Sequence record: NC_028780.1
Length of the DNA: 64,000 bases
From: Escherichia phage slur07
Direction: 5' to 3' (one strand)
Shown here: piece after piece, positions 1 through 64,000 of the stretch
How positions within the stretch are numbered: the stretch's first letter is position 1
Layout: each line of letters opens with the position of its first letter
The notes under the pieces: generated by a model
Databases searched by the model: none
Told to the model about the DNA's origin: nothing
Seen by the model: the letters and a program-made list of their open reading frames with translations, nothing else
Made by a program: the position numbers and the translations under genes

Positions 1-1
1 T

Positions 2-340
2 GATCGTTTTGTTTTGGCGAAAGAACACCGTAGCGCTCACTCTGAATGGTCGTCTAAAAATGAAATTCATGCTGAACTAAATGCAATTTTGTTTGCTGCA
101 CGAAATGGTTCTTCTATTGAAGGTGCTACTATGTATGTAACACTTTCTCCTTGCCCAGATTGTGCAAAAGCGATAGCTCAATCTGGTATTAAAAAGCTAG
201 TTTATTGCGAAACATACGATAAAAATAAACCTGGCTGGGATGATATTCTGCGAAATGCAGGTATTGAAGTGTTTAATGTTCCTAAGAAAAACTTGAATAA
301 GTTAAACTGGGAAAATATCAACGAATTCTGTGGTGAATAA
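2..340 (+). CDS. cd: dCMP deaminase, C-terminal part (5' end upstream of window)
   Basis: ORF runs off the 5' edge; HAE and PCPDC zinc-ligand motifs of cytidine/dCMP deaminases; lies upstream of gene 31 and rIII as in T4. Confidence 0.85.
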   Translation, partial: DRFVLAKEHRSAHSEWSSKNEIHAELNAILFAARNGSSIEGATMYVTLSPCPDCAKAIAQSGIKKLVYCETYDKNKPGWDDILRNAGIEVFNVPKKNLNKLNWENINEFCGE

Positions 341-576
341 TGAAATTTCGTTTGGTAAAGCTCACAGCAATTAGTTCTTATTCTAACGAGAACATCTCAT
401 TTGCTGTAGAGTATAAGAACTATTTTTTCTCTAAATGGAAACAGTATTATAAAACTGATTGGACTAGTATTGATAGACCATATAGTTGGAAATCTGATTT
501 AGAAAAATGCCAAAAATTACTTTCCACCCTTAAAGAACGTGGAACAACTCATATTAAAACTGTGATAGGTAAATAA
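340..576 (+). CDS. hypothetical small early protein (78 aa)
   Basis: ORF start overlaps the cd stop (ATGA-type coupling); no recognisable motif. Confidence 0.5.
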   Translation: MKFRLVKLTAISSYSNENISFAVEYKNYFFSKWKQYYKTDWTSIDRPYSWKSDLEKCQKLLSTLKERGTTHIKTVIGK

Positions 577-885
577 ATGAAACTGACAACTGAGCAGAAA
601 GTAGCAATTCGTGAAATTTTGAAAACTAAACTGTCCATGGGTGTTTCAAACGTAGTTTTTGAAAAGTCTGATGGTACTATTCGTACTATGAAAGGTACTC
701 GTGATGCAGACTTTATGCCAACCATGCAAACTGGTAAATTGACTGAATCTACTCGGAAAGAATCTACTGACATGATTCCAGTATTTGATGTTGAACTTGG
801 TGCATGGCGAGGTTTTTCTATTGACAAATTGATTTCCGTTAATGGTATGAAAGTTGAGCATTTACTCCAATTTATTGGTAAATAA
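577..885 (+). CDS. hypothetical protein (102 aa)
   Basis: ORF immediately after previous stop; no recognisable motif. Confidence 0.5.
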   Translation: MKLTTEQKVAIREILKTKLSMGVSNVVFEKSDGTIRTMKGTRDADFMPTMQTGKLTESTRKESTDMIPVFDVELGAWRGFSIDKLISVNGMKVEHLLQFIGK

Positions 886-887
886 AT

Positions 888-918
888 GCTTTAAGAATTA
901 TTTGTTATTATTAATTCA
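888..918 (+). promoter_or_regulatory. candidate MotA-dependent middle promoter (TGCTTTA box, ~12 nt spacer, TATTAT) upstream of gene 31
   Basis: MotA-box-like TGCTTTA followed by -10-like TATTAT; same 31 nt recurs exactly at 60751-60781. Confidence 0.4.
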
Positions 919-941
919 TCTGTTAACAAAAAGGAAAAACG

Positions 942-1277
942 ATGTCTGAAGTACAACAGCTACCAATTCGTGCTGTCGGTGAATATGTTATTTTAGTTTC
1001 TGAACCTGCACAGGCTGGTGATGAAGAAGTTACAGAATCAGGACTTATTATCGGTAAACGTGTTCAAGGTGAAGTTCCTGAACTGTGTGTAGTTCACTCT
1101 GTTGGTCCTGATGTTCCTGAAGGTTTCTGCGAAGTTGGTGATTTGACTTCTCTTCCAGTTGGTCAAATTCGAAATGTTCCGCATCCTTTTGTAGCTCTGG
1201 GTCTTAAGCAGCCGAAAGAAATTAAACAAAAATTCGTTACTTGTCACTATAAAGCTATTCCGTGTCTTTATAAGTGA
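942..1277 (+). CDS. 31: gp31 co-chaperonin (GroES-like), needed for capsid protein folding
   Basis: 111 aa ORF, sequence matches recalled T4 gp31 ([22 protein letters not shown]...); between cd and rIII. Confidence 0.92.
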
Positions 1278-1285
1278 TATAAATA
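1278..1285 (+). promoter_or_regulatory. late-promoter-like TATAAATA between gene 31 and rIII
   Basis: Exact TATAAATA immediately after gene 31 stop. Confidence 0.3.
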
Positions 1286-1403
1286 ATAATATGAATTGAG
1301 TTTCAATTCTATGTGGTAGTCTACAACTGAGAGATCTGTCGAAAGAAGATGAAATTCAGAAGAACGTGACTACCGAGTTTTAATCTCTAACGAGAATTTT
1401 TAA

Positions 1404-1652
1404 ATGATTAAACAATTACAACACGCTCTTGAACTGCAACGAAACGCATGGAATAATGGTCACGAAAACTATGGCGCATCTATTGATGTTGAAGCCGAAG
1501 CTCTTGAAATCCTGCGTTATTTCAAACATCTGAATCCTGCTCAAACTGCATTAGCTGCTGAGCTTCAGGAAAAAGATGAACTTAAGTATGCTAAGCCTCT
1601 GGCTTCTGCTGCACGAAAAGCAGTTCGTCACTTTGTGGTAACATTGAAGTAA
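1404..1652 (+). CDS. rIII: rIII lysis-inhibition accessory protein
   Basis: 82 aa ORF matching T4 rIII size and position next to gene 31. Confidence 0.8.
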   Translation: MIKQLQHALELQRNAWNNGHENYGASIDVEAEALEILRYFKHLNPAQTALAAELQEKDELKYAKPLASAARKAVRHFVVTLK

Positions 1653-1940
1653 TTTATTGGAGATTCACTGCCTTAGTGTGAGCTAAATCGAGGAGCCGTC
1701 GAACTGTCTGATTAATGATTCGCAAATCATTATAGTTTTAAGACCCCGGCAGTTTTACGGTGTACCTCTTGAATGTTACTATCATGCGTCAGAAAAGTGT
1801 TATCTGTGTAAGTCTTGGTGGTATGATGACGAGGTTTATGGTTATCCTGTCGGTAAATATTCAAAACCTAAGTACCCCCTTGAGGGCTTGCGCAGGCAAT
1901 GCCAATAAGTCCTGCATTTTCATTTAAAAGAGAATTTATA

Positions 1941-2117
1941 ATGGCAAAACAAGTTAAAGCAAAGAAAGCAGTTGAAAAGAAAGTTGGTGATTCTAAACGC
2001 GCTGGCTACAAGCGTGGGTCGAACTCTCGTATCAATCAAACTGTTGAGAAGATCATGCGCCGAGCACGTGCGGTTCTTCGAGATGATGCTTCTCGTTTTG
2101 GTAAGCAGAAAGCATAA
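1941..2117 (+). CDS. small lysine/arginine-rich protein (58 aa), possible nucleic-acid binder
   Basis: ATG at 1941 (longer ORF from 1899 possible); very basic composition; followed by intrinsic terminator. Confidence 0.5.
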   Translation: MAKQVKAKKAVEKKVGDSKRAGYKRGSNSRINQTVEKIMRRARAVLRDDASRFGKQKA

Positions 2118-2120
2118 GTT

Positions 2121-2146
2121 GAGGACTCCTTCGGGAGTCCTTTTTT
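2121..2146 (+). terminator. intrinsic terminator (GGACTCC-TTCG-GGAGTCC plus T-run)
   Basis: Perfect 7 bp stem, tetraloop, TTTTTT. Confidence 0.7.
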
Positions 2147-2170
2147 ATTTTCCAAAGATTGCATAAAGTT

Positions 2171-2200
2171 GTTTACAGTATAGCTCCTTTGTGATAGTAT
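2171..2200 (+). promoter_or_regulatory. T4-type early promoter (GTTTAC -35, TAGTAT -10)
   Basis: GTTTAC then ~18 nt then TAGTAT; RBS and ATG 2228 downstream. Confidence 0.5.
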
Positions 2201-2227
2201 TATCTTACACAAACAAAGGAGAATAAA

Positions 2228-2560
2228 ATGAAAACGATTAATCTGAACGCTGCAGTTAAAACTAAATGCTTCAATGGTAAATATGATGAAACTATGTGGT
2301 TCTTAATGGCAGTTGAAGGTGATATTATTGAAGTAGAAACAACAGAAGGTATGGGAACAGATTTCACCTTTACAATTCAAGTTCATAATTTCTTTACTGG
2401 TTGGATTTATGAATTGAATACAGTAATCGTTGGAAAAATTGAACAAAATGAATTAGGCGAATGGCATTATGTTACAGCTCGCCAACGTGCAGAACGCTTA
2501 ATTGAGAAGATGAAAAAAGTTGGTAAACTTGACATGCAGCATTGGAAAGTAGTAAAATAA
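2228..2560 (+). CDS. hypothetical early protein (110 aa)
   Basis: ORF with AAGGAG RBS; conserved GGAGAATAAAATGAA initiation cassette. Confidence 0.6.
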   Translation: MKTINLNAAVKTKCFNGKYDETMWFLMAVEGDIIEVETTEGMGTDFTFTIQVHNFFTGWIYELNTVIVGKIEQNELGEWHYVTARQRAERLIEKMKKVGKLDMQHWKVVK

Positions 2561-2562
2561 TT

Positions 2563-2591
2563 GTTTACTTTGGTACAGGATATGATATTAT
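2563..2591 (+). promoter_or_regulatory. T4-type early promoter with stem-loop (GTTTAC / TATTAT; GGTACAGG...CCTGTACC inverted repeat)
   Basis: GTTTAC, 17 nt spacer, TATTAT; 8 bp inverted repeat brackets the -10 region. Confidence 0.5.
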
Positions 2592-2627
2592 ATACCTGTA
2601 CCGCAATTAAACATCTTGGAGAATAAA

Positions 2628-2993
2628 ATGAACTACATCAACTTTGAACGTAAATATGTTTCTAATGGTATTGCAGGTTCTATTGATACTATTTGCCTCT
2701 GGAAACATCAAAACGGATCAGTATGCGAAATTGAACAGTATATGACTCCTAACTACGTTTATATGCGATTTGAAAACGGTATCACGGTTTCAATCACGAT
2801 GGAAGGTTCCAACTTCAAAATCGCTCTGGATGATGATTTCCGTCAACGCGATTTAGGGACTCATCCTTGCTGGAATGGTGCTAATCGTAAACTCTTAGTT
2901 AAAACTTGGATTCGTCATATTCTGAGTAACAGAGCTAAACCTGAGCATCTTGAAGCAATCTTTGATGTAGTTCTTAACGAATTTGATATTTAA
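2628..2993 (+). CDS. hypothetical early protein (121 aa)
   Basis: ATG 2628 preceded by GGAG; track ORF from 2616 uses a TTG start. Confidence 0.6.
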   Translation: MNYINFERKYVSNGIAGSIDTICLWKHQNGSVCEIEQYMTPNYVYMRFENGITVSITMEGSNFKIALDDDFRQRDLGTHPCWNGANRKLLVKTWIRHILSNRAKPEHLEAIFDVVLNEFDI

Positions 2994-3033
2994 AATAAAA
3001 TAAAGGGCTTCGGTCCCTATTGAGGAAAATATT

Positions 3034-3321
3034 ATGTTTATGACTACTTATTTTGATACCCGCAAAAATTTCTGTGAAGTTGTTTTCTCAAAGGCACCTA
3101 AAGACCTTCCTGCACATTTGCAACCTACTAGCGAATCGATTAAAAACTACGTTGATGTGGTTTGTCCTTTAGAATTCCGTACAGTAAATGGGCGTGATAC
3201 TTTAGCTATCACTAAACTCAATCGCGAAATTGACATTGACCCTTCAATTGCGCGTGAAATTAACATTTCTGATATTGGCGGCGGTAATGTTAAATCGCAC
3301 GGTTTTCAGATGAGGTTCTAA
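3034..3321 (+). CDS. hypothetical early protein (95 aa)
   Basis: ORF in tightly packed same-strand array. Confidence 0.55.
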   Translation: MFMTTYFDTRKNFCEVVFSKAPKDLPAHLQPTSESIKNYVDVVCPLEFRTVNGRDTLAITKLNREIDIDPSIAREINISDIGGGNVKSHGFQMRF

Positions 3322-3518
3322 TGAAATTCTTTTTAGGTCAAACTGTTGAATTAAAGGGAGTTGGTATACCTGGATTAATTTCTAAGGTTCTACCTCCATT
3401 TAAATGGAGTGGTATTCAAATAAAAGAGGCTTATATTGTTTCCTGGGTAGATGGAAATGAAGACCTTCGTATGGGTGATGAATTATCTCCTATCTACGGA
3501 TTAAAGGAATTAGTATGA
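3321..3518 (+). CDS. hypothetical early protein (65 aa)
   Basis: Start overlaps previous stop (ATGA). Confidence 0.5.
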   Translation: MKFFLGQTVELKGVGIPGLISKVLPPFKWSGIQIKEAYIVSWVDGNEDLRMGDELSPIYGLKELV

Positions 3519-3721
3519 ATATAATTAATAAGATTTTTGGAATTCAGTACATTAAGGTCACATATAAAGTAACAGATAAAAATCCGTATACTGATGAACA
3601 CGAAGAACCACAAGTTAAGTCTATTATATTAGAAAAGGACCCTAACTGGCCAGTTGAATTTCGTCTTCCTTGCTATGGTCATTGGGCTGATGTTGAAATT
3701 ATAAGCATTGAAAATGTCTGA
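3515..3721 (+). CDS. hypothetical early protein (68 aa)
   Basis: Start overlaps previous stop. Confidence 0.5.
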   Translation: MNIINKIFGIQYIKVTYKVTDKNPYTDEHEEPQVKSIILEKDPNWPVEFRLPCYGHWADVEIISIENV

Positions 3722-4172
3722 GTTAGAGATTAGAAGTAATTTTAGATGGCCATCATGCGCATTAAGTAATTTTGCCCAATGGCCTTTCGTCATGGATGGT
3801 ATTCAATTCGGAGGTCTCGAAGGATTCCTCCAAGGATGTAAGGTGAAAAACGTTGAACAACAACGTCGTATATTTGGATTATCCGGGCTTGCCGCCCAAC
3901 AAGCTGGAAGGTCTTATGCTAGAGCTCAGGACCATGGGACCCTCTTCTGGCTTGGAGTTCCATTTTCAAGATACTCCCCGGCGTGGAAAGAATTATACAC
4001 AAATGCATATTTTGAAGCAGCGATCCAAAACAAGGGCTTTCGTGATGCATTACAAGCCTCGAAAGGAAAAGTTTTGAAGCACAGCATGGCTAGTGGTCTA
4101 ACAAAAGATGATACAATACTAACCGAAGCTGAATTTATTGATGTGTTAAACCTATTAAGAGACTCTCTATGA
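3708..4172 (+). CDS. NADAR/YbiA-like (DUF1768-like) protein, possibly divergent
   Basis: N-terminal LSNFAQWPF...DG...GLEGFLQGCK resembles the YbiA/NADAR signature (SNFA-WP...DG...E-YFQAQK); C-terminal half diverges. Confidence 0.55.
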   Translation: MKMSELEIRSNFRWPSCALSNFAQWPFVMDGIQFGGLEGFLQGCKVKNVEQQRRIFGLSGLAAQQAGRSYARAQDHGTLFWLGVPFSRYSPAWKELYTNAYFEAAIQNKGFRDALQASKGKVLKHSMASGLTKDDTILTEAEFIDVLNLLRDSL

Positions 4173-5005
4173 AGCCTACTATTTTAACTGATATTGATGG
4201 AGTATGTTTAAGCTGGCAATCAGGCCTTCCTTATTTTGCTCAGAAATATAATCTTCCGTTAGAACATATTTTAAAAATGATCCAAGATGAGAAATTTATT
4301 TCTCCTGGTAAACTCTTTAACTGTGATGAAGAACTTGGCGTTAAGCTAATTGAAAAATACAATCGATCAGATTTTATTCGTTACTTGTCTCCATATAAAG
4401 ATGCTCTGTGTGTAATTAACAAATTAAAAGAAGATTATAATTTTGTAGCTGTTACAGCATTGGGTGATTCTATTGACGCTCTGTTGAATCGTCAATTTAA
4501 TTTGAATGCTCTTTTTCCTGGTGCCTTCTCAGAAGTAATGATGTGTGGTCATGATTCTTCAAAAGAAGAGTTGTTCAAAAAGGCAAAAGAGAAATATAAC
4601 GTAATTTGTTATATTGACGATCTCGCTCACCACTGCGATCATGCGAGTGAAATATTACGTGTTCCTGTGTATTGGATGGCTCGAGGAGAGCGTGACAGTA
4701 TTCCAAAAACTGCACAGCGAGTTTATACATGGAATGATGTAGAGAATAAGCTTTTTCCATTGAAGGAAAATAAAGAAAGTTTTGATCGTGAAAAAGCTAT
4801 AAAAGATACAATCGAGAAGATGATTAAAAATGATTCTTTTCGTTGGAACACTACCTGGAGAACTCCTGGATTTAATCCTTATAATCCATATCATCCATAT
4901 CAGACGCATCCGTTTCAGACATGGAACTATATTAAACCCGGTGGTATAGAGTATTTGTATAATAGACCTACTTGTGGTGATAATATTTTCCAAGGAGCAT
5001 TCTAA
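4169..5005 (+). CDS. HAD-superfamily phosphatase/nucleotidase-like protein (278 aa)
   Basis: N-terminal LTDIDGV (DxDG) HAD motif I; start overlaps the NADAR-like ORF; C-terminal NPY/HPY aromatic-proline repeats. Confidence 0.6.
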   Translation: MKPTILTDIDGVCLSWQSGLPYFAQKYNLPLEHILKMIQDEKFISPGKLFNCDEELGVKLIEKYNRSDFIRYLSPYKDALCVINKLKEDYNFVAVTALGDSIDALLNRQFNLNALFPGAFSEVMMCGHDSSKEELFKKAKEKYNVICYIDDLAHHCDHASEILRVPVYWMARGERDSIPKTAQRVYTWNDVENKLFPLKENKESFDREKAIKDTIEKMIKNDSFRWNTTWRTPGFNPYNPYHPYQTHPFQTWNYIKPGGIEYLYNRPTCGDNIFQGAF

Positions 5006-5274
5006 TGTTTGTTGTTCACACTATTTATGAAAATGAAGGTAATACTACACGTGATTATGGTCACGTAAATCAATTTTTTAGATGCAATCCAGAATTCCGA
5101 GCTCAAAAAGACGAACGAATTTTTAAAAAATGTGTAGAGCAAGGTTTCATTTACGTCAAGCACTGGATGCAAGGAAATAAAGTTAGAACCACATATCATA
5201 GGTCTTTGACTGAGCTTAATGATGAATTGATTTATAATAGAGCTGTAAACCAAACTCTAAAGGATGAACAATGA
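5005..5274 (+). CDS. hypothetical protein (89 aa)
   Basis: ORF between HAD-like gene and ligase; overlapping stops and starts. Confidence 0.5.
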   Translation: MFVVHTIYENEGNTTRDYGHVNQFFRCNPEFRAQKDERIFKKCVEQGFIYVKHWMQGNKVRTTYHRSLTELNDELIYNRAVNQTLKDEQ

Positions 5275-6734
5275 TTCTTAAAATTCTGAACGAAATAGCA
5301 TCTATTGGTTCAACTAAGCAGAAGCAAGCAATTCTTGAAAAGAATAAAGATAATGAATTGCTTAAACGAGTATATCGTCTGACTTATTCTCGTGGGTTGC
5401 AGTATTATATCAAGAAATGGCCTAAACCTGGTATTGCTACCCAGAGTTTTGGAATGTTGACTCTTACCGATATGCTTGACTTCATTGAATTTACATTAGC
5501 TACTCGGAAATTGACTGGAAATGCGGCAATTGAGGAATTAGTAGGTTATATTACTGACGGTAAAAAAGATGATGTTGAAGTTTTGCGTCGAGTGATGATG
5601 CGAGACCTTGAATGTGGTGCTTCAGTATCTATTGCAAACAAAGTTTGGCCAGGTTTAATTCCTGAACAACCTCAAATGCTCGCAAGTTCTTATGATGAAA
5701 AAGGCATTAGTAAGAATATCAAATTTCCAGCCTTTGCACAATTAAAAGCAGATGGAGCTCGGTGTTTTGCTGAAGTTAGAGGTGATGAATTAGATGATGT
5801 CCGTCTTTTATCACGAGCTGGTAATGAATATCTAGGATTAGATCTTCTTAAGGAAGAGTTAATCAAAATGACCGCTGAAGCCCGCCAGATTCATCCAGAA
5901 GGTGTGTTAATTGATGGCGAATTGGTATACCATGAGCAAGTTAAAAAGGAGCCAGAAGGCCTAGATTTTCTTTTTGATGCTTATCCTGAAATTAGTAAAG
6001 CTAAAGAGTTTGCTGAAGTAGCTGAATCACGTACTACTTCTAATGGAATCGCTAATAAATCTTTAAAGGGAACTATTTCAGAAAAAGAAGCACAATGCAT
6101 GAAGTTTCAGGTCTGGGATTATGTTCCGTTGGTAGAAATATACGGTCTTCCTGCATTTCGTTTGAAATATGATGTACGTTTTTCTAAACTAGAACAAATG
6201 ACATCAGGCTATGATAAAGTAATTTTAATTGAAAACCAGGTAGTAAATAACCTAAATGAAGCTAAGGTAATTTATAAAAAATATATTGACCAAGGTCTTG
6301 AAGGTATTATTCTCAAAAATATCGATGGATTATGGGAAAATGCTCGTTCAAAAAATCTCTATAAATTTAAAGAAGTAATTGATGTTGATTTAAAAATTGT
6401 AGGAATTTATCCTCACCGTAAAGACCCTACTAAAGCGGGTGGATTTATTCTTGAGTCAGAGTGTGGAAAAATTAAAGTAAATGCTGGTTCAGGCTTAAAA
6501 GATAAAGCCGGCGTAAAATCGCATGAACTTGACCGTACTCGCATTATGGAAAACCAAAATTATTATATTGGAAAAATTCTAGAGTGCGAATGCAACGGTT
6601 GGTTAAAATCTGATGGCCGCACTGATTACGTTAAATTATTTCTTCCGATTGCGATTCGTTTGCGTGAAGATAAAACTAAAGCTAATACATTCGAGGATGT
6701 ATTTGGTGATTTTCATGAGGTAACTGGTTTATGA
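5271..6734 (+). CDS. 30: ATP-dependent DNA ligase
   Basis: 487 aa; KADGARC adenylation motif (KxDGxR); sequence matches recalled T4 gp30 (MILKILNEIASIGSTKQKQ...). Confidence 0.95.
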   Translation: MILKILNEIASIGSTKQKQAILEKNKDNELLKRVYRLTYSRGLQYYIKKWPKPGIATQSFGMLTLTDMLDFIEFTLATRKLTGNAAIEELVGYITDGKKDDVEVLRRVMMRDLECGASVSIANKVWPGLIPEQPQMLASSYDEKGISKNIKFPAFAQLKADGARCFAEVRGDELDDVRLLSRAGNEYLGLDLLKEELIKMTAEARQIHPEGVLIDGELVYHEQVKKEPEGLDFLFDAYPEISKAKEFAEVAESRTTSNGIANKSLKGTISEKEAQCMKFQVWDYVPLVEIYGLPAFRLKYDVRFSKLEQMTSGYDKVILIENQVVNNLNEAKVIYKKYIDQGLEGIILKNIDGLWENARSKNLYKFKEVIDVDLKIVGIYPHRKDPTKAGGFILESECGKIKVNAGSGLKDKAGVKSHELDRTRIMENQNYYIGKILECECNGWLKSDGRTDYVKLFLPIAIRLREDKTKANTFEDVFGDFHEVTGL

Positions 6735-6919
6735 AAGCTTACTTAGAAACAATTGTCGTGGCTCAAAAAGAAGGTGGAGATGTTTCTACTTCTGTATCAC
6801 AAATCATGATTGAATTTATAGATGCATATGCTTATAATAAATTCACAGAAACTTTTGATGCTTATGAAAAAGGTCCAAAGTTTGAAATATATCGTACTCT
6901 CTTACCAATAGATTATTAA
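6731..6919 (+). CDS. hypothetical protein (62 aa)
   Basis: ORF overlapping ligase stop. Confidence 0.45.
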   Translation: MKAYLETIVVAQKEGGDVSTSVSQIMIEFIDAYAYNKFTETFDAYEKGPKFEIYRTLLPIDY

Positions 6920-6935
6920 AGGCCTTCGGGCCTTT
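6918..6935 (+). terminator. stem-loop (AAGGCC-TTCG-GGCCTT) after the ligase operon
   Basis: Hairpin followed by T-rich tract. Confidence 0.5.
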
Positions 6936-6940
6936 AATTT

Positions 6941-6948
6941 TATAAATA
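6941..6948 (+). promoter_or_regulatory. late promoter TATAAATA for alt
   Basis: Exact T4 late-promoter consensus about 20 nt upstream of alt start. Confidence 0.6.
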
Positions 6949-6968
6949 GAATAAACACTAGAGAGGAT

Positions 6969-9059
6969 ATGATGGAACTCATTACAGAATTATTTGACGA
7001 AGATACTACTCTTCCGATTACAAACTTAAATCCAAAGAAGAAAATACCACAAATTTTTTCAGTTCATGTTGATGATGCAATTGAACAACCAGGCTTTCGT
7101 TTATGTACCTATACATCTGGAGGTGATACTAATCGCGATTTAAAAATGGGCGATAAAATGATGCATATCGTTCCTTTTACATTAACTGCAAAGGGGTCAA
7201 TTGCTAAATTAAAGGGTCTTGGACCGAGTCCTATTAATTACATCAATTCAGTATTTACCGTAGCAATGCAAACAATGAAACAGTATAAAATTGATGCATG
7301 TATGCTACGCATTCTTAAGTCTAAAACCGCCGGTCAAGCTCGACAAATTCAACTTATTGCTGATAGACTTATCCGTAGTCGTTCAGGTGGCAGATACGTC
7401 CTTCTTAAGGAACTCTGGGATTACGATAAAAAGTATGCATATATTCTTATACATCGTAAAAACGTATCACTAGAAGACATTCCAGGAGTTCCAGAAATTA
7501 GTACTGAACTCTTTACTAAGGTTGAATCGAAGGTCGGTGATGTTTATATCAATAAAGATACTGGAGCCCAAGTAACTAAAAATGAGGCAATTGCAGCATC
7601 AATTGCACAAGAAAATGATAAACGTTCTGACCAAGCCGTAATCGTTAAAGTTAAAATTTCCCGTAGAGCAATTGCGCAAAGTCAATCATTGGAATCTTCT
7701 AGATTTGAAAGTGAATTATTCCAGAAGTATGAATCTACCGCAGCTAATTTCAATAAACCTGCTACCGCTCCTTTAATTCCCGAAGCAGAAGAAATGAAGC
7801 TTGGAATTAATTCATTAGCTTCTAAAACTAAGGCAGCAAAAATTATTGCTGAAGGAACTGCAGATGAACTTCATTATGACTATAAATTCTTTTCAAAAAG
7901 TGAGGTTAATGAAGTTTCTGAAAAAATTAAAGATGTAATTCTTAATGCGATTAAAAATGAACCAACTACTTCAATAAAATGTTTAGAGAAATACGCAGCA
8001 GCTGTTAATCAACTCTTTGAAGAATATAAAGATAATTGGCTTGATAAACATAATAAAACTCGTAAAGGGCAGCCAGATGAAGTCTGGGAAGAAATAACTA
8101 AAAATGCCTGGAATGCAGCAAAAACTAAATTCCTCAAAAGAATGATTTATAGTTTTTCTGGAATTGGTGCAGGTCCAATGATTGATATTACTATTGCCCG
8201 TGATGGTTCTAAATATACTCCATCACAAAAGCGCGGCATTAGAGAGTATTGTGGTTCAGGATATACTGACATCAATAATCTTCTTTTAGGTCGTTACAAT
8301 CCAGAACGATATGATGTAATGAGTGAAAAAGAAATTGAATCTGCTATAAATAATTTAGATTCAGCTTTTGAAAATGGTGACCGCATACCGGAAGGCATTA
8401 CAGTTTATCGTGCTCAAAGTATGACTGCTCCTATATACGAAGCGCTAGTTAAAAATAAAGTGTTCTATTTCAGAAATTTTGTATCTACTTCTTTAACTCC
8501 TATCATTTTTGGGCGTTTTGGAATTACACATGCTGGTATTGGTCTTTTAGAACCAGAAGCTCGTAATGAATTGACAGTTGATAAAAATGAAGAAGGAATA
8601 ACTATTAATCCAAACGAAATAAGAGCGTATAAAGAAAATCCTGAATACGTTAAAGTTCAAATAGGATGGGCAATTGATGGAGCTCATAAAGTTAATGTTG
8701 TATATCCAGGAAGTCTAGGAATAGCAACAGAAGCTGAAGTTATTCTACCGCGTGGATTGATGGTCAAAGTTAATAAAATAACTGATGCTTCTAATAATGA
8801 CGGAACCACGTCTAATAATACAAAACTCATTCAAGCTGAAGTTATGACCACCGAAGAACTCACCGAATCGGTAATCTATGACGGAGACCGTTTAATGGAA
8901 ACCGGCGAAGTAGTTGCAATGACAGGTGATATAGAAGATAGAGTTGACTTTGCATCATTTGTTTCATCAAATGTTAAACAGAAAGTAGAATCATCTCTTG
9001 GAATTATTGCGTCTTGCATAGATATTACAAACATGCCTTACAAGTTCGTTCAAGGATAA
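6969..9059 (+). CDS. alt: Alt ADP-ribosyltransferase (virion-packaged, modifies host RNA polymerase)
   Basis: 696 aa; N-terminus MELITELFD... matches recalled T4 Alt; ART motifs YRAQS (R), FVSTSL (STS), TEAEVILPRG (ExE); start may be second ATG at 6972. Confidence 0.9.
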   Translation: MMELITELFDEDTTLPITNLNPKKKIPQIFSVHVDDAIEQPGFRLCTYTSGGDTNRDLKMGDKMMHIVPFTLTAKGSIAKLKGLGPSPINYINSVFTVAMQTMKQYKIDACMLRILKSKTAGQARQIQLIADRLIRSRSGGRYVLLKELWDYDKKYAYILIHRKNVSLEDIPGVPEISTELFTKVESKVGDVYINKDTGAQVTKNEAIAASIAQENDKRSDQAVIVKVKISRRAIAQSQSLESSRFESELFQKYESTAANFNKPATAPLIPEAEEMKLGINSLASKTKAAKIIAEGTADELHYDYKFFSKSEVNEVSEKIKDVILNAIKNEPTTSIKCLEKYAAAVNQLFEEYKDNWLDKHNKTRKGQPDEVWEEITKNAWNAAKTKFLKRMIYSFSGIGAGPMIDITIARDGSKYTPSQKRGIREYCGSGYTDINNLLLGRYNPERYDVMSEKEIESAINNLDSAFENGDRIPEGITVYRAQSMTAPIYEALVKNKVFYFRNFVSTSLTPIIFGRFGITHAGIGLLEPEARNELTVDKNEEGITINPNEIRAYKENPEYVKVQIGWAIDGAHKVNVVYPGSLGIATEAEVILPRGLMVKVNKITDASNNDGTTSNNTKLIQAEVMTTEELTESVIYDGDRLMETGEVVAMTGDIEDRVDFASFVSSNVKQKVESSLGIIASCIDITNMPYKFVQG

Positions 9060-9062
9060 ATC

Positions 9063-11120
9063 ATGGAACTTATTACAGAATTATTTGACGGCGCTTCGGC
9101 GCCGGTTGTTAACTTAAATCCTAAGCATAAAATACCACAAATTTTTGCTATCCAAGCCGGCGAAGAAAGCGTGCTTCCTGGATTTAGATTTTGTACATAC
9201 ACCTCTGGTGGTGATACAAATAAAAACGTTAAGCCAGGCGATAAAATGATGCATATCGTAATGATAGGTGTCAATGAGAAACTATCATTAGTTAAGCTTA
9301 AAAACTTGGGTGGAAATCCAATTGGTGTCATTAATGCCGTTTTTGATACTGCTCTTCAAACAATGAAACAGTATAAAATCGACGCATGCCTATTCCGCGT
9401 ACTAAAGAGTAAAACAAATGGCGCAGCTCGTCAAATGCAAGTTATTGCTGACCGTTTAGTACGTACTAAAGGAGCAGGTCGATATGTTCTCTTAAAGGAA
9501 ATCTGGGACTATGATAAGAAATATGCATATATTATGGTTTACCGTAAAAATGCCAATTTAGAAGACATTCCAGGTGTACCTCCTATTTCAACTGAGTTAT
9601 TCACAAAAGTTGAATCAAAGGTTGGTGATGTTTATGTAGACGTTAAAACAGGTAATGCTGTTCCTAAAGCTGTCGCTGTTGCTGCTTCTATTGCTTTAGA
9701 AAATGATAAGCGCACTGATCAAGCTGTTATTCAGAAAACTAAAATTAGTCGTCGATTAGCAGCACAAGCTCAATATTCTACTGTTGATGCTTCACTTCAG
9801 GGTGATAGCTTCGCTGCCAAGAAATATCAAGAGTTTGAATCTAAAGTTCCGGTATATAAAGCAGAAGGACCAATGAACTCTGGCGTTATCCAGATTGGTT
9901 CAAACTTCAGCAAAGGAGCTATCGGTGGTATGAGAAGTGCTTCTCGTTTTAAATCTAATGATTATGAACTAGAAAGTTTCCGAAATCATATTGCATTGAC
10001 CCATGCACGTTTACGCGATCCATCTATCAAGCTGCAGAGCGATATAACATATCAAGGTTCTCAAGAATATTTAAAGAATAAAGAATTCTTTGATTATAAA
10101 ACTGATAAAATTTTAAGCGATCTTGCTGACATTAATATTTCTAATAGCTTTGATGTTATTAAGAAAATTATCAATGATTTAGTTAAAGATTCTAAAGCTA
10201 CATCAGATGAAAAGACAGCTATTATTCAATTTGTAATGAATGGCATTTATAAATTGATTAATGAATCTGCTGCTCAGGCATATGAATACGCAAGCACCGA
10301 AGTAACTCCAAAAGGACTGACTCAGGCTGAATCTGATGTAATTGAAGATTATTGTGCAGATTCATATGTTGAAATGAACTCGTTCCTTTTGGGTAAACCA
10401 GATTCTACCCGTGAAGAATACATGGAAAGAGCTATTAATCACATCGAGACGTTAGATTCTGCCTTTGCCAAAGGATCAGTTCTTCCTCCAGGAACTACAC
10501 TTTACCGTGGACAAGAAGTTACCTTTAAAACTTTGCGTCATAACATTGAAAACAAAATGTTCTATTTCAAGAACTTCGTATCGACATCACTTAAACCAAA
10601 TATCTTCGGTGAGCATGGTAAAAACTATATGGCTCTAGATGATTCCGGCGCAGTATTTTCTGGCGAAGGAGAAGGTTCCGTTGATGCAGAAGATTTAATG
10701 CATATGGGTAGTCATTCTACATATGCCAATGAAGATGCTGAAACTAGCGTAGGTATGGTAATTAAAGGGGCTGAGCGAATCAAAGTTATCGTTCCAGGTC
10801 ATTTATCAGGATTTCCATCAGAAGCTGAAGTTATTCTACCACGTGGAATTTTACTGAAGATTAATAAAGTAAGTACGTACTTTATGAAAGAAACTGCTTA
10901 TAACAAGTATCTAATCGAAGGTACAATCGTTCCTCCTTCTGAACAATTAGAGGAATCGGTATATGATGGCGACCATTTAATGGAAACTGGTGAAGTTCGT
11001 CCAATGGCTGGATTTAATCAATTCCTTGTAGAAGAATCAAAAGAAGAGGAAAACGAAGTTTCTCAAATCTTGGCTTCTTTGGTTAACATCAACGGAATGT
11101 CTAAAAAGTTCAAAATGTAG
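9063..11120 (+). CDS. Alt-like ADP-ribosyltransferase paralog
   Basis: 685 aa, starts 3 nt after alt stop; shares MELITELFD N-terminus, QTMKQYKIDAC, and C-terminal YRGQ / FVSTSL / SEAEVILPRG motifs; central ~200 aa divergent. Confidence 0.85.
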   Translation: MELITELFDGASAPVVNLNPKHKIPQIFAIQAGEESVLPGFRFCTYTSGGDTNKNVKPGDKMMHIVMIGVNEKLSLVKLKNLGGNPIGVINAVFDTALQTMKQYKIDACLFRVLKSKTNGAARQMQVIADRLVRTKGAGRYVLLKEIWDYDKKYAYIMVYRKNANLEDIPGVPPISTELFTKVESKVGDVYVDVKTGNAVPKAVAVAASIALENDKRTDQAVIQKTKISRRLAAQAQYSTVDASLQGDSFAAKKYQEFESKVPVYKAEGPMNSGVIQIGSNFSKGAIGGMRSASRFKSNDYELESFRNHIALTHARLRDPSIKLQSDITYQGSQEYLKNKEFFDYKTDKILSDLADINISNSFDVIKKIINDLVKDSKATSDEKTAIIQFVMNGIYKLINESAAQAYEYASTEVTPKGLTQAESDVIEDYCADSYVEMNSFLLGKPDSTREEYMERAINHIETLDSAFAKGSVLPPGTTLYRGQEVTFKTLRHNIENKMFYFKNFVSTSLKPNIFGEHGKNYMALDDSGAVFSGEGEGSVDAEDLMHMGSHSTYANEDAETSVGMVIKGAERIKVIVPGHLSGFPSEAEVILPRGILLKINKVSTYFMKETAYNKYLIEGTIVPPSEQLEESVYDGDHLMETGEVRPMAGFNQFLVEESKEEENEVSQILASLVNINGMSKKFKM

Positions 11121-11180
11121 TTTACAAGTCCCTCGTGTTGTGTTATAGTAGTCTTACTGACATAACATGAGGAACACAAA

Positions 11181-11471
11181 ATGAAATCTTCTTTACGCTT
11201 TTTAGGTCAAGAACTTGTAGTTGAAGGCGTTATTCCTGTTGATAATGCTTTTAATGAAGCAGTTTACGATGAATTTATTAAAATTTTTGGAACAGATAAA
11301 AAGTTCGGAATTTTTCCTTCTGAAAATTTTTCAAAGCCAGAACAGACTGAAAGTATTTTTCAGGGTGTAGTAACAGGTAAATTTGAGTCAGAAGCTCCGG
11401 TAAAAATTGAAGTTTATATTGAAGACAGTTTAGTTGCTTCAGTTTCTGCTTTCATTTCATTCCGTAAATAA
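11181..11471 (+). CDS. hypothetical protein (96 aa)
   Basis: ORF with GAGGAA RBS; followed by bidirectional terminator. Confidence 0.5.
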   Translation: MKSSLRFLGQELVVEGVIPVDNAFNEAVYDEFIKIFGTDKKFGIFPSENFSKPEQTESIFQGVVTGKFESEAPVKIEVYIEDSLVASVSAFISFRK

Positions 11472-11475
11472 AAAT

Positions 11476-11497
11476 ATGGGGACCGAAAGGTCCCCAT
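11476..11497. terminator. bidirectional terminator hairpin (GGGGACC-GAAA-GGTCCCC)
   Basis: Perfect 7 bp stem between convergent genes. Confidence 0.7.
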
Positions 11498-11499
11498 TG

Positions 11500-12465
11500 T
11501 TATATTGCTCCTAATATTTTACTCTGCGAATTAACAATTCCTGTCATAGTATTAATGTTTGAAATGCTTCCAGCAGTCCCTCCTAATCTACTAAGTCGTG
11601 AAAGCGAATTAGATAGTCCAGTAACACCTCCACTATTTCCGAGAACGCTTTGAATACCATTTATAGCAGCAGATTCAAGCCATTCAAGCGCAGCTTGCCT
11701 ATCAACTGCTCCAGCCTGCATCACTCTATACGCAAAAGTAACATCAAATGTAGTTATTTGGTTATCTCCATCATATGATAACTCAGGAGCGCTCACTGAT
11801 ATTGGAATGCATCCAGTGAACATCACCGCAGTATGAGGCAATCCATTACGAGAATGAAGATTAACCTGAATATCTGCCTCGACATCCTGTGGCAAAGCGC
11901 GTAATCCAGTTACTGGGTCTTGAACGGAGTTAACCCAGTCTTGCATTGCACGATAGTTACAAGCTTCTGAATCCATTCTAAATGAAATAACCAAAGGGTC
12001 TAATTCTCTCCCGGTTATGCGAATATTAGGAGAATTGTAGTTCCAGTCAGTTTCATAGGATAATCTATTCTCTGGCATTTTTACAGAGTATATCATCAAT
12101 CCAGATGAGTTATATGCCATGTTAAAGAAGTCAATTAAATATGTACCAACTGTAAATGAGCCTAATAAACTTTGAACTGTACGTTGACTCATGGCACCAA
12201 TAAGATATTTACTAACCCCTGATTTTCTTATCAGTTTTTGTGTGCCAGCAGTAATTAGCGTGGTAATTCCCTGATTAATATCACCTTGAGTCAATCCTAA
12301 CCAATCTGAATTTAGGCCCAAGTTATTATAAGAAAAGTTGCTAATTGAACTTATCAACGAAGAGCTTTTAGTTGATGGAGTTGTCGCAAAAACGCAGCTA
12401 AACATATTATTACGTTGGAAATCTGCGTTTATTGCTTGATTATTAAATTCCTCTAAAGAATACAT
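11500..12465 (-). CDS. 54: baseplate tail-tube initiator
   Basis: 321 aa; size and order 54-48-29-28-27-51 as in T4. Confidence 0.88.
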   Translation of the reverse strand: MYSLEEFNNQAINADFQRNNMFSCVFATTPSTKSSSLISSISNFSYNNLGLNSDWLGLTQGDINQGITTLITAGTQKLIRKSGVSKYLIGAMSQRTVQSLLGSFTVGTYLIDFFNMAYNSSGLMIYSVKMPENRLSYETDWNYNSPNIRITGRELDPLVISFRMDSEACNYRAMQDWVNSVQDPVTGLRALPQDVEADIQVNLHSRNGLPHTAVMFTGCIPISVSAPELSYDGDNQITTFDVTFAYRVMQAGAVDRQAALEWLESAAINGIQSVLGNSGGVTGLSNSLSRLSRLGGTAGSISNINTMTGIVNSQSKILGAI

Positions 12466-13559
12466 TAAAAAGTCCCCGCATATAAAGAAGCACGGTTTAA
12501 CGTGATAATTTCTCTCATAGTAATCTCAAGAGTAAATGTACTAGGGAGGTTTGGAGCAATAGCTAATCCGTTAAAGTTACCATTAGGTGTTTTATCAAAT
12601 CTGATGCTTTGTATTTGGCATGGGCCAAATATTTCCGTTTTTCCATCAAACTTAGATGTTGCACCAAAGTTTTTCACCATCCAAATTGTCGGGTTTGAAA
12701 CTACTAGAACGTTAGTTAAACTCGATGTCATTTTCTCAAATAGTGTTTTATTTTTAGCTGCGTCTTCCGGAGATAAAGGTTCAATTAACGTAGAACGATA
12801 CCAATCATCTAAATACCCCTTTATTTCAGCAGCATATTGAGATTTACCAGTTTCACCATAAGAAAAATAGTTAAAATATTGATAGATATTAATAATAGCC
12901 ATTAAATCTTCTGTTGAACGTGGAGTCAAATCCCAAGTAAACACTTTAGTTCTATTTTCAGCACCACCATACATACTTCGAGCCGTAGTGTATATTTGTT
13001 CATTATTATCAGCCATTATACCTTGTGTTATACTTTCCAGTGCTCCAAATACTGCAGTTGAAGCAATATTACTTAGCACACCAGTAGCAGTACCTCCGCC
13101 TCTGCTGATAAGACTTTCTTGAACATCATTAAATCTATGTGATGATGTATCAACATCGGATTTAGATCTTGGTAAAAGAATATTTGCAACAGGGGCTTTA
13201 CTTATTGTTCCTGAATTATTATCTGATATTAATCCATTTGACAGTTTTGATACTGTATTACTGATAGTGTTTCTGGCTGTACGTAAAATACTCGAAGATG
13301 AAGAAGAGTAGTTAGATCTCATCGATCTAAGACTTCCAGAATCCCTAGATGACATATTGTATGCAGTAAATAATAATCCATTCTTATATAGATCTGTTAC
13401 CTGGAAGTCCCCTGTAGTGTCATTACCACTAGCACGCCCAGTTGGAAACTGGGCTGTGTATGTTTTAGTTCCTACTTCTGATTTAGTACTCTGTCCGGCT
13501 GAAATTTTCTCACCGGACTTTTTAATTAAATCAGCAGTTATTTCTTTAACAATTGCCAT
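12465..13559 (-). CDS. 48: baseplate tail-tube cap
   Basis: 364 aa, T4 gp48 size and synteny. Confidence 0.88.
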   Translation of the reverse strand: MAIVKEITADLIKKSGEKISAGQSTKSEVGTKTYTAQFPTGRASGNDTTGDFQVTDLYKNGLLFTAYNMSSRDSGSLRSMRSNYSSSSSSILRTARNTISNTVSKLSNGLISDNNSGTISKAPVANILLPRSKSDVDTSSHRFNDVQESLISRGGGTATGVLSNIASTAVFGALESITQGIMADNNEQIYTTARSMYGGAENRTKVFTWDLTPRSTEDLMAIINIYQYFNYFSYGETGKSQYAAEIKGYLDDWYRSTLIEPLSPEDAAKNKTLFEKMTSSLTNVLVVSNPTIWMVKNFGATSKFDGKTEIFGPCQIQSIRFDKTPNGNFNGLAIAPNLPSTFTLEITMREIITLNRASLYAGTF

Positions 13560-13567
13560 ATTATTCC

Positions 13568-15340
13568 TTAATTAACCCCAGTCGCATCAAATACACCAGG
13601 AGCAGTTGTGCTTGTGACAGGTGTCATATTATGAACGACAGTATTTTTCTTAATAACATTATTAGTATTGTTGATTGAAGGAGATGCTTGTTGAACAGGA
13701 GCTTGCTGTGCTTTGTTCTTTTCTATTACCTGGACTTGTTTTGCTTCTGGCGATTTAGCAGAAGTTTCAGGTTTGGCATTAGGCTGATTTTTCTTGAGCT
13801 CTTGATAAGTAGCATCAATTTTAGAAAATCTAGCAGCAAGTTCTTTTTTAACTGCCGGTGAATTATTTAAATCCGGGTCATCCATCCGTTTTTTAAGGTC
13901 TTCATAGGCAGATTCAACAGATTTAACCGTTGAGTCTTTACTCATATCAGCTGAATCAGCATATTTTTCAAAGCGAATCATTGCGGCACGGGCTTCATTA
14001 GCCTTCATTAAAGCATTTTTTCTTTCTTCAGGTGAAAGTTGCTTTAATTTTTCTTCTTCTGCTGCACGTTCTTCGTCGGTAGTTAGTGCTTCTTTATTAT
14101 CAACCCCACGAATCCAATTAGATGCACGAGTTTTCCAATTAGCAATTTTATCTAATCCTTTTGCTATCGGACCAAGGTCTCCGTTCATTCGTTTATCTTG
14201 ATAATTTGCAACTTTTTCCTGGTCTTCTTTATTGAGAGATGCTCCAGTAGAATTTTGGAAATTTTCTAATGCTCTTCCTTCTACTTCATCAGCAGTATCC
14301 TTCATACCAGGAATGACTCGAAGAATTGCTGCAGATAATTTAGCCATACCTAATTGAATAAGTTCACCTAAATTAAAAAGAACACTTCCGAGTCCTTCAA
14401 CAATAGCTGCTGTCAATCCACCCCAATCTCCCGCTTCCCAAAGTTGTTTAATTTTATCAATAGAATCAAAGATGCTCTGTAATAAAGGACCCCATGTTCC
14501 GGTTTCGCTAGAGAATTTAGTAAAGTCAGTATTAAATAAATCCCAGGCTTTTGAAAATTTATCTGACCAGTATTTAAAATGAACCATCAACAGGTCTATT
14601 CCAACAACAACAGCCAATATCATTGCAGTCATTTTAGCAGCTTCAATAGCAGCACTGATGGTGTACTTAAATAACATGCTTGATATTTTATCAGTAATTG
14701 AAATGGATTTTTTAAATCCAAAATCAACAGTCTTCGTTAATTTATCTAAAGCTTGAGATAATTTTAAGTTAAATGCTTCTTTTTTCTGTTTTTCTTCTGG
14801 CGATTCTTGTTTGGGTTCAACTGGCTGAGGGGTAGGGAAAAAATCAGCGTCAGGATCATTATTAACTGCTTCAGGGGCCGGTAATAAAGGACCCACAGAT
14901 TCAGCTGTATCATCCTCAACGACTTTAACAGGAATAGCGCTTTCAACTGTGGCTAAACTAGTTCCAGTCTGTTGAATTCCAGCTGTCTGAATTTTTTGCT
15001 CTAGTAAACTTGTTAATTTATCTAATTTACTTCCGAGTGATTCACCGATTTCTTTATTAATATTGTTGCCAATTTCGACAGTTTCAGCAATTAACTCAGA
15101 ACCGGCAGTAGTATCACTCACTGCGCTTTCTACGTTACCAATTGCTCCAACTATTTCATTCGATTTTTCTTCGACAGTTTGAGCTATTAATTCAGAAGCA
15201 GCTTGAGCATCATCCAATTTCGTAGATATATCATTAAGTCCAGATAAAGTGTTGGAAGCGGATTTAGCCGCTTCCTGTGTTGGTTTATTATCTGAAATAA
15301 CTTTTCTACGCATCGTTTGCATTTCTTGTGGCTTTTTCAT
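13568..15340 (-). CDS. 29: tail length determinant / baseplate hub protein (tape measure)
   Basis: 590 aa, T4 gp29 size; alanine/glutamate-rich helical repeats. Confidence 0.88.
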   Translation of the reverse strand: MKKPQEMQTMRRKVISDNKPTQEAAKSASNTLSGLNDISTKLDDAQAASELIAQTVEEKSNEIVGAIGNVESAVSDTTAGSELIAETVEIGNNINKEIGESLGSKLDKLTSLLEQKIQTAGIQQTGTSLATVESAIPVKVVEDDTAESVGPLLPAPEAVNNDPDADFFPTPQPVEPKQESPEEKQKKEAFNLKLSQALDKLTKTVDFGFKKSISITDKISSMLFKYTISAAIEAAKMTAMILAVVVGIDLLMVHFKYWSDKFSKAWDLFNTDFTKFSSETGTWGPLLQSIFDSIDKIKQLWEAGDWGGLTAAIVEGLGSVLFNLGELIQLGMAKLSAAILRVIPGMKDTADEVEGRALENFQNSTGASLNKEDQEKVANYQDKRMNGDLGPIAKGLDKIANWKTRASNWIRGVDNKEALTTDEERAAEEEKLKQLSPEERKNALMKANEARAAMIRFEKYADSADMSKDSTVKSVESAYEDLKKRMDDPDLNNSPAVKKELAARFSKIDATYQELKKNQPNAKPETSAKSPEAKQVQVIEKNKAQQAPVQQASPSINNTNNVIKKNTVVHNMTPVTSTTAPGVFDATGVN

Positions 15341-15870
15341 TCAAATAATCCAATAATATTGCCAATTCCAGTTATTGGACCATTAGGGCCAGGAATTGCT
15401 AAAGTTGTAAAAATATCATTTGCCCATTTTAAAACGAATGCTGGCATCTCAAGAAAATTAATTTCTTTAACTTCATCATTGACCTTAAGCAAGCATTTAG
15501 ATAACATATCGCTCACCGTTAAAAATTGTTCAAATTTTCCAGGAGGTCTAAAATAAAATGTATTTCCTTGGTATTGAAATTCTAATCTTTGGCATACATA
15601 AACATCATTAATGTCATAAGTATAGCCATCTATTTCTTTACGAGATTTAATCTTTCCATTAAATTCCAATAAATGAATAGAAACGAAATCAACTTCTGCC
15701 GGTGATAAATTCGGACAAATAGAATCAATAAGAAGTTTTAAATTTTCATCAGGGCCTTTAACATCTTTTAAAATGTTATAATGTTTAAGACCCATTTTAG
15801 GAATAGAAACTTCTTTATTACTTATTGGAAGAACTACTTTCTTCAGTGGTAGTATCAGATTTAAATTCAT
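15337..15870 (-). CDS. 28: baseplate hub distal subunit
   Basis: 177 aa, T4 gp28 size; overlaps gene 27 3' end. Confidence 0.8.
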
Positions 15871-16990
15871 TTTTAACCTTAACTGGGTCTATTGTTTCCA
15901 GTTTCGTTGCATTAGTGAACATATATAGATGAGTTACTGAATTATTATTGGATAATTCATGGATAACTTCATCAACGTAAAATTCTGTTTTAAATTGGTT
16001 TTTACTATCATTAAAAATAATTTTAACACCAGGAGTCAAGTTAAAATTACCGACAGTAGAACATTTAGCATAGCCGTCATATTGTGCCATAGTTTGAAGA
16101 CGAATAGCTTCTTCATATCCATTCCTATAAGTCATTTCAGAATAAGCACCTGACCTTGACACTACAATAGAGTTTTCGCCCTTTCCTGTAGTAATCATTG
16201 GCAGTGAAGAATCTAAAAATGAATGAGCATAGATAGTAGCATTTTTCATTGGGTCACGTTTGTGAGGATTCGATTTAGTCAACCAAACAAAATCATATGC
16301 TAATGGGTATTTTAATTCTTGGACAAATTGACCTATTAAAGATGGCTCACCGACAATCATTGGATATGGTTCTTGATTTATCATCATATCATAGTCCATC
16401 ATGTTAACTCCCATGATGTCTTGCCATACAAATACAAATTTGTCGCTTCCTACAGCTAGAGCAACTTCTCTTACATATGACAAATAGTTTTCAAATGTGC
16501 TAGTCCATGGAATATCAGGAACATAAGCATTTATAGCATTTATTGCTGGAGTTAATAATGTGCGATCCTGATAAATGACACCAAGCATTTCTTTTATAGA
16601 TTCACCTGCATCAGGGAAAAATGGTCTACCAAATTTAAGATTTTCTATAGAATGAATAGTTCCCAATTCAATAGCAATGATGTTATCACCTTTTGAATCT
16701 ACTGACACTGAAAAATGCTTACATCCATAAATTCGTGTTTTAACATTATTAATATCGTTTGCATTAGCTACAGAAATCTGAATTATTTCATTTCCATCCA
16801 TTTTTGTATGGATGTTTTTAGAATCATAAAACTGCAGCATTCCTTCATTTCGGCCATAAAGAGAATCCCGCATAGTTAATGTGGTAATAGTAGCAGCTAA
16901 TTCAACAAATCTATTATTACTCCAAGCGTCGTAGCTATCAAATAATTTAACGCTGAGATTTGGATATCCTGGGCGTTGCAACATACTCAT
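15818..16990 (-). CDS. 27: baseplate hub subunit
   Basis: 390 aa, T4 gp27 size and position. Confidence 0.88.
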
Positions 16991-17739
16991 TATTGTTTAT
17001 CCTTCTCAATCAGTTTTAATACGAATCCGCGCTCAGCAGGAATCATTTTCATTATTGAATTTAAGCTATAATTACTTTTTACGAGCGTGTGATTGATTTG
17101 ATAAAAAGTAAATATTTCATCTGGGTTAACTAATAGCTTAAACACATCTACTATATCAGTGTATTTTTTTACATACTTATTACAACATGACATATGCAAT
17201 GTTAAATTAATAGGATTCATTGCATCGAGAATTTTTTCTAATGTTTCTATCTCGATGGCATCAACAAGTTCTATTTGACTCGATTCGCTAATTTCCTTCC
17301 AATCATACCACATTTCATCTACTTGAACAGAATGAATATTTTCAGTAATCATCTTTGCTTTATTTTCATAAAACTCAGAAGGAAACTTTAATTTAATTTT
17401 AACATTAGCTACATCAAAAACAGGTTCCTTTAATTCTTTTTGATATATTTCAAATGGAACTGTCTTTTCTTTTTTGCATTTTGGACACACAAATGTGACC
17501 GGTACTTTAGTTTTACCTATTGACCCTACAAATACCTGCAAAAATATAAATGGTTGCCAAGTCTTCGGATAGTCTCCAAAATAATCAGCAATTAAATCAG
17601 CAATTATTTCTTTTTGTTCTTGTGGTGACCGATGTTCTATATCGTTTCGAACTAACAAAAAATCTCGATAATCTTCTACCGTAAATGGTTTAAAACGATG
17701 AACACCATCTGGTAATTTACAACGAATAATGTTTGCCAT
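16990..17739 (-). CDS. 51: baseplate hub assembly catalyst
   Basis: 249 aa, T4 gp51 size and position; Cys-rich. Confidence 0.85.
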
Positions 17740-17756
17740 AGATGCTCCTTTTATTC

Positions 17757-17768
17757 TATTTATAAATA
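17757..17768. promoter_or_regulatory. divergent overlapping late promoters (palindrome TATTTATAAATA) for genes 51 and 26
   Basis: TATAAATA on + (17761-17768) and on - (17757-17764), between divergent late genes. Confidence 0.6.
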
Positions 17769-17789
17769 TGATAAATAAAGGAGCTAAAT

Positions 17790-18416
17790 ATGTATGAATA
17801 CAAATTTGATGTGAGAGTTGGTTCTAAAATAATCAACTGTCGCGCATTTACTCTTAAAGAATATCTAGAACTTATTACTGCTAAAAAGAACGGTTCAGTA
17901 GAAGAGATCGTTAAAAAGCTAATCAAAGAATGCACAAATGCAAAAGATTTAAACCGCCAAGAATCAGAACTACTGCTGATTCATTTATGGGCACATTCTC
18001 TTGGAGAAGTTAATCACGAAAACTCCTGGAAGTGCACCTGTGGAACTGAAATACCAACCCATATAAATCTATTACATACACAAATAGATGCACCAGAAGA
18101 CCTCTGGTATACACTGGGTGACATTAAAATTAAGTTCCATTACCCTAAAATTTTTGATGATAAAAATATAGCCCACATGATAGTATCATGCATAGAAACG
18201 ATTCACGCTAACGGGGAAAGCATTCCAGTTGAAGACTTAAATGAAAAAGAACTGGAAGATTTATACTCTATCATCACAGAGTCAGATATTGTAGCTATAA
18301 AAGATATGCTTTTAAAGCCTACTGTTTATTTGGCTGTTCCAATTAAGTGTCCAGAGTGTGGAAAAACTCACGCTCATGTAATAAGAGGACTCAAAGAATT
18401 CTTTGAGCTATTGTAA
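17790..18416 (+). CDS. 26: baseplate hub subunit
   Basis: 208 aa, T4 gp26 size; CxxC pairs. Confidence 0.85.
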
Positions 18417-18814
18417 TGGCAAATATTAATAAGCTTTATTCTGACATTGACCCAGAAATGAAAATGGATTGGGACAAAGACGTTTCTAGATCCCTTGGAT
18501 TAAGGTCAATTAAAAATAGCCTTTTGGGAATTATTACAACCAGAAAAGGGTCAAGGCCATTTGACCCAGAATTTGGATGCGATTTATCTGATCAGCTTTT
18601 TGAGAATATGACTCCTCTTACTGCTGATACTGTTGAGCGTAACATTGAAAGCGCAGTAAGAAACTACGAGCCACGTATTGATAAATTAGCAGTTAATGTA
18701 ATACCAGTTTATGATGATTATACTCTGATAGTAGAAATACGCTTTTCGGTCATCGATAATCCTGATGATATTGAGCAGATAAAACTGCAACTGGCTTCCA
18801 GTAATAGAGTATAA
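18416..18814 (+). CDS. 25: baseplate wedge subunit (sheath initiator)
   Basis: 132 aa, T4 gp25 size; start overlaps gene 26 stop. Confidence 0.88.
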   Translation: MANINKLYSDIDPEMKMDWDKDVSRSLGLRSIKNSLLGIITTRKGSRPFDPEFGCDLSDQLFENMTPLTADTVERNIESAVRNYEPRIDKLAVNVIPVYDDYTLIVEIRFSVIDNPDDIEQIKLQLASSNRV

Positions 18815-18880
18815 TGCTTCACGTATAAACGTGGTATAATGAATCTAAGTCCATCCAATAACAATTGAATAGAGAACAAT

Positions 18881-19294
18881 ATGAAATTAGAAGATCTTCA
18901 AGAAGAATTGAAGAAAGATGTGTTTATAGATTCGACTAAATTACAGTATGAAGCAGCTAATAATGTGATGTTATATAGTAAATGGCTTAATAAGCATTCA
19001 AGTATTAAAAAGGAAATGCTTAGAATTGATGCACAGAAAAAAGTTGCTCTTAAAGCTAAATTAGACTACTACTCGGGACGAGGAGATGGTGATGAATTTA
19101 GTATGGATCGTTACGAGAAATCAGAAATGAAGACAGTTCTATCGGCTGATAAGGATGTTTTAAAGGTTGATACCTCGTTGCAGTATTGGGGGATTTTATT
19201 GGATTTCTGTAGCGGAGCTCTTGATGCTATTAAATCACGTGGATTTGCTATTAAGCATATTCAAGACATGCGAGCATTTGAGGCTGGAAAATAA
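18881..19294 (+). CDS. uvsY: UvsY recombination mediator
   Basis: 137 aa, T4 UvsY size; synteny with gene 25 and uvsW. Confidence 0.88.
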   Translation: MKLEDLQEELKKDVFIDSTKLQYEAANNVMLYSKWLNKHSSIKKEMLRIDAQKKVALKAKLDYYSGRGDGDEFSMDRYEKSEMKTVLSADKDVLKVDTSLQYWGILLDFCSGALDAIKSRGFAIKHIQDMRAFEAGK

Positions 19295-19518
19295 TGAGAT
19301 ATAGCATTGATGATGCTTTTAATTATGAAGAAGAATTTGAAACTGAGATTCAATTCTTAATGAAAAAGTATAATCTTAAGCGTCAGGATATTCGTATCCT
19401 GGCCGACCACCCGTGTGGTGAAGATGTCCTTTATATTAAAGGAAAATTTGCTGGATATCTTGATGAATATTTTTATTCTAAAGATATGGGCATTGATATG
19501 CATATGAGAGTTGTATAA
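19294..19518 (+). CDS. hypothetical protein (74 aa, uvsY-downstream)
   Basis: ORF overlapping uvsY stop. Confidence 0.6.
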   Translation: MRYSIDDAFNYEEEFETEIQFLMKKYNLKRQDIRILADHPCGEDVLYIKGKFAGYLDEYFYSKDMGIDMHMRVV

Positions 19519-19546
19519 ATAGATATATAATTCAGAGGAGACAATC

Positions 19547-19714
19547 ATGTCAGATAAGATTTGTGTTGTCTGTAAAACTCCAATCGATTCTGCATTGGTT
19601 GTTGAAACAGACAAAGGTCCTGTACATCCTGGGCCTTGCTATAATTACATTAAAGAACTACCAGTTTCAGAAAGTTCGGAAGAACAATTAAATGAAACAC
19701 AACTTTTGCTATAG
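19547..19714 (+). CDS. small Cys-rich protein (55 aa; CxxC...C), not in supplied ORF track
   Basis: ATG 19547 with GAGGAG RBS and upstream TATAAATA (19514-19521); CVVC...GPC. Confidence 0.45.
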   Translation: MSDKICVVCKTPIDSALVVETDKGPVHPGPCYNYIKELPVSESSEEQLNETQLLL

Positions 19715-19738
19715 TGTGACCTTTAGTCTATAGTTTTG

Positions 19739-19766
19739 GCCCTTCCTTTTTGGTTGGGCCTTTTTT
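19739..19766. terminator. stem-loop plus T-run between convergent genes
   Basis: GGCCC...GGGCC inverted repeat followed by TTTTTT. Confidence 0.5.
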
Positions 19767-19769
19767 AAT

Positions 19770-20012
19770 TTAAAAGCTTTCTTCTACTTCATCGTCTGAA
19801 TCTTCTAATTCAGCTCTTTTTCCTGCCAAAGCATCTCTCACAGAGATGTCATCAGTATCTTTTAATTCAGTTTCTTTGACTCTTTTCTTATAATAAGCTT
19901 CAAGTTCTTCTAAACCTTCTAATGTTTGACAAGAGGCAATTTTACCCATAAATTCATCAATAGAAGCTTCATAAAGAAATTGTTTAAATTCTAGTAACAT
20001 CTTTTTCTCCAA
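19770..20012 (-). CDS. UvsW.1 small acidic protein
   Basis: 80 aa ORF immediately downstream of uvsW on the same strand. Confidence 0.65.
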   Translation of the reverse strand: MEKKMLLEFKQFLYEASIDEFMGKIASCQTLEGLEELEAYYKKRVKETELKDTDDISVRDALAGKRAELEDSDDEVEESF

Positions 20013-20025
20013 AGGGCCGAAGCCC

Positions 20026-21534
20026 TTATAAATTAACTGTTTTCATTACGTAATTAAATTTTTCATCTGCGTAGCGCTGAATACGATCAATGCCGTGTTT
20101 TAAAAGATAGTTCAAATGAACATATTTCTTTTTAGTATTAGCAGATTTTGGCTTAACACCACAATCATCTATGAGGTCCCAGACTATTGCTATTGTCTTA
20201 GAACCATGCTTACGTAATACACGACCGATTGTTTGTAATACAATGATTTTTGATTTAACACCGTGCGCTAAAACAACGTGATGCAGATTTTTAACTGAAA
20301 TACCAGTAGAAAATACACCATAACTAGCTACTATAATTATTCCTTTACCATTTTCAGCTAAGGTTTTCATTATATTGCGGGTTTCGGTATCAACTTCCCC
20401 TGATACGTAATAAACTTTATCGTATTCATTTTTAATTAAATCGAAAATAGCTTTACCATGTGATACATGTTTAAACATGACAAAAGCGTTTTCATCTTTT
20501 TGCGCAAGCTTAATAGCTAATTTAGCGATCCATTTATTTCTTTTACTAAGCCCAGTAATAATTTTTATTTCTTCTTGATAAGTTTTTCCCTTTAATTTAG
20601 TAGTGAACTCATCTGGATAGCGAAGAAAAATACTATTAATTTTTAGCTCAGTTACTTGTCCATCTTCCATTAATTTAGAAGTCGTTACTGGCTTAAATAT
20701 TTCACCAAACATTCCAACATACTGCATGATATTAGCTTTGCCATCACGTAATGAACCTGATAGACCAAATTTAAACATACAGTTATTTAATCCTGATATG
20801 ATAGATGAAATACTTTTTCCTGTAGCAAGATGGCATTCATCATTCATCATCATTCCAAACTGTGAGAACCATTCTTTTGGTTGTTTTACTACAGTTTGCC
20901 ATGTACCAACAACGACTGGTGCATCATTTTTATATTTATCATCTTTTGATGCTCCGCCACCAATTTTCTTTATCATTGCATGGCTGAATAAACGATAGTC
21001 AACGAAGTCATCAGCCATCTGAGTTGTCAGAGCAGTTGTTGGAACAATGATAAGAATTTTACCTTCATAATTTTCCAAATAATACCGAGCAAGCAAAGCT
21101 TGAATTAACGATTTACCAGCGGATGTTGGAAGATTAAGAATTCTACGACGATTAACTAATCCTTCGAACACTGCATCTTTTTGATACCAGTGTGGTTCAA
21201 TTCTTTTATTTCCTGAATAGATTTCTAATTTAGAAAGCCATTCATCAAAATCTTTTCTTGATAATTCTTCTTTTTCGTTAATTTGTGGGTCAATCCAGGC
21301 TTTATAGCCAAAGTTATCACAGAACTTTTTAATTTGCCCGACTAAGCCGAATGGAAGAAGACGATTATAATCTAAAAGACGGATTCGTCCATCCCAGTTG
21401 CCATATCTGAAGCGAGGGTTAAATCTATATCCATCGGCCTCAAACGAAAAGAAATCTCTTAATTCGTGGAACGTGCTCTCTTCACAATCGATGCGTACAT
21501 GACTGAAGTCGTGAAAATGTACTTTAATATCCAT
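20026..21534 (-). CDS. uvsW: UvsW SF2 DNA helicase
   Basis: 502 aa; Walker A-like LPTSAGKS, DECH box, helicase C motifs. Confidence 0.92.
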   Translation of the reverse strand: MDIKVHFHDFSHVRIDCEESTFHELRDFFSFEADGYRFNPRFRYGNWDGRIRLLDYNRLLPFGLVGQIKKFCDNFGYKAWIDPQINEKEELSRKDFDEWLSKLEIYSGNKRIEPHWYQKDAVFEGLVNRRRILNLPTSAGKSLIQALLARYYLENYEGKILIIVPTTALTTQMADDFVDYRLFSHAMIKKIGGGASKDDKYKNDAPVVVGTWQTVVKQPKEWFSQFGMMMNDECHLATGKSISSIISGLNNCMFKFGLSGSLRDGKANIMQYVGMFGEIFKPVTTSKLMEDGQVTELKINSIFLRYPDEFTTKLKGKTYQEEIKIITGLSKRNKWIAKLAIKLAQKDENAFVMFKHVSHGKAIFDLIKNEYDKVYYVSGEVDTETRNIMKTLAENGKGIIIVASYGVFSTGISVKNLHHVVLAHGVKSKIIVLQTIGRVLRKHGSKTIAIVWDLIDDCGVKPKSANTKKKYVHLNYLLKHGIDRIQRYADEKFNYVMKTVNL

Positions 21535-21536
21535 AA

Positions 21537-22154
21537 TTATGCCTTACTAAATTTGCCTTTAGAATCTCTTTTCATGAGACGACCTTTAATAAATCCGTCG
21601 GGAATAATACCGTCTGGTTGTATTAATTTATTTATTGCACCATTATTGACCCAAAAAGTTCCTGTGGTAGTCGGTTTGACTTTACATCCTTTTCTGGACT
21701 TTCTATTAGGATGAACCATCCCTTTTACAAATCCTTCTGGAACAAGTTCTCCAGGTTTAATAAAAATATTTTTAGTTCCATTAGTGTAACAAGTTGTACC
21801 TAATACCGTGCCCGGTGAGTTTTCAAATCTCTTAGCGGAAGATTCTTTCATCTTTGCTATAACCTCTGTAGTCATAACAATTCCACCAATTCCACCAGGT
21901 TTCATATTATAATAATTTTTGCTTTTTATTATTTCAGGAGTTATAATTTCTTCTTCATACATGTACGCTTCTTCGGAAGTTTTAAACTCTTTTAGTATTG
22001 TTCTAGAGAAATTGTTTTCACCATATTTCTTTATAGCCTGCTGAATTGCCTTACCGGAACCAAGGTAACCATCATTCAAGTCATCAGTAGAGTGTTTTCC
22101 TATATACTTTTTACCATTTATTAGATTTGTTGTTTCATATACAAAGTGGTACAT
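21537..22154 (-). CDS. segE: GIY-YIG homing endonuclease
   Basis: 205 aa; N-terminal YHFVYETTN...KYIGKHS GIY-YIG module; adjacent to uvsW as in T4. Confidence 0.85.
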   Translation of the reverse strand: MYHFVYETTNLINGKKYIGKHSTDDLNDGYLGSGKAIQQAIKKYGENNFSRTILKEFKTSEEAYMYEEEIITPEIIKSKNYYNMKPGGIGGIVMTTEVIAKMKESSAKRFENSPGTVLGTTCYTNGTKNIFIKPGELVPEGFVKGMVHPNRKSRKGCKVKPTTTGTFWVNNGAINKLIQPDGIIPDGFIKGRLMKRDSKGKFSKA

Positions 22155-22203
22155 ACTATTTTCCGAGTAATAAATATATCTATATTTATACTGAGGAAAT
22201 ATT

Positions 22204-22884
22204 ATGATAGATAAAGATTATATTGCAGAGCTGAAGGCTCTTGATGATAATAAAGAAGCTAAAGCTAAACTAGCTGAATATGCTGAACAGTTTGGTATAA
22301 AGGTCAAAAAGAATAAATCTTTTGATAATATCGTTGTTGATATTGAAGAAGCCCTCCAGAAGCTCGCTAGTGAACCTATGCCAGAGACTGATGGGTTATC
22401 TATTAAAGACTTAATTGATGCTGCTGATGCCGCAGAGGGATTAAAATATGACGATGAAGAAGTCAATCCAGAAGCAGCACTTCTGATTGATTCTCCAGTT
22501 AAATCTGACATTAAAATTGAAGTAGTAGAAACGGATAAAATTCCTGAAAATACCGATGTTTTGATTGAAGATACTCCTTTTGTTGAAGAAAAATTCGAAC
22601 AAGCTGTAGCTGAGATTATTGAATCTGAAAAGCCGTCTGTATTTACTCTTCCGGAAAACTTTAGCCCGAATCTTCAGTTGATTGGAAAAAATCCAGGATT
22701 CTGCACTGTTCCTTGGTGGATTTATCAATGGATTGCTGAAACTCCGGATTGGAAATCTCACCCAACAAGTTTTGAGCATGCGTCAGCACACCAAACTTTA
22801 TTTAGCTTAATTTATTACATTAACCGTGACGGATCAGTTTTAATTCGTGAAACACGCAATTCTTCTTTCGTAACATTAAAATAA
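22204..22884 (+). CDS. inh: inhibitor of prohead protease
   Basis: 226 aa acidic protein directly upstream of hoc. Confidence 0.75.
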   Translation: MIDKDYIAELKALDDNKEAKAKLAEYAEQFGIKVKKNKSFDNIVVDIEEALQKLASEPMPETDGLSIKDLIDAADAAEGLKYDDEEVNPEAALLIDSPVKSDIKIEVVETDKIPENTDVLIEDTPFVEEKFEQAVAEIIESEKPSVFTLPENFSPNLQLIGKNPGFCTVPWWIYQWIAETPDWKSHPTSFEHASAHQTLFSLIYYINRDGSVLIRETRNSSFVTLK

Positions 22885-22893
22885 GGATAACTT

Positions 22894-24024
22894 ATGGCTT
22901 TTACAGTTGATATAACTCCTAAAACACCTACTGGAGTTATAGATCAGACTCAGCAGTTTACTGCTACACCCAGTGGTCAAACTGGAGATGGACCTATTAC
23001 ATATGCTTGGACTGTTGATGATGCACCACAGGAAGAAACGTCAGCAACTTTTAGTTATGTACTAAAAGGACCTGCCGGTCAAAAAACTATTAAAGTAGTT
23101 GCAACCAATCAAGTTGCCGATAGTAGTCCCGAAACAGCTGAAATTAGTACAACTATCACAGTTCAAAATAAGACACAAACAACTACCTTGGCAATAACTC
23201 CTGGTAGCCCTGATGCTGGAGTAATCGGAACAGCTGTTGAATTTACCGCTGCTTTAGATTCACAGCCACCAAGTGTATCTGCTACGTATCAGTGGTATGT
23301 AGATGATTCTCCTGTTAGTGAAGCAACTTCCGCTACATTTAGCTATACTCCAACTACAAGTGGAGTAAAAAGAATTAAATGCGTAGCCCAAGTAACAGCG
23401 ACAGATTATGATGCAAAGGAAGTTACTTCTAATGAAGTGTCATTGACAGTTAATAAGAAAACAATGAATCCACAGGTTACATTGACTCCTCCTTCTATTA
23501 ACGTCCAGCAAGATGCTTCGGCTACATTTACGGCTAATGTTACGGATGCTCCAGAAGAAGCACAAATCGAATATTCATGGAAGAAAGATTCTTCTCCTGT
23601 AGAAGGGTCAACTAATGTATACACCGTTGATACATCATCTATTGGAAGTCAAACCATTGAAGTTACTGCAACTGTTACCGCCGCTGATTATGATAGCAAA
23701 ACTATTACAGCAGAAGGCCAAGTTCAAGTGACTGATAAAGTTGCTCCGGAACCAGAAGGTGAATTACCTTATGTTCATCCTCTTCCACATCGTACTTCAG
23801 CTTATATCTGGTGCGGTTGGTGGGTTATGGATGAAATCCAAAAAATGACTGAAGAAGGTAAAGATTGGAAAACTGACGACCCAGATAGTAAGTACTACTT
23901 GCATCGTTACACTCTTCAGAAGATGATGAAAGACTATCCAGAAGTTGATGTTCAAGAATCACGTAATGGATACATCATTCACAAAACTGCTTTAGAAACT
24001 GGTATCATCTATACCTATCCATAA
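22894..24024 (+). CDS. hoc: Hoc, highly immunogenic outer capsid protein (Ig-like repeats)
   Basis: 376 aa; three repeated Thr/Val-rich Ig-like modules plus C-terminal capsid-binding domain. Confidence 0.9.
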   Translation: MAFTVDITPKTPTGVIDQTQQFTATPSGQTGDGPITYAWTVDDAPQEETSATFSYVLKGPAGQKTIKVVATNQVADSSPETAEISTTITVQNKTQTTTLAITPGSPDAGVIGTAVEFTAALDSQPPSVSATYQWYVDDSPVSEATSATFSYTPTTSGVKRIKCVAQVTATDYDAKEVTSNEVSLTVNKKTMNPQVTLTPPSINVQQDASATFTANVTDAPEEAQIEYSWKKDSSPVEGSTNVYTVDTSSIGSQTIEVTATVTAADYDSKTITAEGQVQVTDKVAPEPEGELPYVHPLPHRTSAYIWCGWWVMDEIQKMTEEGKDWKTDDPDSKYYLHRYTLQKMMKDYPEVDVQESRNGYIIHKTALETGIIYTYP

Positions 24025-24030
24025 TCGTAA

Positions 24031-24056
24031 GGGGCTTCGGCCCCCTTTCTTCATTT
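24031..24056 (+). terminator. terminator hairpin (GGGGC-TTCG-GCCCC) after hoc
   Basis: GC stem and T-rich tail. Confidence 0.5.
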
Positions 24057-24114
24057 TGAAAGCACGCAAAACACAATCAGAAAATGATGTATATAATGGC
24101 ACCAACTCGATAAC

Positions 24115-24330
24115 ATGAGATTGATTATGAGAACTGAGGTTGTGGTGTTTACTCTTCATGAGTCTGGAAAGTCATTCATTGAAATTGCTCGTGAATTGAA
24201 CTTACAGGCAAAAGAAGTGGCTGTATTATGGGCTCGAGCTATGACTGCTAAAAATAAATTTGAAACTCGAGAAAAAGTTGTCTATAGAAAAAGACATATC
24301 AATAAAAAGGTGAAAAATGGAACAGTATGA
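24115..24330 (+). CDS. small putative HTH DNA-binding protein (71 aa)
   Basis: ESGKSFIEIARELNLQAKEVAVLWARA resembles a helix-turn-helix; basic C-terminus. Confidence 0.5.
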   Translation: MRLIMRTEVVVFTLHESGKSFIEIARELNLQAKEVAVLWARAMTAKNKFETREKVVYRKRHINKKVKNGTV

Positions 24331-24595
24331 TCTTTATGAAAATGAATCTTTTGCTAATCAATTACGCGAAAAAGCATTCAAAAGTAAACAGTTTAATCTA
24401 GAGTGTTTTATTAAAGATTTTTCTGAACTTGCTAATAAAGCAGCTGAACAAGGTAAAACACATTTTAATTATTATTGTATTGCTCGTGATAAATTGATTA
24501 CTGAAGAAATTGGTGATTGGCTGAGAAAAGAAGGATTTAGCTTTAAAGTCAATAGTGATCAGCGTGATGGTGATTGGTTAGAAATTACATTTTGA
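24317..24595 (+). CDS. hypothetical protein (92 aa)
   Basis: ORF overlapping previous gene end. Confidence 0.5.
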   Translation: MEQYDLYENESFANQLREKAFKSKQFNLECFIKDFSELANKAAEQGKTHFNYYCIARDKLITEEIGDWLRKEGFSFKVNSDQRDGDWLEITF

Positions 24596-24604
24596 GGATT
24601 AATT

Positions 24605-25609
24605 ATGTTTAAAAAGTATAGCAGTCTTGAAAATCATTACAACTCTAAATTTATTGAAAAACTTTACAGTTTAGGATTGACTGGCGGCGAATGGGTAGCT
24701 CGTGAAAAGATTCATGGTACAAATTTCTCGTTGATTATTGAGCGTGATAAAGTAACTTGTGCTAAACGTACTGGACCGATTCTTCCTGCTGAAGATTTCT
24801 TTGGGTATGAAATTATTTTGAAGAATTACGCTGATTCCATTAAAGCAGTACAAGATATTATGGAAACCTCAGCGGTTGTATCTTATCAAGTCTTTGGCGA
24901 ATTCGCTGGACCTGGCATTCAGAAGAATGTTGATTATGGCGATAAAGATTTTTATGTATTTGACATTATTGTTACTACAGAAAGTGGTGATGTGACTTAT
25001 GTCGATGATTATATGATGGAATCATTCTGTAATACGTTTAAATTTAAAATGGCTCCACTTTTAGGTCGCGGTAAATTTGAAGAACTTATTAAATTGCCAA
25101 ATGATTTAGATTCTGTCGTCCAAGATTATAATTTTACAGTAGACCATGCTGGATTAGTTGATGCAAATAAATGCGTTTGGAATGCCGAAGCAAAAGGCGA
25201 AGTATTTACCGCTGAAGGATATGTATTGAAACCTTGTTATCCTTCTTGGCTGCCTAATCGCAATCGTGTAGCGATTAAATGCAAGAATTCCAAATTTAGT
25301 GAAAAGAAAAAGTCTGATAAGCCTATTAAAGCTAAAGTTGAACTATCAGAAGCTGATAACAAATTGGTGGGAATTTTAGCTTGTTACGTTACACTGAACC
25401 GGGTAAATAACGTTATTTCTAAAATTGGCGAAATTGGTCCAAAGGATTTTGGAAAGGTGATGGGGCTAACTGTTCAAGATATTTTGGAAGAAACTTCTCG
25501 TGAAGGTATTACTTTAACTCAAGCAGATAATCCTTCTTTGATTAAAAAGGAATTAGTTAAAATGGTGCAAGATGTACTTCGTCCAGCTTGGATTGAGTTG
25601 GTGAGCTAA
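24605..25609 (+). CDS. rnlB: RNA ligase 2
   Basis: 334 aa; KIHGTN nucleotidyltransferase lysine motif; T4 Rnl2 size. Confidence 0.88.
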
Positions 25610-25611
25610 AT

Positions 25612-25640
25612 AAAAAGGGACCGAAAGGTCCCTTTGTTTT
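25612..25640. terminator. bidirectional terminator (GGGACC-GAAA-GGTCCC) between rnlB and gene 24
   Basis: Perfect hairpin flanked by A-run and T-run. Confidence 0.7.
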
Positions 25641-26922
25641 ATTCATCAACGATAATTTTTGGTAGCTTAACACCTAATAAAACAGACAAATCTGAACGAC
25701 CCGCCATTTTATCCATGTCTCCACCATCAATTACTCTTGCTTCTTTTTCATCTTTTGCTACGGTGTAAGGATTTGCTGATAAAGCATATCTAACTAATAA
25801 ACCGATAGATGGCTGCAAACTTTCTGGGTCAACTACAACTTTAAATGCACCTACATGTTCAGGGTCATCTAAGTCGAGACCTTCTGTATACGGAGCATAG
25901 AAAATTGAACCAACAATTTCTTTTTCACCGATATTTTCTACTACCCCCACGATTACATAGTCTAATGGGCTGTTAGTATCGCAATAAAGCGGTAAACCAT
26001 TAGCTAAGAACCCGTAGGCATTTTGTGAAAGATATTTATCATCTTCCGGTTTATGTTTTAACCAACCTGATGCAGCAAGAATCGCAGCAGCACGAGCTGA
26101 AGCTACACAAAATGTTGCTGTATAAGTTGATTCTTTTTGGATATGTGAAACCATTTCACATACCATTCGATATAATGAACGACCAGCTTCAGGTGCAGAT
26201 GCATAACTCAAATCGATGAATCCATTATCAGTAATTCCTGTAACTTTATAGCGTTTTGACACTGTAATCAAAGACTGCAGAATATCTTTATTGATTTCAT
26301 CTGCCATTTCAGTTGCAAGCAAATCTTCCAAGAAATTAGGAGCATCGAATCCATTTGCTTCTAAATCTTGCGCTAATTCAACTGTGATGCCAGTTTTAAG
26401 TTTACGAGATTTAACTGCGGTTTGCCATTTATTAATCTGGAATCTAGCATCCGCAATTTCACTATCAGAGCTTTCAAATTTGCTTGTTGACGCTGCGTCA
26501 GAAAATAGACGAACCTTTAAAAGAACAATTGCAATCTGAAGAGCTAACTCTAAGTCGCTTTCTTCAATATCAGCAAATGGAGTATCTTCTAATACTTTAT
26601 AAACGATATTATTATATTTGAATAAATCGCCTTTATTGAGAGTTAATTTAGACTCTTCTGTTAATTCTGTGATTTGTTCTCGGTCTACATATCCAGCTTC
26701 GCCAGCGTAAGTAGCACCAGTTTTAAATGTAAATTCATTGTCTGGGTTAAGGTATTTGATACCATAAAAAGCAGCAACAGGTTGATTAGTTCTTTGCGTT
26801 GCTACAATGTCAGAATATATTAATTTAGTGGTAGCGCGAGTCAAAGCAACGAGATTTGGGCGACCGATTGAGTTGCTATTCGTTGTGGTTGATTCGCGCA
26901 GAAGTTCGTTGATTTTAGCCAT
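25639..26922 (-). CDS. 24: head vertex protein
   Basis: 427 aa, T4 gp24 size; paralogous to major capsid protein. Confidence 0.9.
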   Translation of the reverse strand: MAKINELLRESTTTNSNSIGRPNLVALTRATTKLIYSDIVATQRTNQPVAAFYGIKYLNPDNEFTFKTGATYAGEAGYVDREQITELTEESKLTLNKGDLFKYNNIVYKVLEDTPFADIEESDLELALQIAIVLLKVRLFSDAASTSKFESSDSEIADARFQINKWQTAVKSRKLKTGITVELAQDLEANGFDAPNFLEDLLATEMADEINKDILQSLITVSKRYKVTGITDNGFIDLSYASAPEAGRSLYRMVCEMVSHIQKESTYTATFCVASARAAAILAASGWLKHKPEDDKYLSQNAYGFLANGLPLYCDTNSPLDYVIVGVVENIGEKEIVGSIFYAPYTEGLDLDDPEHVGAFKVVVDPESLQPSIGLLVRYALSANPYTVAKDEKEARVIDGGDMDKMAGRSDLSVLLGVKLPKIIVDE

Positions 26923-26949
26923 TGCGCTTTCCTTTCAGTTTATATGATT

Positions 26950-26957
26950 TATTTATA
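26950..26957 (-). promoter_or_regulatory. late promoter (TATAAATA on minus strand) for gene 24
   Basis: TATTTATA on + strand just upstream of the gene 24 start. Confidence 0.55.
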
Positions 26958-27005
26958 CCATAAAAACAACTAAAGGGACCCGAAGGTCCCTTAAATCGTC
27001 AAAGA

Positions 27006-28571
27006 TTAGATACCTTTAACATATACACGGCGGAAGTAAGCGTTCTTACCAAGGCTGTTCAGGATAGAAGGCATACCACTCTGAATGCGAGAAGCCGGAG
27101 CCTGAGCAGCGGATTCTGCAAATGGGTTGATACCGATACCGTAACGAGTTTTGAATCCCATTACTGGTTGGAAGTTCTTCGGATCGGAACCACGCAGCGG
27201 AGTCAGAGCTACATATGGAGCATAGTAAATACCAGCATCCATTTCGTTCGGACCTTTATAACCTACAGTGAAATAATCCTGTTTAGCATACTGGTCGATG
27301 TATACGCGGTATTTACCACCAAGTACACCGGCAAATACAGACTTAGTAGTGTCGGTATTAAAACCGGAAGCCAGACCCTGTGCAGCGTAAGAAATACCAG
27401 TATCAACAGAAGCCAGTACGTTAACTACGTTACGGGAAGCGATAATGAAGTTACCTTCGCCGCGACCAGTCTGACGAGCAATTTCAACTGCTTCTTTATC
27501 AATCTGGAACAACAGAGATTTAAAGCTTTCACCGGCCCAACGAGCACCACGGATATCAATCGGGTCCTGGAAGTCAAATACACCAGCTTTAGAACCCGGA
27601 GTCAGGGTCATACCAGATTTACCAACCTGTGCAGAGTAGTTAATCCAATCAACAACTTCACGGTTGATTTCCAGCATGATTTCGGTAGCCAGAATACCAG
27701 ACAGTTCAGCATCAGCATCCATACCGTGAACAGCGCGGAGGTCTTGTGCTAATTCAATAGAGTAAGCAGCTTTCAGCTGACGAGATTTAGCTTCGATAAC
27801 TTGCTTATCGATACGGAAGCCCATTTCATTCCATGGGTTATCGGTAGAACCATTGAAACCTTCCTGAAGTTCAGCGATAGAAGTAGCCATACCTTCAGCG
27901 ATTTCTACCAGTGCACCAGCTTCCATTTGTTTCTTAATTTCAGCATCTAATTTAGCAGCATCAGTCGCACCAGCATCGATTGTTACTTGAACAGAAGCTT
28001 GCAGATACACAGTACCAGTGTCCTGGAAGAAGTGAGTATAGATATCACCTACTGTGGTTTGTGTGCTAGCAGCCAGAGCTGGGAATTTCTTAGCAGCACC
28101 CTGACCAGAGAACATTGCATCTGGACCATACATTGGGTGGAATGCTTCTTTAGCATCGGCAGCGATTGGGTCTTTACCGTATACAGCGCGCAGTGCGAAT
28201 ACCTGACCAGTCGGGCTGTTCATCGGCTGAACACCGCAAATATCGAAAGCAATCAGGTTAGGAATAGCACGACGTACCATACCCATAACAGCTGGGCCAA
28301 TCTGAGTTACTGCGCCAGAAGTCTGACCTGCAGCGATGTTGGTAGCATTGTAACCGTGGTCACCACCGATTTCAGCTTCTGTTAAGAAAGAACCGAATGC
28401 CTGAGCAATTTTTTCGTCTTTATATTCCGGAGCTGTCTGGAAATCTTTTTCCTGGTTTTCAAAGATTTTAGCGATAATCGCTTGTTTGCTATTAGCAATT
28501 TCCGGTAAACCTTCACCTTCCAGTAATGGCTTCCATTTGTTCAAAAGTTCAGCTTTAGTTTTGATAGTCAT
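27006..28571 (-). CDS. 23: major capsid protein
   Basis: 521 aa, T4 gp23 size; strong codon bias typical of a highly expressed late gene. Confidence 0.95.
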   Translation of the reverse strand: MTIKTKAELLNKWKPLLEGEGLPEIANSKQAIIAKIFENQEKDFQTAPEYKDEKIAQAFGSFLTEAEIGGDHGYNATNIAAGQTSGAVTQIGPAVMGMVRRAIPNLIAFDICGVQPMNSPTGQVFALRAVYGKDPIAADAKEAFHPMYGPDAMFSGQGAAKKFPALAASTQTTVGDIYTHFFQDTGTVYLQASVQVTIDAGATDAAKLDAEIKKQMEAGALVEIAEGMATSIAELQEGFNGSTDNPWNEMGFRIDKQVIEAKSRQLKAAYSIELAQDLRAVHGMDADAELSGILATEIMLEINREVVDWINYSAQVGKSGMTLTPGSKAGVFDFQDPIDIRGARWAGESFKSLLFQIDKEAVEIARQTGRGEGNFIIASRNVVNVLASVDTGISYAAQGLASGFNTDTTKSVFAGVLGGKYRVYIDQYAKQDYFTVGYKGPNEMDAGIYYAPYVALTPLRGSDPKNFQPVMGFKTRYGIGINPFAESAAQAPASRIQSGMPSILNSLGKNAYFRRVYVKGI

Positions 28572-28589
28572 TTGTGTTAACCTTTAAAA

Positions 28590-29399
28590 TTAGAAACGAG
28601 ATGCGACTTTCGCATATACACTTACAATATCTTCTGCACCAGGTGCAGCTTTATCTTCTACAGCTTCAGTGACGAAATTCAGTCCGGCTGCTTCAGTATC
28701 AGGAGTATTTATACTCTCAGTAATAGTGCTTTCATCTTTATTAGATTTCTTCACCATTTCTACGATTGCACTCAATTTACTTGAGAATGCATCTGAATAA
28801 TCCATACCTTCGACCAGAGCAGAGACTTTTTCTTTTTGAGACTCAGTCAGATCTTTAGTACTTTCGCTCAATGCCACTTCACGCTGCACATAATTGATAT
28901 ATGCGTCACGCTTATTGAGTTCTTCGAACAGACGAGCTGATTCTTCTTTATGTTCTTGCAGCTCTTCTTCCATTTCAGCTACAACATCAACTGATTCTTC
29001 TGGAACAACAACGTTGTGTTCAACAAAGAGCTCTTTTAATCCACCAAGCATGGATTCAAACAGTTCGGCTTTGATGCCTTTATCAACTGCTAATTTATTT
29101 TCAGCGAGCCATTCTTTTGCAAGATGGTCAATGAATTTAGAAGCTTGCTCAGCGATTTTCTTCTCAGCTTTTTCTTCGGCTTCTTCTTTATTTTTTTCTA
29201 CTTCTTCTTCTGCTTTTTCAGCAATTTTAGCGATATGAGATTCAGCTAATTTAACGGCGTGCTGCTTGACGGTAGCTTCGAATACAGTGCCGAAAGTTTC
29301 TTTTGCTTCCGGAGAAATATTAACTGATTCGAAAATACTATCAAGAGCAACGGAAGCATCAATTTTCTGCGCTTCAGCAATCAGTTGTTCTTTAAGCAT
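28590..29399 (-). CDS. 22: prohead core scaffold protein
   Basis: 269 aa, highly acidic coiled-coil, T4 gp22 size. Confidence 0.9.
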   Translation of the reverse strand: MLKEQLIAEAQKIDASVALDSIFESVNISPEAKETFGTVFEATVKQHAVKLAESHIAKIAEKAEEEVEKNKEEAEEKAEKKIAEQASKFIDHLAKEWLAENKLAVDKGIKAELFESMLGGLKELFVEHNVVVPEESVDVVAEMEEELQEHKEESARLFEELNKRDAYINYVQREVALSESTKDLTESQKEKVSALVEGMDYSDAFSSKLSAIVEMVKKSNKDESTITESINTPDTEAAGLNFVTEAVEDKAAPGAEDIVSVYAKVASRF

Positions 29400-29429
29400 T
29401 TTGTAGTCCTGTTGTTTAGATAATAATAT

Positions 29430-30068
29430 TTATAACGCTTTTTTCATGGCCTCTGCGAGAGCCATATAGGCGTCATCGGCACTTGTATCGGCTTCCGCCG
29501 TCTGTGATTCGGTAATTTCCTTAGGAGTTACCCATGCATCTGGAGCACTTGGACCCCATACTGCATCAACACCTACAGTTAATTTGAATCCTTCGTTTAC
29601 GATACGATAACCTTTATTTGTGTCAGTCAATGAACCTAATCCACGAGAAGAAACTCCTGGAATCCATCCGGCACGAATATTAGCTGCTAATTTATCTCCA
29701 GGACCATGGTCACCTTCAATAACACGAGCTCGTCCGTATACGTCATTTCCTTTCCACCACATATCTTCTATAATGATAGCGGCTTGCATCGGGTCAACAT
29801 TAGCGCGTGGAGGATGATTTAATTCTCCGAGAGCTTGTTTAGTTAAAACTTGCTCATTAATATAGTCTTTTACCGCTTTTTCTAATATACGTTTTGGATA
29901 AAGACGTTTATTTCTATTGACGACTTCCGCTTGCATGAATATTCCTTCGATGTATAAACCCGGTTTTAAACCTAAGTCTTTTCCATCGTGAGATTCAAGC
30001 ATTGGCACGCCATCAATAATTTCGCCAGGTTGACCCCAAGTTTCAATTAGTAATTGGGGTTCATTCAT
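29430..30068 (-). CDS. 21: prohead core protease
   Basis: 212 aa, T4 gp21 size; gene 22 late promoter (29427-29434) abuts its 3' end. Confidence 0.9.
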   Translation of the reverse strand: MNEPQLLIETWGQPGEIIDGVPMLESHDGKDLGLKPGLYIEGIFMQAEVVNRNKRLYPKRILEKAVKDYINEQVLTKQALGELNHPPRANVDPMQAAIIIEDMWWKGNDVYGRARVIEGDHGPGDKLAANIRAGWIPGVSSRGLGSLTDTNKGYRIVNEGFKLTVGVDAVWGPSAPDAWVTPKEITESQTAEADTSADDAYMALAEAMKKAL

Positions 30069-30493
30069 TAGCTTAATCCTAATGCTTTACGGCGTTTAAG
30101 AGCTTTTTTACGCTTACGCTGAGCACGAGATTGACCTGCTGGATTGGCAATCTTCGTTTTGGTAGCTTTACGAGCAATTTGTCTACGTTTTGCTTTAGAC
30201 AGCCCAGTGGTTTGAAATGCATTACGTTCACGCGTTTTGCGGTCTTTAGTGCGAGTAATTTCACCACGGGCGGAAACATGTTTAACGATAAATTCATTTA
30301 ACGGCATATTTTCATTAATAGAAGCTAATGCAACCGCTAAATCAGTTTCATCATCAAGCATATTCTCGACAATTGTATTTATATCGTCTTTATTTAAAGC
30401 AGAAGACAATTCGTCAAAGCGACCCTGTGCTTCAGGAATAAGTGCTTCGACATTCTCGAGAACTAATTCATGAGTTTCAGGGATCAGAAGCAT
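30068..30493 (-). CDS. 68: prohead core protein
   Basis: 141 aa; basic C-terminus; position between 67 and 21. Confidence 0.8.
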
Positions 30494-30740
30494 TATTCAT
30501 CATCCTCGTCTTCGTCATCTTCATCAGAGTCTTTGTCTTTTTTGTCGTCTTTATCATCACTATCTTCGTCTTCGTCATCATCCTCGTCATCAGGTTCTTC
30601 ACCTTCGATTAAGAAATTACGAGCGATAGCGATTTTTTCTTCTTTAATTAAATCAATCGTTCTTGCAGCCATGGCTTCAGCAAATAATTTACGAGCGGCT
30701 ACGAGGTCGTTTGATTTAATAGCTTCAATTAAACCTTCCA

Positions 30741-30741
<1 letters not shown>
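30493..30741 (-). CDS. 67: prohead core protein with poly-acidic tail
   Basis: 82 aa; C-terminal D/E run. Confidence 0.8.
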
Positions 30742-32366
<1,625 letters not shown>

Positions 32367-32398
32367 TTAAGCAGGATGGGGATTTCTCCCCATTCATT

Positions 32399-32890
32399 TT
32401 ATTCCCAATAATCGAGAGCAAGAGTTACTTCAAATGTTTGGATTTCATTGTTTGAATCCCAATCTAATTGAAGTTCACCCACGTTAGTAGGCCACAGACC
32501 TTTAATTTCAATTTCTTTTGTTACTGTTTTAGCGTCACGAGCATATTGACGAACGATAGCGCTCTTTTTATACTCTGCAGGTTTTCCACCAGTAATTTCG
32601 TTTCCTTGTCCCGCAGCAATGCTTTGCCAATCAACGAACTTCTGGCGAGCATCATGAGCTTCATCGTTCATTACTGTAACAGTCCAGTCATCGAATGTAC
32701 GATCGCCTGCTACGTTAATTTTACGGTTCATAAATCCGACTGGAATTTTTTCTACAATACCAGCTGGTAAAGCAGTGGCTTTACATTGAAACGTAAAATT
32801 TTGTCCAAGATAAGAAATTTCTACTTGGAATAAGTTAGGTCGCGCAAAATCACCCGATTCAAACGCGCGTGTTACATCATCTACAAACAT
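32399..32890 (-). CDS. 19: tail tube protein
   Basis: 163 aa, T4 gp19 size; late promoter at 32905-32912. Confidence 0.92.
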   Translation of the reverse strand: MFVDDVTRAFESGDFARPNLFQVEISYLGQNFTFQCKATALPAGIVEKIPVGFMNRKINVAGDRTFDDWTVTVMNDEAHDARQKFVDWQSIAAGQGNEITGGKPAEYKKSAIVRQYARDAKTVTKEIEIKGLWPTNVGELQLDWDSNNEIQTFEVTLALDYWE

Positions 32891-33006
32891 ATTAGCCTCT
32901 GTAGTATTTATATCCCTATGTTTAACCTAGGGCATATAGAATTAAAGAATTAAGGATATAGTGTATTTATATGGCCTGTCGAAACAGGCCTTTAGAATGC
33001 ACCGTA

Positions 33007-34986
33007 TTAACCTGCAAGACCAGTTAACTCATCGAAGTCTGCGCCAGTAGCAGTTGCTACGAAGTTTAAGGTAATGTAGTTAATGCTTCTAGCCGGTTGG
33101 ATGTAGAATGTTGCAACAAACTCATTTCTATCAATTACTGACGGAGTATTATTTGTTGTATCGCAAACTACACGATATTCATAAATTCCACCGAGAGCTT
33201 TAATTCCCTGTAAGTACTGGGCAGTTTCTGTGCGGAATGATGAACGAGTAAACGCGTTGTTTAATTCGAACAAACGATATTTTGAACTACGTCCGATATT
33301 CGTTTTCAACATATTAAACAGACGACGAACGTTAATACGATCAAACGGAGAAGGAACAGAAGTAGCTGTTTTATCACCATACAATACGTAACCATCACCA
33401 CCTGTACCAGTTACTGGGTTGATAGCTTCTTGATATAAACGGTCGCGCTGAGCTTGGCGAGTTTCAATAGCCAGTTTAATAACGTTAAGAATCTGACCAC
33501 GATTATAACCAGCTGGAGACATCCAAGTCTGAGATACGTTATCAGTTCTTGCGCATAAACCAGCAATATCAGCTGCTAATGGAACCCAACGATTCACATC
33601 ATTATATTTGTCATACTGATACTTATAGTTACCATCAATTGCTGCGTAGGTTGAACTGATATTAAAGTTATTATCAGTGTATGAACCTGCTGCAGTTCTC
33701 CAATTGACTAAGTTATCAACAGCACGAGTTACAGGAATTCCAACTACAGTTTCACGCGGAGGAGAGCATAATACTAAGCAATCTTGGCGAGCATCCCCAA
33801 TTGAAACGACGTGTTTTTGGACAGTAGATGCTGTTTCTAAAGATTCACCGGCACAAGAACCCGCAATAAACAGCTGAACGTCAACAGATTCACGGTCAGC
33901 AAAGAAGTCCCAAGCTTCCATCAAATCTCCTGCTGTTACTTCAGCATTTGATGATAATCCACCAGACAGAGTTAAAATTCCAGAGAAGCCTTCTGGCCAG
34001 TTTTGTGCAGTTGCAAAAATATATTCTGAGCCACCTTTTGCGAAAAAGTCATCGATATAGATGTTACTATCGTAAATATCTTTTTCACCACGCTTAGTTG
34101 AAAGAACAACGCTTTGAACAATAGCATCATTACGACGAACTATAATAGCGTACTGTGAATCAGTTTGTGGTCCATATCCAAACACTGCTTTAGCAGTAGA
34201 TGCACGAGTACCACCACCTGGATAAATTGGGAGTAATGCAGAAGCTCCTTTTGCATAGTCAGCTTTAGATACGATTTCAATTTCAATTTTATCGCCTAAT
34301 TCGCCTGGATAAAGAGCTACTACTCCTGGAATTCCATATTTTTCGAGATTTGCTTGAAAGTCAACAGCTGTCATAGCAGCTTCGGCATTTTCAATTTCAG
34401 CTAATAAAATACCAGAATCAGTAATAATTTTTCCAAGAGTTATTACTGCAGCTAAACCAGAGGAAGACGAAGAAATTTCCGCAGTCCAGTTAGAACCTAA
34501 TGCTGGATATTCGCCTACTTCTTTCGCTTTAGCGATAATTTTTGCGGTAGGAATATTAATTTTCTTAATTTTTCCATCAGCATCTACTTCAGTAATTTTA
34601 CCTTCTGTTTCAACATCTTCTGAAACATACTTAACAGTGATTTTATCTCCAACCGCGTAGTTACTACCTGGGGTAGAAATAGTGTATTCAATATTACCGG
34701 CAATCGGAGATGAGTTTTTAGCGGTATCTCTATCGACAGCACGCACAACTCGCAAATCATTTCCGTATTGTAAGAAATTCATTGCAGACATAAAATAGTC
34801 AGCAGTTTCAGCTGTAGGTTGACCAAAAGTATTAACTAAATCTACTTCATTTGTAACCTGTTTAATTTGAAAAGCAGGACCCCACTGGAATTTACCGGCC
34901 AAAGCTGCTGTACCAGTAGAGTTATTAACCACGGTGCTTTGAACCGTAGTTTCTTTGAGCTCAATGCCCGGAGATAATAAAGTCAT
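33007..34986 (-). CDS. 18: tail sheath protein
   Basis: 659 aa, T4 gp18 size. Confidence 0.93.
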   Translation of the reverse strand: MTLLSPGIELKETTVQSTVVNNSTGTAALAGKFQWGPAFQIKQVTNEVDLVNTFGQPTAETADYFMSAMNFLQYGNDLRVVRAVDRDTAKNSSPIAGNIEYTISTPGSNYAVGDKITVKYVSEDVETEGKITEVDADGKIKKINIPTAKIIAKAKEVGEYPALGSNWTAEISSSSSGLAAVITLGKIITDSGILLAEIENAEAAMTAVDFQANLEKYGIPGVVALYPGELGDKIEIEIVSKADYAKGASALLPIYPGGGTRASTAKAVFGYGPQTDSQYAIIVRRNDAIVQSVVLSTKRGEKDIYDSNIYIDDFFAKGGSEYIFATAQNWPEGFSGILTLSGGLSSNAEVTAGDLMEAWDFFADRESVDVQLFIAGSCAGESLETASTVQKHVVSIGDARQDCLVLCSPPRETVVGIPVTRAVDNLVNWRTAAGSYTDNNFNISSTYAAIDGNYKYQYDKYNDVNRWVPLAADIAGLCARTDNVSQTWMSPAGYNRGQILNVIKLAIETRQAQRDRLYQEAINPVTGTGGDGYVLYGDKTATSVPSPFDRINVRRLFNMLKTNIGRSSKYRLFELNNAFTRSSFRTETAQYLQGIKALGGIYEYRVVCDTTNNTPSVIDRNEFVATFYIQPARSINYITLNFVATATGADFDELTGLAG

Positions 34987-35017
34987 TTTTAATCCTCTTT
35001 AATATGCTTTAATATAT

Positions 35018-38155
<3,138 letters not shown>

Positions 38156-38196
38156 GATTTCTCCTAATCTGGGCTTTAATTAGTTTATAATATTTA

Positions 38197-39898
<1,702 letters not shown>

Positions 39899-39910
39899 TT
39901 AAAATCCTTT

Positions 39911-39926
39911 GGGGCCTTGCGGCCCC
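39911..39926 (-). terminator. hairpin (GGGGCC-TTGC-GGCCCC) after wac
   Basis: Perfect 6 bp GC stem between wac stop and gene 13 start. Confidence 0.5.
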
Positions 39927-39929
39927 ATG

Positions 39930-41393
39930 TTATGCTGGTGATAAAAAGGTAGAAAGCAATACCCATTCGCCGTCTTTACGAACGTAAGCTTGCCCATCTC
40001 TTGGCGCTTCAGGAATATAACCGGCTTCTTGGAGAGCTTGAACATCGCCTTGTAAAGAAGATATATTGCCTTTAGCTGTATTCACTTCTTGTGTAACTGA
40101 TGCAATGTTGGTTTCGTTAGCTTTTATTGAATTGGTTAATCCGCGTTCTTCAACAGTTGAACCGTTTGGATTAGTTCCATTTACTAAAGTATTTAACGCT
40201 ACAACTTGCCCTTTAATTCCTGTGCTGTTATTACCAATCTCTACTTGTAGGTTTTGAACATCATTATTCAAGCCTGAAACAGAAGTTTCAATTGTAGAAA
40301 CTCGGTTTAAAAGAGACCCAGGAGGAGAAGGTTGTCCACCACTAGAATCAGTTCCAACAATTTGGTTTAACCATGAAACATTCGCTCTTAAACCAGATGA
40401 AGTGTTTTCACCGACGATTCCATTTAGAGATTCGATTGAAGTTGTATTATCTTTGATTTGGCCTTTAATACTTGAAGGAATATCGTCTGATCCAATAGAA
40501 GTTTCAATAACGGTTAAACGCTGTTTAATACCTCCACTTTGATTTAGCTCTAAATTAATAGATGCAATATTATCAGTGTTTGTATTAACACTCGTGATAA
40601 TCGAATTATTTCCTGGATATCCTATTGAGGTATTAATAGCACTAATGTCAGACTCAACTGTTGTCTGTTTAGTGTCAATTTCATTTAAACGACTGTAAAC
40701 GTTCTGTGAAAATGACGGTGGTTTTGGTCCAAGCTCTTCGCGAAGATTACCAACTTCAATAGTCAAAGAACCTACATCAGATTCAATAAATTTTGTTTCT
40801 AATTCGCTTAAACGTATTCCCTGTGAAGTAATGACATCAGTATTATTAATAATGCGATGCTTCATTCCACTACTAGGATTTCCTACAACAGGAAGACCAT
40901 TAATATCTTGACCTGTGTATTGTCCAAGTTCACGCTTTATCCATAGTAAATCATTTCTGATCGTTCTGTATACAGAGTTGGCCTCGGAGTTAAATGGACC
41001 AATATCAGCAAGAATGCTGTCAACTGTACTATTAGTCCCATTTAATATTTCTGTATGTTCACTGGTTAGCGTTTTAAGGTCAGAAATATCATTTTTATTG
41101 ATACTTATTTGGGCCAAAGCTTCAATATCACCAGATACATCTAAGATGCCCTGAATTGTTTTAATATCACTATTTGCGGTTTCTAAAGATGTTTTAAGTA
41201 TTCCAATGTTTTTATCAAGAACTTCAACATTTCTTAGTACAGAAACTGTAGGTCTATTCATTGAACCTTCGCTTCCATACTGTGTGTCAGCTCCTAATAT
41301 TTCTTCGCCGTTTTTAATCCAGGAAATGCGGCTCTGGCCCTCTGCAGGAGGGCCGTCAACGAATGGTAAGTCATTCAGTACAATATCTGTCAT
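39930..41393 (-). CDS. wac: fibritin (whisker) coiled-coil protein
   Basis: 487 aa; heptad-rich; C-terminal [27 protein letters not shown] foldon. Confidence 0.93.
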
Positions 41394-42973
41394 TCTTTTA
41401 CCTTAATTATGTAGTTTAAAGAAATGTTCCATGGACGTGTTTCATTTCCAATTAATTCAGGGCGATTTAACGTATATTTGGAATTTCGCTGCGATGCCGG
41501 GTCAATTTCATATCCATCATTGGTGAAGTATGAACGGTTATCCCAGTCAAGTCCTTTACGTGTACCAACAAAATTTGATCTACGGGTATTACCGAATGCC
41601 CCAGAATCATCATGCTCACCAAATCCACCAGCATGTTTATGATAAGACATCTGCTGTTTCTGTACTTCACCAACATATCCACCAGTACAACCTACACCTA
41701 ATCTAGGTTTACCAAATTGGTCATTACCATTAACATTTGGATTTGTTAAGTGAGAGCCACGACCAGAGCCACGAACAAAAAGACCACGCATGTCAGGCAA
41801 TCCAGGATTTGATGAGCTTCCGCCATATCTTGTTCCAATTCTAGAAGCATATAATGGACAATCTGACGCTGAAACAGTTCCACCGTGGCAAAAACGCCAA
41901 GCATCACTAGGAAGACTATCAGCGGCCCACATCATAATAGCTCCGACAGGAATAGTTCTATCAATTTCATTTTGTGTTACGACACGCTTACCTTGAATAT
42001 AACCACCGGTCATGTTAACTGTTCCGGTAATATTTGCTCCACCTGAAGCTATTGTAAGCGTGTTATTAATGCGAAGTGTTCCATTGATAGTTTGACCGCC
42101 TCTTTGGTGGATAACGTCAGCATTCCAAGCTAAGGCTGATGAAGCATCTCCTCCACTCTGTGAACCGGCCGTTGTTGTTAATCTAACTACGCCTCTCATT
42201 GACGTTGTAGAACCACGACCATTAAGAGTTGCGCCAGTAACCGCAACAGAAGCATTATTCGAGTTAACTTCTGATTGTGTTCCTAATTTAATTACGCCTT
42301 TATATTCTTCAGTAGCAGATGAATTCATAAACGTATAAGGAGAAATTGCATAGCCTTCTCTCAAAGTTCCCTGACGAACCTGCGCTACTGTTGCTAATTG
42401 AACAACACCTTGGTCCGATTCAGTAGCTGTGGTTTCAGAAGGAGCAATTTGCGCAATTAATTTAATAGCTAACTGCTGTGTTTTTAATGGAGTCATTGCA
42501 GTAGTATCATCTGCACCAGCTAATGCTTGCGGTAGAGATGAAATTTTAATAACACCATTCGAGGATTCAGTTGAAACTCGTGTTTCAAACGCATTATTAA
42601 GAGCAACAGTAAATTTAGCTGGAGTTATAGAAGATTCATTATTAACTCCGGCAATGGCTTCATCATTGGTTGAATATCTTGTTAATCCGTAAACAGTTTC
42701 AGTTGCGTTTGGATATGATAATCTTGTTGCCAACGTTGCTGGTGTAACTGCTTTGGTATTATTAGTTCCATCTATAACTTCCTGTTCAGTGGCAAGAAAT
42801 AAAATTCCCTTTGTTGTTGACGATGCATCAGGAACTCCATTTACGCCAGCAGGAGAAATGGCTGCTATAGCAGCCTGAACATCAGTAATCTCTGGTGGAA
42901 AATTCGTATCGGTAGGATCAAATTTTACATAACGAGATTCATTAGAAACGTGTTGATATGTATTATTACTCAT
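41390..42973 (-). CDS. 12: short tail fibre protein
   Basis: 527 aa, T4 gp12 size. Confidence 0.9.
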
Positions 42974-43629
42974 GCTGTTCTCTCAAAATGATAAAGTACT
43001 GTAGGAGTCTGCTGATTATCTAAAGTTACAGTTTGTGCGCCTAATAAATTCCATGTACCGTAGCCAGGTTTAGACTCAGAAATAATTTCCTGCGAAATAG
43101 TTATTCCATATGTAGAATATGTGCTTAATACATGTTTTTGATTGTCTAAATAAGTAACTTCTAATTTACTACCATCTGTTGGATGGTCTTTATATGAATT
43201 GATAGCAGTAAATGACGCAATAGCTTCTTGTAGTGCAACACGAACTTTGGCAACAAACTCGATAGCTGTCATTCCGGTTGTTGCTGAAACTGGAAGACCA
43301 AATACTAATACAGTAACAGGAGAACCAGGAGGAAGCGAATCATCTGTCACAGTTCCTGAAAATGCCCAATAATCAGTTTGAGAAACGCCCTCAGGAGAAA
43401 CACCAGTTTTATTAGTAATAATTGTACCAACGTCTTTTATAGAAAAATTATGAACGTCATTAATAGCTGATTCTACGTTTGGTTCATAAAATCCTTTCGC
43501 TAATTGAGAAATTGTCACTGACCCAACTGATTGACGATTCATTACATCTATATTACCAGCTTTAGGTCTAAAACCAAGAAAATCGGCTAAGCGGGAAATA
43601 ACTCCCGCTTTATTATTAAGTAAACTCAT
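42970..43629 (-). CDS. 11: baseplate wedge subunit / short tail fibre attachment
   Basis: ORF to 43647; start placed at Met giving recalled 219 aa of T4 gp11, overlapping gene 10 stop. Confidence 0.85.
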
Positions 43630-45437
43630 TATGCAATCCTTATCCAACGATAAACTGTAATATATGGTTGAATGTTAGTTATTGATGTTGGCGGAGTGTG
43701 AGTAGAGTTAGTAGATGCTTTAGCTTCACGGTATTTAGTGTAGATTGGACCGGATTCATCTGGATCGTATTGACACCCACCAACAATGACTGATCCATTT
43801 TCATCAACTATTAGAACTTCTTCATCTGTTTCAGTTGCAGGAAGATTAGCATTTTCCAATGTAATAGAAGTAGAACCACCTGTTCCACCTGCAGTATGCG
43901 AAGGATTTCCGCCAGAATCTAAATCGTTGTTATTTAGAGCAAAATTCGGATCCGAAATATCTTCATTCCATCCAACTAAAACTTTTCCTTGCCCAAATAA
44001 TTTCCATGAGCCAAATCCCATATATGTAACAGGGTTGTTTGGATTAACAGCGTTTTCATATATAGTTCCAATAGGATAAATCGTATCAAAGATATTTGAA
44101 ACAGCATTAAATTCGCGTTGATAAGATTGAACTGCTTCTACATTTGGCCAACCAATTTTATCGAAGTCTGTTAAATTTACATCACCAGAAATATCTACTC
44201 CCGGTCCTTGAGATACATAAAGATTATCAGTTTCATCAATAATCTCGTCTTTTGTTAATAATGTGCCTAAATCATTATTAAACCAGGTGATATTGATAAT
44301 GTCACCATGCTCAAATACTCTATCGAAATGTAAAATTTCCGGTATGCCGTTTTCATCAGTTTCAATTGAATAATCGGTATGAGATTGTTCCCAAGTTCCA
44401 CCTAAAACAGAGCATTCTACTTCATCGTCTGAATCGGCACCAACACAATGAAATAATGGCATTCCAACTGTGCCAGCTAATTCCTGCAAAATTCCATTAA
44501 AACGAACCTCAAGAGAGTTAGGATTAATAGGTTCTCCTGGAATTAATCCAAAAGCAGAAAATGGAATTGATTTCATTGTTGATAAATCAGTAACGTAAAT
44601 ACTTCCTTCTAAAGAAGTTTTTGACGTTAATTTTGAATCTAACAATCTAATTTGACGTCTTGTATATGAACTTCTCCACTGCGATACACCATCCATAAAT
44701 GTTTCAATTTGAACAGTGTCACCAATATTACAAGGCTGTCTTAATCGAATATTAAATCCATCAAGAGGAACTAGTTCTCCTTCATTTTCGCCCGGAGAGC
44801 CAAAATCGCTGTTTTCGCTAAACACATCGCCGTAATACAATTCGTTACCACGATGTTTTACTCTGATGTTATTTACATTATAACTGGTTCCACGGAAAAC
44901 ATCTAAAAAGTCTGTTTGTCCTTGGACTTCGACTAAAAATTCTTTACGAGCTACATTACTAATGTCTGAACTGGTAATTTTGTCAATTTGTTTATTTTTG
45001 ACATATTCCCAACGTCCTGGGGCACAATACACTAGTTCTAAATCGCTGAATTGAACATTAATTTCAACTGGTACTGCAGACCCTTTAATCGTATCGCCGG
45101 AAGCAGCTACTAGTGTAACTGGGTTGACGTTCCATGTAGCAAATACGTCTCTAGCTCTAATTACCTTGTTGTAATCATTAACTGTGCCCTTTGGAAGATT
45201 TATAGTCACTCTTCCAGAAGATGTATTAATAGCGTATGATTTTCCCCATTCTGCTGTTAATGTTTGTCCTGATGAAGCATTATAAGTTTTCCAGGCACCG
45301 GCTGAATATGGAACATCACCATCACCGAGTTCATAATAAAGCTCATCAAAGTTTTCATTTATTTTTATACCACCTTTACGCAGGTAGTCACCGGTACCAT
45401 CATCTACAACATTACCGATATTAATATTTTGTTTCAT
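43629..45437 (-). CDS. 10: baseplate wedge subunit
   Basis: 602 aa, T4 gp10 size. Confidence 0.9.
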
Positions 45438-46303
45438 TATTGAGCCACCCCGATTTTCTGCGTAGCGATAACTTTAACTGCTGCTCTCATACCGACAGTT
45501 GAAGAACTTATAGTCGCCGTTACGTAATTTTCTTTAATACTAAATGCAATATTAGCGATTTCGTCTTCTTCGGTTTCATTCCCAACTCGCATGACAGCAT
45601 ATTCAGAAGAAATGACCTCTGAATTAACAGTATCCACAAGAATATTTATTTCTGCTGTTTTAATTTTTCTTCCATCTACCGATTGGCATGTAACTAGTAA
45701 TTTAGCCATATTGTATTCAGTGCGATGAAATAGTGGAATATCAACTGATCCAGATGTAGAAATATTCCATGTACCTTCAGCTGGTGATTCCTTTTGTCCA
45801 AACATACTTTCAATAGAATAATTCCAAACCGACGTAGAATTATCAGATGAAATACAGCGTAAAGTTACTTTACTATATGGACTAGTTACTACTAAATTAC
45901 CCGAAACACCTTTAATTGAATCAATAGCTTGAATTGTTAAAGGATTAGTAACTGATATTGATCCATTTGAGTTAATGAATTCAACACAATCGCCGAGTTC
46001 GCCTCTTTCAATGATAACTTTAACACCTACAGTAGAGGTATCAATATCATGTCTAGTGCCAACTTTCACTGGAGTTGCATACTCTGCAATAGAGTGTTTT
46101 TGATAATATCCAGTAGCATGGATAATTTGACCATCTGCTCCGGTGCCATTTGCTACTGCCATTTTACGTTGATCGCCAAACGCATTATAAATTGCGTTAA
46201 AATCACTATTAATTTTATTACCACCGTCGAATAAGATATCACCAGTAGAAGCGTTACCAATTTCGCCGGTATCAATCAATTTCTTTGGTTCTTGAATGAA
46301 CAT
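45437..46303 (-). CDS. 9: baseplate wedge subunit, long tail fibre socket
   Basis: 288 aa, T4 gp9 size; late promoter at 46328-46335 and hairpin 46344-46361 upstream. Confidence 0.9.
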   Translation of the reverse strand: MFIQEPKKLIDTGEIGNASTGDILFDGGNKINSDFNAIYNAFGDQRKMAVANGTGADGQIIHATGYYQKHSIAEYATPVKVGTRHDIDTSTVGVKVIIERGELGDCVEFINSNGSISVTNPLTIQAIDSIKGVSGNLVVTSPYSKVTLRCISSDNSTSVWNYSIESMFGQKESPAEGTWNISTSGSVDIPLFHRTEYNMAKLLVTCQSVDGRKIKTAEINILVDTVNSEVISSEYAVMRVGNETEEDEIANIAFSIKENYVTATISSSTVGMRAAVKVIATQKIGVAQ

Positions 46304-46366
46304 AGCGGTTTCCTTATGAGTTTATAGTATTTATAAAGAAAAAGGGAGCCCATGGGCTCCCTTAAT

Positions 46367-47371
46367 TTAAAATGTAAACAGAATATTGATTTCTTCTGTT
46401 TGATCCATTGCCATGATAATAGGTGGCCTATTTTCCATATAAATCATTTCGCCCGAATGCCTCATTAAATCTTCCGGATCATAATAATCCTTTTCAGCTT
46501 TAACGTTTGGGTCATTTGGATGAGCTTTAGCTTCAAGAGGATTCGTGATTATTGATATTTGTCTAAATCCTTTATTTCCTGGCAATGCAGCTTCAGGAAA
46601 ATAAACTGAATCTAAATATGCTTTAAAACGGATAGTATTTGCCTTAACACGGTAAATTAATCCAAAATCATCTTGCTGCCAAGTGAGATTATCTTCATAT
46701 CCCCATCTAGTCGGGTCTTCTTTTAATTCCTCAGGCCAAGGAACCACGATATATTCATTCGTGCATCTATTTATAGATACATCAGGCGGAATCTCAAATA
46801 GATATTCCCAAACATATCCGTCCCCAGGTTCAATTGTTCCTTCAGCATCTCCTCGACCTTCAGGAGGAGTCATTGACCTAGCAGAAGGAGTCCATTTTCC
46901 ACCTAACTTAAGGCATTCATCCTTATCAGTTAAAGATGCGATTGAACACATTCCGGTATCAGGAACATCTAAACAACGATATACTAACCAGCCTGCGCCT
47001 GATTCAGTAGCGTTGTAAGGAGCTGAGTTACACACTACAATATCGTTAATTCTAAATGTGTATGGATCCGGATATCTAGTATCTCCCCAATCTCTACGAG
47101 GAATAACAGCATCAAGCATTGATGGAAGAACCTTTACTGTTCCCATCATATGCGTCCACATGTCAGTTACGCCTAATACAGAATCGGTAGGATAAGGTGG
47201 GGCAAAGCCCACCTCATTTTCATTTGATGACCATGGTTCTGATCTTCCAAATGTGATAAAGATAGTGTTTTTATCCGGACCACTTCCAATTGAATTATAA
47301 AAATTCAACATTTTTTCTGTTCTAAATTTTGAAGTAACTATCGCACGATAGATAACACTTGAATCATTCAT
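46367..47371 (-). CDS. 8: baseplate wedge subunit
   Basis: 334 aa, T4 gp8 size. Confidence 0.9.
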   Translation of the reverse strand: MNDSSVIYRAIVTSKFRTEKMLNFYNSIGSGPDKNTIFITFGRSEPWSSNENEVGFAPPYPTDSVLGVTDMWTHMMGTVKVLPSMLDAVIPRRDWGDTRYPDPYTFRINDIVVCNSAPYNATESGAGWLVYRCLDVPDTGMCSIASLTDKDECLKLGGKWTPSARSMTPPEGRGDAEGTIEPGDGYVWEYLFEIPPDVSINRCTNEYIVVPWPEELKEDPTRWGYEDNLTWQQDDFGLIYRVKANTIRFKAYLDSVYFPEAALPGNKGFRQISIITNPLEAKAHPNDPNVKAEKDYYDPEDLMRHSGEMIYMENRPPIIMAMDQTEEINILFTF

Positions 47372-50300
47372 CTATTTTAACCTGTGTTGGATTTTCAGGG
47401 TCTCTTGGATTTCCTATATTATCTTTTAGACGTTTATTAACTAAATCTCTAAATTGCGCAAATGTTGTTCCAGATGCATCAAATAAAGGACTCATTAATT
47501 TACGTCGTTCAGACGGCAATTGACCTTGAAATATTGAATTGTTATTTTCAGCATTATAGTCATCAGGAAGAGGATATTCTACACCAGCCATTGGGCCAGG
47601 CTCATAAATTGCTTCGCCTGTTACCGAATCATGCTCAATTTCACCAGTTGGAGTCAATTTAGCTACTCTATCAGCATATTCAGTAGGCAATCCAGAATCC
47701 CATTTATAGTTTTTGTATTTATTAATTATAGTCTCTGTATGTTTAAGAGTTAAACCAACATTAATAAACATTGTTAAAAGGGTAATTGCTATAAATCCAA
47801 ATCCTACTGGATGAACAAAACGAATAACGTCAGATTTCCAGCGGGAAGAAGGTAAATTGGATTTAATTTTCATTACATAGTATGATCTACTTCTATTAAT
47901 ATAGTCTATATTGTTTTGAAGCAAATCCTTTCCTTTAACCCCACGAATAATTTCGCCTTCAAAACTAGGGAGTCTTTCTGCTTTAACTTCTTGACCAGCA
48001 ATTAATCGTCCTAAAAGATTATGAATAGTTACGGTCCATTGCAATTTACCATTAGAATAGCTTCTTTCTATATAAGTAACATTACATCTTCCTGTTGCCG
48101 TATAAATCGTTTGTCCTACTAAATCTTCAGTCAAAGAATCAGATTGAACAATTATATCATATTCAGTACCAGCCCCAGATTCAATTTCAATTTCAACTTC
48201 TTCATTATAAAGAACTTTAAAAAGAAATTTGTATGATGCTTCAATTCCTTTAGTAGAATAAAAATCATAGCTACGTGATTCAAAGAATCTTGCAACAGCA
48301 TCGCGTTTGTCAGCATTTAAATAAATGTTTCTTTTATATATCTCTGACCACAAATATTCCCATGCATGCTCTTCTCGTGGATATTGGTTACGAATTAAAT
48401 TTCGTAAATTGTTATACTGAGTTCCATATCCATCAGAAAGATATTGAATATATGCTTCGCAAAATGCTTCAAAATTCGAATCCTGTAACAAATAAGAATC
48501 AGGCATCATTGTGCCAATTAATGGTCTTAAATCAGGGTCAGCTAATCCACGCTCTTCTTCTGGTGACCAAGGAGTCTCATGCTCTTGGTTTTGTAAAAAT
48601 GCTTTTAAAAATACTTCAGTTGGCTTCCAAATAATTTCTACTGTATCTCTCACACGATAGTTAAAATCATAGTAAGAAATTATTTCACCGGAGGCTTTGT
48701 AGAAAAGCATTCCTGATGCGTATTTTTTAAATCCAGTGAATTTGACATTTGGCATTACTATAGTGCAATCACCATCATCCCAGTATTCATGAACTAATCT
48801 ATCTGGTGATGTTTCCGGAATATTTTCTATAACTTTAGTGTATTTTAAATCGGCATAAACTACTACAGCTCTATCAGAGTTGTTTATCCAACAACGTGTG
48901 TTAGATTTTTTAGACCAGTTAAAGAACGGTTCTGCGTAGTATTTCATTGGTTGAGGAGTAAAAGTCTCCCAATCAGATTTTTCATCCGCTATAAATGCCA
49001 TCATATGATAATGCTTATCAGCTAACCATTCACGAGGAAATTCATATTTAACAGCACCGATTAACTGATATTTTGCTGCAGTTTCAGGGTCATTAACAAC
49101 ATTATCGCTTAAAAATTTAAAATTACTCGAAGACAGAGAAACTAATTTACCGTCAGTTGACATATTCGCATATCCGGGTTGAATACGTCTTCTTTCTTCT
49201 TCGGTATTACCAAAAACTCTTTTCCATGTTTTTTCATCATGATTTAAAACATATATTCCTTTATCAGCAGAATCAATTATTTTTGATGTTCTCGGATTAG
49301 CATTCAATGTTTCAACTTCACCAATAATAAGAGCAAAAACTTTATCACCGATAGAATCCATTTTATAGCATACTGCTTTAGGATTTCCAGTTATAGTCAT
49401 GGTATCAGGTTCAAAAAGTCTTTCCGAATATGTTGGAGATAATGGATCAGAATCTATAGGTGCATTACTCGTTTTTATGTATCTAACTTTGTCTCTGGCG
49501 ACAACGTAAATGTAATCATCGGTGCAAGTAATAGCTTCTGCAATGCGGTATACATTCGCTGGTAAAGTCGCATAAGTGGCAAAAATTTCTACATCAAATC
49601 CTAAATGTAATTGGTCGCCAAGTTTAGCGAATGTTATATCCTGAGAACTAAATCTGACATCGTCAGCTGACCATCTAACATCAGTCGATTTGCGGCCATA
49701 GAAAATCTTGTCGTATCCTAGAACGTATGTTGTGTTCGCAGATTGGTAATATACTGTCTTAGATAAAGGATATCCTACGCGGTCATTGAAGAGCTTTACA
49801 GCTTTCCAAGTTTGTCCTTTATCATTGGATACTTTAACTACGGGTTGATAGCGCTCAAAAAGATATAGAATCCCTTCTGATTCCATCAAATAAACACGGT
49901 TAATATCCTTACATACTTGCTGAATAGAACCTTGTATTTCATGATACTCATTTTCACCAATAATAAAATTACTTATTGATGAAACATCAACATATGATGG
50001 GCTGAATTGGAACGATTCATTCATCAATGCAGCCATTATAGTGTCATTATTAAAATTAACATAATCAGAATTATTAAGAGTAAATTTTTCCTGAATGAAT
50101 TTATTGGCTAATTGCATTTCAATCATGTTTTGAAATGTATAAGCATTTGTAGCAAAAGTTTCAAACTCTTCTGTATAAATCCAGTCAGACTGCTCAAAAT
50201 CTTGCGCAGCTGTGGCTACTCTAATAATGTATGTTGTTAATGGATCAGCATCATCAAAAAAGAAACTATTATTTGCTGTATATCCTAAATTAATCCAACG

Positions 50301-50462
50301 ATATTGATTACTCGGGAGTTTTTCCCCCGAGTTTGTTTTTGTCTCAGCGATTTCTACAAAATAGTAGAAATTAGCACCAACGTCATCCCAGCGTACTTGC
50401 ACCTGATTTGCGGATAACTTGGAAATTCTGAGACTAGTGACTGAAGGTGCTTTTACTGTCAT
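47364..50462 (-). CDS. 7: baseplate wedge initiator
   Basis: 1032 aa, T4 gp7 size. Confidence 0.92.
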   Translation of the reverse strand: MTVKAPSVTSLRISKLSANQVQVRWDDVGANFYYFVEIAETKTNSGEKLPSNQYRWINLGYTANNSFFFDDADPLTTYIIRVATAAQDFEQSDWIYTEEFETFATNAYTFQNMIEMQLANKFIQEKFTLNNSDYVNFNNDTIMAALMNESFQFSPSYVDVSSISNFIIGENEYHEIQGSIQQVCKDINRVYLMESEGILYLFERYQPVVKVSNDKGQTWKAVKLFNDRVGYPLSKTVYYQSANTTYVLGYDKIFYGRKSTDVRWSADDVRFSSQDITFAKLGDQLHLGFDVEIFATYATLPANVYRIAEAITCTDDYIYVVARDKVRYIKTSNAPIDSDPLSPTYSERLFEPDTMTITGNPKAVCYKMDSIGDKVFALIIGEVETLNANPRTSKIIDSADKGIYVLNHDEKTWKRVFGNTEEERRRIQPGYANMSTDGKLVSLSSSNFKFLSDNVVNDPETAAKYQLIGAVKYEFPREWLADKHYHMMAFIADEKSDWETFTPQPMKYYAEPFFNWSKKSNTRCWINNSDRAVVVYADLKYTKVIENIPETSPDRLVHEYWDDGDCTIVMPNVKFTGFKKYASGMLFYKASGEIISYYDFNYRVRDTVEIIWKPTEVFLKAFLQNQEHETPWSPEEERGLADPDLRPLIGTMMPDSYLLQDSNFEAFCEAYIQYLSDGYGTQYNNLRNLIRNQYPREEHAWEYLWSEIYKRNIYLNADKRDAVARFFESRSYDFYSTKGIEASYKFLFKVLYNEEVEIEIESGAGTEYDIIVQSDSLTEDLVGQTIYTATGRCNVTYIERSYSNGKLQWTVTIHNLLGRLIAGQEVKAERLPSFEGEIIRGVKGKDLLQNNIDYINRSRSYYVMKIKSNLPSSRWKSDVIRFVHPVGFGFIAITLLTMFINVGLTLKHTETIINKYKNYKWDSGLPTEYADRVAKLTPTGEIEHDSVTGEAIYEPGPMAGVEYPLPDDYNAENNNSIFQGQLPSERRKLMSPLFDASGTTFAQFRDLVNKRLKDNIGNPRDPENPTQVKIDE

Positions 50463-52441
50463 TGTGATATAGGCTCCAAATCGATAGTTAAGTATTGTGG
50501 ACGTAAGTCATTTTCAAATACAATCAGTGAACCATCGCGAGTAAAGATAACATCATCGGTTGGGTCAGAATATAATTCAATGGTCTGAACTTCAAATTTT
50601 TCAGATGTTAAATTAATTTTAGCGATATTCCAATAAATCATGTCAGCCGGATAATTTATTTCACCGATAACATAATATTTGTCACGTCCATCAGAATTTG
50701 CTAATTTATTAAAATCATTGCCTGTATACGGCTGAATGTTTTCATTTTCTGTAACATCGCCAGAAGCAAATGGACCAATAATAACTTTACCAATTCCTTT
50801 AGAATCTCGGTCTGTTGATACTATACGAACGTCATATAATACATCTTCTTCTAAACCAGTATCAGGATTTACAACCTTTCGTCCAGAATTAAATGAAAAC
50901 GTATTAGATTCCATAGAACGATCTTTTATTTGATTATTGTATTTAATACCTGCTTCAGGCGTTTTATAGAAGTTTTGTACTTCACGAACAATTTGAATTG
51001 TCGCTGATGAACCAATGATAGAATGATCTGCATCATCTACATATGTCAACATCTTAGACTTGGCAAAAGACGAGTTAAAAATTTCTACATCTTCGGTATA
51101 ATAACGATCAATTTTATCAATTATTTGACCTTCGAGCCACTGTTCGGATTCTTGCAGCTTATTTAAAGCATATGTGACTTTTAAATTAGTCTTAATAAAA
51201 AGATAATTAGGAGAAATAATTGATGGCGTAATAGGAGCTAAATTATAGTCTTTGAGATAATTTTTAATATCTTCACGTTGCACAGTAGTTAAATACAATC
51301 CTGATTTAGGTTTAGCAGCAATAAATGCATACCCAGGTTTAGTAGAATCAGTGAAAGTCTGAACAGCTTGAATAATAGAACCAAATCTCTCTGAAACGAA
51401 TGTATCATAATCAGTCGCAGTTACGCAGCGTTGCTGGGTTTCGCGTTTAATAGTACCCAATTCGCGAATACGCTCAATATCTTCTGGATCACCGCCGCCA
51501 TCTGCTCCGACAAAATCTGGGTCGTCGTTTGGATTTTCATTAATATTGATGACAGTTATATTTGTTAATGTATCTGCATATGAAAATCCGACTGCACCAT
51601 TCGCATCTGCACCGTTAGTACTGATGTACTCAATAACAATCGTAGAGTTCTGGGTAGGTTTAAGACCTCCGATATAATTAGCGGTCAAAGCTCCTTCAGA
51701 AGCATTAACAGAAATTTCACCTTCACCAAAATAGAATTCAGTGTTTCCATCAATAGTTTCACGCATATAGTAAATCGTTGATGTTGAACCAGCATGAACC
51801 ATTGACTTTCTCGTCCAGTTAATCCATTCCGCTCCATCAACATATAATTTAACCTGGTTTCTATCAATATTTTTATCATAAATGATAATAGGTGTTAATT
51901 TATCATAAATGATTTCAGTTCTTACTATACGTCCCTGGGCCAATTTTAAACGCGGAAAATATTGGTTATTTTTATCACGAATGGCAATAACGTCTTCGGT
52001 AGAAACGAAGTTATATGGATTAACAGAAGTATCTTTTGCATATGCTAAAAAGCGAGTTCCGCGAGGAATAGTAATGTAATTCCTATTCAATGCGTCGGTG
52101 CATGTTAACATAATTTCGGTCTGCGCAGCGGATTTTGAAGTAGGTAAATATCCGTTATCTTGTGCAGCTTGAACAACTGAACTTCGTAAGTTAGCAGTAC
52201 GCATAAAGCTTTCATACACAGCAGCATTACCAAACTGTTGAATGTACAGCGTATTATAAGCCAAAAGGTCACACAGAACGTTTAATCTTGAGCCTTCAAA
52301 ATCATAATCCAAAAATTCATTTTGGCCATTAAGCCATTCAATGAGGTTTTGTTTTATTTCAGCAAACGTACCCCCGACGAATATCTCGGGAATAGCATTT
52401 GCTGTTCTTGTTAATTGATAATTTACAGGGGTATTTGCCAT
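50459..52441 (-). CDS. 6: baseplate wedge subunit
   Basis: 660 aa, T4 gp6 size. Confidence 0.92.
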   Translation of the reverse strand: MANTPVNYQLTRTANAIPEIFVGGTFAEIKQNLIEWLNGQNEFLDYDFEGSRLNVLCDLLAYNTLYIQQFGNAAVYESFMRTANLRSSVVQAAQDNGYLPTSKSAAQTEIMLTCTDALNRNYITIPRGTRFLAYAKDTSVNPYNFVSTEDVIAIRDKNNQYFPRLKLAQGRIVRTEIIYDKLTPIIIYDKNIDRNQVKLYVDGAEWINWTRKSMVHAGSTSTIYYMRETIDGNTEFYFGEGEISVNASEGALTANYIGGLKPTQNSTIVIEYISTNGADANGAVGFSYADTLTNITVININENPNDDPDFVGADGGGDPEDIERIRELGTIKRETQQRCVTATDYDTFVSERFGSIIQAVQTFTDSTKPGYAFIAAKPKSGLYLTTVQREDIKNYLKDYNLAPITPSIISPNYLFIKTNLKVTYALNKLQESEQWLEGQIIDKIDRYYTEDVEIFNSSFAKSKMLTYVDDADHSIIGSSATIQIVREVQNFYKTPEAGIKYNNQIKDRSMESNTFSFNSGRKVVNPDTGLEEDVLYDVRIVSTDRDSKGIGKVIIGPFASGDVTENENIQPYTGNDFNKLANSDGRDKYYVIGEINYPADMIYWNIAKINLTSEKFEVQTIELYSDPTDDVIFTRDGSLIVFENDLRPQYLTIDLEPISQ

Positions 52442-52449
52442 TTTAAATC

Positions 52450-52743
52450 CTATTTAATGAATACTTTAGATGATGCCTGAGCCACAGTATCACCGCATGA
52501 TATTGGATCAGCCATTTGAACAGCTTTCTTTCCAGTGACATATACCTTAGAAGTTCTGGGTTGTGTCACTCCGCCATGTGTTTCATATGGCTTTTTAATT
52601 TCTGTATGTTCTGTAATTGGATCACCTGCTACGAGAACAGCAATTCCTCCAGTGAATACTTTACTTTGTGTAGCATTCACAACTGTTGGAGGCCATGCTT
52701 CATGTCCAGCAGTAACACACTTATCATAACTTAATCCTGGCAT
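52450..52743 (-). CDS. 5.4: PAAR-repeat spike tip protein
   Basis: 97 aa; PAAR-like fold expected downstream of gene 5. Confidence 0.8.
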
Positions 52744-53301
52744 TTATGACCTCTCATATACATAGCTTCTCAATTTATTAGCCCAACGGCTCCAATTTCC
52801 AACTATAGTTTTAGTATAATTTTTAACAAGAGTTTTTCTTACTGGAGCAGGAGGATCCGTTGGTTCAGTAGTATCAGAAGATGACCTAGAATTACTGCCA
52901 GAACCTCCAGATTCACTTTGTTCTTGGTAGTCATATATTAATGTTACTTCGTAAGTGAATGTCTTCTGGAGATTCTGAGGAGCTTTCCACAAATACAACT
53001 GAGTGTCAGAATCAGTTGGAAGGTCTTCCCATGAAGCAGCAGTTTTAAATTCATCATCTAAACGATATTTCAACGCGTCATTTCCGAAACCAAATACAGA
53101 TTCATATGTTCCATATAAGCGATTTTCTTCTACTAAAACCCCAGGAGTTTCTTCGTAACTAGTTATATTTATAGATACTAACGTTTCACCTGTTTCTAAT
53201 TGAGCGGTAAAGGTGACGTCGATAGAAGAACCTTCCATGGATTCTCCTAAATCAGCGCTCATTGGAAGTATATTAGCCAATGTCAATCCTCGATCCATCA
53301 A
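52744..53301 (-). CDS. hypothetical baseplate-associated protein (185 aa)
   Basis: ORF between gene 5 and the PAAR gene; acidic, Ser/Gly-rich linker. Confidence 0.6.
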   Translation of the reverse strand: MMDRGLTLANILPMSADLGESMEGSSIDVTFTAQLETGETLVSINITSYEETPGVLVEENRLYGTYESVFGFGNDALKYRLDDEFKTAASWEDLPTDSDTQLYLWKAPQNLQKTFTYEVTLIYDYQEQSESGGSGSNSRSSSDTTEPTDPPAPVRKTLVKNYTKTIVGNWSRWANKLRSYVYERS

Positions 53302-55000
53302 TTGTGTATTGACCAGATGAAATAGAACTCATAGATGCCATTTTTTCTGTCCAATCACCACCAACGTCCCAATCAACTGTTCCAGCAACTTTCCAAGAAA
53401 GATTTCCATTTACTGTATTAGTTTGATTTCCTTCAACTAAAGTGGTAGCATCTCCTTTAACTGTAATGTCAGCATTACCTTCAACTACAATAGTAACATT
53501 ACCTTTAACTAGGATAGTTCCATTACCTTCAACCGTCTTAGTTTCATCGCCACGTACAAATATTGTATTGCTTCCATCTATTTGGTGAAGACGATTATCC
53601 ATGTTGTAATAAATTTCTGATCCACCGACGTTAGTCTTTTTATCACCGGCTACCAAAAAATTACCATCAGCGTTGGTTATATCATACAAATTATCAACAG
53701 TTTTTCTTGTTCTTCTTCCTGACGGTGATACTTCTTCATAAGTTCCAGTTGGATGAACTAATCTGTATCGTTCTTGCCCAGGGGTATCATCAAATTCTTG
53801 GATATGTCCACTTTCAGTTTCCATTGTATGCACATAAGGATATTCACCTTTATATGAAGAAACTGGTTCTTTGAATAAAATTCTCGAGTCATTTGGAATA
53901 GGAGGATCAGCAGGGTCAGAAGATTTAGCTACAGTAGCAGCCATTGCTGATAGAGACCTAGCTGGGGTTTTCACTTCAACACCATATGATTCCAAATTCC
54001 CTGTAAGAATAATCATAGTAACACGGGATGCACGGCCTTTTGTTTGTTGATACCACAATGAATCACGACCAGCTTTATATGCTTTTTCCCAATCTCCGGC
54101 TAACATAGCAGTTAACATTGTGTTAAATTTAGCTACACCGCCAACACCCATCTGAAATGCCATATTTTCTAATGCCATTTGACGAGAACGGTTGACAGCT
54201 TGCCAGACTGGTCCTACTTTAGAATGTGATTTAATGTCACGTTGCATATCAGCCAAATCACGCTCAAATAAAGCTGTAGCTTCTTCCATTGTAATAGAAC
54301 CTGGATTTCCTGTAATTTCACGACCAACTTGTTTTGATAAAACTTTATTAATTTGAGCCATATCACGAACTGGCTGCTTCATGATAAGATGACCAATACC
54401 AATTGTCGGATATCCTTCGGTATCCCAATAAACTTTTAGTCTTAATCCTTCATCACGGCGAAGCATTTCAGCCATTGACATATTTGGATTATCATCAGTT
54501 GGAATTTCTGATAGTGGTCTATCATCGGGATTTATTGCAGTGTCTAGATTACTATCTTGGATAATATTAGAAGACGAATCATATCCTACTTCTCCGCCTT
54601 GGTTTAATACGTTAGTATCATTTCCTAAACGTCTAGGATATTGCCCAGTTGGGTCAGAAAATCCTTCAAGTCTATTCGGTTTTTCGCGAACTATTCCACC
54701 ATACGTGCCAAGGACAATTCCGTTAGTTTTCCATTTGTCTAAAAAATGACCATAAACTCTAGTTCCTTCTACCGGTCCAGTAACAGAACCTCCAATTCCT
54801 GACATTGCTGCAGAAGTTATAGGTTGAATAACTGACATCCATGGTAATTTTTCAGTTGGAATACCCATTACATCACCTTGTGCTCTTTGAGGTGGATGCA
54901 AACCAACCACACGAACACGAACACGACCTAATTTTAATGGGTCCATTCTATCTTCAACAACACCAACAAACCAATTAAGGTTATTACTTATCATTTCCAT
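53273..55000 (-). CDS. 5: baseplate hub spike with tail lysozyme domain
   Basis: 575 aa; central lysozyme-like segment; C-terminal VxGxxxxx beta-helix repeats. Confidence 0.93.
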   Translation of the reverse strand: MEMISNNLNWFVGVVEDRMDPLKLGRVRVRVVGLHPPQRAQGDVMGIPTEKLPWMSVIQPITSAAMSGIGGSVTGPVEGTRVYGHFLDKWKTNGIVLGTYGGIVREKPNRLEGFSDPTGQYPRRLGNDTNVLNQGGEVGYDSSSNIIQDSNLDTAINPDDRPLSEIPTDDNPNMSMAEMLRRDEGLRLKVYWDTEGYPTIGIGHLIMKQPVRDMAQINKVLSKQVGREITGNPGSITMEEATALFERDLADMQRDIKSHSKVGPVWQAVNRSRQMALENMAFQMGVGGVAKFNTMLTAMLAGDWEKAYKAGRDSLWYQQTKGRASRVTMIILTGNLESYGVEVKTPARSLSAMAATVAKSSDPADPPIPNDSRILFKEPVSSYKGEYPYVHTMETESGHIQEFDDTPGQERYRLVHPTGTYEEVSPSGRRTRKTVDNLYDITNADGNFLVAGDKKTNVGGSEIYYNMDNRLHQIDGSNTIFVRGDETKTVEGNGTILVKGNVTIVVEGNADITVKGDATTLVEGNQTNTVNGNLSWKVAGTVDWDVGGDWTEKMASMSSISSGQYTIDGSRIDIG

Positions 55001-55574
55001 AAGATTTCTCCATTATACGTATAAGGTCGTTCATAAATGAATTGATGTCTGATTTTGCTATTATTTTTATTTGACGAAGTTTTTCATTTTCAAGAACAGC
55101 AGCTTCATACGTATCGACCGCAGCAAGTGCTCCTTCATATTGAGGATATTTTCTAGCTTTATCACCTTTGTCATACCAAACATATGGATTATCATCGTAT
55201 GATATTAAATTATAAAATTTTTCACCGTTCTCATTCACATGATATACTATCTGGTCTCCACCCACATTTTTGTATTTTTGTATAGATGCTTGATAAGCAG
55301 CTTCTTGTGAAGTAATCCATCCATAATACGGATCATAATTATCATTACACATCAATAAAACCCAATACAACTGTGGATTTCCATATATAGTATTTGCTAA
55401 TTCTTCCGGGCGTGGTGAACCTTTGATATAATAAGTACGTAAGCGGTATCCCGCAAGAGCACGTTTAAAATAGTCTTTATAGTTTCTAAAAATATCTGTC
55501 ATAGGAATAGTCGGCGCGTTTTTATTCACCGTTTTGGCCGCATATTCAATCGGATCAAAAAATGTAAAGAGCAT
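54984..55574 (-). CDS. 53: baseplate wedge subunit
   Basis: 196 aa, T4 gp53 size. Confidence 0.88.
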   Translation of the reverse strand: MLFTFFDPIEYAAKTVNKNAPTIPMTDIFRNYKDYFKRALAGYRLRTYYIKGSPRPEELANTIYGNPQLYWVLLMCNDNYDPYYGWITSQEAAYQASIQKYKNVGGDQIVYHVNENGEKFYNLISYDDNPYVWYDKGDKARKYPQYEGALAAVDTYEAAVLENEKLRQIKIIAKSDINSFMNDLIRIMEKSYGNDK

Positions 55575-55587
55575 GGGCCCTCCTGTT

Positions 55588-55610
55588 TATAAATATATTA
55601 TCTATTTATA
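55588..55610. promoter_or_regulatory. divergent late promoters for gene 4 (+, 55588-55595) and gene 53 (-, 55603-55610)
   Basis: TATAAATA on each strand in the 47 nt divergent intergenic region. Confidence 0.6.
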
Positions 55611-55621
55611 AGGAGAATCCA

Positions 55622-56074
55622 ATGGCATATTCTGGAAAATGGGTTCCTAAAAATATATCAAAGTATAGAGGTGACCCTAAAAAAATTACGTATAGATCAA
55701 ATTGGGAAAAATTCTTTTTTGAATGGTTAGATAAAAATCCAGAAATTATTGCATGGGGTAGTGAAACAGCAGTAATTCCTTATTTTTGTAATGCAGAAGG
55801 GAAAAAACGTAGATACTTCATGGATATTTGGATGAAAGATTCTTCTGGACAAGAATTTTTTATTGAAATAAAACCTAAAAAAGAAACACAACCACCAGTT
55901 AAACCAGCACATCTAACAACCGCAGCGAAGAAAAGATTTATGAATGAAATTTATACCTGGTCTGTGAACACTGATAAATGGAAAGCAGCACAATCTTTAG
56001 CTGAAAAGCGTGGAATAAAATTTAGAATTCTAACAGAAGATGGATTACGAGCTCTTGGCTTTAAGGGGGCATAA
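55622..56074 (+). CDS. 4: head completion protein
   Basis: 150 aa, T4 gp4 size. Confidence 0.85.
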
Positions 56075-56898
56075 TGGCTATTTTTCAAATAATTAATGAA
56101 AGCACTCCCCAAGTTCCAAAGGTTAAGCAATCATTAAACGAAAAGAAATGGATTCAGATAGGTCTTGAATACAGAAAGGCCAAAGCAAAAGGAATGACAG
56201 GAAAGCAATTTGCTGAAGAAAGAGGAATCAAATACTCTACGTTTACTTCGGCAATGTCAAAATATGCTTCAGGAATTAAAACGGCTGAAAAGATTCAAAA
56301 GCTTGAATCAAAACCAATGAATAAACTCAATAAGCAAGAAAGACAACTGCTTATGATAAATTCATTCAGGCAAACATTGCGTGATAAAATTCGTAATGAA
56401 GGTGCAGCAATTAATAATAAAACCAGAAAGTGGTTTGCTGAAACTATTAAGCAAGTAAAAGGACATAAAGTTGTTCGCCCGCAGCCGGGACGAATATATG
56501 CTTTTGCTTATGATGCTAAACACAAGGAAACTCTTCCTTATTGGGATAAATTTCCTTTGATAATTTACCTTGGTTTAGGTAAGCATAATTTAATGTACGG
56601 ATTGAACTTGCACTATATTCCACCTAAAGCTCGTCAGCAATTCCTAGAAGAGCTTTTAAAGCAATATGCAAATACACCTACTATTACTAATAAAACGAAA
56701 TTAAAAATTGATTGGAGTCAAGTGAAAGGATTTAGGGGCGCAGACCAAATGATTAAGGCATATATACCTGGTAATATTATGGGTAGCCTTGTTGAAATCG
56801 CCCCGAAAGACTGGGCGAACGTTGTGTTGATGCCACTTCAGCAGTTCGTTTCAAAAGGAAAACGTTTCTCTGCAAACAAAGTCTGGTCAAATATCTAA
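56074..56898 (+). CDS. 2: DNA end protector protein
   Basis: 274 aa, T4 gp2 size; start overlaps gene 4 stop. Confidence 0.85.
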
Positions 56899-57004
56899 TT
56901 CTATTATCTTCCATTCTTTTCTGTTGTTTGTTCTAAATGGAATTGAATGGAAGGGACTTAGACCCATTATACCACCAACAGTTATAAAGCATTATGAGGA
57001 ATAT

Positions 57005-57535
57005 ATGTCGCAAGCTCTGCAACAAATTTTTAACCAAGCAAATACAACTAACTTTGTAGTATCAATACCACATAGTAATACTACATCTGCTTTTACTTTA
57101 AATGCTCAGTCAGTTCCTATTCCAGGAATTAGAATACCTGTTACTGATACTGTGACTGGGCCGTTTGGACTGGGCCGAGCACAACGTCCAGGTGTTACAT
57201 TTGAGTATGATCCACTCATTGTGAGATTTATAGTTGATGAAGAACTTAAGTCGTGGATAGGAATGTATGAATGGATGCTAGGAACTAGCAACTATCTTAC
57301 AGGTGAAAATACTGCCCAAAAAACAGGTCCTGAATACATTACGCTTTACATCTTAGATAATAGCAAAACTGAAATCGTGATGTCAATAAATTTTTATAAG
57401 CCTTGGGTTTCTGACCTATCTGAAGTAGAATTTAGCTACACAGAAGATTCAGACCCGGCTTTAGTATGTACTGCAACGATTCCTTACACATATTTTCAAG
57501 TAGAAAAAGATGGAAAAATTATAGCAGAAGTTTAA
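57005..57535 (+). CDS. 3: tail completion / sheath stabiliser protein
   Basis: ORF from 56924; start placed at Met giving recalled 176 aa of T4 gp3. Confidence 0.8.
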   Translation: MSQALQQIFNQANTTNFVVSIPHSNTTSAFTLNAQSVPIPGIRIPVTDTVTGPFGLGRAQRPGVTFEYDPLIVRFIVDEELKSWIGMYEWMLGTSNYLTGENTAQKTGPEYITLYILDNSKTEIVMSINFYKPWVSDLSEVEFSYTEDSDPALVCTATIPYTYFQVEKDGKIIAEV

Positions 57536-57584
57536 TGCTTCAGTTTTGTGTGTTATAATCTTAATTAAATTTGAGGAGAAACAC

Positions 57585-58309
57585 ATGAAACTAATCTTTT
57601 TAAGCGGTGTAAAGCGTAGTGGAAAAGATACTACTGCTGATTTTATCATGAGCAATTATTTTGCAGTTAAATACCAACTTGCTGGTCCTATTAAGGATGC
57701 ATTGGCTTATGCATGGGGCGTATTTGCAGAAAACACTGACTATCCTTGCTTAACTCGTAAAGAGTTTGAAGGAATTGACTATGATCGTGAGACTAATTTA
57801 AATCTGACTAAATTAGAAGTAATCACGATTATGGAACAAGCATTTTGCTATCTTAATGGTAAAAGCCCGATTAAAGGTGTGTTTGTTTTTGATGACGAAG
57901 GACAAGAATCAGTTAATTCCGTAGCATTTAACAAGATTATTGACGTTATAAATAATATTGAAGATCAATGGTCAGTCCGTCGTCTGATGCAAGCCCTAGG
58001 TACGGATTTGATTGTTAATAACTTCGACCGCATGTACTGGGTAAAATTATTTGCTTTAGATTATCTTGATAAATTTAACTCAGGTTATGATTATTATATC
58101 GTTCCTGATACTCGTCAAGATCATGAAATGGATGCGGCTAGGGCGATGGGTGCTACAGTAATTCATGTAGTTCGTCCTGGTCAAAAATCCAATGATACAC
58201 ATATTACAGAAGCTGGATTGCCAATTCGTGATGGCGATTTAGTAATTACAAACGATGGTTCTCTTGAAGAACTTTTTTCTAAAATTAAAAATACACTAAA
58301 GGTACTATA

Positions 58310-58310
<1 letters not shown>
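57585..58310 (+). CDS. 1: deoxynucleoside monophosphate kinase
   Basis: 241 aa from MKLIFLSGVKRSGKDT P-loop; ORF extends upstream to 57546. Confidence 0.9.
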
Positions 58311-59007
<697 letters not shown>

Positions 59008-59016
59008 TTTCACAAA

Positions 59017-59051
59017 GTTGTTTACATGGGGTTTTAGTAGTGATACTATTA
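59017..59051 (+). promoter_or_regulatory. early promoter / stem-loop cassette (GTTTAC ... TGATACTAT within GGGTA...TACCC)
   Basis: GTTTAC -35, 17 nt spacer, extended -10; 24 nt identical to copy at 59331. Confidence 0.5.
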
Positions 59052-59067
59052 CCCTATCAAAACAAAT

Positions 59068-59319
59068 GTGAAATTGGAGAACAAAATGAAAACGTATCAA
59101 GAATTTATTGCTGAAACTGCTGATGTAAAAGTTGAGTTTATTTACACTGGCAAGAAAGATAAAATGGGTGAAATGCCTCATGGAGTTCTTCGTGATGCAT
59201 TAGATGATTTCGGTCAACTCGGTGGTGAAGAGTTTGGCGATTACTTTGTTATCTATGGCCCGGCAAAAGTCATTGAGAAATGGGCTGATAAATATAAATC
59301 AATTTTTCGTAAAAAATAA
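59068..59319 (+). CDS. candidate capsid-targeted internal protein (IP-like, 83 aa)
   Basis: N-terminus MKTYQEFIAE matches recalled capsid-targeting sequence ending in an I-A-E gp21-type cleavage site. Confidence 0.7.
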   Translation: MKLENKMKTYQEFIAETADVKVEFIYTGKKDKMGEMPHGVLRDALDDFGQLGGEEFGDYFVIYGPAKVIEKWADKYKSIFRKK

Positions 59320-59320
59320 G

Positions 59321-59355
59321 TTTACTTTTAGATAGGGTAGTGATACTATTACCCT
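59321..59355 (+). promoter_or_regulatory. early promoter / stem-loop cassette, second copy
   Basis: GTTTAC + 17 nt + TGATACTAT; shares GTAGTGATACTATTACCCTATCAA with 59017 cassette. Confidence 0.5.
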
Positions 59356-59377
59356 ATCAACTACCGAGGAGAATAAA

Positions 59378-59563
59378 ATGAAACGTTGTGAATTAATTCG
59401 AAATGTTGCTATTGCAATTTCTGCTTCTGCATTTAGTTTTTCAATGTTTGTTGGATTTATATGCGGATTATTGACTACAGCAGAAAATGTATTTTCACTT
59501 GTAGTAGCATTTTTAATTGGTTTAATTGCTATCGTTATGGATAAAATTTCTAAAGGTGAATAG
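59378..59563 (+). CDS. small hydrophobic membrane protein (61 aa, two predicted TM helices)
   Basis: Strongly hydrophobic; GGAGAATAAAATGAA initiation cassette. Confidence 0.55.
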   Translation: MKRCELIRNVAIAISASAFSFSMFVGFICGLLTTAENVFSLVVAFLIGLIAIVMDKISKGE

Positions 59564-59566
59564 AAT

Positions 59567-59945
59567 GTATAAAGTGTACGCTGATTATCAGGCTAATCCA
59601 TCTGAAAAGCCAGATTGCCAAATTGGATGGGCTCATGATACCCTGCTTGAAGCAGTAGATGCTGCTCAAAAATTAGGATATAGTTATGTAGATATTGTTC
59701 AACCTGGTGGAACAGTTATTACTCTTGAAGAGTTTAATAATATTAAACCAAACTTTTTACTTTTTGCAGGTGATAATTATTATCCTCGTGGTGGATATGC
59801 TGATTTAATCGCGAAAGCCGCTACCGAAGATGAACTCCGTGATATTATCAAAGAAAATGAAAACAAACCGATGTATGGTTCTAATCGCTTTGATTGGTGG
59901 CAAATTGTAAATGCCCACACTCATACTATTGTTGATGAAGGCTGA
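59567..59945 (+). CDS. hypothetical protein (126 aa)
   Basis: ATG 59567 with AAAGGTGAA RBS (track ORF from 59526 overlaps upstream gene). Confidence 0.5.
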
Positions 59946-59947
59946 TA

Positions 59948-60238
59948 ATGATTCTTTATGCTAAAGTATCATCCATTGAAAATGGATATAAATATGATCA
60001 AGACGCGGCTAAAGCCTTGATTGATGATTATGGCATTTTAACATGTTTTGAAGTTGAAAAGGTTTACATTGACCGTTCATCTTCTCAGGTTAAATTAGTG
60101 AAGGAAGACCGTAAATTTAATACAGTAAATTTTGATTTCTTTATTGAAACAGAAAAAGGTCCTCTTGAATATGATATTTTCAAGAATCCTTTGGGTCTTG
60201 AATGTATTCAGAAAACGTATATTAATGCAGCGTGGTGA
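59948..60238 (+). CDS. hypothetical protein (96 aa)
   Basis: ORF in same-strand array. Confidence 0.5.
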   Translation: MILYAKVSSIENGYKYDQDAAKALIDDYGILTCFEVEKVYIDRSSSQVKLVKEDRKFNTVNFDFFIETEKGPLEYDIFKNPLGLECIQKTYINAAW

Positions 60239-60240
60239 AA

Positions 60241-60756
60241 ATGAATATTTGTTTAGGTACTACAATTCCGCAGGGTTACGTAATTGATGTCACTACCTGG
60301 GAAAATGATGGTGACAACTATAAAACTAAAACACTGTTTGGCGTAGAAGAGCATGAAATCTTACAATTCCAATATCTTTTAAAGAAGTTTAAAAGCAGAC
60401 ATTCTAGTACTAAAGCTGAACGTTATTGTGGTAATGGCTTGTTCAGCGAGCAATCGCTTTTTATTTATGAATACTTGGTTGAAGGACTGTTCTCAGAACA
60501 ACTTTATCCAGAATTCATTAAAAAGGTCTTTGACATAGAAGTTGACCTTGGTAATAAATCCGAAGAAGACGAAGAACGTGTATTTGACTTATTCTTTGTG
60601 AATGGTAATAAAGTGCTTGAAGGACTTATTAATATTTTAGGCAGTGCTTCTGAGTATTATGATTATGATTTTTTGCGTGTAGTTGAGAGTGTTAAATACT
60701 CTTATATAGAAAAAGAAATTGTTTTGCCGACCGTTAAAATGTTTAATTTGCTTTAA
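60241..60756 (+). CDS. hypothetical protein (171 aa)
   Basis: ATG 60241; track ORF begins at 60232. Confidence 0.5.
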   Translation: MNICLGTTIPQGYVIDVTTWENDGDNYKTKTLFGVEEHEILQFQYLLKKFKSRHSSTKAERYCGNGLFSEQSLFIYEYLVEGLFSEQLYPEFIKKVFDIEVDLGNKSEEDEERVFDLFFVNGNKVLEGLINILGSASEYYDYDFLRVVESVKYSYIEKEIVLPTVKMFNLL

Positions 60757-60781
60757 GAATTATTTGTTATTATTAATTCAT
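60751..60781 (+). promoter_or_regulatory. candidate MotA-dependent middle promoter for the tRNA cluster (exact repeat of 888-918)
   Basis: 31 nt identical to 888-918, TGCTTTA box and TATTAT -10. Confidence 0.4.
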
Positions 60782-60842
60782 ACCGCACTGATTAATACCC
60801 TCTATCATCAAGGGTTCTTGTTTGAGAGCCTTTGTTAATAAT

Positions 60843-60915
60843 TGGGAATTAGCCAAGTTGGTAAGGCACTGGATTTTGATTCCAGGATGCAAAGGTTCGA
60901 GTCCTTTATTCCCAG
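60843..60915 (+). tRNA. tRNA-Gln (anticodon UUG)
   Basis: Cloverleaf: acceptor TGGGAAT/ATTCCCA, anticodon stem CTGGA/TCCAG with loop TTTTGAT, GGTTCGAGTCC T-loop. Confidence 0.85.
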
Positions 60916-60916
60916 C

Positions 60917-61003
60917 GCGAGAATGGTCAAATTGGTAAAGGCACAGCACTTAAAATGCTGCGGAATGATTTCCTTGTGGGTTCGAGTCCCACTTCTCGCA
61001 CCA
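60917..61003 (+). tRNA. tRNA-Leu (anticodon UAA), long variable arm
   Basis: Acceptor GCGAGAA/TTCTCGC, anticodon loop CTTAAAA, T-loop GGTTCGAGTCC, encoded CCA. Confidence 0.85.
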
Positions 61004-61008
61004 AATTT

Positions 61009-61082
<74 letters not shown>

Positions 61083-61086
61083 ATTT

Positions 61087-61737
61087 ATGACTCGTCGTGA
61101 GACGCTCAGTTCTTTATTAGGGACTGATATGCATTTTTATCTTTATAAAATAACAAATAAAATTAATAATAAAATTTATATTGGTGTGCATTCTACCGAA
61201 AATTTAGATGATGGATATATGGGTTCTGGTAAATTATTAAAAAGAGCCCAAGATAAATATTGTATAGAAAATTTTTCTAAAGAAATATTAGAGTATTTTG
61301 ACGATAAAGAATCTATGCTTGAAGCCGAGAAAAATATTGTCACAGAAGAGTTTTTAAATAGACCAGATGTGTATAATTTAAAACTTGGAGGTGAAGGTGG
61401 ATGGGATCATATAAATAATTATCCTATGACAGATCAGCAACGCGAATTAATTTCATTGGGTGTTAAAAAGGCACATTCTAACGGAAAATTAAAAGGATGG
61501 TCTTCAAATGGATTAATGAAGAATGGCTTTGCTGGTAAAACTCATTCTCAAGAAGCTAAACGTAAAATAGCAAAAGCAAACGAAGCAAAAGTTTCTGCGG
61601 ATGAAAGAAAAAGAAGAATAGAAATTTCTAAATTATATGATTTTTCTAAACGTGGCGAATTGTCTAAATATGCTAAGCATATTGGCGTAAGTCATACTCA
61701 AGCAAAAAGAATTCTAAATCAAATTAACAATATATAA
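61087..61737 (+). CDS. segB: GIY-YIG homing endonuclease embedded in tRNA cluster
   Basis: ORF between tRNA-Gly and tRNA-Ser; FYLYKITNKINNKIYIGVHS GIY-YIG module and DDGYMGSGK shared with segE; start may be ATG 61129. Confidence 0.82.
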   Translation: MTRRETLSSLLGTDMHFYLYKITNKINNKIYIGVHSTENLDDGYMGSGKLLKRAQDKYCIENFSKEILEYFDDKESMLEAEKNIVTEEFLNRPDVYNLKLGGEGGWDHINNYPMTDQQRELISLGVKKAHSNGKLKGWSSNGLMKNGFAGKTHSQEAKRKIAKANEAKVSADERKRRIEISKLYDFSKRGELSKYAKHIGVSHTQAKRILNQINNI

Positions 61738-61743
61738 ATATTT

Positions 61744-61833
61744 GGAGGCGTGGCAGAGTGGTTTAATGCACCGGTCTTGAAAACCGGCAGTCGCTCCGGC
61801 GACTCATAGGTTCAAATCCTATCGCCTCCGCCA
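61744..61833 (+). tRNA. tRNA-Ser (anticodon UGA), long variable arm
   Basis: Acceptor GGAGGCG/CGCCTCC, anticodon stem CCGGT/ACCGG with loop CTTGAAA, T-loop GGTTCAAATCC, CCA. Confidence 0.85.
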
Positions 61834-61839
61834 GTTTTT

Positions 61840-61915
61840 GCTGATTTAGCTCAGTAGGTAGAGCACCTCACTTGTAATGAGGACGTCGGCGGTTCGATTC
61901 CGTCAATCAGCACCA
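61840..61915 (+). tRNA. tRNA-Thr (anticodon UGU)
   Basis: Acceptor GCTGATT/AATCAGC, anticodon loop CTTGTAA, T-loop GGTTCGATTCC, CCA. Confidence 0.85.
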
Positions 61916-61916
61916 A

Positions 61917-61991
61917 GGCCCTGTAGCTGGAAGGTTCAAGCAAGCGACTCATAATCGCCAGATGGTGGTTCAATTCCACCCAGGGCCACCA
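61917..61991 (+). tRNA. tRNA with CAU anticodon (Ile-lysidine type or Met)
   Basis: Acceptor GGCCCTG/CAGGGCC, anticodon loop CTCATAA, T-loop GGTTCAATTCC, CCA. Confidence 0.8.
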
Positions 61992-62003
61992 AATTATGAA
62001 TTA

Positions 62004-62090
62004 GGGGAGTTATCCCGTAGAGGTAGCGGTGTGGACTGTAAATTCATTGTCATTGCGACTCGGGTGGTTCGACTCCACCACTCCCCACCA
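62004..62090 (+). tRNA. tRNA-Tyr (anticodon GUA), long variable arm
   Basis: Acceptor GGGGAGT/ACTCCCC; anticodon loop CTGTAAA; variable arm GTCATTGCGAC resembles bacterial tRNA-Tyr; T-loop GGTTCGACTCC, CCA. Confidence 0.7.
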
Positions 62091-62094
62091 ATTT

Positions 62095-62169
62095 GGATGT
62101 GTAGCTCAATGGCAGAGCGATCGCCTGTTAAGCGATTGGTTATAGGTTCGAATCCTATCACGTCCGCCA
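62095..62169 (+). tRNA. tRNA-Asn (anticodon GUU)
   Basis: Acceptor GGATGTG/CACGTCC, anticodon stem ATCGC/GCGAT with loop CTGTTAA, T-loop GGTTCGAATCC, CCA. Confidence 0.75.
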
Positions 62170-62173
62170 AATA

Positions 62174-62249
62174 CGAGGCATAGCTCAGAAGGAAGAGCAA
62201 GGACCTTCTAAGTCCTGGGTCGTAGGTTCGATCCCTACTGCCTCGACCA
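62174..62249 (+). tRNA. tRNA-Arg (anticodon UCU)
   Basis: Acceptor CGAGGCA/TGCCTCG, anticodon stem AGGAC/GTCCT with loop CTTCTAA, T-loop GGTTCGATCCC, CCA. Confidence 0.85.
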
Positions 62250-62565
62250 GACAAGAAGCCGGGTCGCTACCGGCAAGTCGTCGGACTGATGTTCCCTGTT
62301 TAAGGACTGGCATTAATAAATCTTTATGTTTTGTTAATGCCCCCTTATATCACAGCAGAAACGGCGCACCGAATTATCGATTCGAGGAAATATCTTTGCC
62401 ATAAGCCGAGTAGCGTTTTTGACGGAACGTTCGGATATGGTCGAGATATGGCCTTTTAAAAATATTGAGTAGCGTCAACTACTTAATAACCGGGTTCGAA
62501 TCCCGGCGTTTCGTACAAACACTTGCCTTAGCAGGTGGAACCCCGACAAGGTTGCCGCAAGGCTT
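62250..62565 (+). ncRNA. structured non-coding region after tRNA-Arg: candidate small stable RNAs or degenerate tRNA
   Basis: No credible ORF; tRNA-like T-arm CCGGGTTCGAATCCCGG at ~62490; 8 bp inverted repeat GGCATTAA...TTAATGCC at ~62309-62341; ends at intrinsic terminator. Confidence 0.35.
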
Positions 62566-62593
62566 AGCCCCGACCGAAAGGTTGGGGCTTTTT
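62566..62593 (+). terminator. intrinsic terminator (AGCCCCGACC-GAAA-GGTTGGGGCT plus TTTT)
   Basis: 10 bp stem, tetraloop, T-run; near-identical copy at 63125. Confidence 0.75.
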
Positions 62594-62643
62594 AGTATAA
62601 ATATAGTAGTATATTAAATCCACGAATTAAAACAGGAAATAAG

Positions 62644-63117
62644 ATGAAATCATATGCTCAATTTTTAAATGAAGCGGTGTTAAATGAAGCATCTAGCACC
62701 GAAATTCAAGCTGTCGCAAAAGCAGCCATTGCAGCGGGTAAATATTCCTATAAAGATGCTTCTGACGAATCACGATTCCAATTTGCTCGCGACATGAAAG
62801 CAGAAGGATTTACGGGAAATGCAGTTAGTATGGCCTGGAAAAGTTTAGTTGCTACTGGCGCTGCTTTTGCAAAGGCTTCGGGTAAACCTGCTCCTAAAGC
62901 AGATCCTAAAGTCACACAAGAGAAAAATATCGTTAAAGGAATTATCTCCAGATATGAAGCTATCCTTAAAGAGCTTTTAGTAATCAAAACTGAAGGTCAA
63001 AAGTTAGCTCGTGCTTATAGTTTCAAAGATAATCCACATGCTCATGACCTAGAGTATGTTGAAGACATCCAAAAAATTATTAAAGACCGCATTTGGTCTG
63101 CTAAACAAATCAAATAA
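62644..63117 (+). CDS. hypothetical protein with capsid-targeting-like N-terminus (157 aa)
   Basis: N-terminus MKSYAQFLNEAVLNEA resembles the MKTYQEFIAE internal-protein leader; Ala/Lys-rich; flanked by twin terminators. Confidence 0.6.
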   Translation: MKSYAQFLNEAVLNEASSTEIQAVAKAAIAAGKYSYKDASDESRFQFARDMKAEGFTGNAVSMAWKSLVATGAAFAKASGKPAPKADPKVTQEKNIVKGIISRYEAILKELLVIKTEGQKLARAYSFKDNPHAHDLEYVEDIQKIIKDRIWSAKQIK

Positions 63118-63124
63118 CATTCTT

Positions 63125-63152
63125 AGCCCCGACCAAAAGGTTGGGGCTTTTT
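63125..63152 (+). terminator. intrinsic terminator, second copy (loop AAAA)
   Basis: Same stem as 62566-62593, T-run. Confidence 0.75.
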
Positions 63153-63287
63153 GGTATCTAGGCCTTTCCGGGCCTCTCTAGGCATCATTTAGTTTATACC
63201 CTTTATAATATATTATCCTACCTTTTAATTGCCCCTCCTGACCCTAGAATTCCCTAAAACTTTTTAAAAATTTTTTCACAAAACTGT

Positions 63288-63322
63288 TTACATCCCTGTT
63301 CTTCCATGGTACTATACAACTA
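63288..63322 (+). promoter_or_regulatory. T4-type early promoter (GTTTAC ... TGGTACTAT)
   Basis: GTTTAC, 17 nt spacer, extended -10. Confidence 0.45.
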
Positions 63323-63358
63323 TCAACTACTGATACAGAAAAACAACTTGGAGAATGA

Positions 63359-63623
63359 AATGGATAATTACGGCGAACTGTTCAACTTCTTTATGAAATG
63401 CGTTTCAGAAGATTTCGGTCGTACAGTGAATGATATTAAAGTTATCGGTCCTGACCATCCGATGTTTGAAACCTACGCAGTAATGGGTAATGAAGATGGT
63501 CAGTGGTATACTGTAAAAGTTGTGATTAATATGTTCACAGCTGAAAGTTATGTTAAACTGTCTTCTAAAGTTTACCACGATAACGACGAAATCGCAGAAG
63601 AATATTTCAATAATATGAAATAA
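63359..63623 (+). CDS. hypothetical early protein (88 aa)
   Basis: ATG 63359 with GGAGAATGAAATGG initiation context; track ORF from 63306 is likely over-extended. Confidence 0.55.
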
Positions 63624-63656
63624 GTTTACACAGGCTCATGATTGAGATATTATGAG
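63624..63656 (+). promoter_or_regulatory. early promoter within stem-loop (GTTTAC; GGCTCAT...ATGAGCC around TATTAT)
   Basis: GTTTAC, 17 nt, ATATTAT; 7 bp inverted repeat enclosing the -10. Confidence 0.45.
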
Positions 63657-63678
63657 CCTGTAACTTGAGGAGAACATT

Positions 63679-64000
63679 ATGAAACGTAACTTTAGTAAAG
63701 CTTTTTGTAATCGAAATTATTATCCCGAAGAGCTTTTTGAATCTAAGGAATTTAAAGAGTTTAACGAACGTTCTCAAAACATGCCTGTACAGTGGGTATT
63801 GGATTATGCTAACCGTATCTTTGAAGGTGTACGTTTCGTTGGCCCTGATGATGAAGCTCCTTATTTTAAAAAGGCTTGGGAACTTGCTAACCAAGCATAT
63901 ATCAATGCTTTAGAATCTTCTAAAGGCACTGACGATGATTTTACTTTATTGGCTATCAATGATGCCGTTATCGAGGCCATTGACGTCTTTATCGATGAGA
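63679..64000 (+). CDS. hypothetical early protein, 3' end beyond window
   Basis: ATG 63679 with GAGGAG RBS; frame open to window end (MKRNFSKAFCNRNYYPEELFESKEF...). Confidence 0.5.
   Translation, partial: MKRNFSKAFCNRNYYPEELFESKEFKEFNERSQNMPVQWVLDYANRIFEGVRFVGPDDEAPYFKKAWELANQAYINALESSKGTDDDFTLLAINDAVIEAIDVFIDE

Follow-up and report, generated by a model that had tools for sequence, protein, structure and literature searches.

The question raised by this locus of Escherichia phage slur07 (NC_028780.1; the window was the whole 64,000-nucleotide stretch analysed) was whether four consecutive open reading frames, ORF1 to ORF4, work together or separately. The initial annotation had proposed a host-interaction or anti-defence unit led by a small membrane protein. 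The ORFs are four genuine early genes, namely the orthologues of T4 trna.4, trna.3 and trna.2 followed by a phrog_2290 family member. The reading built on this, which we hold to be slightly better than even, is that their proteins would act as independent accessory effectors, produced during the first minutes after infection, and not as one module. For the most part the ORFs re-identify T4 'dark matter' genes that have long been catalogued, so that the yield is ordinary and of modest value, with one modest lead. The earlier description of the ORFs as uncharacterised stands as far as function is concerned, although three of them are T4 ORFs that were named decades ago.

All four ORFs lie on the plus strand with 1-2 nt between neighbours (Table 1) and each is preceded by a Shine-Dalgarno-like purine run, while no rival ORF of more than 50 aa was found on the opposite strand of 59378-60756. 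The soluble proteins ORF2, ORF3 and ORF4 have pI values of 4.5-4.8. The 77-aa protein encoded upstream matched the PHROGs family phrog_8111 'internal virion protein' (E 3.9e-51), and its gene fills the ipI position with 57B, which is Acb1 (Pfam E 2.6e-60), on one side and trna.4 on the other. Further tRNAs follow the first downstream block as far as 62249, and an Rfam search over 58300-62600 returned tRNAs and nothing else. The four ORFs are the protein-coding front of a same-strand run reaching the phage tRNA cluster, and we infer transcriptional read-through from them into the cluster. They had been described as one unit behind a duplicated promoter cassette, which agrees with their shared orientation and gap-free spacing behind an early cassette; the unit extends past ORF4, however, into the tRNA cluster. 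Order, strand and upstream cassette are identical to those of T4 trna.4, trna.3 and trna.2 (UniProt P13322, P13323 and P13324), as is the location, with the ipI-type locus on one side and tRNA-Gln on the other, whereas phage slur07 differs from T4 in retaining a fourth gene (ORF4) after trna.2.

Table 1. Features of the four-ORF locus and its flanks, in window coordinates
Feature	Position	Strand	Remarks
PeSL-type early-promoter/stem-loop cassette, copy 1	59020-59060	+	before the 77-aa internal-protein gene
Internal (capsid-injected) protein gene	59086-59319	+	77 aa; MKTYQEFIAE targeting leader; allelic to T4 ipI
PeSL-type cassette, copy 2	59320-59360	+	candidate promoter of the four-ORF unit
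ORF1 (Trna.4)	59378-59563	+	61 aa
ORF2 (Trna.3 allele)	59565-59945	+	126 aa, acidic
ORF3 (Trna.2)	59948-60238	+	96 aa, acidic
ORF4 (phrog_2290 family)	60241-60756	+	171 aa, acidic
MotA-type middle promoter of the tRNA cluster	60747-60773	+	pattern scan
Stem-loop before tRNA-Gln	60809-60834	+	fold z = -2.3 only; identical sequence in T4
tRNA block 1 (Gln, Leu, Gly)	60843-61082	+	ARAGORN, Rfam; downstream of ORF1-4

The promoter cassette was indeed duplicated, with two 41-nt copies of 80% identity (repeat family D1) that both carry GTTTAC, a 17-nt spacer, TGn, TACTAT and a hairpin overlapping the -10 element. Copy 1 has its -35 element GTTTAC at 59020-59025, followed by the TGn and the -10 element TACTAT at 59044-59049, and an extended hairpin at 59008-59073 (-26 kcal/mol, z = -5.3). 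Copy 2 has the -35 element at 59320-59325, TG at 59341-59342, TACTAT at 59344-59349 and a hairpin at 59331-59358 (-16.4 kcal/mol, z = -3.5), with the Shine-Dalgarno sequence GAGGAG (59366-59371) on its 3' side. The T4 counterparts are one cassette before ipI and one before trna.4. Judged by its elements, copy 2 is the likely promoter for ORF1-4. Both copies resemble the PeSL promoter/stem-loop cassettes of T4-type phages (Arbiol et al. 2010, PMC2839356; Comeau et al. 2014, PMC4122927) in being repeated intergenic units that combine a strong early promoter of the sigma-70 type, predicted in the present case, with a stem-loop that lies at the -10 element or covers it and with a Shine-Dalgarno sequence and ATG on the 3' side, and in flanking swappable small genes, here those for internal proteins. 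The hairpin here is A+T-rich, unlike the polyG/polyC type of the RB49 and phi1 PeSLs, and its activity as a terminator is uncertain because no T-run lies 3' of it. The tRNA cluster has a middle promoter of its own, found by a scan with the published MotA box consensus and spacing (PMC2988021), in which the MotA box TTTGCTTTA (60747-60755) overlaps the ORF4 stop and is separated by a 12-nt spacer from a -10 element TATTAT (60768-60773); this is the orthologue of T4 PtRNAE, a middle promoter whose start has been mapped to 72593. Terminator-like matches within ORF4 and most sigma-70-like matches were at chance level. The occurrence of TATAAATA at 59987 within ORF3 was rejected as a late promoter, since it sits in conserved codons and was therefore treated as coding-constrained, though T4 has it too.

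ORF1 was identical to T4 Trna.4 at 61 of 61 residues (100%), with 0 non-synonymous and 4 synonymous differences in the DNA, and matched phrog_1692 over residues 1-61 (E 6e-35). Homologues were present in 789 phage records, at least 99% identical in 427 and at least 95% identical in 504, and the position of trna.4 after the internal-protein locus was also seen in T4, JS98, EcS1 and Klebsiella phage phi1_146055. Hydropathy gave two hydrophobic stretches (residues ~10-32 and 38-54, separated by TTAEN) and a GRAVY of 1.22, which makes the two-helix membrane protein of the initial annotation credible. Between a basic-rich N end (MKRCELIR) and a charged C end (DKISKGE), the protein is predicted to form an inner-membrane hairpin of two transmembrane helices with both short ends in the cytoplasm. 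ORF1 had no match in NCBIfam and no Pfam family above threshold, the best being DUF7554 at chance level (E 0.064), and it therefore matched none of the superinfection-immunity families of Pfam. Like T4 Imm and Sp, ORF1 is a small early membrane protein, and Imm also has two predicted helices; unlike them it is shorter and has almost no extramembrane residues, and, as judged by the absence of a Pfam hit, it has no detectable sequence relation to either. ORF1 would expose almost nothing beyond the bilayer. It most likely works by binding or oligomerising inside the membrane, with a conserved partner as its target, and its near-invariance would follow from such a mode of action. Few small membrane proteins of the T-even phages are as well conserved. 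The Trna.4 protein was not detected in T4 proteome data (PMC9697503 supplement); small membrane proteins are commonly missed in proteomes, and translation of ORF1 is unproven.

ORF2 matched phrog_1411 over residues 1-126 (E 1e-55) and was 57% identical overall to T4 Trna.3, with 27% identity in the N-half and 86% in the C-half. Its N-half (residues 1-60) is variable and is followed by a conserved C-domain of ~65 aa (NFLLFAGDNYYPxGGY...FDWWQIVNA), which is also found as a stand-alone protein in many phages. The precomputed family PF26894 was carried by 23 of 24 database homologues. JS98 shares the T4-type N-half of Trna.3, and phage slur07 has a different allele. An AF2 model of good confidence (pLDDT 85) had no match among PDB folds (best E 0.19) and matched only uncharacterised phage proteins in BFVD. 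ORF2 would combine a widespread conserved phage domain with an N-half kept as old divergent alleles, and this pattern fits a variable specificity part fused to a constant part. That Trna.3 arose by tandem duplication of a single beta-alpha-beta-beta unit was rejected at the sequence level (hhalign probability 0.06).

ORF3 was 96% identical to T4 Trna.2 over 91 aa, with differing last residues, and matched phrog_2023 (E 2.4e-48); its homologues, found in 802 phage records, carry PF27001 (precomputed). A recent DRT1 pulldown showed enrichment of T4 Trna.2, a result that the authors of the study did not follow up (PMC13275509). The pulldown ties Trna.2 to the DRT1 defence system, and the probable binding partners of ORF3 are proteins of the host or of its defences.

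The proposal that these are early genes was upheld by T4, in which trna.2, trna.3 and trna.4 RNA was classed as early and Trna.2 and Trna.3 were detected as early proteins (PMC9697503 supplement). Transposon insertion indices of 0.92-0.975 in the supplement of bioRxiv 10.1101/2025.11.20.689424 mark the same three genes as non-essential, and the essentiality and first conditional-essentiality tables of that source list no phenotype for them. Searches of ORF1-4 against Pfam, NCBIfam and PADLOC gave nothing above noise, PHROGs returned 'unknown function' families only, and PDB sequence searches with ORF2, ORF3 and ORF4 singly gave no credible match. There was likewise no match of ORF1-4 to PADLOC defence models or Pfam anti-defence families, to one of which (Acb1) the neighbour 57B belongs. 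The four genes are like those for 57B/Acb1 and IPI-IPIII in their early region, their adjoining positions and their dispensability on laboratory hosts, but they share no sequence or fold with either and lack the capsid-targeting leader of the internal proteins. An anti-defence role for ORF1-4 is plausible on circumstantial grounds only, these being the Acb1 and internal-protein neighbours and the DRT1 pulldown of Trna.2. The neighbourhood of the genes is a proven counter-defence one, and their expression falls within minutes of infection.

Purifying selection acts on all four ORFs, as dN/dS was 0-0.33 (<1) in all comparisons, and protein-level homologues were found in 582-802 phage records per gene. 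The region had been described as usually variable among T4-type phages, which did not hold for ORF1-3, since the number of records with these genes is close to that for the core gene gp1 of close relatives; used as a yardstick, gp1 was found in 501 records at 90% identity or more, compared with 504 for ORF1 at 95% or more. Variability was limited to the upstream internal-protein gene, the N-half of ORF2 and the presence or absence of ORF4.

ORF4 matched phrog_2290 over residues 1-170 (E 2e-68), a family whose members include an RB32 ORF beside tRNA.2, RB69 ORF151c and JS98 orf138. Identity was 98.8% to the RB32 protein and 44% to that of JS98, where the homologue is also directly downstream of trna.2 and the order trna.4-trna.3-trna.2-ORF4 is kept. 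No homologue was present at the trna locus of T4 (8-kb locus examined), where the sequence at the ORF4 site would fit a deletion between imperfect short repeats. The ancestor of the Tequatro-, Mosig- and Dhakavirus group already had the gene. A deep search recovered 1006 clusters at E <= 1e-3, and all of 125 diverse relatives matched phrog_2290. Across these 125, at ~30% identity to ORF4, residues E21, D23 and D25 of the segment W-E-N-D-G-D (E-x-D-x-D) were invariant, and G12, G34, F50, G64-N65 and R146-V147 were nearly so. ORF4 had no match in Pfam or PDB sequences, and the best PDB hit of the 125-sequence profile, to Elongator Elp1 (E 0.005), fell in a low-complexity helical stretch and was not credible. 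The AF2 model was poor (pLDDT 63) and matched no PDB fold, and the reading of W-E-N-D-G-D as a loop is tentative because of this low confidence. An invariant acidic loop of this kind would usually mark a catalytic site or one that binds a metal or ligand. Readings of the segment as a HAD-type DxDxT, Toprim or KxDG motif were dropped as the residue pattern and predicted secondary structure did not fit.

The neighbourhoods of ORF4-family genes were compared in 8-kb loci from 41 phage lineage groups. In 20 of the groups tRNA genes lay within 4 kb, and in 11 they were no more than 500 nt away, compared with a chance expectation of ~10% or less, a figure that is our own estimate and not a computed null, and all 249 of 249 nearby tRNAs were on the strand of the ORF4-family gene. 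The tRNA-linked groups include jumbo contigs of 355-378 kb and a cyanophage. ORF4 had no constant partner gene, the neighbours in the 41 groups being heterogeneous, and the commonest were a NADAR-like gene (5/41) and a gene resembling the CCA-adding enzyme (3/41). Relative to the phrog_2290 records and literature examined, the W-E-N-D-G-D loop and the association with tRNA clusters are the one new observation. That ORF4-family genes recur among tRNA genes of the same strand points to joint work with phage tRNAs, an example of which would be counter-defence against tRNA-targeting immunity. We tentatively suggest, while regarding it as doubtful, that this large and unstudied family acts with tRNA clusters as a small enzyme or an inhibitor with the invariant acidic W-E-N-D-G-D loop at its core, either in tRNA maturation or repair or in neutralising tRNA-targeting immunity. 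The family offers a concrete way of testing why protein genes are retained inside the tRNA arrays of large phages. That phrog_2290 was never studied may be because T4 lacks the gene at the trna locus, and T4 may for the same reason serve as a ready knockout background for complementation.

Extended to the locus as a whole, the association would make it a tRNA-support unit, in which ORF4 above all, and perhaps ORF3, would help the polycistronic tRNA precursor to mature or to have its CCA ends repaired, or would protect phage and host tRNAs from anticodon or acceptor-stem nucleases of the host. This is the best of the alternatives but unlikely. In the Tequatro-, Mosig- and Dhakaviruses the genes lie directly 5' of the tRNA cluster on one strand, and in addition to the CCA-adding-enzyme-like neighbours of the ORF4 family, the Trna.2 homologue of Seunavirus PVP-SE1 is followed, after 10 nt, by a tRNA nucleotidyltransferase gene. 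For ORF3 this amounts to two genomic contexts only, as an IMG/VR search for further ones gave just 11 loci, all T4-like or Seunavirus. The acidity of ORF2-4 argues against such a role, and so does the fact that no signature of RNA binding, nuclease or transferase could be recognised in them, as do the 21 of 41 ORF4 groups with no tRNA within 4 kb and T4 itself, which lacks ORF4 at the locus and still has its eight tRNA genes. The co-location may be passive, because tRNA clusters occupy gene-shuffling hot spots, and it could be synteny inherited within a broad T4-like superfamily.

Independent effectors, the reading preferred here, are also favoured over the module of the initial annotation, that is, one membrane-protein-led unit for superinfection exclusion or a single anti-defence activity, which we consider improbable. 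Gap-free co-transcription after one promoter cassette, the gene order kept in JS98 and the adjoining genes for Acb1 and an internal protein, of the class whose T4 members IPI-IPIII inhibit type IV restriction, are in keeping with a module, but the presence/absence comparison showed a separate distribution for every gene, which weakens the idea. ORF4 was at least 80% identical in 245 records compared with about 500 for ORF1-3, was missing in about half of the close relatives and was lost in T4, where ORF1-3 were kept. Genes for ORF1-3 adjoined an ORF4-family gene in only 2 of 41 lineage groups, the ORF3 homologue occurs in Seunavirus without the other three, and EcS1 retains ORF1 with ORF2 as the C-domain only. 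As for exclusion, ORF1 lacks the Pfam match noted above and its near-invariance is at odds with an arms-race protein.

That the ORFs are functionless filler, mere passengers of cassette-mediated shuffling and of transcription that reads through to the tRNAs, is very improbable: the T4 orthologues are dispensable on K-12, T4 lost ORF4 at the trna locus at no obvious cost and mobile promoter cassettes abound in the region (PMC2839356), but the dN/dS values are low throughout, ORF1 is the same protein at 99% identity or more in 427 records with synonymous sites differing between slur07 and T4, ORF4-family residues are invariant at ~30% identity across ~1000 clusters, and the Trna.2 and Trna.3 proteins are produced. 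As comparative support for a possible part of the cassettes in gain or loss of the gene that they flank, the near-identical phage AndreasVesalius has three of them and two internal-protein genes, compared with two and one here.

The region 59000-60800 shared 99.4% identity with Escherichia phage AndreasVesalius (Tequatrovirus) and matched 842 phage records, nearly all from T-even relatives. Genes on the + strand were ordered gp3, gp1 (dNMP kinase), 57A, 57B, an internal-protein gene and ORF1-4, followed by tRNA-Gln, -Leu and -Gly, a GIY-YIG endonuclease gene and six further tRNAs, corresponding to the T4 57B-to-tRNA segment in reverse orientation. The four ORFs (59378-60756) were reproduced at the positions and lengths of the initial annotation, separated by 1-2 nt with a purine-rich ribosome-binding site at every start, and no sizeable ORF was present on the opposite strand. 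They are real genes, and published T4 expression data agree: RNA of T4 trna.2, trna.3 and trna.4 was classed as early, and Trna.2 and Trna.3 were detected among the early proteins while Trna.4 protein was undetected (PMC9697503 supplement). All four are already familiar as named hypothetical ORFs of the T4 family, the PHROG label for each of their families being 'unknown function'.

Features of the ORF1-4 locus with their window coordinates and counterparts
Feature	Position	Strand	Length	Identity or annotation	Family
57B	58552-59007	+		full-length Acb1 anti-CBASS phosphodiesterase	Pfam PF23474, E 2.6e-60
Promoter cassette, copy 1	59020-59060		41 nt	before internal-protein gene	
Internal-protein gene	59086-59319	+	77 aa	MKTYQEFIAE capsid-targeting leader; not T4 IPI	
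Promoter cassette, copy 2	59320-59360		41 nt	before ORF1	
ORF1	59378-59563	+	61 aa	T4 Trna.4, 61/61 identical	phrog_1692
ORF2	59565-59945	+	126 aa	T4 Trna.3, 57% identical	phrog_1411
ORF3	59948-60238	+	96 aa	T4 Trna.2, 96% identical over 91 aa	phrog_2023
Late-promoter motif	59987-59994	+		TATAAATA, within ORF3	
ORF4	60241-60756	+	171 aa	RB32 ORF 98.8%, JS98 orf138 44%	phrog_2290
MotA box	60747-60755			TTTGCTTTA, overlaps ORF4 stop codon	
Middle promoter -10	60768-60773			TATTAT	
SegB-like GIY-YIG homing-endonuclease gene	61087-61737	+		between tRNA-Gly and tRNA-Ser	

The 57B label in PHROGs and several GenBank records is still 'RNA ligase' or 'hypothetical'. In a close relative (L010) the position of the GIY-YIG gene is taken by tRNA-Pro, with no endonuclease gene, and T4 segB lies elsewhere in the tRNA cluster, between tRNA-Arg and tRNA-Ile.

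ORF1-3 are near-universal in close T-even relatives, as judged from tblastn record counts set against the core gene gp1: ORF1, ORF2 and ORF3 matched 789 (427 at at least 99% identity), 762 and 802 phage records, and gp1 matched 1411 (501 at at least 90% identity). ORF4 matched 582 records; at 80% identity or more it was present in 245, about half of the close T-even relatives, and at about 30-45% identity it occurred in Klebsiella, Enterobacter, Aeromonas and other large phages. Four synonymous and 0 non-synonymous differences separated ORF1 from its T4 counterpart. The dN/dS relative to T4 was 0.33 for ORF2 and 0.25 for ORF3, and relative to JS98 was 0.17-0.28 for ORF1, ORF3 and ORF4. In the supplement of a T4 transposon screen in E. 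coli K-12, trna.2, trna.3 and trna.4 are listed as non-essential (insertion indices 0.92, 0.975 and 0.94) and were without signal in one conditional-essentiality comparison (bioRxiv 10.1101/2025.11.20.689424).

The duplicated promoter cassette previously described was borne out as a direct repeat with 80% identity, both copies containing GTTTAC, a 17-nt spacer, TGn and TACTAT with a hairpin over the -10 element (fold z-scores -5.3 and -3.5). Both match the layout of the early-promoter/stem-loop (PeSL) cassettes of T4-type phages (PMC2839356), and T4 has the same two, one upstream of ipI and the other upstream of trna.4. In AndreasVesalius the cassettes number three and the internal-protein genes two, compared with two and one in the window, the extra gene and cassette sitting at the same place (L001 2251-2820), which fits cassette-mediated gain or loss as the PeSL papers propose. 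The second cassette ends 17 nt 5' of ORF1 with no interruption across the four ORFs, and at the end of ORF4 a MotA box with a 12-nt spacer to its -10 element (consensus and spacing from PMC2988021) lines up with PtRNAE, a mapped middle promoter of T4 (start at 72593). By homology, the unit is best described as a predicted early transcript that covers ORF1-4 and continues into the tRNA cluster, where the tRNAs would have an additional, putatively MotA-dependent promoter of their own. The single transcription unit annotated initially fits the uninterrupted ORFs behind the cassette, but the predicted transcript extends beyond ORF4. The perfect T4 late-promoter motif within ORF3 is also present in T4 trna.2 and may be due to coding constraint alone, its codons being conserved (NGYKYD).

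Hydropathy supported the description of ORF1 as a two-helix membrane protein (GRAVY 1.22), its two hydrophobic stretches (approximately residues 10-32 and 38-54) being linked by TTAEN, and nearly the whole protein is predicted to lie within the bilayer. An N-in/C-in membrane hairpin is the natural reading since both ends are short and charged and the N end carries basic residues. Relatives from JS98, EcS1 and a Klebsiella phage had in common an MKRxExIRN N-terminus and a charged C-terminus (MDKI or MNEI); small residues were frequent in their first helix, and a polar turn with many Thr residues (LLTTxEN in most) separated the two helices. The extreme conservation of ORF1 points to a conserved partner rather than an arms-race target, and there was no positive evidence for the superinfection exclusion suggested earlier.

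The predicted structure of ORF2 was confident (pLDDT 85) and had no match among PDB folds. About 65 aa at the C-terminus of ORF2 form a domain also found as a stand-alone protein, for example in the Salmonella phages Melville and STP4-a, in EcS1, and in Klebsiella, Staphylococcus and Bacillus phages, all uncharacterised. The N-half of ORF2 consists of old, divergent alleles with one type in the window phage and another common to T4 and JS98. An internal duplication in ORF2 was unsupported by sequence comparison. In the more distant T4-likes EcS1 (L103 2673-3066) and Klebsiella phage phi1_146055 (L104 2687-2872), the gene after the Trna.4 homologue encodes a YYPxGG domain on its own (about 61-63 aa), equivalent to the Trna.3 C-domain, and EcS1 has a second small membrane protein at this site. 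ORF3 was limited to T-even-like phages and Seunavirus, and in Seunavirus PVP-SE1 the homologue is 10 nt 5' of a tRNA nucleotidyltransferase gene. In a 2026 study, active DRT1 enriched just two T4 proteins, Trna.2 and Inh, over an RT-dead control, an enrichment its authors left without follow-up (PMC13275509).

An ORF4 counterpart was absent from the T4 locus compared. The JS98 order of trna.4, trna.3, trna.2, orf138 and tRNAs is that of the window, and the four-gene array is therefore ancestral and the T4 state derived; the orf138 annotation refers to RB69 ORF151c and to no T4 gene. The T4 junction, GGTAAATATGCTTTAAG, resembles the ORF4 start, GGTGAAAATGAATATTTG, joined to the ORF4 end, AAAATGTTTAATTTGCTTTAAG, across some 14 nt of imperfectly repeated sequence (AAAATGAATATTTG / AAAATGTTTAATTTG; L002 4115-4140, window 60232-60262 and 60735-60756), which suggests that T4 may have lost ORF4 at this locus by deletion across short imperfect repeats. 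The MotA box is retained at the junction, and such a deletion would have left the last few bases of ORF4 because the tRNA middle promoter overlaps its end.

When 1.84 billion representatives were searched with a profile, 1006 clusters fell in the ORF4 family (E <= 1e-3), each a stand-alone protein of roughly 130-190 aa. Among 125 members with about 30% identity to ORF4, E21, D23 and D25 were invariant and G12, W20, N22, G34, F50, G64, N65, R146 and V147 nearly so, and W-E-N-D-G-D would form the turn of an N-terminal beta-hairpin in a low-confidence model (pLDDT 63). No relation of ORF4 to Pfam, PDB sequences or PDB folds was found.

Sixty-nine IMG/VR loci with a family member formed 41 groups at 60% identity; tRNA genes lay no further than 4 kb away in 20 groups, 1 kb in 13 and 500 nt in 11. 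The tRNAs flanked the gene on both sides in 11/41 groups and were on its strand in all cases (249/249 tRNAs). The gene was inside the tRNA array in Klebsiella- and Enterobacter-type T4-likes; tRNA-associated cases also included 355-378 kb jumbo contigs and a Synechococcus phage, and on one contig 33 nt separated the gene from tRNA-Arg on its upstream side and 55 nt from tRNA-Leu on its downstream side. Other neighbours were not conserved (NADAR-like in 5/41, CCA-adding-enzyme-like in 3/41 and Acb1 in 3/41 groups). Chance co-location is roughly 10% or less by our own estimate rather than a computed null, because +/-4 kb is a few percent of such genomes. Inherited synteny in a broad T4-like superfamily is a real alternative explanation of the proximity, and about half of the 41 groups had no nearby tRNA. 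A tRNA-linked role is the most specific hypothesis suggested by the data for ORF4, and more weakly for ORF3; the association with tRNA clusters and the invariant acidic motif are the lead worth keeping.

A single coherent module, as first proposed, was not supported, as ORF4 is gained and lost independently and ORF3 and the ORF2 C-domain occur alone in other phages; ORF1-3 adjoined an ORF4-family gene in just 2/41 groups. These separate distributions favour four independent early accessory proteins, for which identity and layout are secure and function is not. The observation in the initial annotation was confirmed, and its interpretation was partly supported. A counter-defence or host-takeover role is plausible, short of proof, from the early timing, the DRT1 pulldown and a neighbourhood that includes Acb1 and the adjacent internal-protein gene, T4 internal proteins IPI-IPIII being inhibitors of type IV restriction.

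In Klebsiella phage phi1_146043, the gene directly 3' of the ORF4 homologue (L004 3558-4007) is annotated 'virion structural protein' and, from the motif SNFAPH...DG..C.S.EGFLQSLKF alone, looks like a NADAR/YbiA-type ADP-ribose hydrolase, which would place it in the class of the T4 anti-DarTG factor 30.3/AdfN. A metagenome contig (L008 2528-7061, carrying P0014) has a distant family member between NMNAT-Nudix and NAMPT genes, a NAD+ salvage pair, with PIF1-like helicase and T4-type RNA ligase genes next. In Synechococcus phage S-CBWM1 (L070 4396-4713), a permuted tmRNA-like gene predicted by ARAGORN lies right after a partial ORF4-family match, within a cluster of some 11 tRNA genes.

Follow-up and report, generated by a model that had tools for sequence, protein, structure and literature searches.

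Our analysis indicates that interval 62250-62565 of Escherichia phage slur07 DNA (NC_028780.1; the 64,000 nt analysed are called the window below) very probably holds two stable-RNA genes of a T4-type tRNA operon, rnaD and then rnaC, followed by a trailer and the operon terminator (Table 1). At the level of sequence, the identity of both genes is established by homology and synteny. The element is the long-known rnaD/rnaC pair of T4-type phages, and this classification is not new: the two RNAs, also called species 2 and species 1, have been known for about 50 years and are made from the end of the T4-type tRNA operon. Our rediscovery of T4 RNAs C and D bears on the old question of the role of two conserved, abundant RNAs. 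The covariation-backed fold of rnaC, with its acceptor-like stem, four-way junction and loop-loop contact, and the rnaD scaffold with its variable tip provide experimental handles on that question. Possibly useful additions are the details of the rnaC fold, the pairing between its loops and the occurrence of rnaD outside the T4 family.

Identity and position of the two RNA genes

A T4-type tRNA cluster on the + strand fills the last 3 kb of the window, with nine tRNAs found by ARAGORN (60843-62249). The CCA encoded by the last of them, tRNA-Arg, ends one base before rnaD. The RB6 record lists an ncRNA "rnaD, species II RNA" and an ncRNA "rnaC" immediately 3' of tRNA-Arg, and in the T4 record (NC_000866) rnaD ("small, stable RNA; species 2 RNA") and rnaC ("species 1 RNA") are misc_RNA features. 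The RNA ends used here are taken from these GenBank annotations of T4 and RB6, which place the 3' end of rnaD at 62370 and 62371, respectively.

Over its full length, rnaC has the same base as T4 rnaC at 137 of 139 positions (98.6% identity). The overall identity of rnaD to T4 rnaD is 84.4%, with nearly identical conserved 5' and 3' modules, and 120 of its 121 positions match the RB6 ncRNA feature. The sole difference is at the 3' terminus, where RB6 has A and this phage has G; the gene ends in CACCG in this phage and in CACCA in T4 and RB6 DNA. A blastn search of 50,697 phage records returned 800 matching records, mostly from E. coli/Shigella T4-like phages, the best being ECML-134 (99.7%). 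The rnaC gene lies within the tRNA gene cluster, on the same strand and upstream of the operon terminator; the rnaC family covariance model that we built finds it as a single copy (164 bits), with no extra copies within the window. Its T4 counterpart suggests that rnaC of this phage is a stable RNA of about 140 nt, and the T4 literature suggests the same of rnaD, at about 120 nt.

Table 1. Features at the 3' end of the tRNA operon (window coordinates)
Feature	Position	Strand	Remarks
tRNA-Arg (UCU), last tRNA of the cluster	62174..62249	+	ARAGORN; Rfam RF00005 65.8 bits
rnaD (species 2 RNA)	62251..62371	+	Coordinates transferred from RB6 KM606996 and T4 NC_000866
rnaD 5' hairpin, GCCGG-GUCGCUA-CCGGC	62258..62274	+	Predicted in every variant
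rnaD long stem	62277..62369	+	GUCGUCG (62277-62283) with CGGCGCAC (62362-62369)
rnaD tip hairpin	62309..62341	+	Holds 8-bp inverted repeat GGCATTAA/TTAATGCC
AAUUA spacer rnaD-rnaC, A/U-rich single strand	62372..62376	+	Between annotated ends
rnaC (species 1 RNA), 139 nt	62377..62515	+	Feature transfer by pairwise alignment with RB6 and T4
rnaC acceptor-like stem, 5' strand CGAUUCG	62378..62384	+	Pairs with 62507-62513
rnaC arm I, ~24-bp interrupted hairpin	62385..62454	+	Apical loop with UUGAC 62419-62423
rnaC loop-loop pairing	62419..62478	+	UUGAC (62419-62423) with GUCAA (62474-62478); complementarity and covariation
rnaC arm II, 10-bp hairpin	62463..62488	+	6-nt loop CGUCAA 62473-62478
rnaC T-arm, CCGGG-UUCGAAU-CCCGG	62490..62506	+	2/5 stem pairs covary
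rnaC acceptor-like stem, 3' strand CGUUUCG	62507..62513	+	Adjoins T-stem; then UACAA, not NCCA
Conserved 3' trailer, with 7-bp hairpin 62520-62537	62516..62565	+	Nearly identical in all Tequatrovirus loci
Intrinsic terminator of tRNA/stable-RNA operon	62566..62593	+	Stem-loop 62566-62589, 10 bp (7 G-C), then TTTTT

An earlier sequence-only reading had described the interval as one structured segment of about 300 nt that contains no plausible ORF and ends in a strong terminator. The interval does fold much better than shuffled sequence (z = -5.2 for rnaC and -3.2 for rnaD), but it is not one element: two RNA genes plus a 50-nt trailer compose it. No ORF longer than 50 aa overlaps it, in agreement with that reading, and the terminator, a GC-rich hairpin before a run of T, was correctly recognised and lies just beyond the end of the interval.

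Searches against known families returned tRNAs. With Rfam 15 at the gathering score, nothing but tRNAs was found in the window or in 12 related loci, and within 62250-62565 no tRNA was called by ARAGORN or by RF00005 at 29 bits or more. When the Rfam thresholds were relaxed, the only tRNA model to align with rnaC was tRNA-Sec (17 bits against the 47 needed, E = 1.4), through a stem that is rejected below. For tmRNA there was no ARAGORN call, and the best Rfam match was a 17-nt fragment (10.1 bits against the 47 needed); YrlA was not among the Rfam matches at E <= 10. In 5,426 complete E. coli genomes, blastn detected no similarity to rnaC or rnaD, a search that short seeds would escape.

Neither RNA has an Rfam family, and many records describe the DNA as hypothetical proteins or odd tRNAs. 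Many public records label rnaC and rnaD DNA as hypothetical-protein CDSs, and ncRNA features occur in only a few (T4 and the RB series). Part of rnaC is annotated as a 95-nt tRNA-Met in PG7 (L007 1554-1648) and as tRNA-Lys in phage 55 (OQ599310 158216-158363).

We also observed several differences in the neighbourhood of the two genes. A 157-aa ORF (62644-63117; PHROG 2280, no Pfam domain) lies between near-identical terminators at 62566-62593 and 63125-63152. In T4 and RB6, the first terminator runs directly into the sequence that follows the second terminator here, and it looks as if recombination at the terminator repeat had inserted the ORF (window 62566-63152). Upstream, a GIY-YIG/NUMOD3 homing-endonuclease ORF (61087-61737) is located between tRNA-Gly and tRNA-Ser, where RB6 and T4 have tRNA-Pro; no tRNA-Pro was found anywhere in the window. 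ARAGORN assigns 62004-62090 to tRNA-Tyr (87 nt, long variable arm), which Rfam does not report at the gathering threshold.

Comparative structure of rnaC and rnaD

Homologues of rnaC were collected from annotated phage records, from IMG/VR with a degenerate pattern, and from metagenomes with a second pattern that constrained only CGAGGA, the T-arm frame and the 3' tail. The set comprises 23 distinct sequences from Tequatrovirus, Kanagawavirus, Tegunavirus, Gelderlandvirus, Karamvirus and one metagenomic lineage. RNAalifold, run without structure input, returned a four-way junction. Compensatory changes occurred in 24 of its 45 pairs, and 27 pairs of the 23-sequence set changed on both sides, a number that 0 of 500 shuffles matched; these covariation counts are inflated by relatedness, because the set represents few independent lineages (about 7). 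In the same set, 93.8% of cells were paired, versus 37-44% when the 3' partners were slid by 1-3 columns. On this comparative evidence, the predicted fold of rnaC is a cloverleaf-like four-way junction in which an acceptor-like stem is stacked on the T-arm, a long arm occupies the place of the D-arm, and a 10-bp arm that of the anticodon arm.

The T-arm is the CCGGGTTCGAATCCCGG element to which the sequence-only reading had drawn attention. We located it as the sole match in the window even with 3 mismatches, with 0 expected in shuffles. The further claim that it lacks a matching acceptor stem was wrong, since the strand adjoining the T-stem pairs, with compensatory changes, with a strand 113 nt upstream. 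RNAalifold recovers this acceptor-like stem without being told. At its pair 3, 11 sequences have A-U and 12 have G-C, and the two central U.U mismatches, which are present in most lineages, become U-A and C-G in Tegunavirus. As in tRNAs, the 7-bp acceptor stem is contiguous with a 5-bp T-stem, with a T-loop that follows the consensus UUCRANY. The next-best matches of the rnaC family model are genuine tRNAs (11-20 bits); therefore, the terminal module of rnaC is tRNA-like.

In Kanagawavirus rnaC (L004, L025), the T-loop is the non-canonical UGCAUGC, which indicates that the T-loop consensus is not universally needed. Concurrently with this change, UGG is replaced by CUCG just 5' of the CCU strand of a 3-bp helix at the base of arm I. 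The joint change, seen in one lineage only, may reflect a tertiary contact akin to that of the tRNA D-loop GG with the T-loop.

The two internal arms combine variable stems with constant loops. The 3-bp helix at the base of arm I (AGG 62385-62387 with CCU 62452-62454) is invariant, while 14 of the 21 variable-arm pairs show changes on both sides. An A/U-rich linker of 8 nt separates arm I from arm II, in which both-side changes were found in 8 of 10 pairs and the loop is almost invariant. Variation in the stems leaves the loops above them constant; in Gelderlandvirus nearly all of arm I is replaced, yet UUUGACG is retained.

The two loops are complementary, and all 5 pairs of the loop-loop helix form in 23 of 23 sequences. 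The loops read UUGAU/AUCAA in Tegunavirus and UUGGC/GCCAA in the metagenomic lineage L028/L037, for which the retrieval pattern constrained neither loop. The helix has thus undergone two independent double changes at different positions, which points to pairing. The contact may be intramolecular or intermolecular; an intramolecular one would need a sharp bend in arm I, because its ~24 bp far exceed the 10 bp of arm II.

A 9-nt direct repeat, GAGUAGCGU, is present at 62408-62416 and 62467-62475, in the 5' strands of arms I and II just before the pairing loops, and may be the trace of an internal duplication. Several other pairings were considered and rejected. An alternative acceptor stem between the internal ACGGAACG (62422-62429) and 62507-62514 shows no compensatory change, is mismatched at one position in 9 of 19 sequences, is mismatched where covariation is seen in the terminal stem, and clashes with a covarying helix; this is the stem used by the weak Rfam tRNA-Sec alignment and by the 95-nt "tRNA-Met" of PG7. 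An 8-nt complementarity between the 3' end of tRNA-Arg (62242-62249) and arm I (62438-62445) is expected about once by chance, on a rough estimate, and by inspection it is absent from the T4 sequence. Pairing of the rnaD loop GUCGCUA with the repeated GAGUAGCGU of rnaC was dropped because the arm II partner is not conserved in other genera.

For rnaD, the RNAalifold consensus of 21 sequences contains compensatory changes in 11 of 20 pairs, and all individual folds have the same architecture, a 5' hairpin with loop GUCGCUA and a long stem. Both sides have changed in 4 of the 5 stem pairs of the 5' hairpin (e.g. G-C/A-U, C-G/U-A; n=21 sequences), and UCCCUG (62293-62298) is an invariant unpaired motif. 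The inverted repeat noticed in the sequence-only reading was found at 62309-62316 and 62334-62341, where it extends to 12-nt arms with 92% complementarity. The tip that carries it belongs to one of at least 4 non-homologous classes, of differing lengths, that occupy the same conserved scaffold among otherwise near-identical phages. The predicted structure of rnaD is accordingly a 5' hairpin and a long stem whose base is conserved and whose tip is exchangeable. A hammerhead ribozyme in rnaD (CUGAUG...GAAAC) was rejected: the strands 5' of CUGAUG and 3' of GAAAC pair mutually, a forbidden topology; the core is CUGAUGU, not CUGANGA; and no Rfam match was obtained at E <= 10.

When a T4-like phage was evolved on the semi-permissive E. 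coli ECOR34, an rnaD SNP was the only mutation common to 3 of 3 lines, and it was accompanied by a large gain in virulence on this strain (PMC12685909). This convergent SNP is a hint of a host-specific role, and the sole functional hint.

Processing and spread

In T4, a primary transcript of about 1.75 kb is the precursor of eight tRNAs and of the species I and II RNAs (PMC2330249, summarising earlier work), and transcription of the operon terminates after the species I gene (PMC2330249). A Northern blot detects RNAC in infected cells (PMC9697503), and both rnaC and rnaD accumulate as discrete stable RNAs (PMC9697503; PMC3014915). The published precursor and Northern blot, together with the RB6 and T4 annotation, bear out the earlier suggestion that the interval encodes small stable RNAs co-processed with the tRNAs.

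We infer that the tRNA-processing machinery of the host releases rnaD and rnaC from the polycistronic transcript of the tRNAs. The A/U-rich AAUUA spacer between them is the likely site of their endonucleolytic separation, with a cut that would be of RNase E type. The corresponding spacers in other genera are A/U-rich too (e.g. AACAAU, AAUAAA and AAUAAU). In rnaC, it is the acceptor/T-arm helix that tRNA enzymes, of RNase P type, would recognise. According to the annotation, rnaC begins one base 5' of the point where RNase P is expected to cut, and RNase E alone might therefore make this end. On the other side, the 3' end of rnaC would be trimmed back to the stem, and the trailer is presumably removed in maturation.

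The tail after the acceptor-like stem of rnaC is mostly U-ACA-A; it is U-UCA-A in Tegunavirus and U-CCA-A in L028/L037, the only lineage whose rnaC encodes CCA. The annotated end of T4 rnaC leaves only UA after the stem. Because rnaC ends in UA or UACAA and not in CCA, the RNA is presumably not aminoacylated; judged from these ends, aminoacylation is unlikely, with post-transcriptional addition of CCA as a possible route to it.

In other genera, rnaC directly follows a tRNA 3' CCA and an A/U-rich spacer of 5-6 nt, often within the cluster. It is found mid-cluster in Karamvirus and Gelderlandvirus and at the end of the cluster in Tequatrovirus. Relatives of rnaD, always after a tRNA, are present in Dhakavirus JS10, Karamvirus, Jiaodavirus, a 261-kb Straboviridae phage, Mosugukvirus PM2, where the likeness is partial only, and Vequintavirinae A7_1. 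The A7_1 homologue (L039 1498-1599) follows tRNA-Met and has a short tip; its 24-nt 5' module and 22-nt 3' module are identical to those in the window. Since A7_1 belongs to a family unrelated to T4 and has identical modules, horizontal spread of rnaD between phage families is suggested.

JS10 (L044 593-800) keeps rnaD, the trailer hairpin and the terminator, and exactly rnaC is missing. This indicates that rnaC is dispensable in the genus Dhakavirus. In Karamvirus, rnaC and rnaD are about 1 kb apart; this separation and the loss in JS10 show that the two genes are independent modules.

Conserved sequences of about 110-140 nt follow rnaC in Kanagawavirus loci (L004 1650-1760, L025) and in L019, whose rnaC is Gelderlandvirus-like, and conserved sequences in this size range also follow the rnaD-like element in Karamvirus and Jiaodavirus (L040-L043, about 680-818). 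They have no tRNA, Rfam or ORF assignment, and may be further stable RNAs of phage tRNA clusters.

Possible function and comparison with known systems

The function of rnaC and rnaD was given as unknown in papers of 2010, 2022 and 2025 (PMC3014915, PMC9697503, PMC12685909). The constraints on shape, the masked loops of rnaC, and the exchangeable tip of rnaD with its adaptive SNP suggest shape-based action on a strain-variable protein partner. We tentatively propose that the two RNAs act by shape and not by mRNA pairing: rnaC, shaped like a tRNA, would bind or act as a decoy for a tRNA-recognising protein of host or phage, and rnaD would be a scaffold whose variable tip tunes a host-strain-specific interaction. 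A more specific form of this proposal is speculative. In it, rnaC would be a dedicated tRNA mimic that diverts a host tRNA-recognising protein, rnaD would be a second, widely exchanged scaffold whose swappable tip sets strain specificity, and the two would constitute a host-adaptation module. The mimic would keep only the acceptor/T-arm face of a tRNA, the rest of the molecule being locked by the loop-loop contact, and would be made late and in quantity; its target might be, for example, a defence nuclease that attacks tRNAs, a processing enzyme or a sensor. If true, rnaC and rnaD would represent an RNA-based host-adaptation module that has gone unnoticed in the best-studied phage. Deletion of the tRNA region leaves T4 viable on laboratory hosts, and JS10 is without rnaC; any role of the two RNAs is therefore conditional.

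Three other readings have a lower probability than the shape-based decoy. The structures could act purely in cis, with no part to play once released, and serve only to organise how the transcript of the tRNA operon is processed, protected at its 3' end or terminated. In favour of this, every element is found within a phage tRNA cluster or at its end, immediately 3' of a tRNA, and a conserved trailer and terminator follow. This reading is nevertheless improbable, since the RNAs accumulate as discrete stable species (PMC9697503; PMC3014915), the position of rnaC within the cluster varies between genera, and JS10 has the cluster, trailer and terminator without rnaC. The invariant loops and the covarying loop-loop contact also exceed the needs of a processing spacer.

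It is likewise doubtful that the two are base-pairing regulatory sRNAs whose seeds against mRNAs of host or phage would be the rnaD tip or the rnaC loops. Hfq-dependent sRNAs typically have a terminator hairpin and U-tail, which here are outside the mature RNAs, and the rnaC loops are complementary and covary with each other, a pattern that favours an internal contact, or one with itself, over an mRNA target. The E. coli genomes contain no blastn similarity, although short seeds escape such a search. What speaks for this reading is the hypervariable rnaD tip on a conserved scaffold, the published adaptive SNP in rnaD (PMC12685909), and the use of the term "small regulatory RNAs" in one report (PMC9697503).

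The complementary, covarying loops of rnaC could also pair between molecules and form dimers or rings like those of phi29 packaging RNA, and we infer that, with arms of such unequal length, an intramolecular kiss makes high demands on geometry. Self-assembly of this kind is very unlikely: multimers are not known, and T4 DNA packaging works in vitro without RNA.

A decayed tRNA gene without present function, the other possibility raised by the sequence-only reading, finds no support as a description of the present state and is effectively excluded. It is true that rnaC has a canonical T-arm and an acceptor-like stem, that pipelines call part of it tRNA-Met (PG7, 95 nt) or tRNA-Lys (phage 55), and that a weak tRNA-Sec alignment exists (17 bits, E = 1.4). 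However, rnaC is 98.6% identical to its T4 counterpart, yet the adjacent tRNA-Arg differs from that of T4 at most aligned positions. The RNA is under strong structural constraint across genera, with compensatory changes in all helices across the five named genera and invariant loops, features that pseudogenes would not keep. Descent of rnaC from a tRNA is plausible. The reading as short protein-coding genes is also effectively excluded, as the least probable of all: CDS features overlap the match in many phage records as "hypothetical protein" and ORFs of 42-50 aa exist, but these are short frames that never cover either RNA from end to end, the substitutions follow the pairing of the stems and not the codons, and the rnaD tip is swapped for unrelated sequence of other length.

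With respect to known systems, phi29 pRNA is similar to rnaC in size, is likewise a stable RNA encoded by a phage, and also has two loops that are complementary; the pRNA loops covary between related phages; the two RNAs have no similarity in sequence or secondary structure. The tRNA-like domains of tmRNA and bacterial Y-like RNA (YrlA), which are recognised by tRNA enzymes, resemble rnaC in placing an acceptor/T-arm module on the non-tRNA body of a stable RNA. In contrast to these, rnaC has no tag reading frame, no CCA end and no evident Ro-binding stem.

The likeness of rnaC to tRNA itself comprises the 7-bp acceptor stem adjoining a 5-bp T-stem with a UUCGAAU loop, the four-way junction, and the location of the gene among tRNA genes with tRNA-type spacers between. 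It differs from tRNA in its length of 139 nt, in the ~24-bp arm that stands for the D-arm, and in the two U.U mismatches of its acceptor stem. In place of an anticodon arm with a 7-nt loop, it has the 10-bp arm, whose 6-nt loop (CGUCAA) pairs with another loop, and it ends in UACAA in place of NCCA.

The closest systems are the T4 genes themselves. The T4 locus is without the 157-aa ORF and the second terminator copy found downstream here, and the tip hairpin of T4 rnaD is unlike the one in this phage. T4 rnaC, too, is the final gene of its tRNA operon, ahead of the same terminator, and is distinguished by two substitutions only; T4 rnaD likewise begins one base after tRNA-Arg and has the same 5' hairpin, stem base and UCCCUG motif.

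Follow-up and report, generated by a model that had tools for sequence, protein, structure and literature searches.

Between the stable-RNA genes and gene e.8 of Escherichia phage slur07, an open reading frame (ORF) is bracketed by two near-identical hairpins. The question is what this ORF encodes, and how it came to occupy this position. A first-pass annotation, made from the sequence, offered two ideas: another injected internal protein (IP), directed into the head by a capsid-targeting-like leader, or a cassette gained by recombination between the repeated terminators. Both are considered here for a window of 64,000 nucleotides (record NC_028780.1), i.e., the whole stretch of DNA analyzed, and for homologous loci of other phages, those compared being labeled L004–L012.

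The ORF and its surroundings

The window is that of a Tequatrovirus; the region of the interval is 99.9% identical to that of Escherichia phage vB_Eco_Geo and 96–97% identical to those of many Tequatroviruses. Its plus strand carries, in this order, gene 3, gene 1, 57A, 57B, and the ipI-locus gene (59086–59319, with a product starting MKTYQEFIAE); homologs of trna.4, trna.3, and trna.2, followed by tRNA genes split by a GIY-YIG endonuclease gene; and then the rnaD/rnaC stable-RNA region, the ORF interval, and e.8 with the genes downstream of it. The rnaD/rnaC region was located via the annotation of T4 and of RB6, the latter showing the same layout of tRNA-Arg, rnaD, rnaC, and terminator; an Rfam search matched no family in this region or in the ORF interval. 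Both the gp21 prohead protease and the gp22 scaffold, which internal proteins require, are encoded in the window (Table 1).

Table 1. Coordinates of the ORF, its regulatory and repeated elements, and the related genes in the window
Feature	Position	Strand	Description
gp22 scaffold gene (T4_CASP)	28593–29399		Adjacent to gene 21
Gene 21, prohead protease (Peptidase_S77)	29433–30068	-	Pfam E = 1.5e-111; enzyme predicted to remove the leader
tRNA-Arg	62174–62249		
rnaD/rnaC-like stable RNA region	62251–62515	+	Approximate limits; after tRNA-Arg; near-identical to T4 sequence annotated rnaD/rnaC
Direct repeat, copy 1	62563–62598	+	36 nt, 94% identity to copy 2, spacing 559 nt; holds T1
Terminator T1	62566–62594	+	Hairpin AGCCCCGACCGAAAGGTTGGGGCT (62566–62589), then TTTTT; 10-bp stem, GAAA loop; ends tRNA/stable-RNA transcription unit
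Putative T4-type late promoter element TATAAATA	62596–62603	+	Perfect octamer directly after the T-run of T1, 40 nt upstream of ATG
Shine–Dalgarno AGGAA	62634–62638	+	5 nt before start codon; conserved across aligned homologous loci
ORF, PHROG 2280 member	62644–63117	+	157 aa, 17.3 kDa, pI 9.4; ATG start
Leader (capsid-targeting-like propeptide), codons 1–15	62644–62688	+	MKSYAQFLNE/AVLNE/; slashes, predicted gp21 cuts after E10 (62671–62673) and/or E15 (62686–62688)
In-frame 15-bp tandem duplication	62665–62690	+	TTAAATGAAGC twice; doubles the LNE/A site
Predicted mature protein, residues 16–157	62689–63114	+	15.6 kDa, pI 9.5; three-helix domain, PAPKADPK linker, C-terminal helical hairpin
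Direct repeat, copy 2	63122–63157	+	36 nt, 94% identity to copy 1; holds T2
Terminator T2	63125–63153	+	Hairpin AGCCCCGACCAAAAGGTTGGGGCT (63125–63148), then TTTTT; same stem as T1, AAAA loop; predicted end of the ORF late transcript
Right flank	63287–63623	+	Early-type promoter (63287–63315) and e.8 homolog (63360–63623); in T4 adjoins the single terminator

The hairpins T1 and T2 have folding energies of -20.3 kcal/mol (z -4.2) and -19.5 kcal/mol (z -4.5), respectively; no further copy occurs in the window, with zero expected by chance. Both stems are of 10 bp with seven G–C pairs and are completed by a tetraloop and a TTTTT run, as in rho-independent terminators; T4 has the same hairpin as T1 at the same place. 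The initial description of these surroundings holds throughout. The ORF lies between twin terminators sharing a 10-bp stem, with GAAA and AAAA loops, at a distance first given as about 560 bp and here as 559 bp, each within a 36-nt repeat; it directly follows the tRNA/stable-RNA block, with nine tRNA genes immediately 5' of the interval in addition to rnaD/rnaC; and its product is indeed Ala/Lys-rich (Ala 16.6%, Lys 12.7%). The loop difference was also considered as a marker of the crossover point in T4 and was rejected: many phages have GAAA in both copies.

The octamer TATAAATA occurs 25 times in the window against nine expected; an expectation of nine means that it is not rare in this AT-rich genome, a point against the internal-protein reading. 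Its position after the hairpin T-run is kept in most Tequatrovirus- and Mosigvirus-type loci, two of which have ATAAATAG instead, and the arrangement GGGGCTTTTTAGTATAAATA is conserved even in a Klebsiella phage; the locus of Yersinia phage fHe-Yen9-01 is without the element. The stretch from T1 to the ATG of the ORF showed no early-type promoter.

The ORF is a real gene under purifying selection, because dN/dS is 0.03–0.19 (pairwise, six orthologs) and homologs are found by tblastn in 510 phage records. Most Tequatroviruses have versions that are 95–100% identical; identity is about 75% for Mosigvirus-type phages and, over the N-terminal half, about 50% for Klebsiella T4-like phages. The product, which begins MKSYAQFLNEAVLNEA (over a longer N-terminal stretch, MKSYAQFLNEAVLNEASS), matches PHROG 2280 with E = 1e-59, a family annotated as "unknown function." Almost all of the cluster members examined are named "hypothetical protein," one UniRef entry, from a Klebsiella phage, being named "Internal head protein." The family is narrow, since just 13 relatives, all phage-type, are found when 1.8 billion representative proteins are searched with a profile. 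Truncated and frameshifted variants of the ORF occur in several phages, some of which may be sequencing errors; because of these variants the gene is considered dispensable.

The AlphaFold model is all-helical (mean pLDDT 75). Its leader helix is of low confidence; three helices make up the N-terminal domain (residues 18–71), which a Pro/Lys linker connects to a long helical hairpin (residues 88–154). Sequence searches of Pfam, NCBIfam, and PDB give nothing above noise, and Foldseek against BFVD and PDB returns only family members or insignificant matches; in these searches, no likeness of sequence or fold to Ip1–3 or to any characterized protein is found.

The leader, its predicted processing, and the virion

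The leader had been described as a near match to the pattern K-[ST]-Y-x-[EQ]-F-[IL]-x-E; the match is in fact exact. When all six frames of the 64-kb window are scanned, M-K-[ST]-Y-x-[EQ]-F-[IL]-x-E has two sites only, one in the ipI-locus gene (59086) and the other at the start of the ORF, and the strict motif has 0 occurrences in 100 shuffles. That the ORF is non-functional and its leader a chance match can hardly be credited: the absence of annotation alone would speak for it, against the purifying selection, the 510 homolog-bearing records, the PHROG match, and the absence of the motif from the shuffled sequences.

According to a review of work from the Black laboratory, IP propeptides have 10–19 residues, and mapping of the capsid targeting sequence (CTS) of IPIII assigns targeting mainly to residues 4 and 7 and processing to residues 8 and 10 (PMC9026906). 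The ORF leader has Y4 and F7 at the targeting positions and L8 and E10 at the processing positions. It contains two LNE/A sites, L8-N-E10/A and L13-N-E15/A, both of which, by sequence, suit the prohead protease of the window; the 15-bp duplication behind this doubling is missing from the 153/154-aa alleles of L004, L006, L007, and L011. Propeptides of 10–19 aa are normal, as seen from the T4 IPI leader, which, translated from the T4 record, reads MKTFKEFTSTTTPVSTITE/A (MKTFKEF...ITE/A).

Most relatives, down to about 25–40% identity, retain the same determinants (aromatic residue 4, Phe7, and a following [LIV]-x-E), e.g., in the leaders MINFSDFLNE, MKSFSSFLNE, MLKFNEFLAE, and MKFKEFLAE. In the last, Klebsiella form they stand one residue earlier, and two relatives have M-T-E. 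Profile searches with the leader only yield matches to positions 1–20 of PHROGs whose annotation is internal head or virion protein. The E-values are modest, with a weak match for the window leader (E = 0.06) and stronger ones for the allelic leader of L008 (E = 0.0025 and 0.0028). The PHROGs matched by the family leaders overlap those matched by the ipI-locus leader.

A constant leader ahead of highly diverged, exchangeable bodies is seen in the comparison of L008, which has a 205-aa relative, with L009, which has a 157-aa ortholog. The two share 113 nt at 98% identity, spanning the hairpin, T-run, TATAAATA, Shine–Dalgarno sequence, and codons 1–16; directly after ...L[T/N]EA, the predicted cleavage site, identity falls to 25–32%, and the bodies are about 27% identical. 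The 205-aa form and the 187-aa paralog found at other loci were considered as unrelated bodies behind a common leader; this was rejected, as the PHROG scan identifies both as remote members of the same family.

The 113-nt block can be read in another way. As it joins promoter, Shine–Dalgarno sequence, and leader, homogenization of the DNA could keep the leaders of close relatives alike, and the leader could then be retained as part of a recombination or translation-initiation module, rather than as a targeting signal, in a late cytoplasmic protein that is never packaged. However, the leader determinants are kept in most relatives at 25–40% identity, where the DNA is no longer alike; the break of homology coincides with the predicted cleavage site; and the leaders match profiles of internal head proteins. 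An unpackaged protein is therefore unlikely; in its favor, the virion proteome that bears on the family lists clear non-structural proteins as well.

This proteome is that of Yersinia phage fD1, whose protein g140 is nearly identical to the ORF product (six substitutions in 157 aa) and is listed, as a protein without a T4 homolog, among those found by LC-MS/MS to be phage-particle-associated (supplement of PMC8309999). The list is unspecific, comprising about 40–50% of the gene products (PMC8309999); because it includes DenV, lysozyme e, and NudE, the detection is taken only as supportive of packaging of the family. The publication on fPS-2/65/90 contains no virion proteome. Cleavage after E10 and/or E15 is predicted to leave, in the fD1 ortholog, N-termini such as AVLNEASSTEIQAVAK or ASSTEIQAVAK.

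We infer promoter use, targeting, cleavage, ejection, and function of the ORF product as follows. The ORF would be transcribed late, from the TATAAATA promoter abutting T1. The N-terminal 10–15 residues would serve as a CTS and bring the protein into the prohead scaffolding core, where gp21 would cut the leader off after E10 and/or E15 (LNE/A). The basic helical product of about 15.6 kDa would remain in the head with the DNA, be ejected into the next host, and act there, most plausibly against host defence, by analogy with Ip1–3. As a whole, the best explanation is that the ORF product probably represents a family of T-even internal proteins that has so far gone unnamed. Targeting and gp21 cleavage are likewise probable; injection and an anti-defence role, suggested by analogy, are less so. 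The first idea is in this way supported by several independent sequence-level lines and by one published virion proteome.

The same leader and the same cleavage logic would apply to a prohead core accessory, like gp67/gp68 or gp22, that is cut by gp21 and mostly degraded or expelled at maturation instead of being injected as an effector. Such a role would also suit a third [LIV]-x-E site (LKE, residues 108–110) within the C-terminal hairpin, and the helical, coiled-coil-like C-terminal half, the resemblance of which to scaffold-type folds is generic only. Yet the gene is dispensable, being absent from T4 and truncated in some phages; its copy number and form vary at the locus; and peptides are detected in mature fD1 virion preparations. 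We regard a core accessory as improbable; dispensability together with varying copy number and form fits an accessory host-range protein better than an assembly factor.

The slot between rnaC and e.8 in related phages

T4 has no ORF at this slot: rnaC is followed by one hairpin, and then by TTTTTGGTATCTA... and the e.8 promoter. The window and T4 differ here by exactly one period of the repeat (559 nt), and the junction falls in the terminator. RB6, JE01, and the Mosigvirus phiEC1 also have an empty slot, with one hairpin and the junction inside it. An 81-nt probe across the T4 junction aligns over its full length in 65 of 465 records and is split in the remainder; accordingly, about 86% of the phage records with a T1-type terminator lack the T4-type empty junction.

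Occupied slots vary in content. L005 and L012 have the 157-aa ORF and T2, followed by a 187-aa paralog (MKTYAEFLTEAAK...), which is present in 165 phage records. L009 has the 157-aa ORF and then a DUF7338 gene; in L008, the DUF7338 gene lies between twin hairpin-plus-TATAAATA modules and is followed by the 205-aa form; in L007, only its start and end are left as a remnant. Klebsiella phages have the tRNA block, hairpin and TATAAATA, the gene, and a cluster from an e.8-like gene to nudE, i.e., the same position as in the window. The downstream terminator of the Mosigvirus-type loci and of the Klebsiella phage is a hairpin different from T2, the duplicate T2 being largely confined to loci of the Tequatrovirus type; a near-copy occurs in L006 as well.

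Comparison of the interval among phages, with cassette boundaries looked for at the terminators, had been proposed along with the second idea. Boundaries are indeed at the terminators in T4, RB6, JE01, and phiEC1. Between the window and L004, the flanks are 97–100% identical and the inside 65–85%; here, the left break is at the terminator/promoter, while the right one is not at T2 but within the 3' coding end of the ORF.

The gene may thus be described as an optional unit of putative late promoter, leader, body, and terminator, bounded by repeated terminator hairpins, homologous recombination between which would delete the unit, giving the T4 state, or swap or add units. The proposed cassette between repeated terminators agrees with the one-period indel relative to T4 and its junction in the terminator; the direction implied by "gained" is not favored. 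Loss in T4 appears more likely than gain by the slur07-type lineage, because Mosigvirus-type and Klebsiella T4-like phages have the same slot with the same hairpin-plus-TATAAATA element, and about 86% of the records are not empty. We read the gene as old at the slot between rnaC and e.8, and the T4 state as a deletion between the repeated terminators.

Gain in the lineage of the window would mean that a circle or donor with one terminator recombined into a T4-like single terminator, producing the twin terminators. Near-identical twins are the expected product of insertion of a circle into a resident copy, and a mini-circle insertion model has been proposed for PeSL cassettes (PMC2839356); the restriction of the duplicate T2 largely to Tequatrovirus-type loci, with other downstream hairpins in Mosigvirus-type and Klebsiella phages, and the allelic replacement between near-identical flanks seen relative to L004 point the same way. 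Nevertheless, family members of different genera share this slot and the hairpin-plus-TATAAATA element ahead of it; the rarity of the empty junction makes presence the commoner and probably the older state; and deletion between 36-nt direct repeats is simpler. Gain as the origin of the window state is thus doubtful. Gain and loss are one reaction run in opposite directions, and each may have recurred: gain or replacement probably also occurs, and recurrent loss and replacement at the slot in other phages are likely, judging from the loci compared. The internal-protein and cassette ideas are compatible; both are borne out and they are not alternatives. The first-pass interpretation as a whole is thus supported in part, and is largely right except for the direction of the event.

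Relation to known systems and significance

The closest comparison is with the T-even internal proteins, IPI, IPII, and IPIII (Ip1–3) of T4 and the variants ip4–ip13 of other T-even phages, whose propeptide has the form M-K-[ST]-[YF]-x-[EQ]-F... and ends in [LI]-x-E/A. Conserved in the ORF product are positions 4 and 7 (targeting) and 8 and 10 (processing); shared, too, are a small basic product, a dispensable gene, a highly polymorphic locus, a constant leader with exchanged bodies, and the presence of phage gp21 and gp22. In contrast, the ORF product has no likeness of sequence or fold to these proteins outside the leader; IPs are mutually unrelated outside the leader as well. The cleavage site is duplicated in the ORF leader. 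Another difference is the locus, as the ORF lies at a third one, between rnaC and e.8, and not between 57B and trna.4 or between denV and e. It is flanked by an intrinsic terminator and a putative late promoter, whereas the ipI cassette of the window has early-promoter/AT-rich stem-loop repeats, i.e., a 41-nt early-promoter/stem-loop repeat at 59020 and 59320, of the kind known from IP loci.

Two IP loci have been described (ipI; ipII/ipIII), and IP genes are stated to be absent elsewhere (PMC2839356). That the gene lies at neither of these loci is a counter-point to the internal-protein reading; location is a descriptive trait, not a mechanistic one. Ip1–3 each block one distinct GmrSD nuclease, and ip4–10 have been screened without a reproducible hit (PMC12373910); the PHROG 2280 family is not found in those supplements of this study that were examined.

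Apart from the class of promoter, the recombination logic of the ORF cassette matches the mobile regulatory cassette model of the PeSL elements of RB49 and phi1 (Arbiol et al., 2010, PMC2839356). In both cases, a non-essential ORF stands between repeated regulatory elements that contain a stem-loop terminator of the GGGG...CCCC type; one element replaces element–ORF–element in related phages (here T4, RB6, JE01, and phiEC1); and the units are transcriptionally insulated. Repeated stem-loop elements stand on either side of the ORF (the 36-nt repeat), as do the twin modules around the DUF7338 gene of L008. The differences are that a putative T4 late promoter, TATAAATA, is downstream of the hairpin here, against a sigma-70-like early promoter in PeSL, and that the shared module of the ORF cassette reaches into the coding leader.

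The unit also has features of a moron. Morons are promoter–gene–terminator insertions in lambdoid phages. Similar to these, the ORF unit is self-contained, with its own putative promoter and terminator, and lies between two transcription units; unlike them, it has edges made of repeated homologous sequences able to mediate gain and loss, and it is oriented in line with the transcription around it.

In all features accessible at the sequence level, the PHROG 2280 protein is like a T-even internal protein. PHROG 2280 is probably, as far as targeting and cleavage are concerned, a widespread unnamed internal-protein family at a third IP-type locus, although an earlier mention in the literature is possible. 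More tentatively, and with the balance somewhat against it, the family may be a widespread, unrecognized class of injected T-even effectors that neutralize host defence beyond the reach of Ip1–3, with the terminator/late-promoter/leader block as a dedicated module for payload exchange behind an unchanging packaging signal; the class would extend over several hundred genomes of Tequatrovirus, Mosigvirus, and Klebsiella T4-like phages, T4 itself being without it.

The slot between rnaC and e.8 would add a third IP-type locus to the two described, and the regulatory-plus-leader module clearly illustrates how such a unit acts as the recombination joint when payloads are exchanged. The CTS tag is used for loading foreign proteins into T4 heads; the 16-residue leader would be a natural variant of it. 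The family is present in most sequenced Tequatroviruses, yet annotated as hypothetical, and it has been overlooked largely because the model phage T4 is without the gene. Since each of the three internal proteins of T4 has recently been shown to inhibit a GmrSD-type restriction system of its own, IP-like proteins are prime host-range candidates in therapeutic T4-like phages, and recognizing PHROG 2280 among them gives a testable candidate effector.

Gene order in the rnaC/e.8 interval and the tRNA cluster

Among Mosigvirus-type loci, the DUF7338 gene (PHROG 2143) shifts its position inside the interval between rnaC and e.8. In L008, it lies ahead of the family member with the capsid targeting sequence (CTS)-like leader, with twin hairpin-plus-TATAAATA modules (intrinsic terminator and late-promoter octamer) on both sides; in L009 and L011, the CTS gene comes first, followed by the DUF7338 gene; and in L007, only a fused start-plus-end remnant of the DUF7338 gene is left.

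In the window, the seg-like homing-endonuclease gene sits between tRNA-Gly and tRNA-Ser, while T4 segB occupies a different place within the tRNA cluster. Phage NBG2 carries tRNA-Pro at the location of this gene; a tRNA gene search of the whole window yielded no tRNA-Pro.

Features discussed in this part (window coordinates unless a related locus is named)
Feature	Position	Strand	Remark
DUF7338 gene	L008 1136-1690; L009 1805-2380; remnant in L007 downstream of 2267		
GIY-YIG/NUMOD3 homing-endonuclease gene, seg-like	61087-61737	+	domain match
A-run (GAGAAAAATATC) of the main gene	~62918-62930		site near the frame change in P0006, P0008, P0009
Alt-like ADP-ribosyltransferase gene 1	6969-9059	+	Pfam ADPrib_exo_Tox
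Alt-like ADP-ribosyltransferase gene 2	9063-11120	+	Pfam ADPrib_exo_Tox
ipI-locus gene, MKTYQEFIAE...	59086-59319		PHROG 8111 internal virion protein
41-nt direct repeat on both sides of the ipI-locus gene	59020-59060 and 59320-59360		

The ipI-locus and Alt-like genes

The 41-nt repeat at the ipI locus is an early-promoter/stem-loop element (GTTTAC...TAGTGATACTATTACCCTATCAA), and the SD and start region of the gene is likewise repeated; these flanking repeats agree with published descriptions of the elements that border IP loci.

The two Alt-like genes are arranged in tandem. The motif scan also gives a loose CTS-like match, MAGFNQFLVEE, at 11004 in the second of them, 38 residues before the C-terminus. 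This could be a C-terminal propeptide, because T4 Alt is processed by the prohead protease gp21 at its C-terminus as well (review, PMC9026906).

Variants of the candidate internal protein

Truncated or frameshifted versions of the main gene (62644-63117) are seen in several phages (P0006, P0008, P0009, P0019, P0075, and P0079). In the three sequences read, P0006, P0008, and P0009, the frame shifts near the A-run past ...AQEK. Such versions may be genuine pseudogenes, or else artefacts of sequencing through a homopolymer. P0014 (94 aa, from a 2.9-kb contig) is a fusion protein: its N-terminus resembles the trna.3 homolog (59526-59945 in the window), and the part beyond, ...KENPHAHSLEYVEDIQKIIKDRIWSAKQIK, is the C-terminal end of the main gene. 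This fusion would fit a deletion that removed the entire tRNA block, with its ends at two short stretches of similar sequence.

Compared with the window protein, whose Pro/Lys linker reads PAPKADPK, the 205-aa relative in L008 has an enlarged linker (L008 1958-2090), made up of some 40 residues of KPAKPAKAPVAKPAAQPKVAAPKPTPKPEPVKEAPK, which looks like a histone-H1-like or TonB-like basic tract; the enlarged linker is compatible with DNA association within the head.
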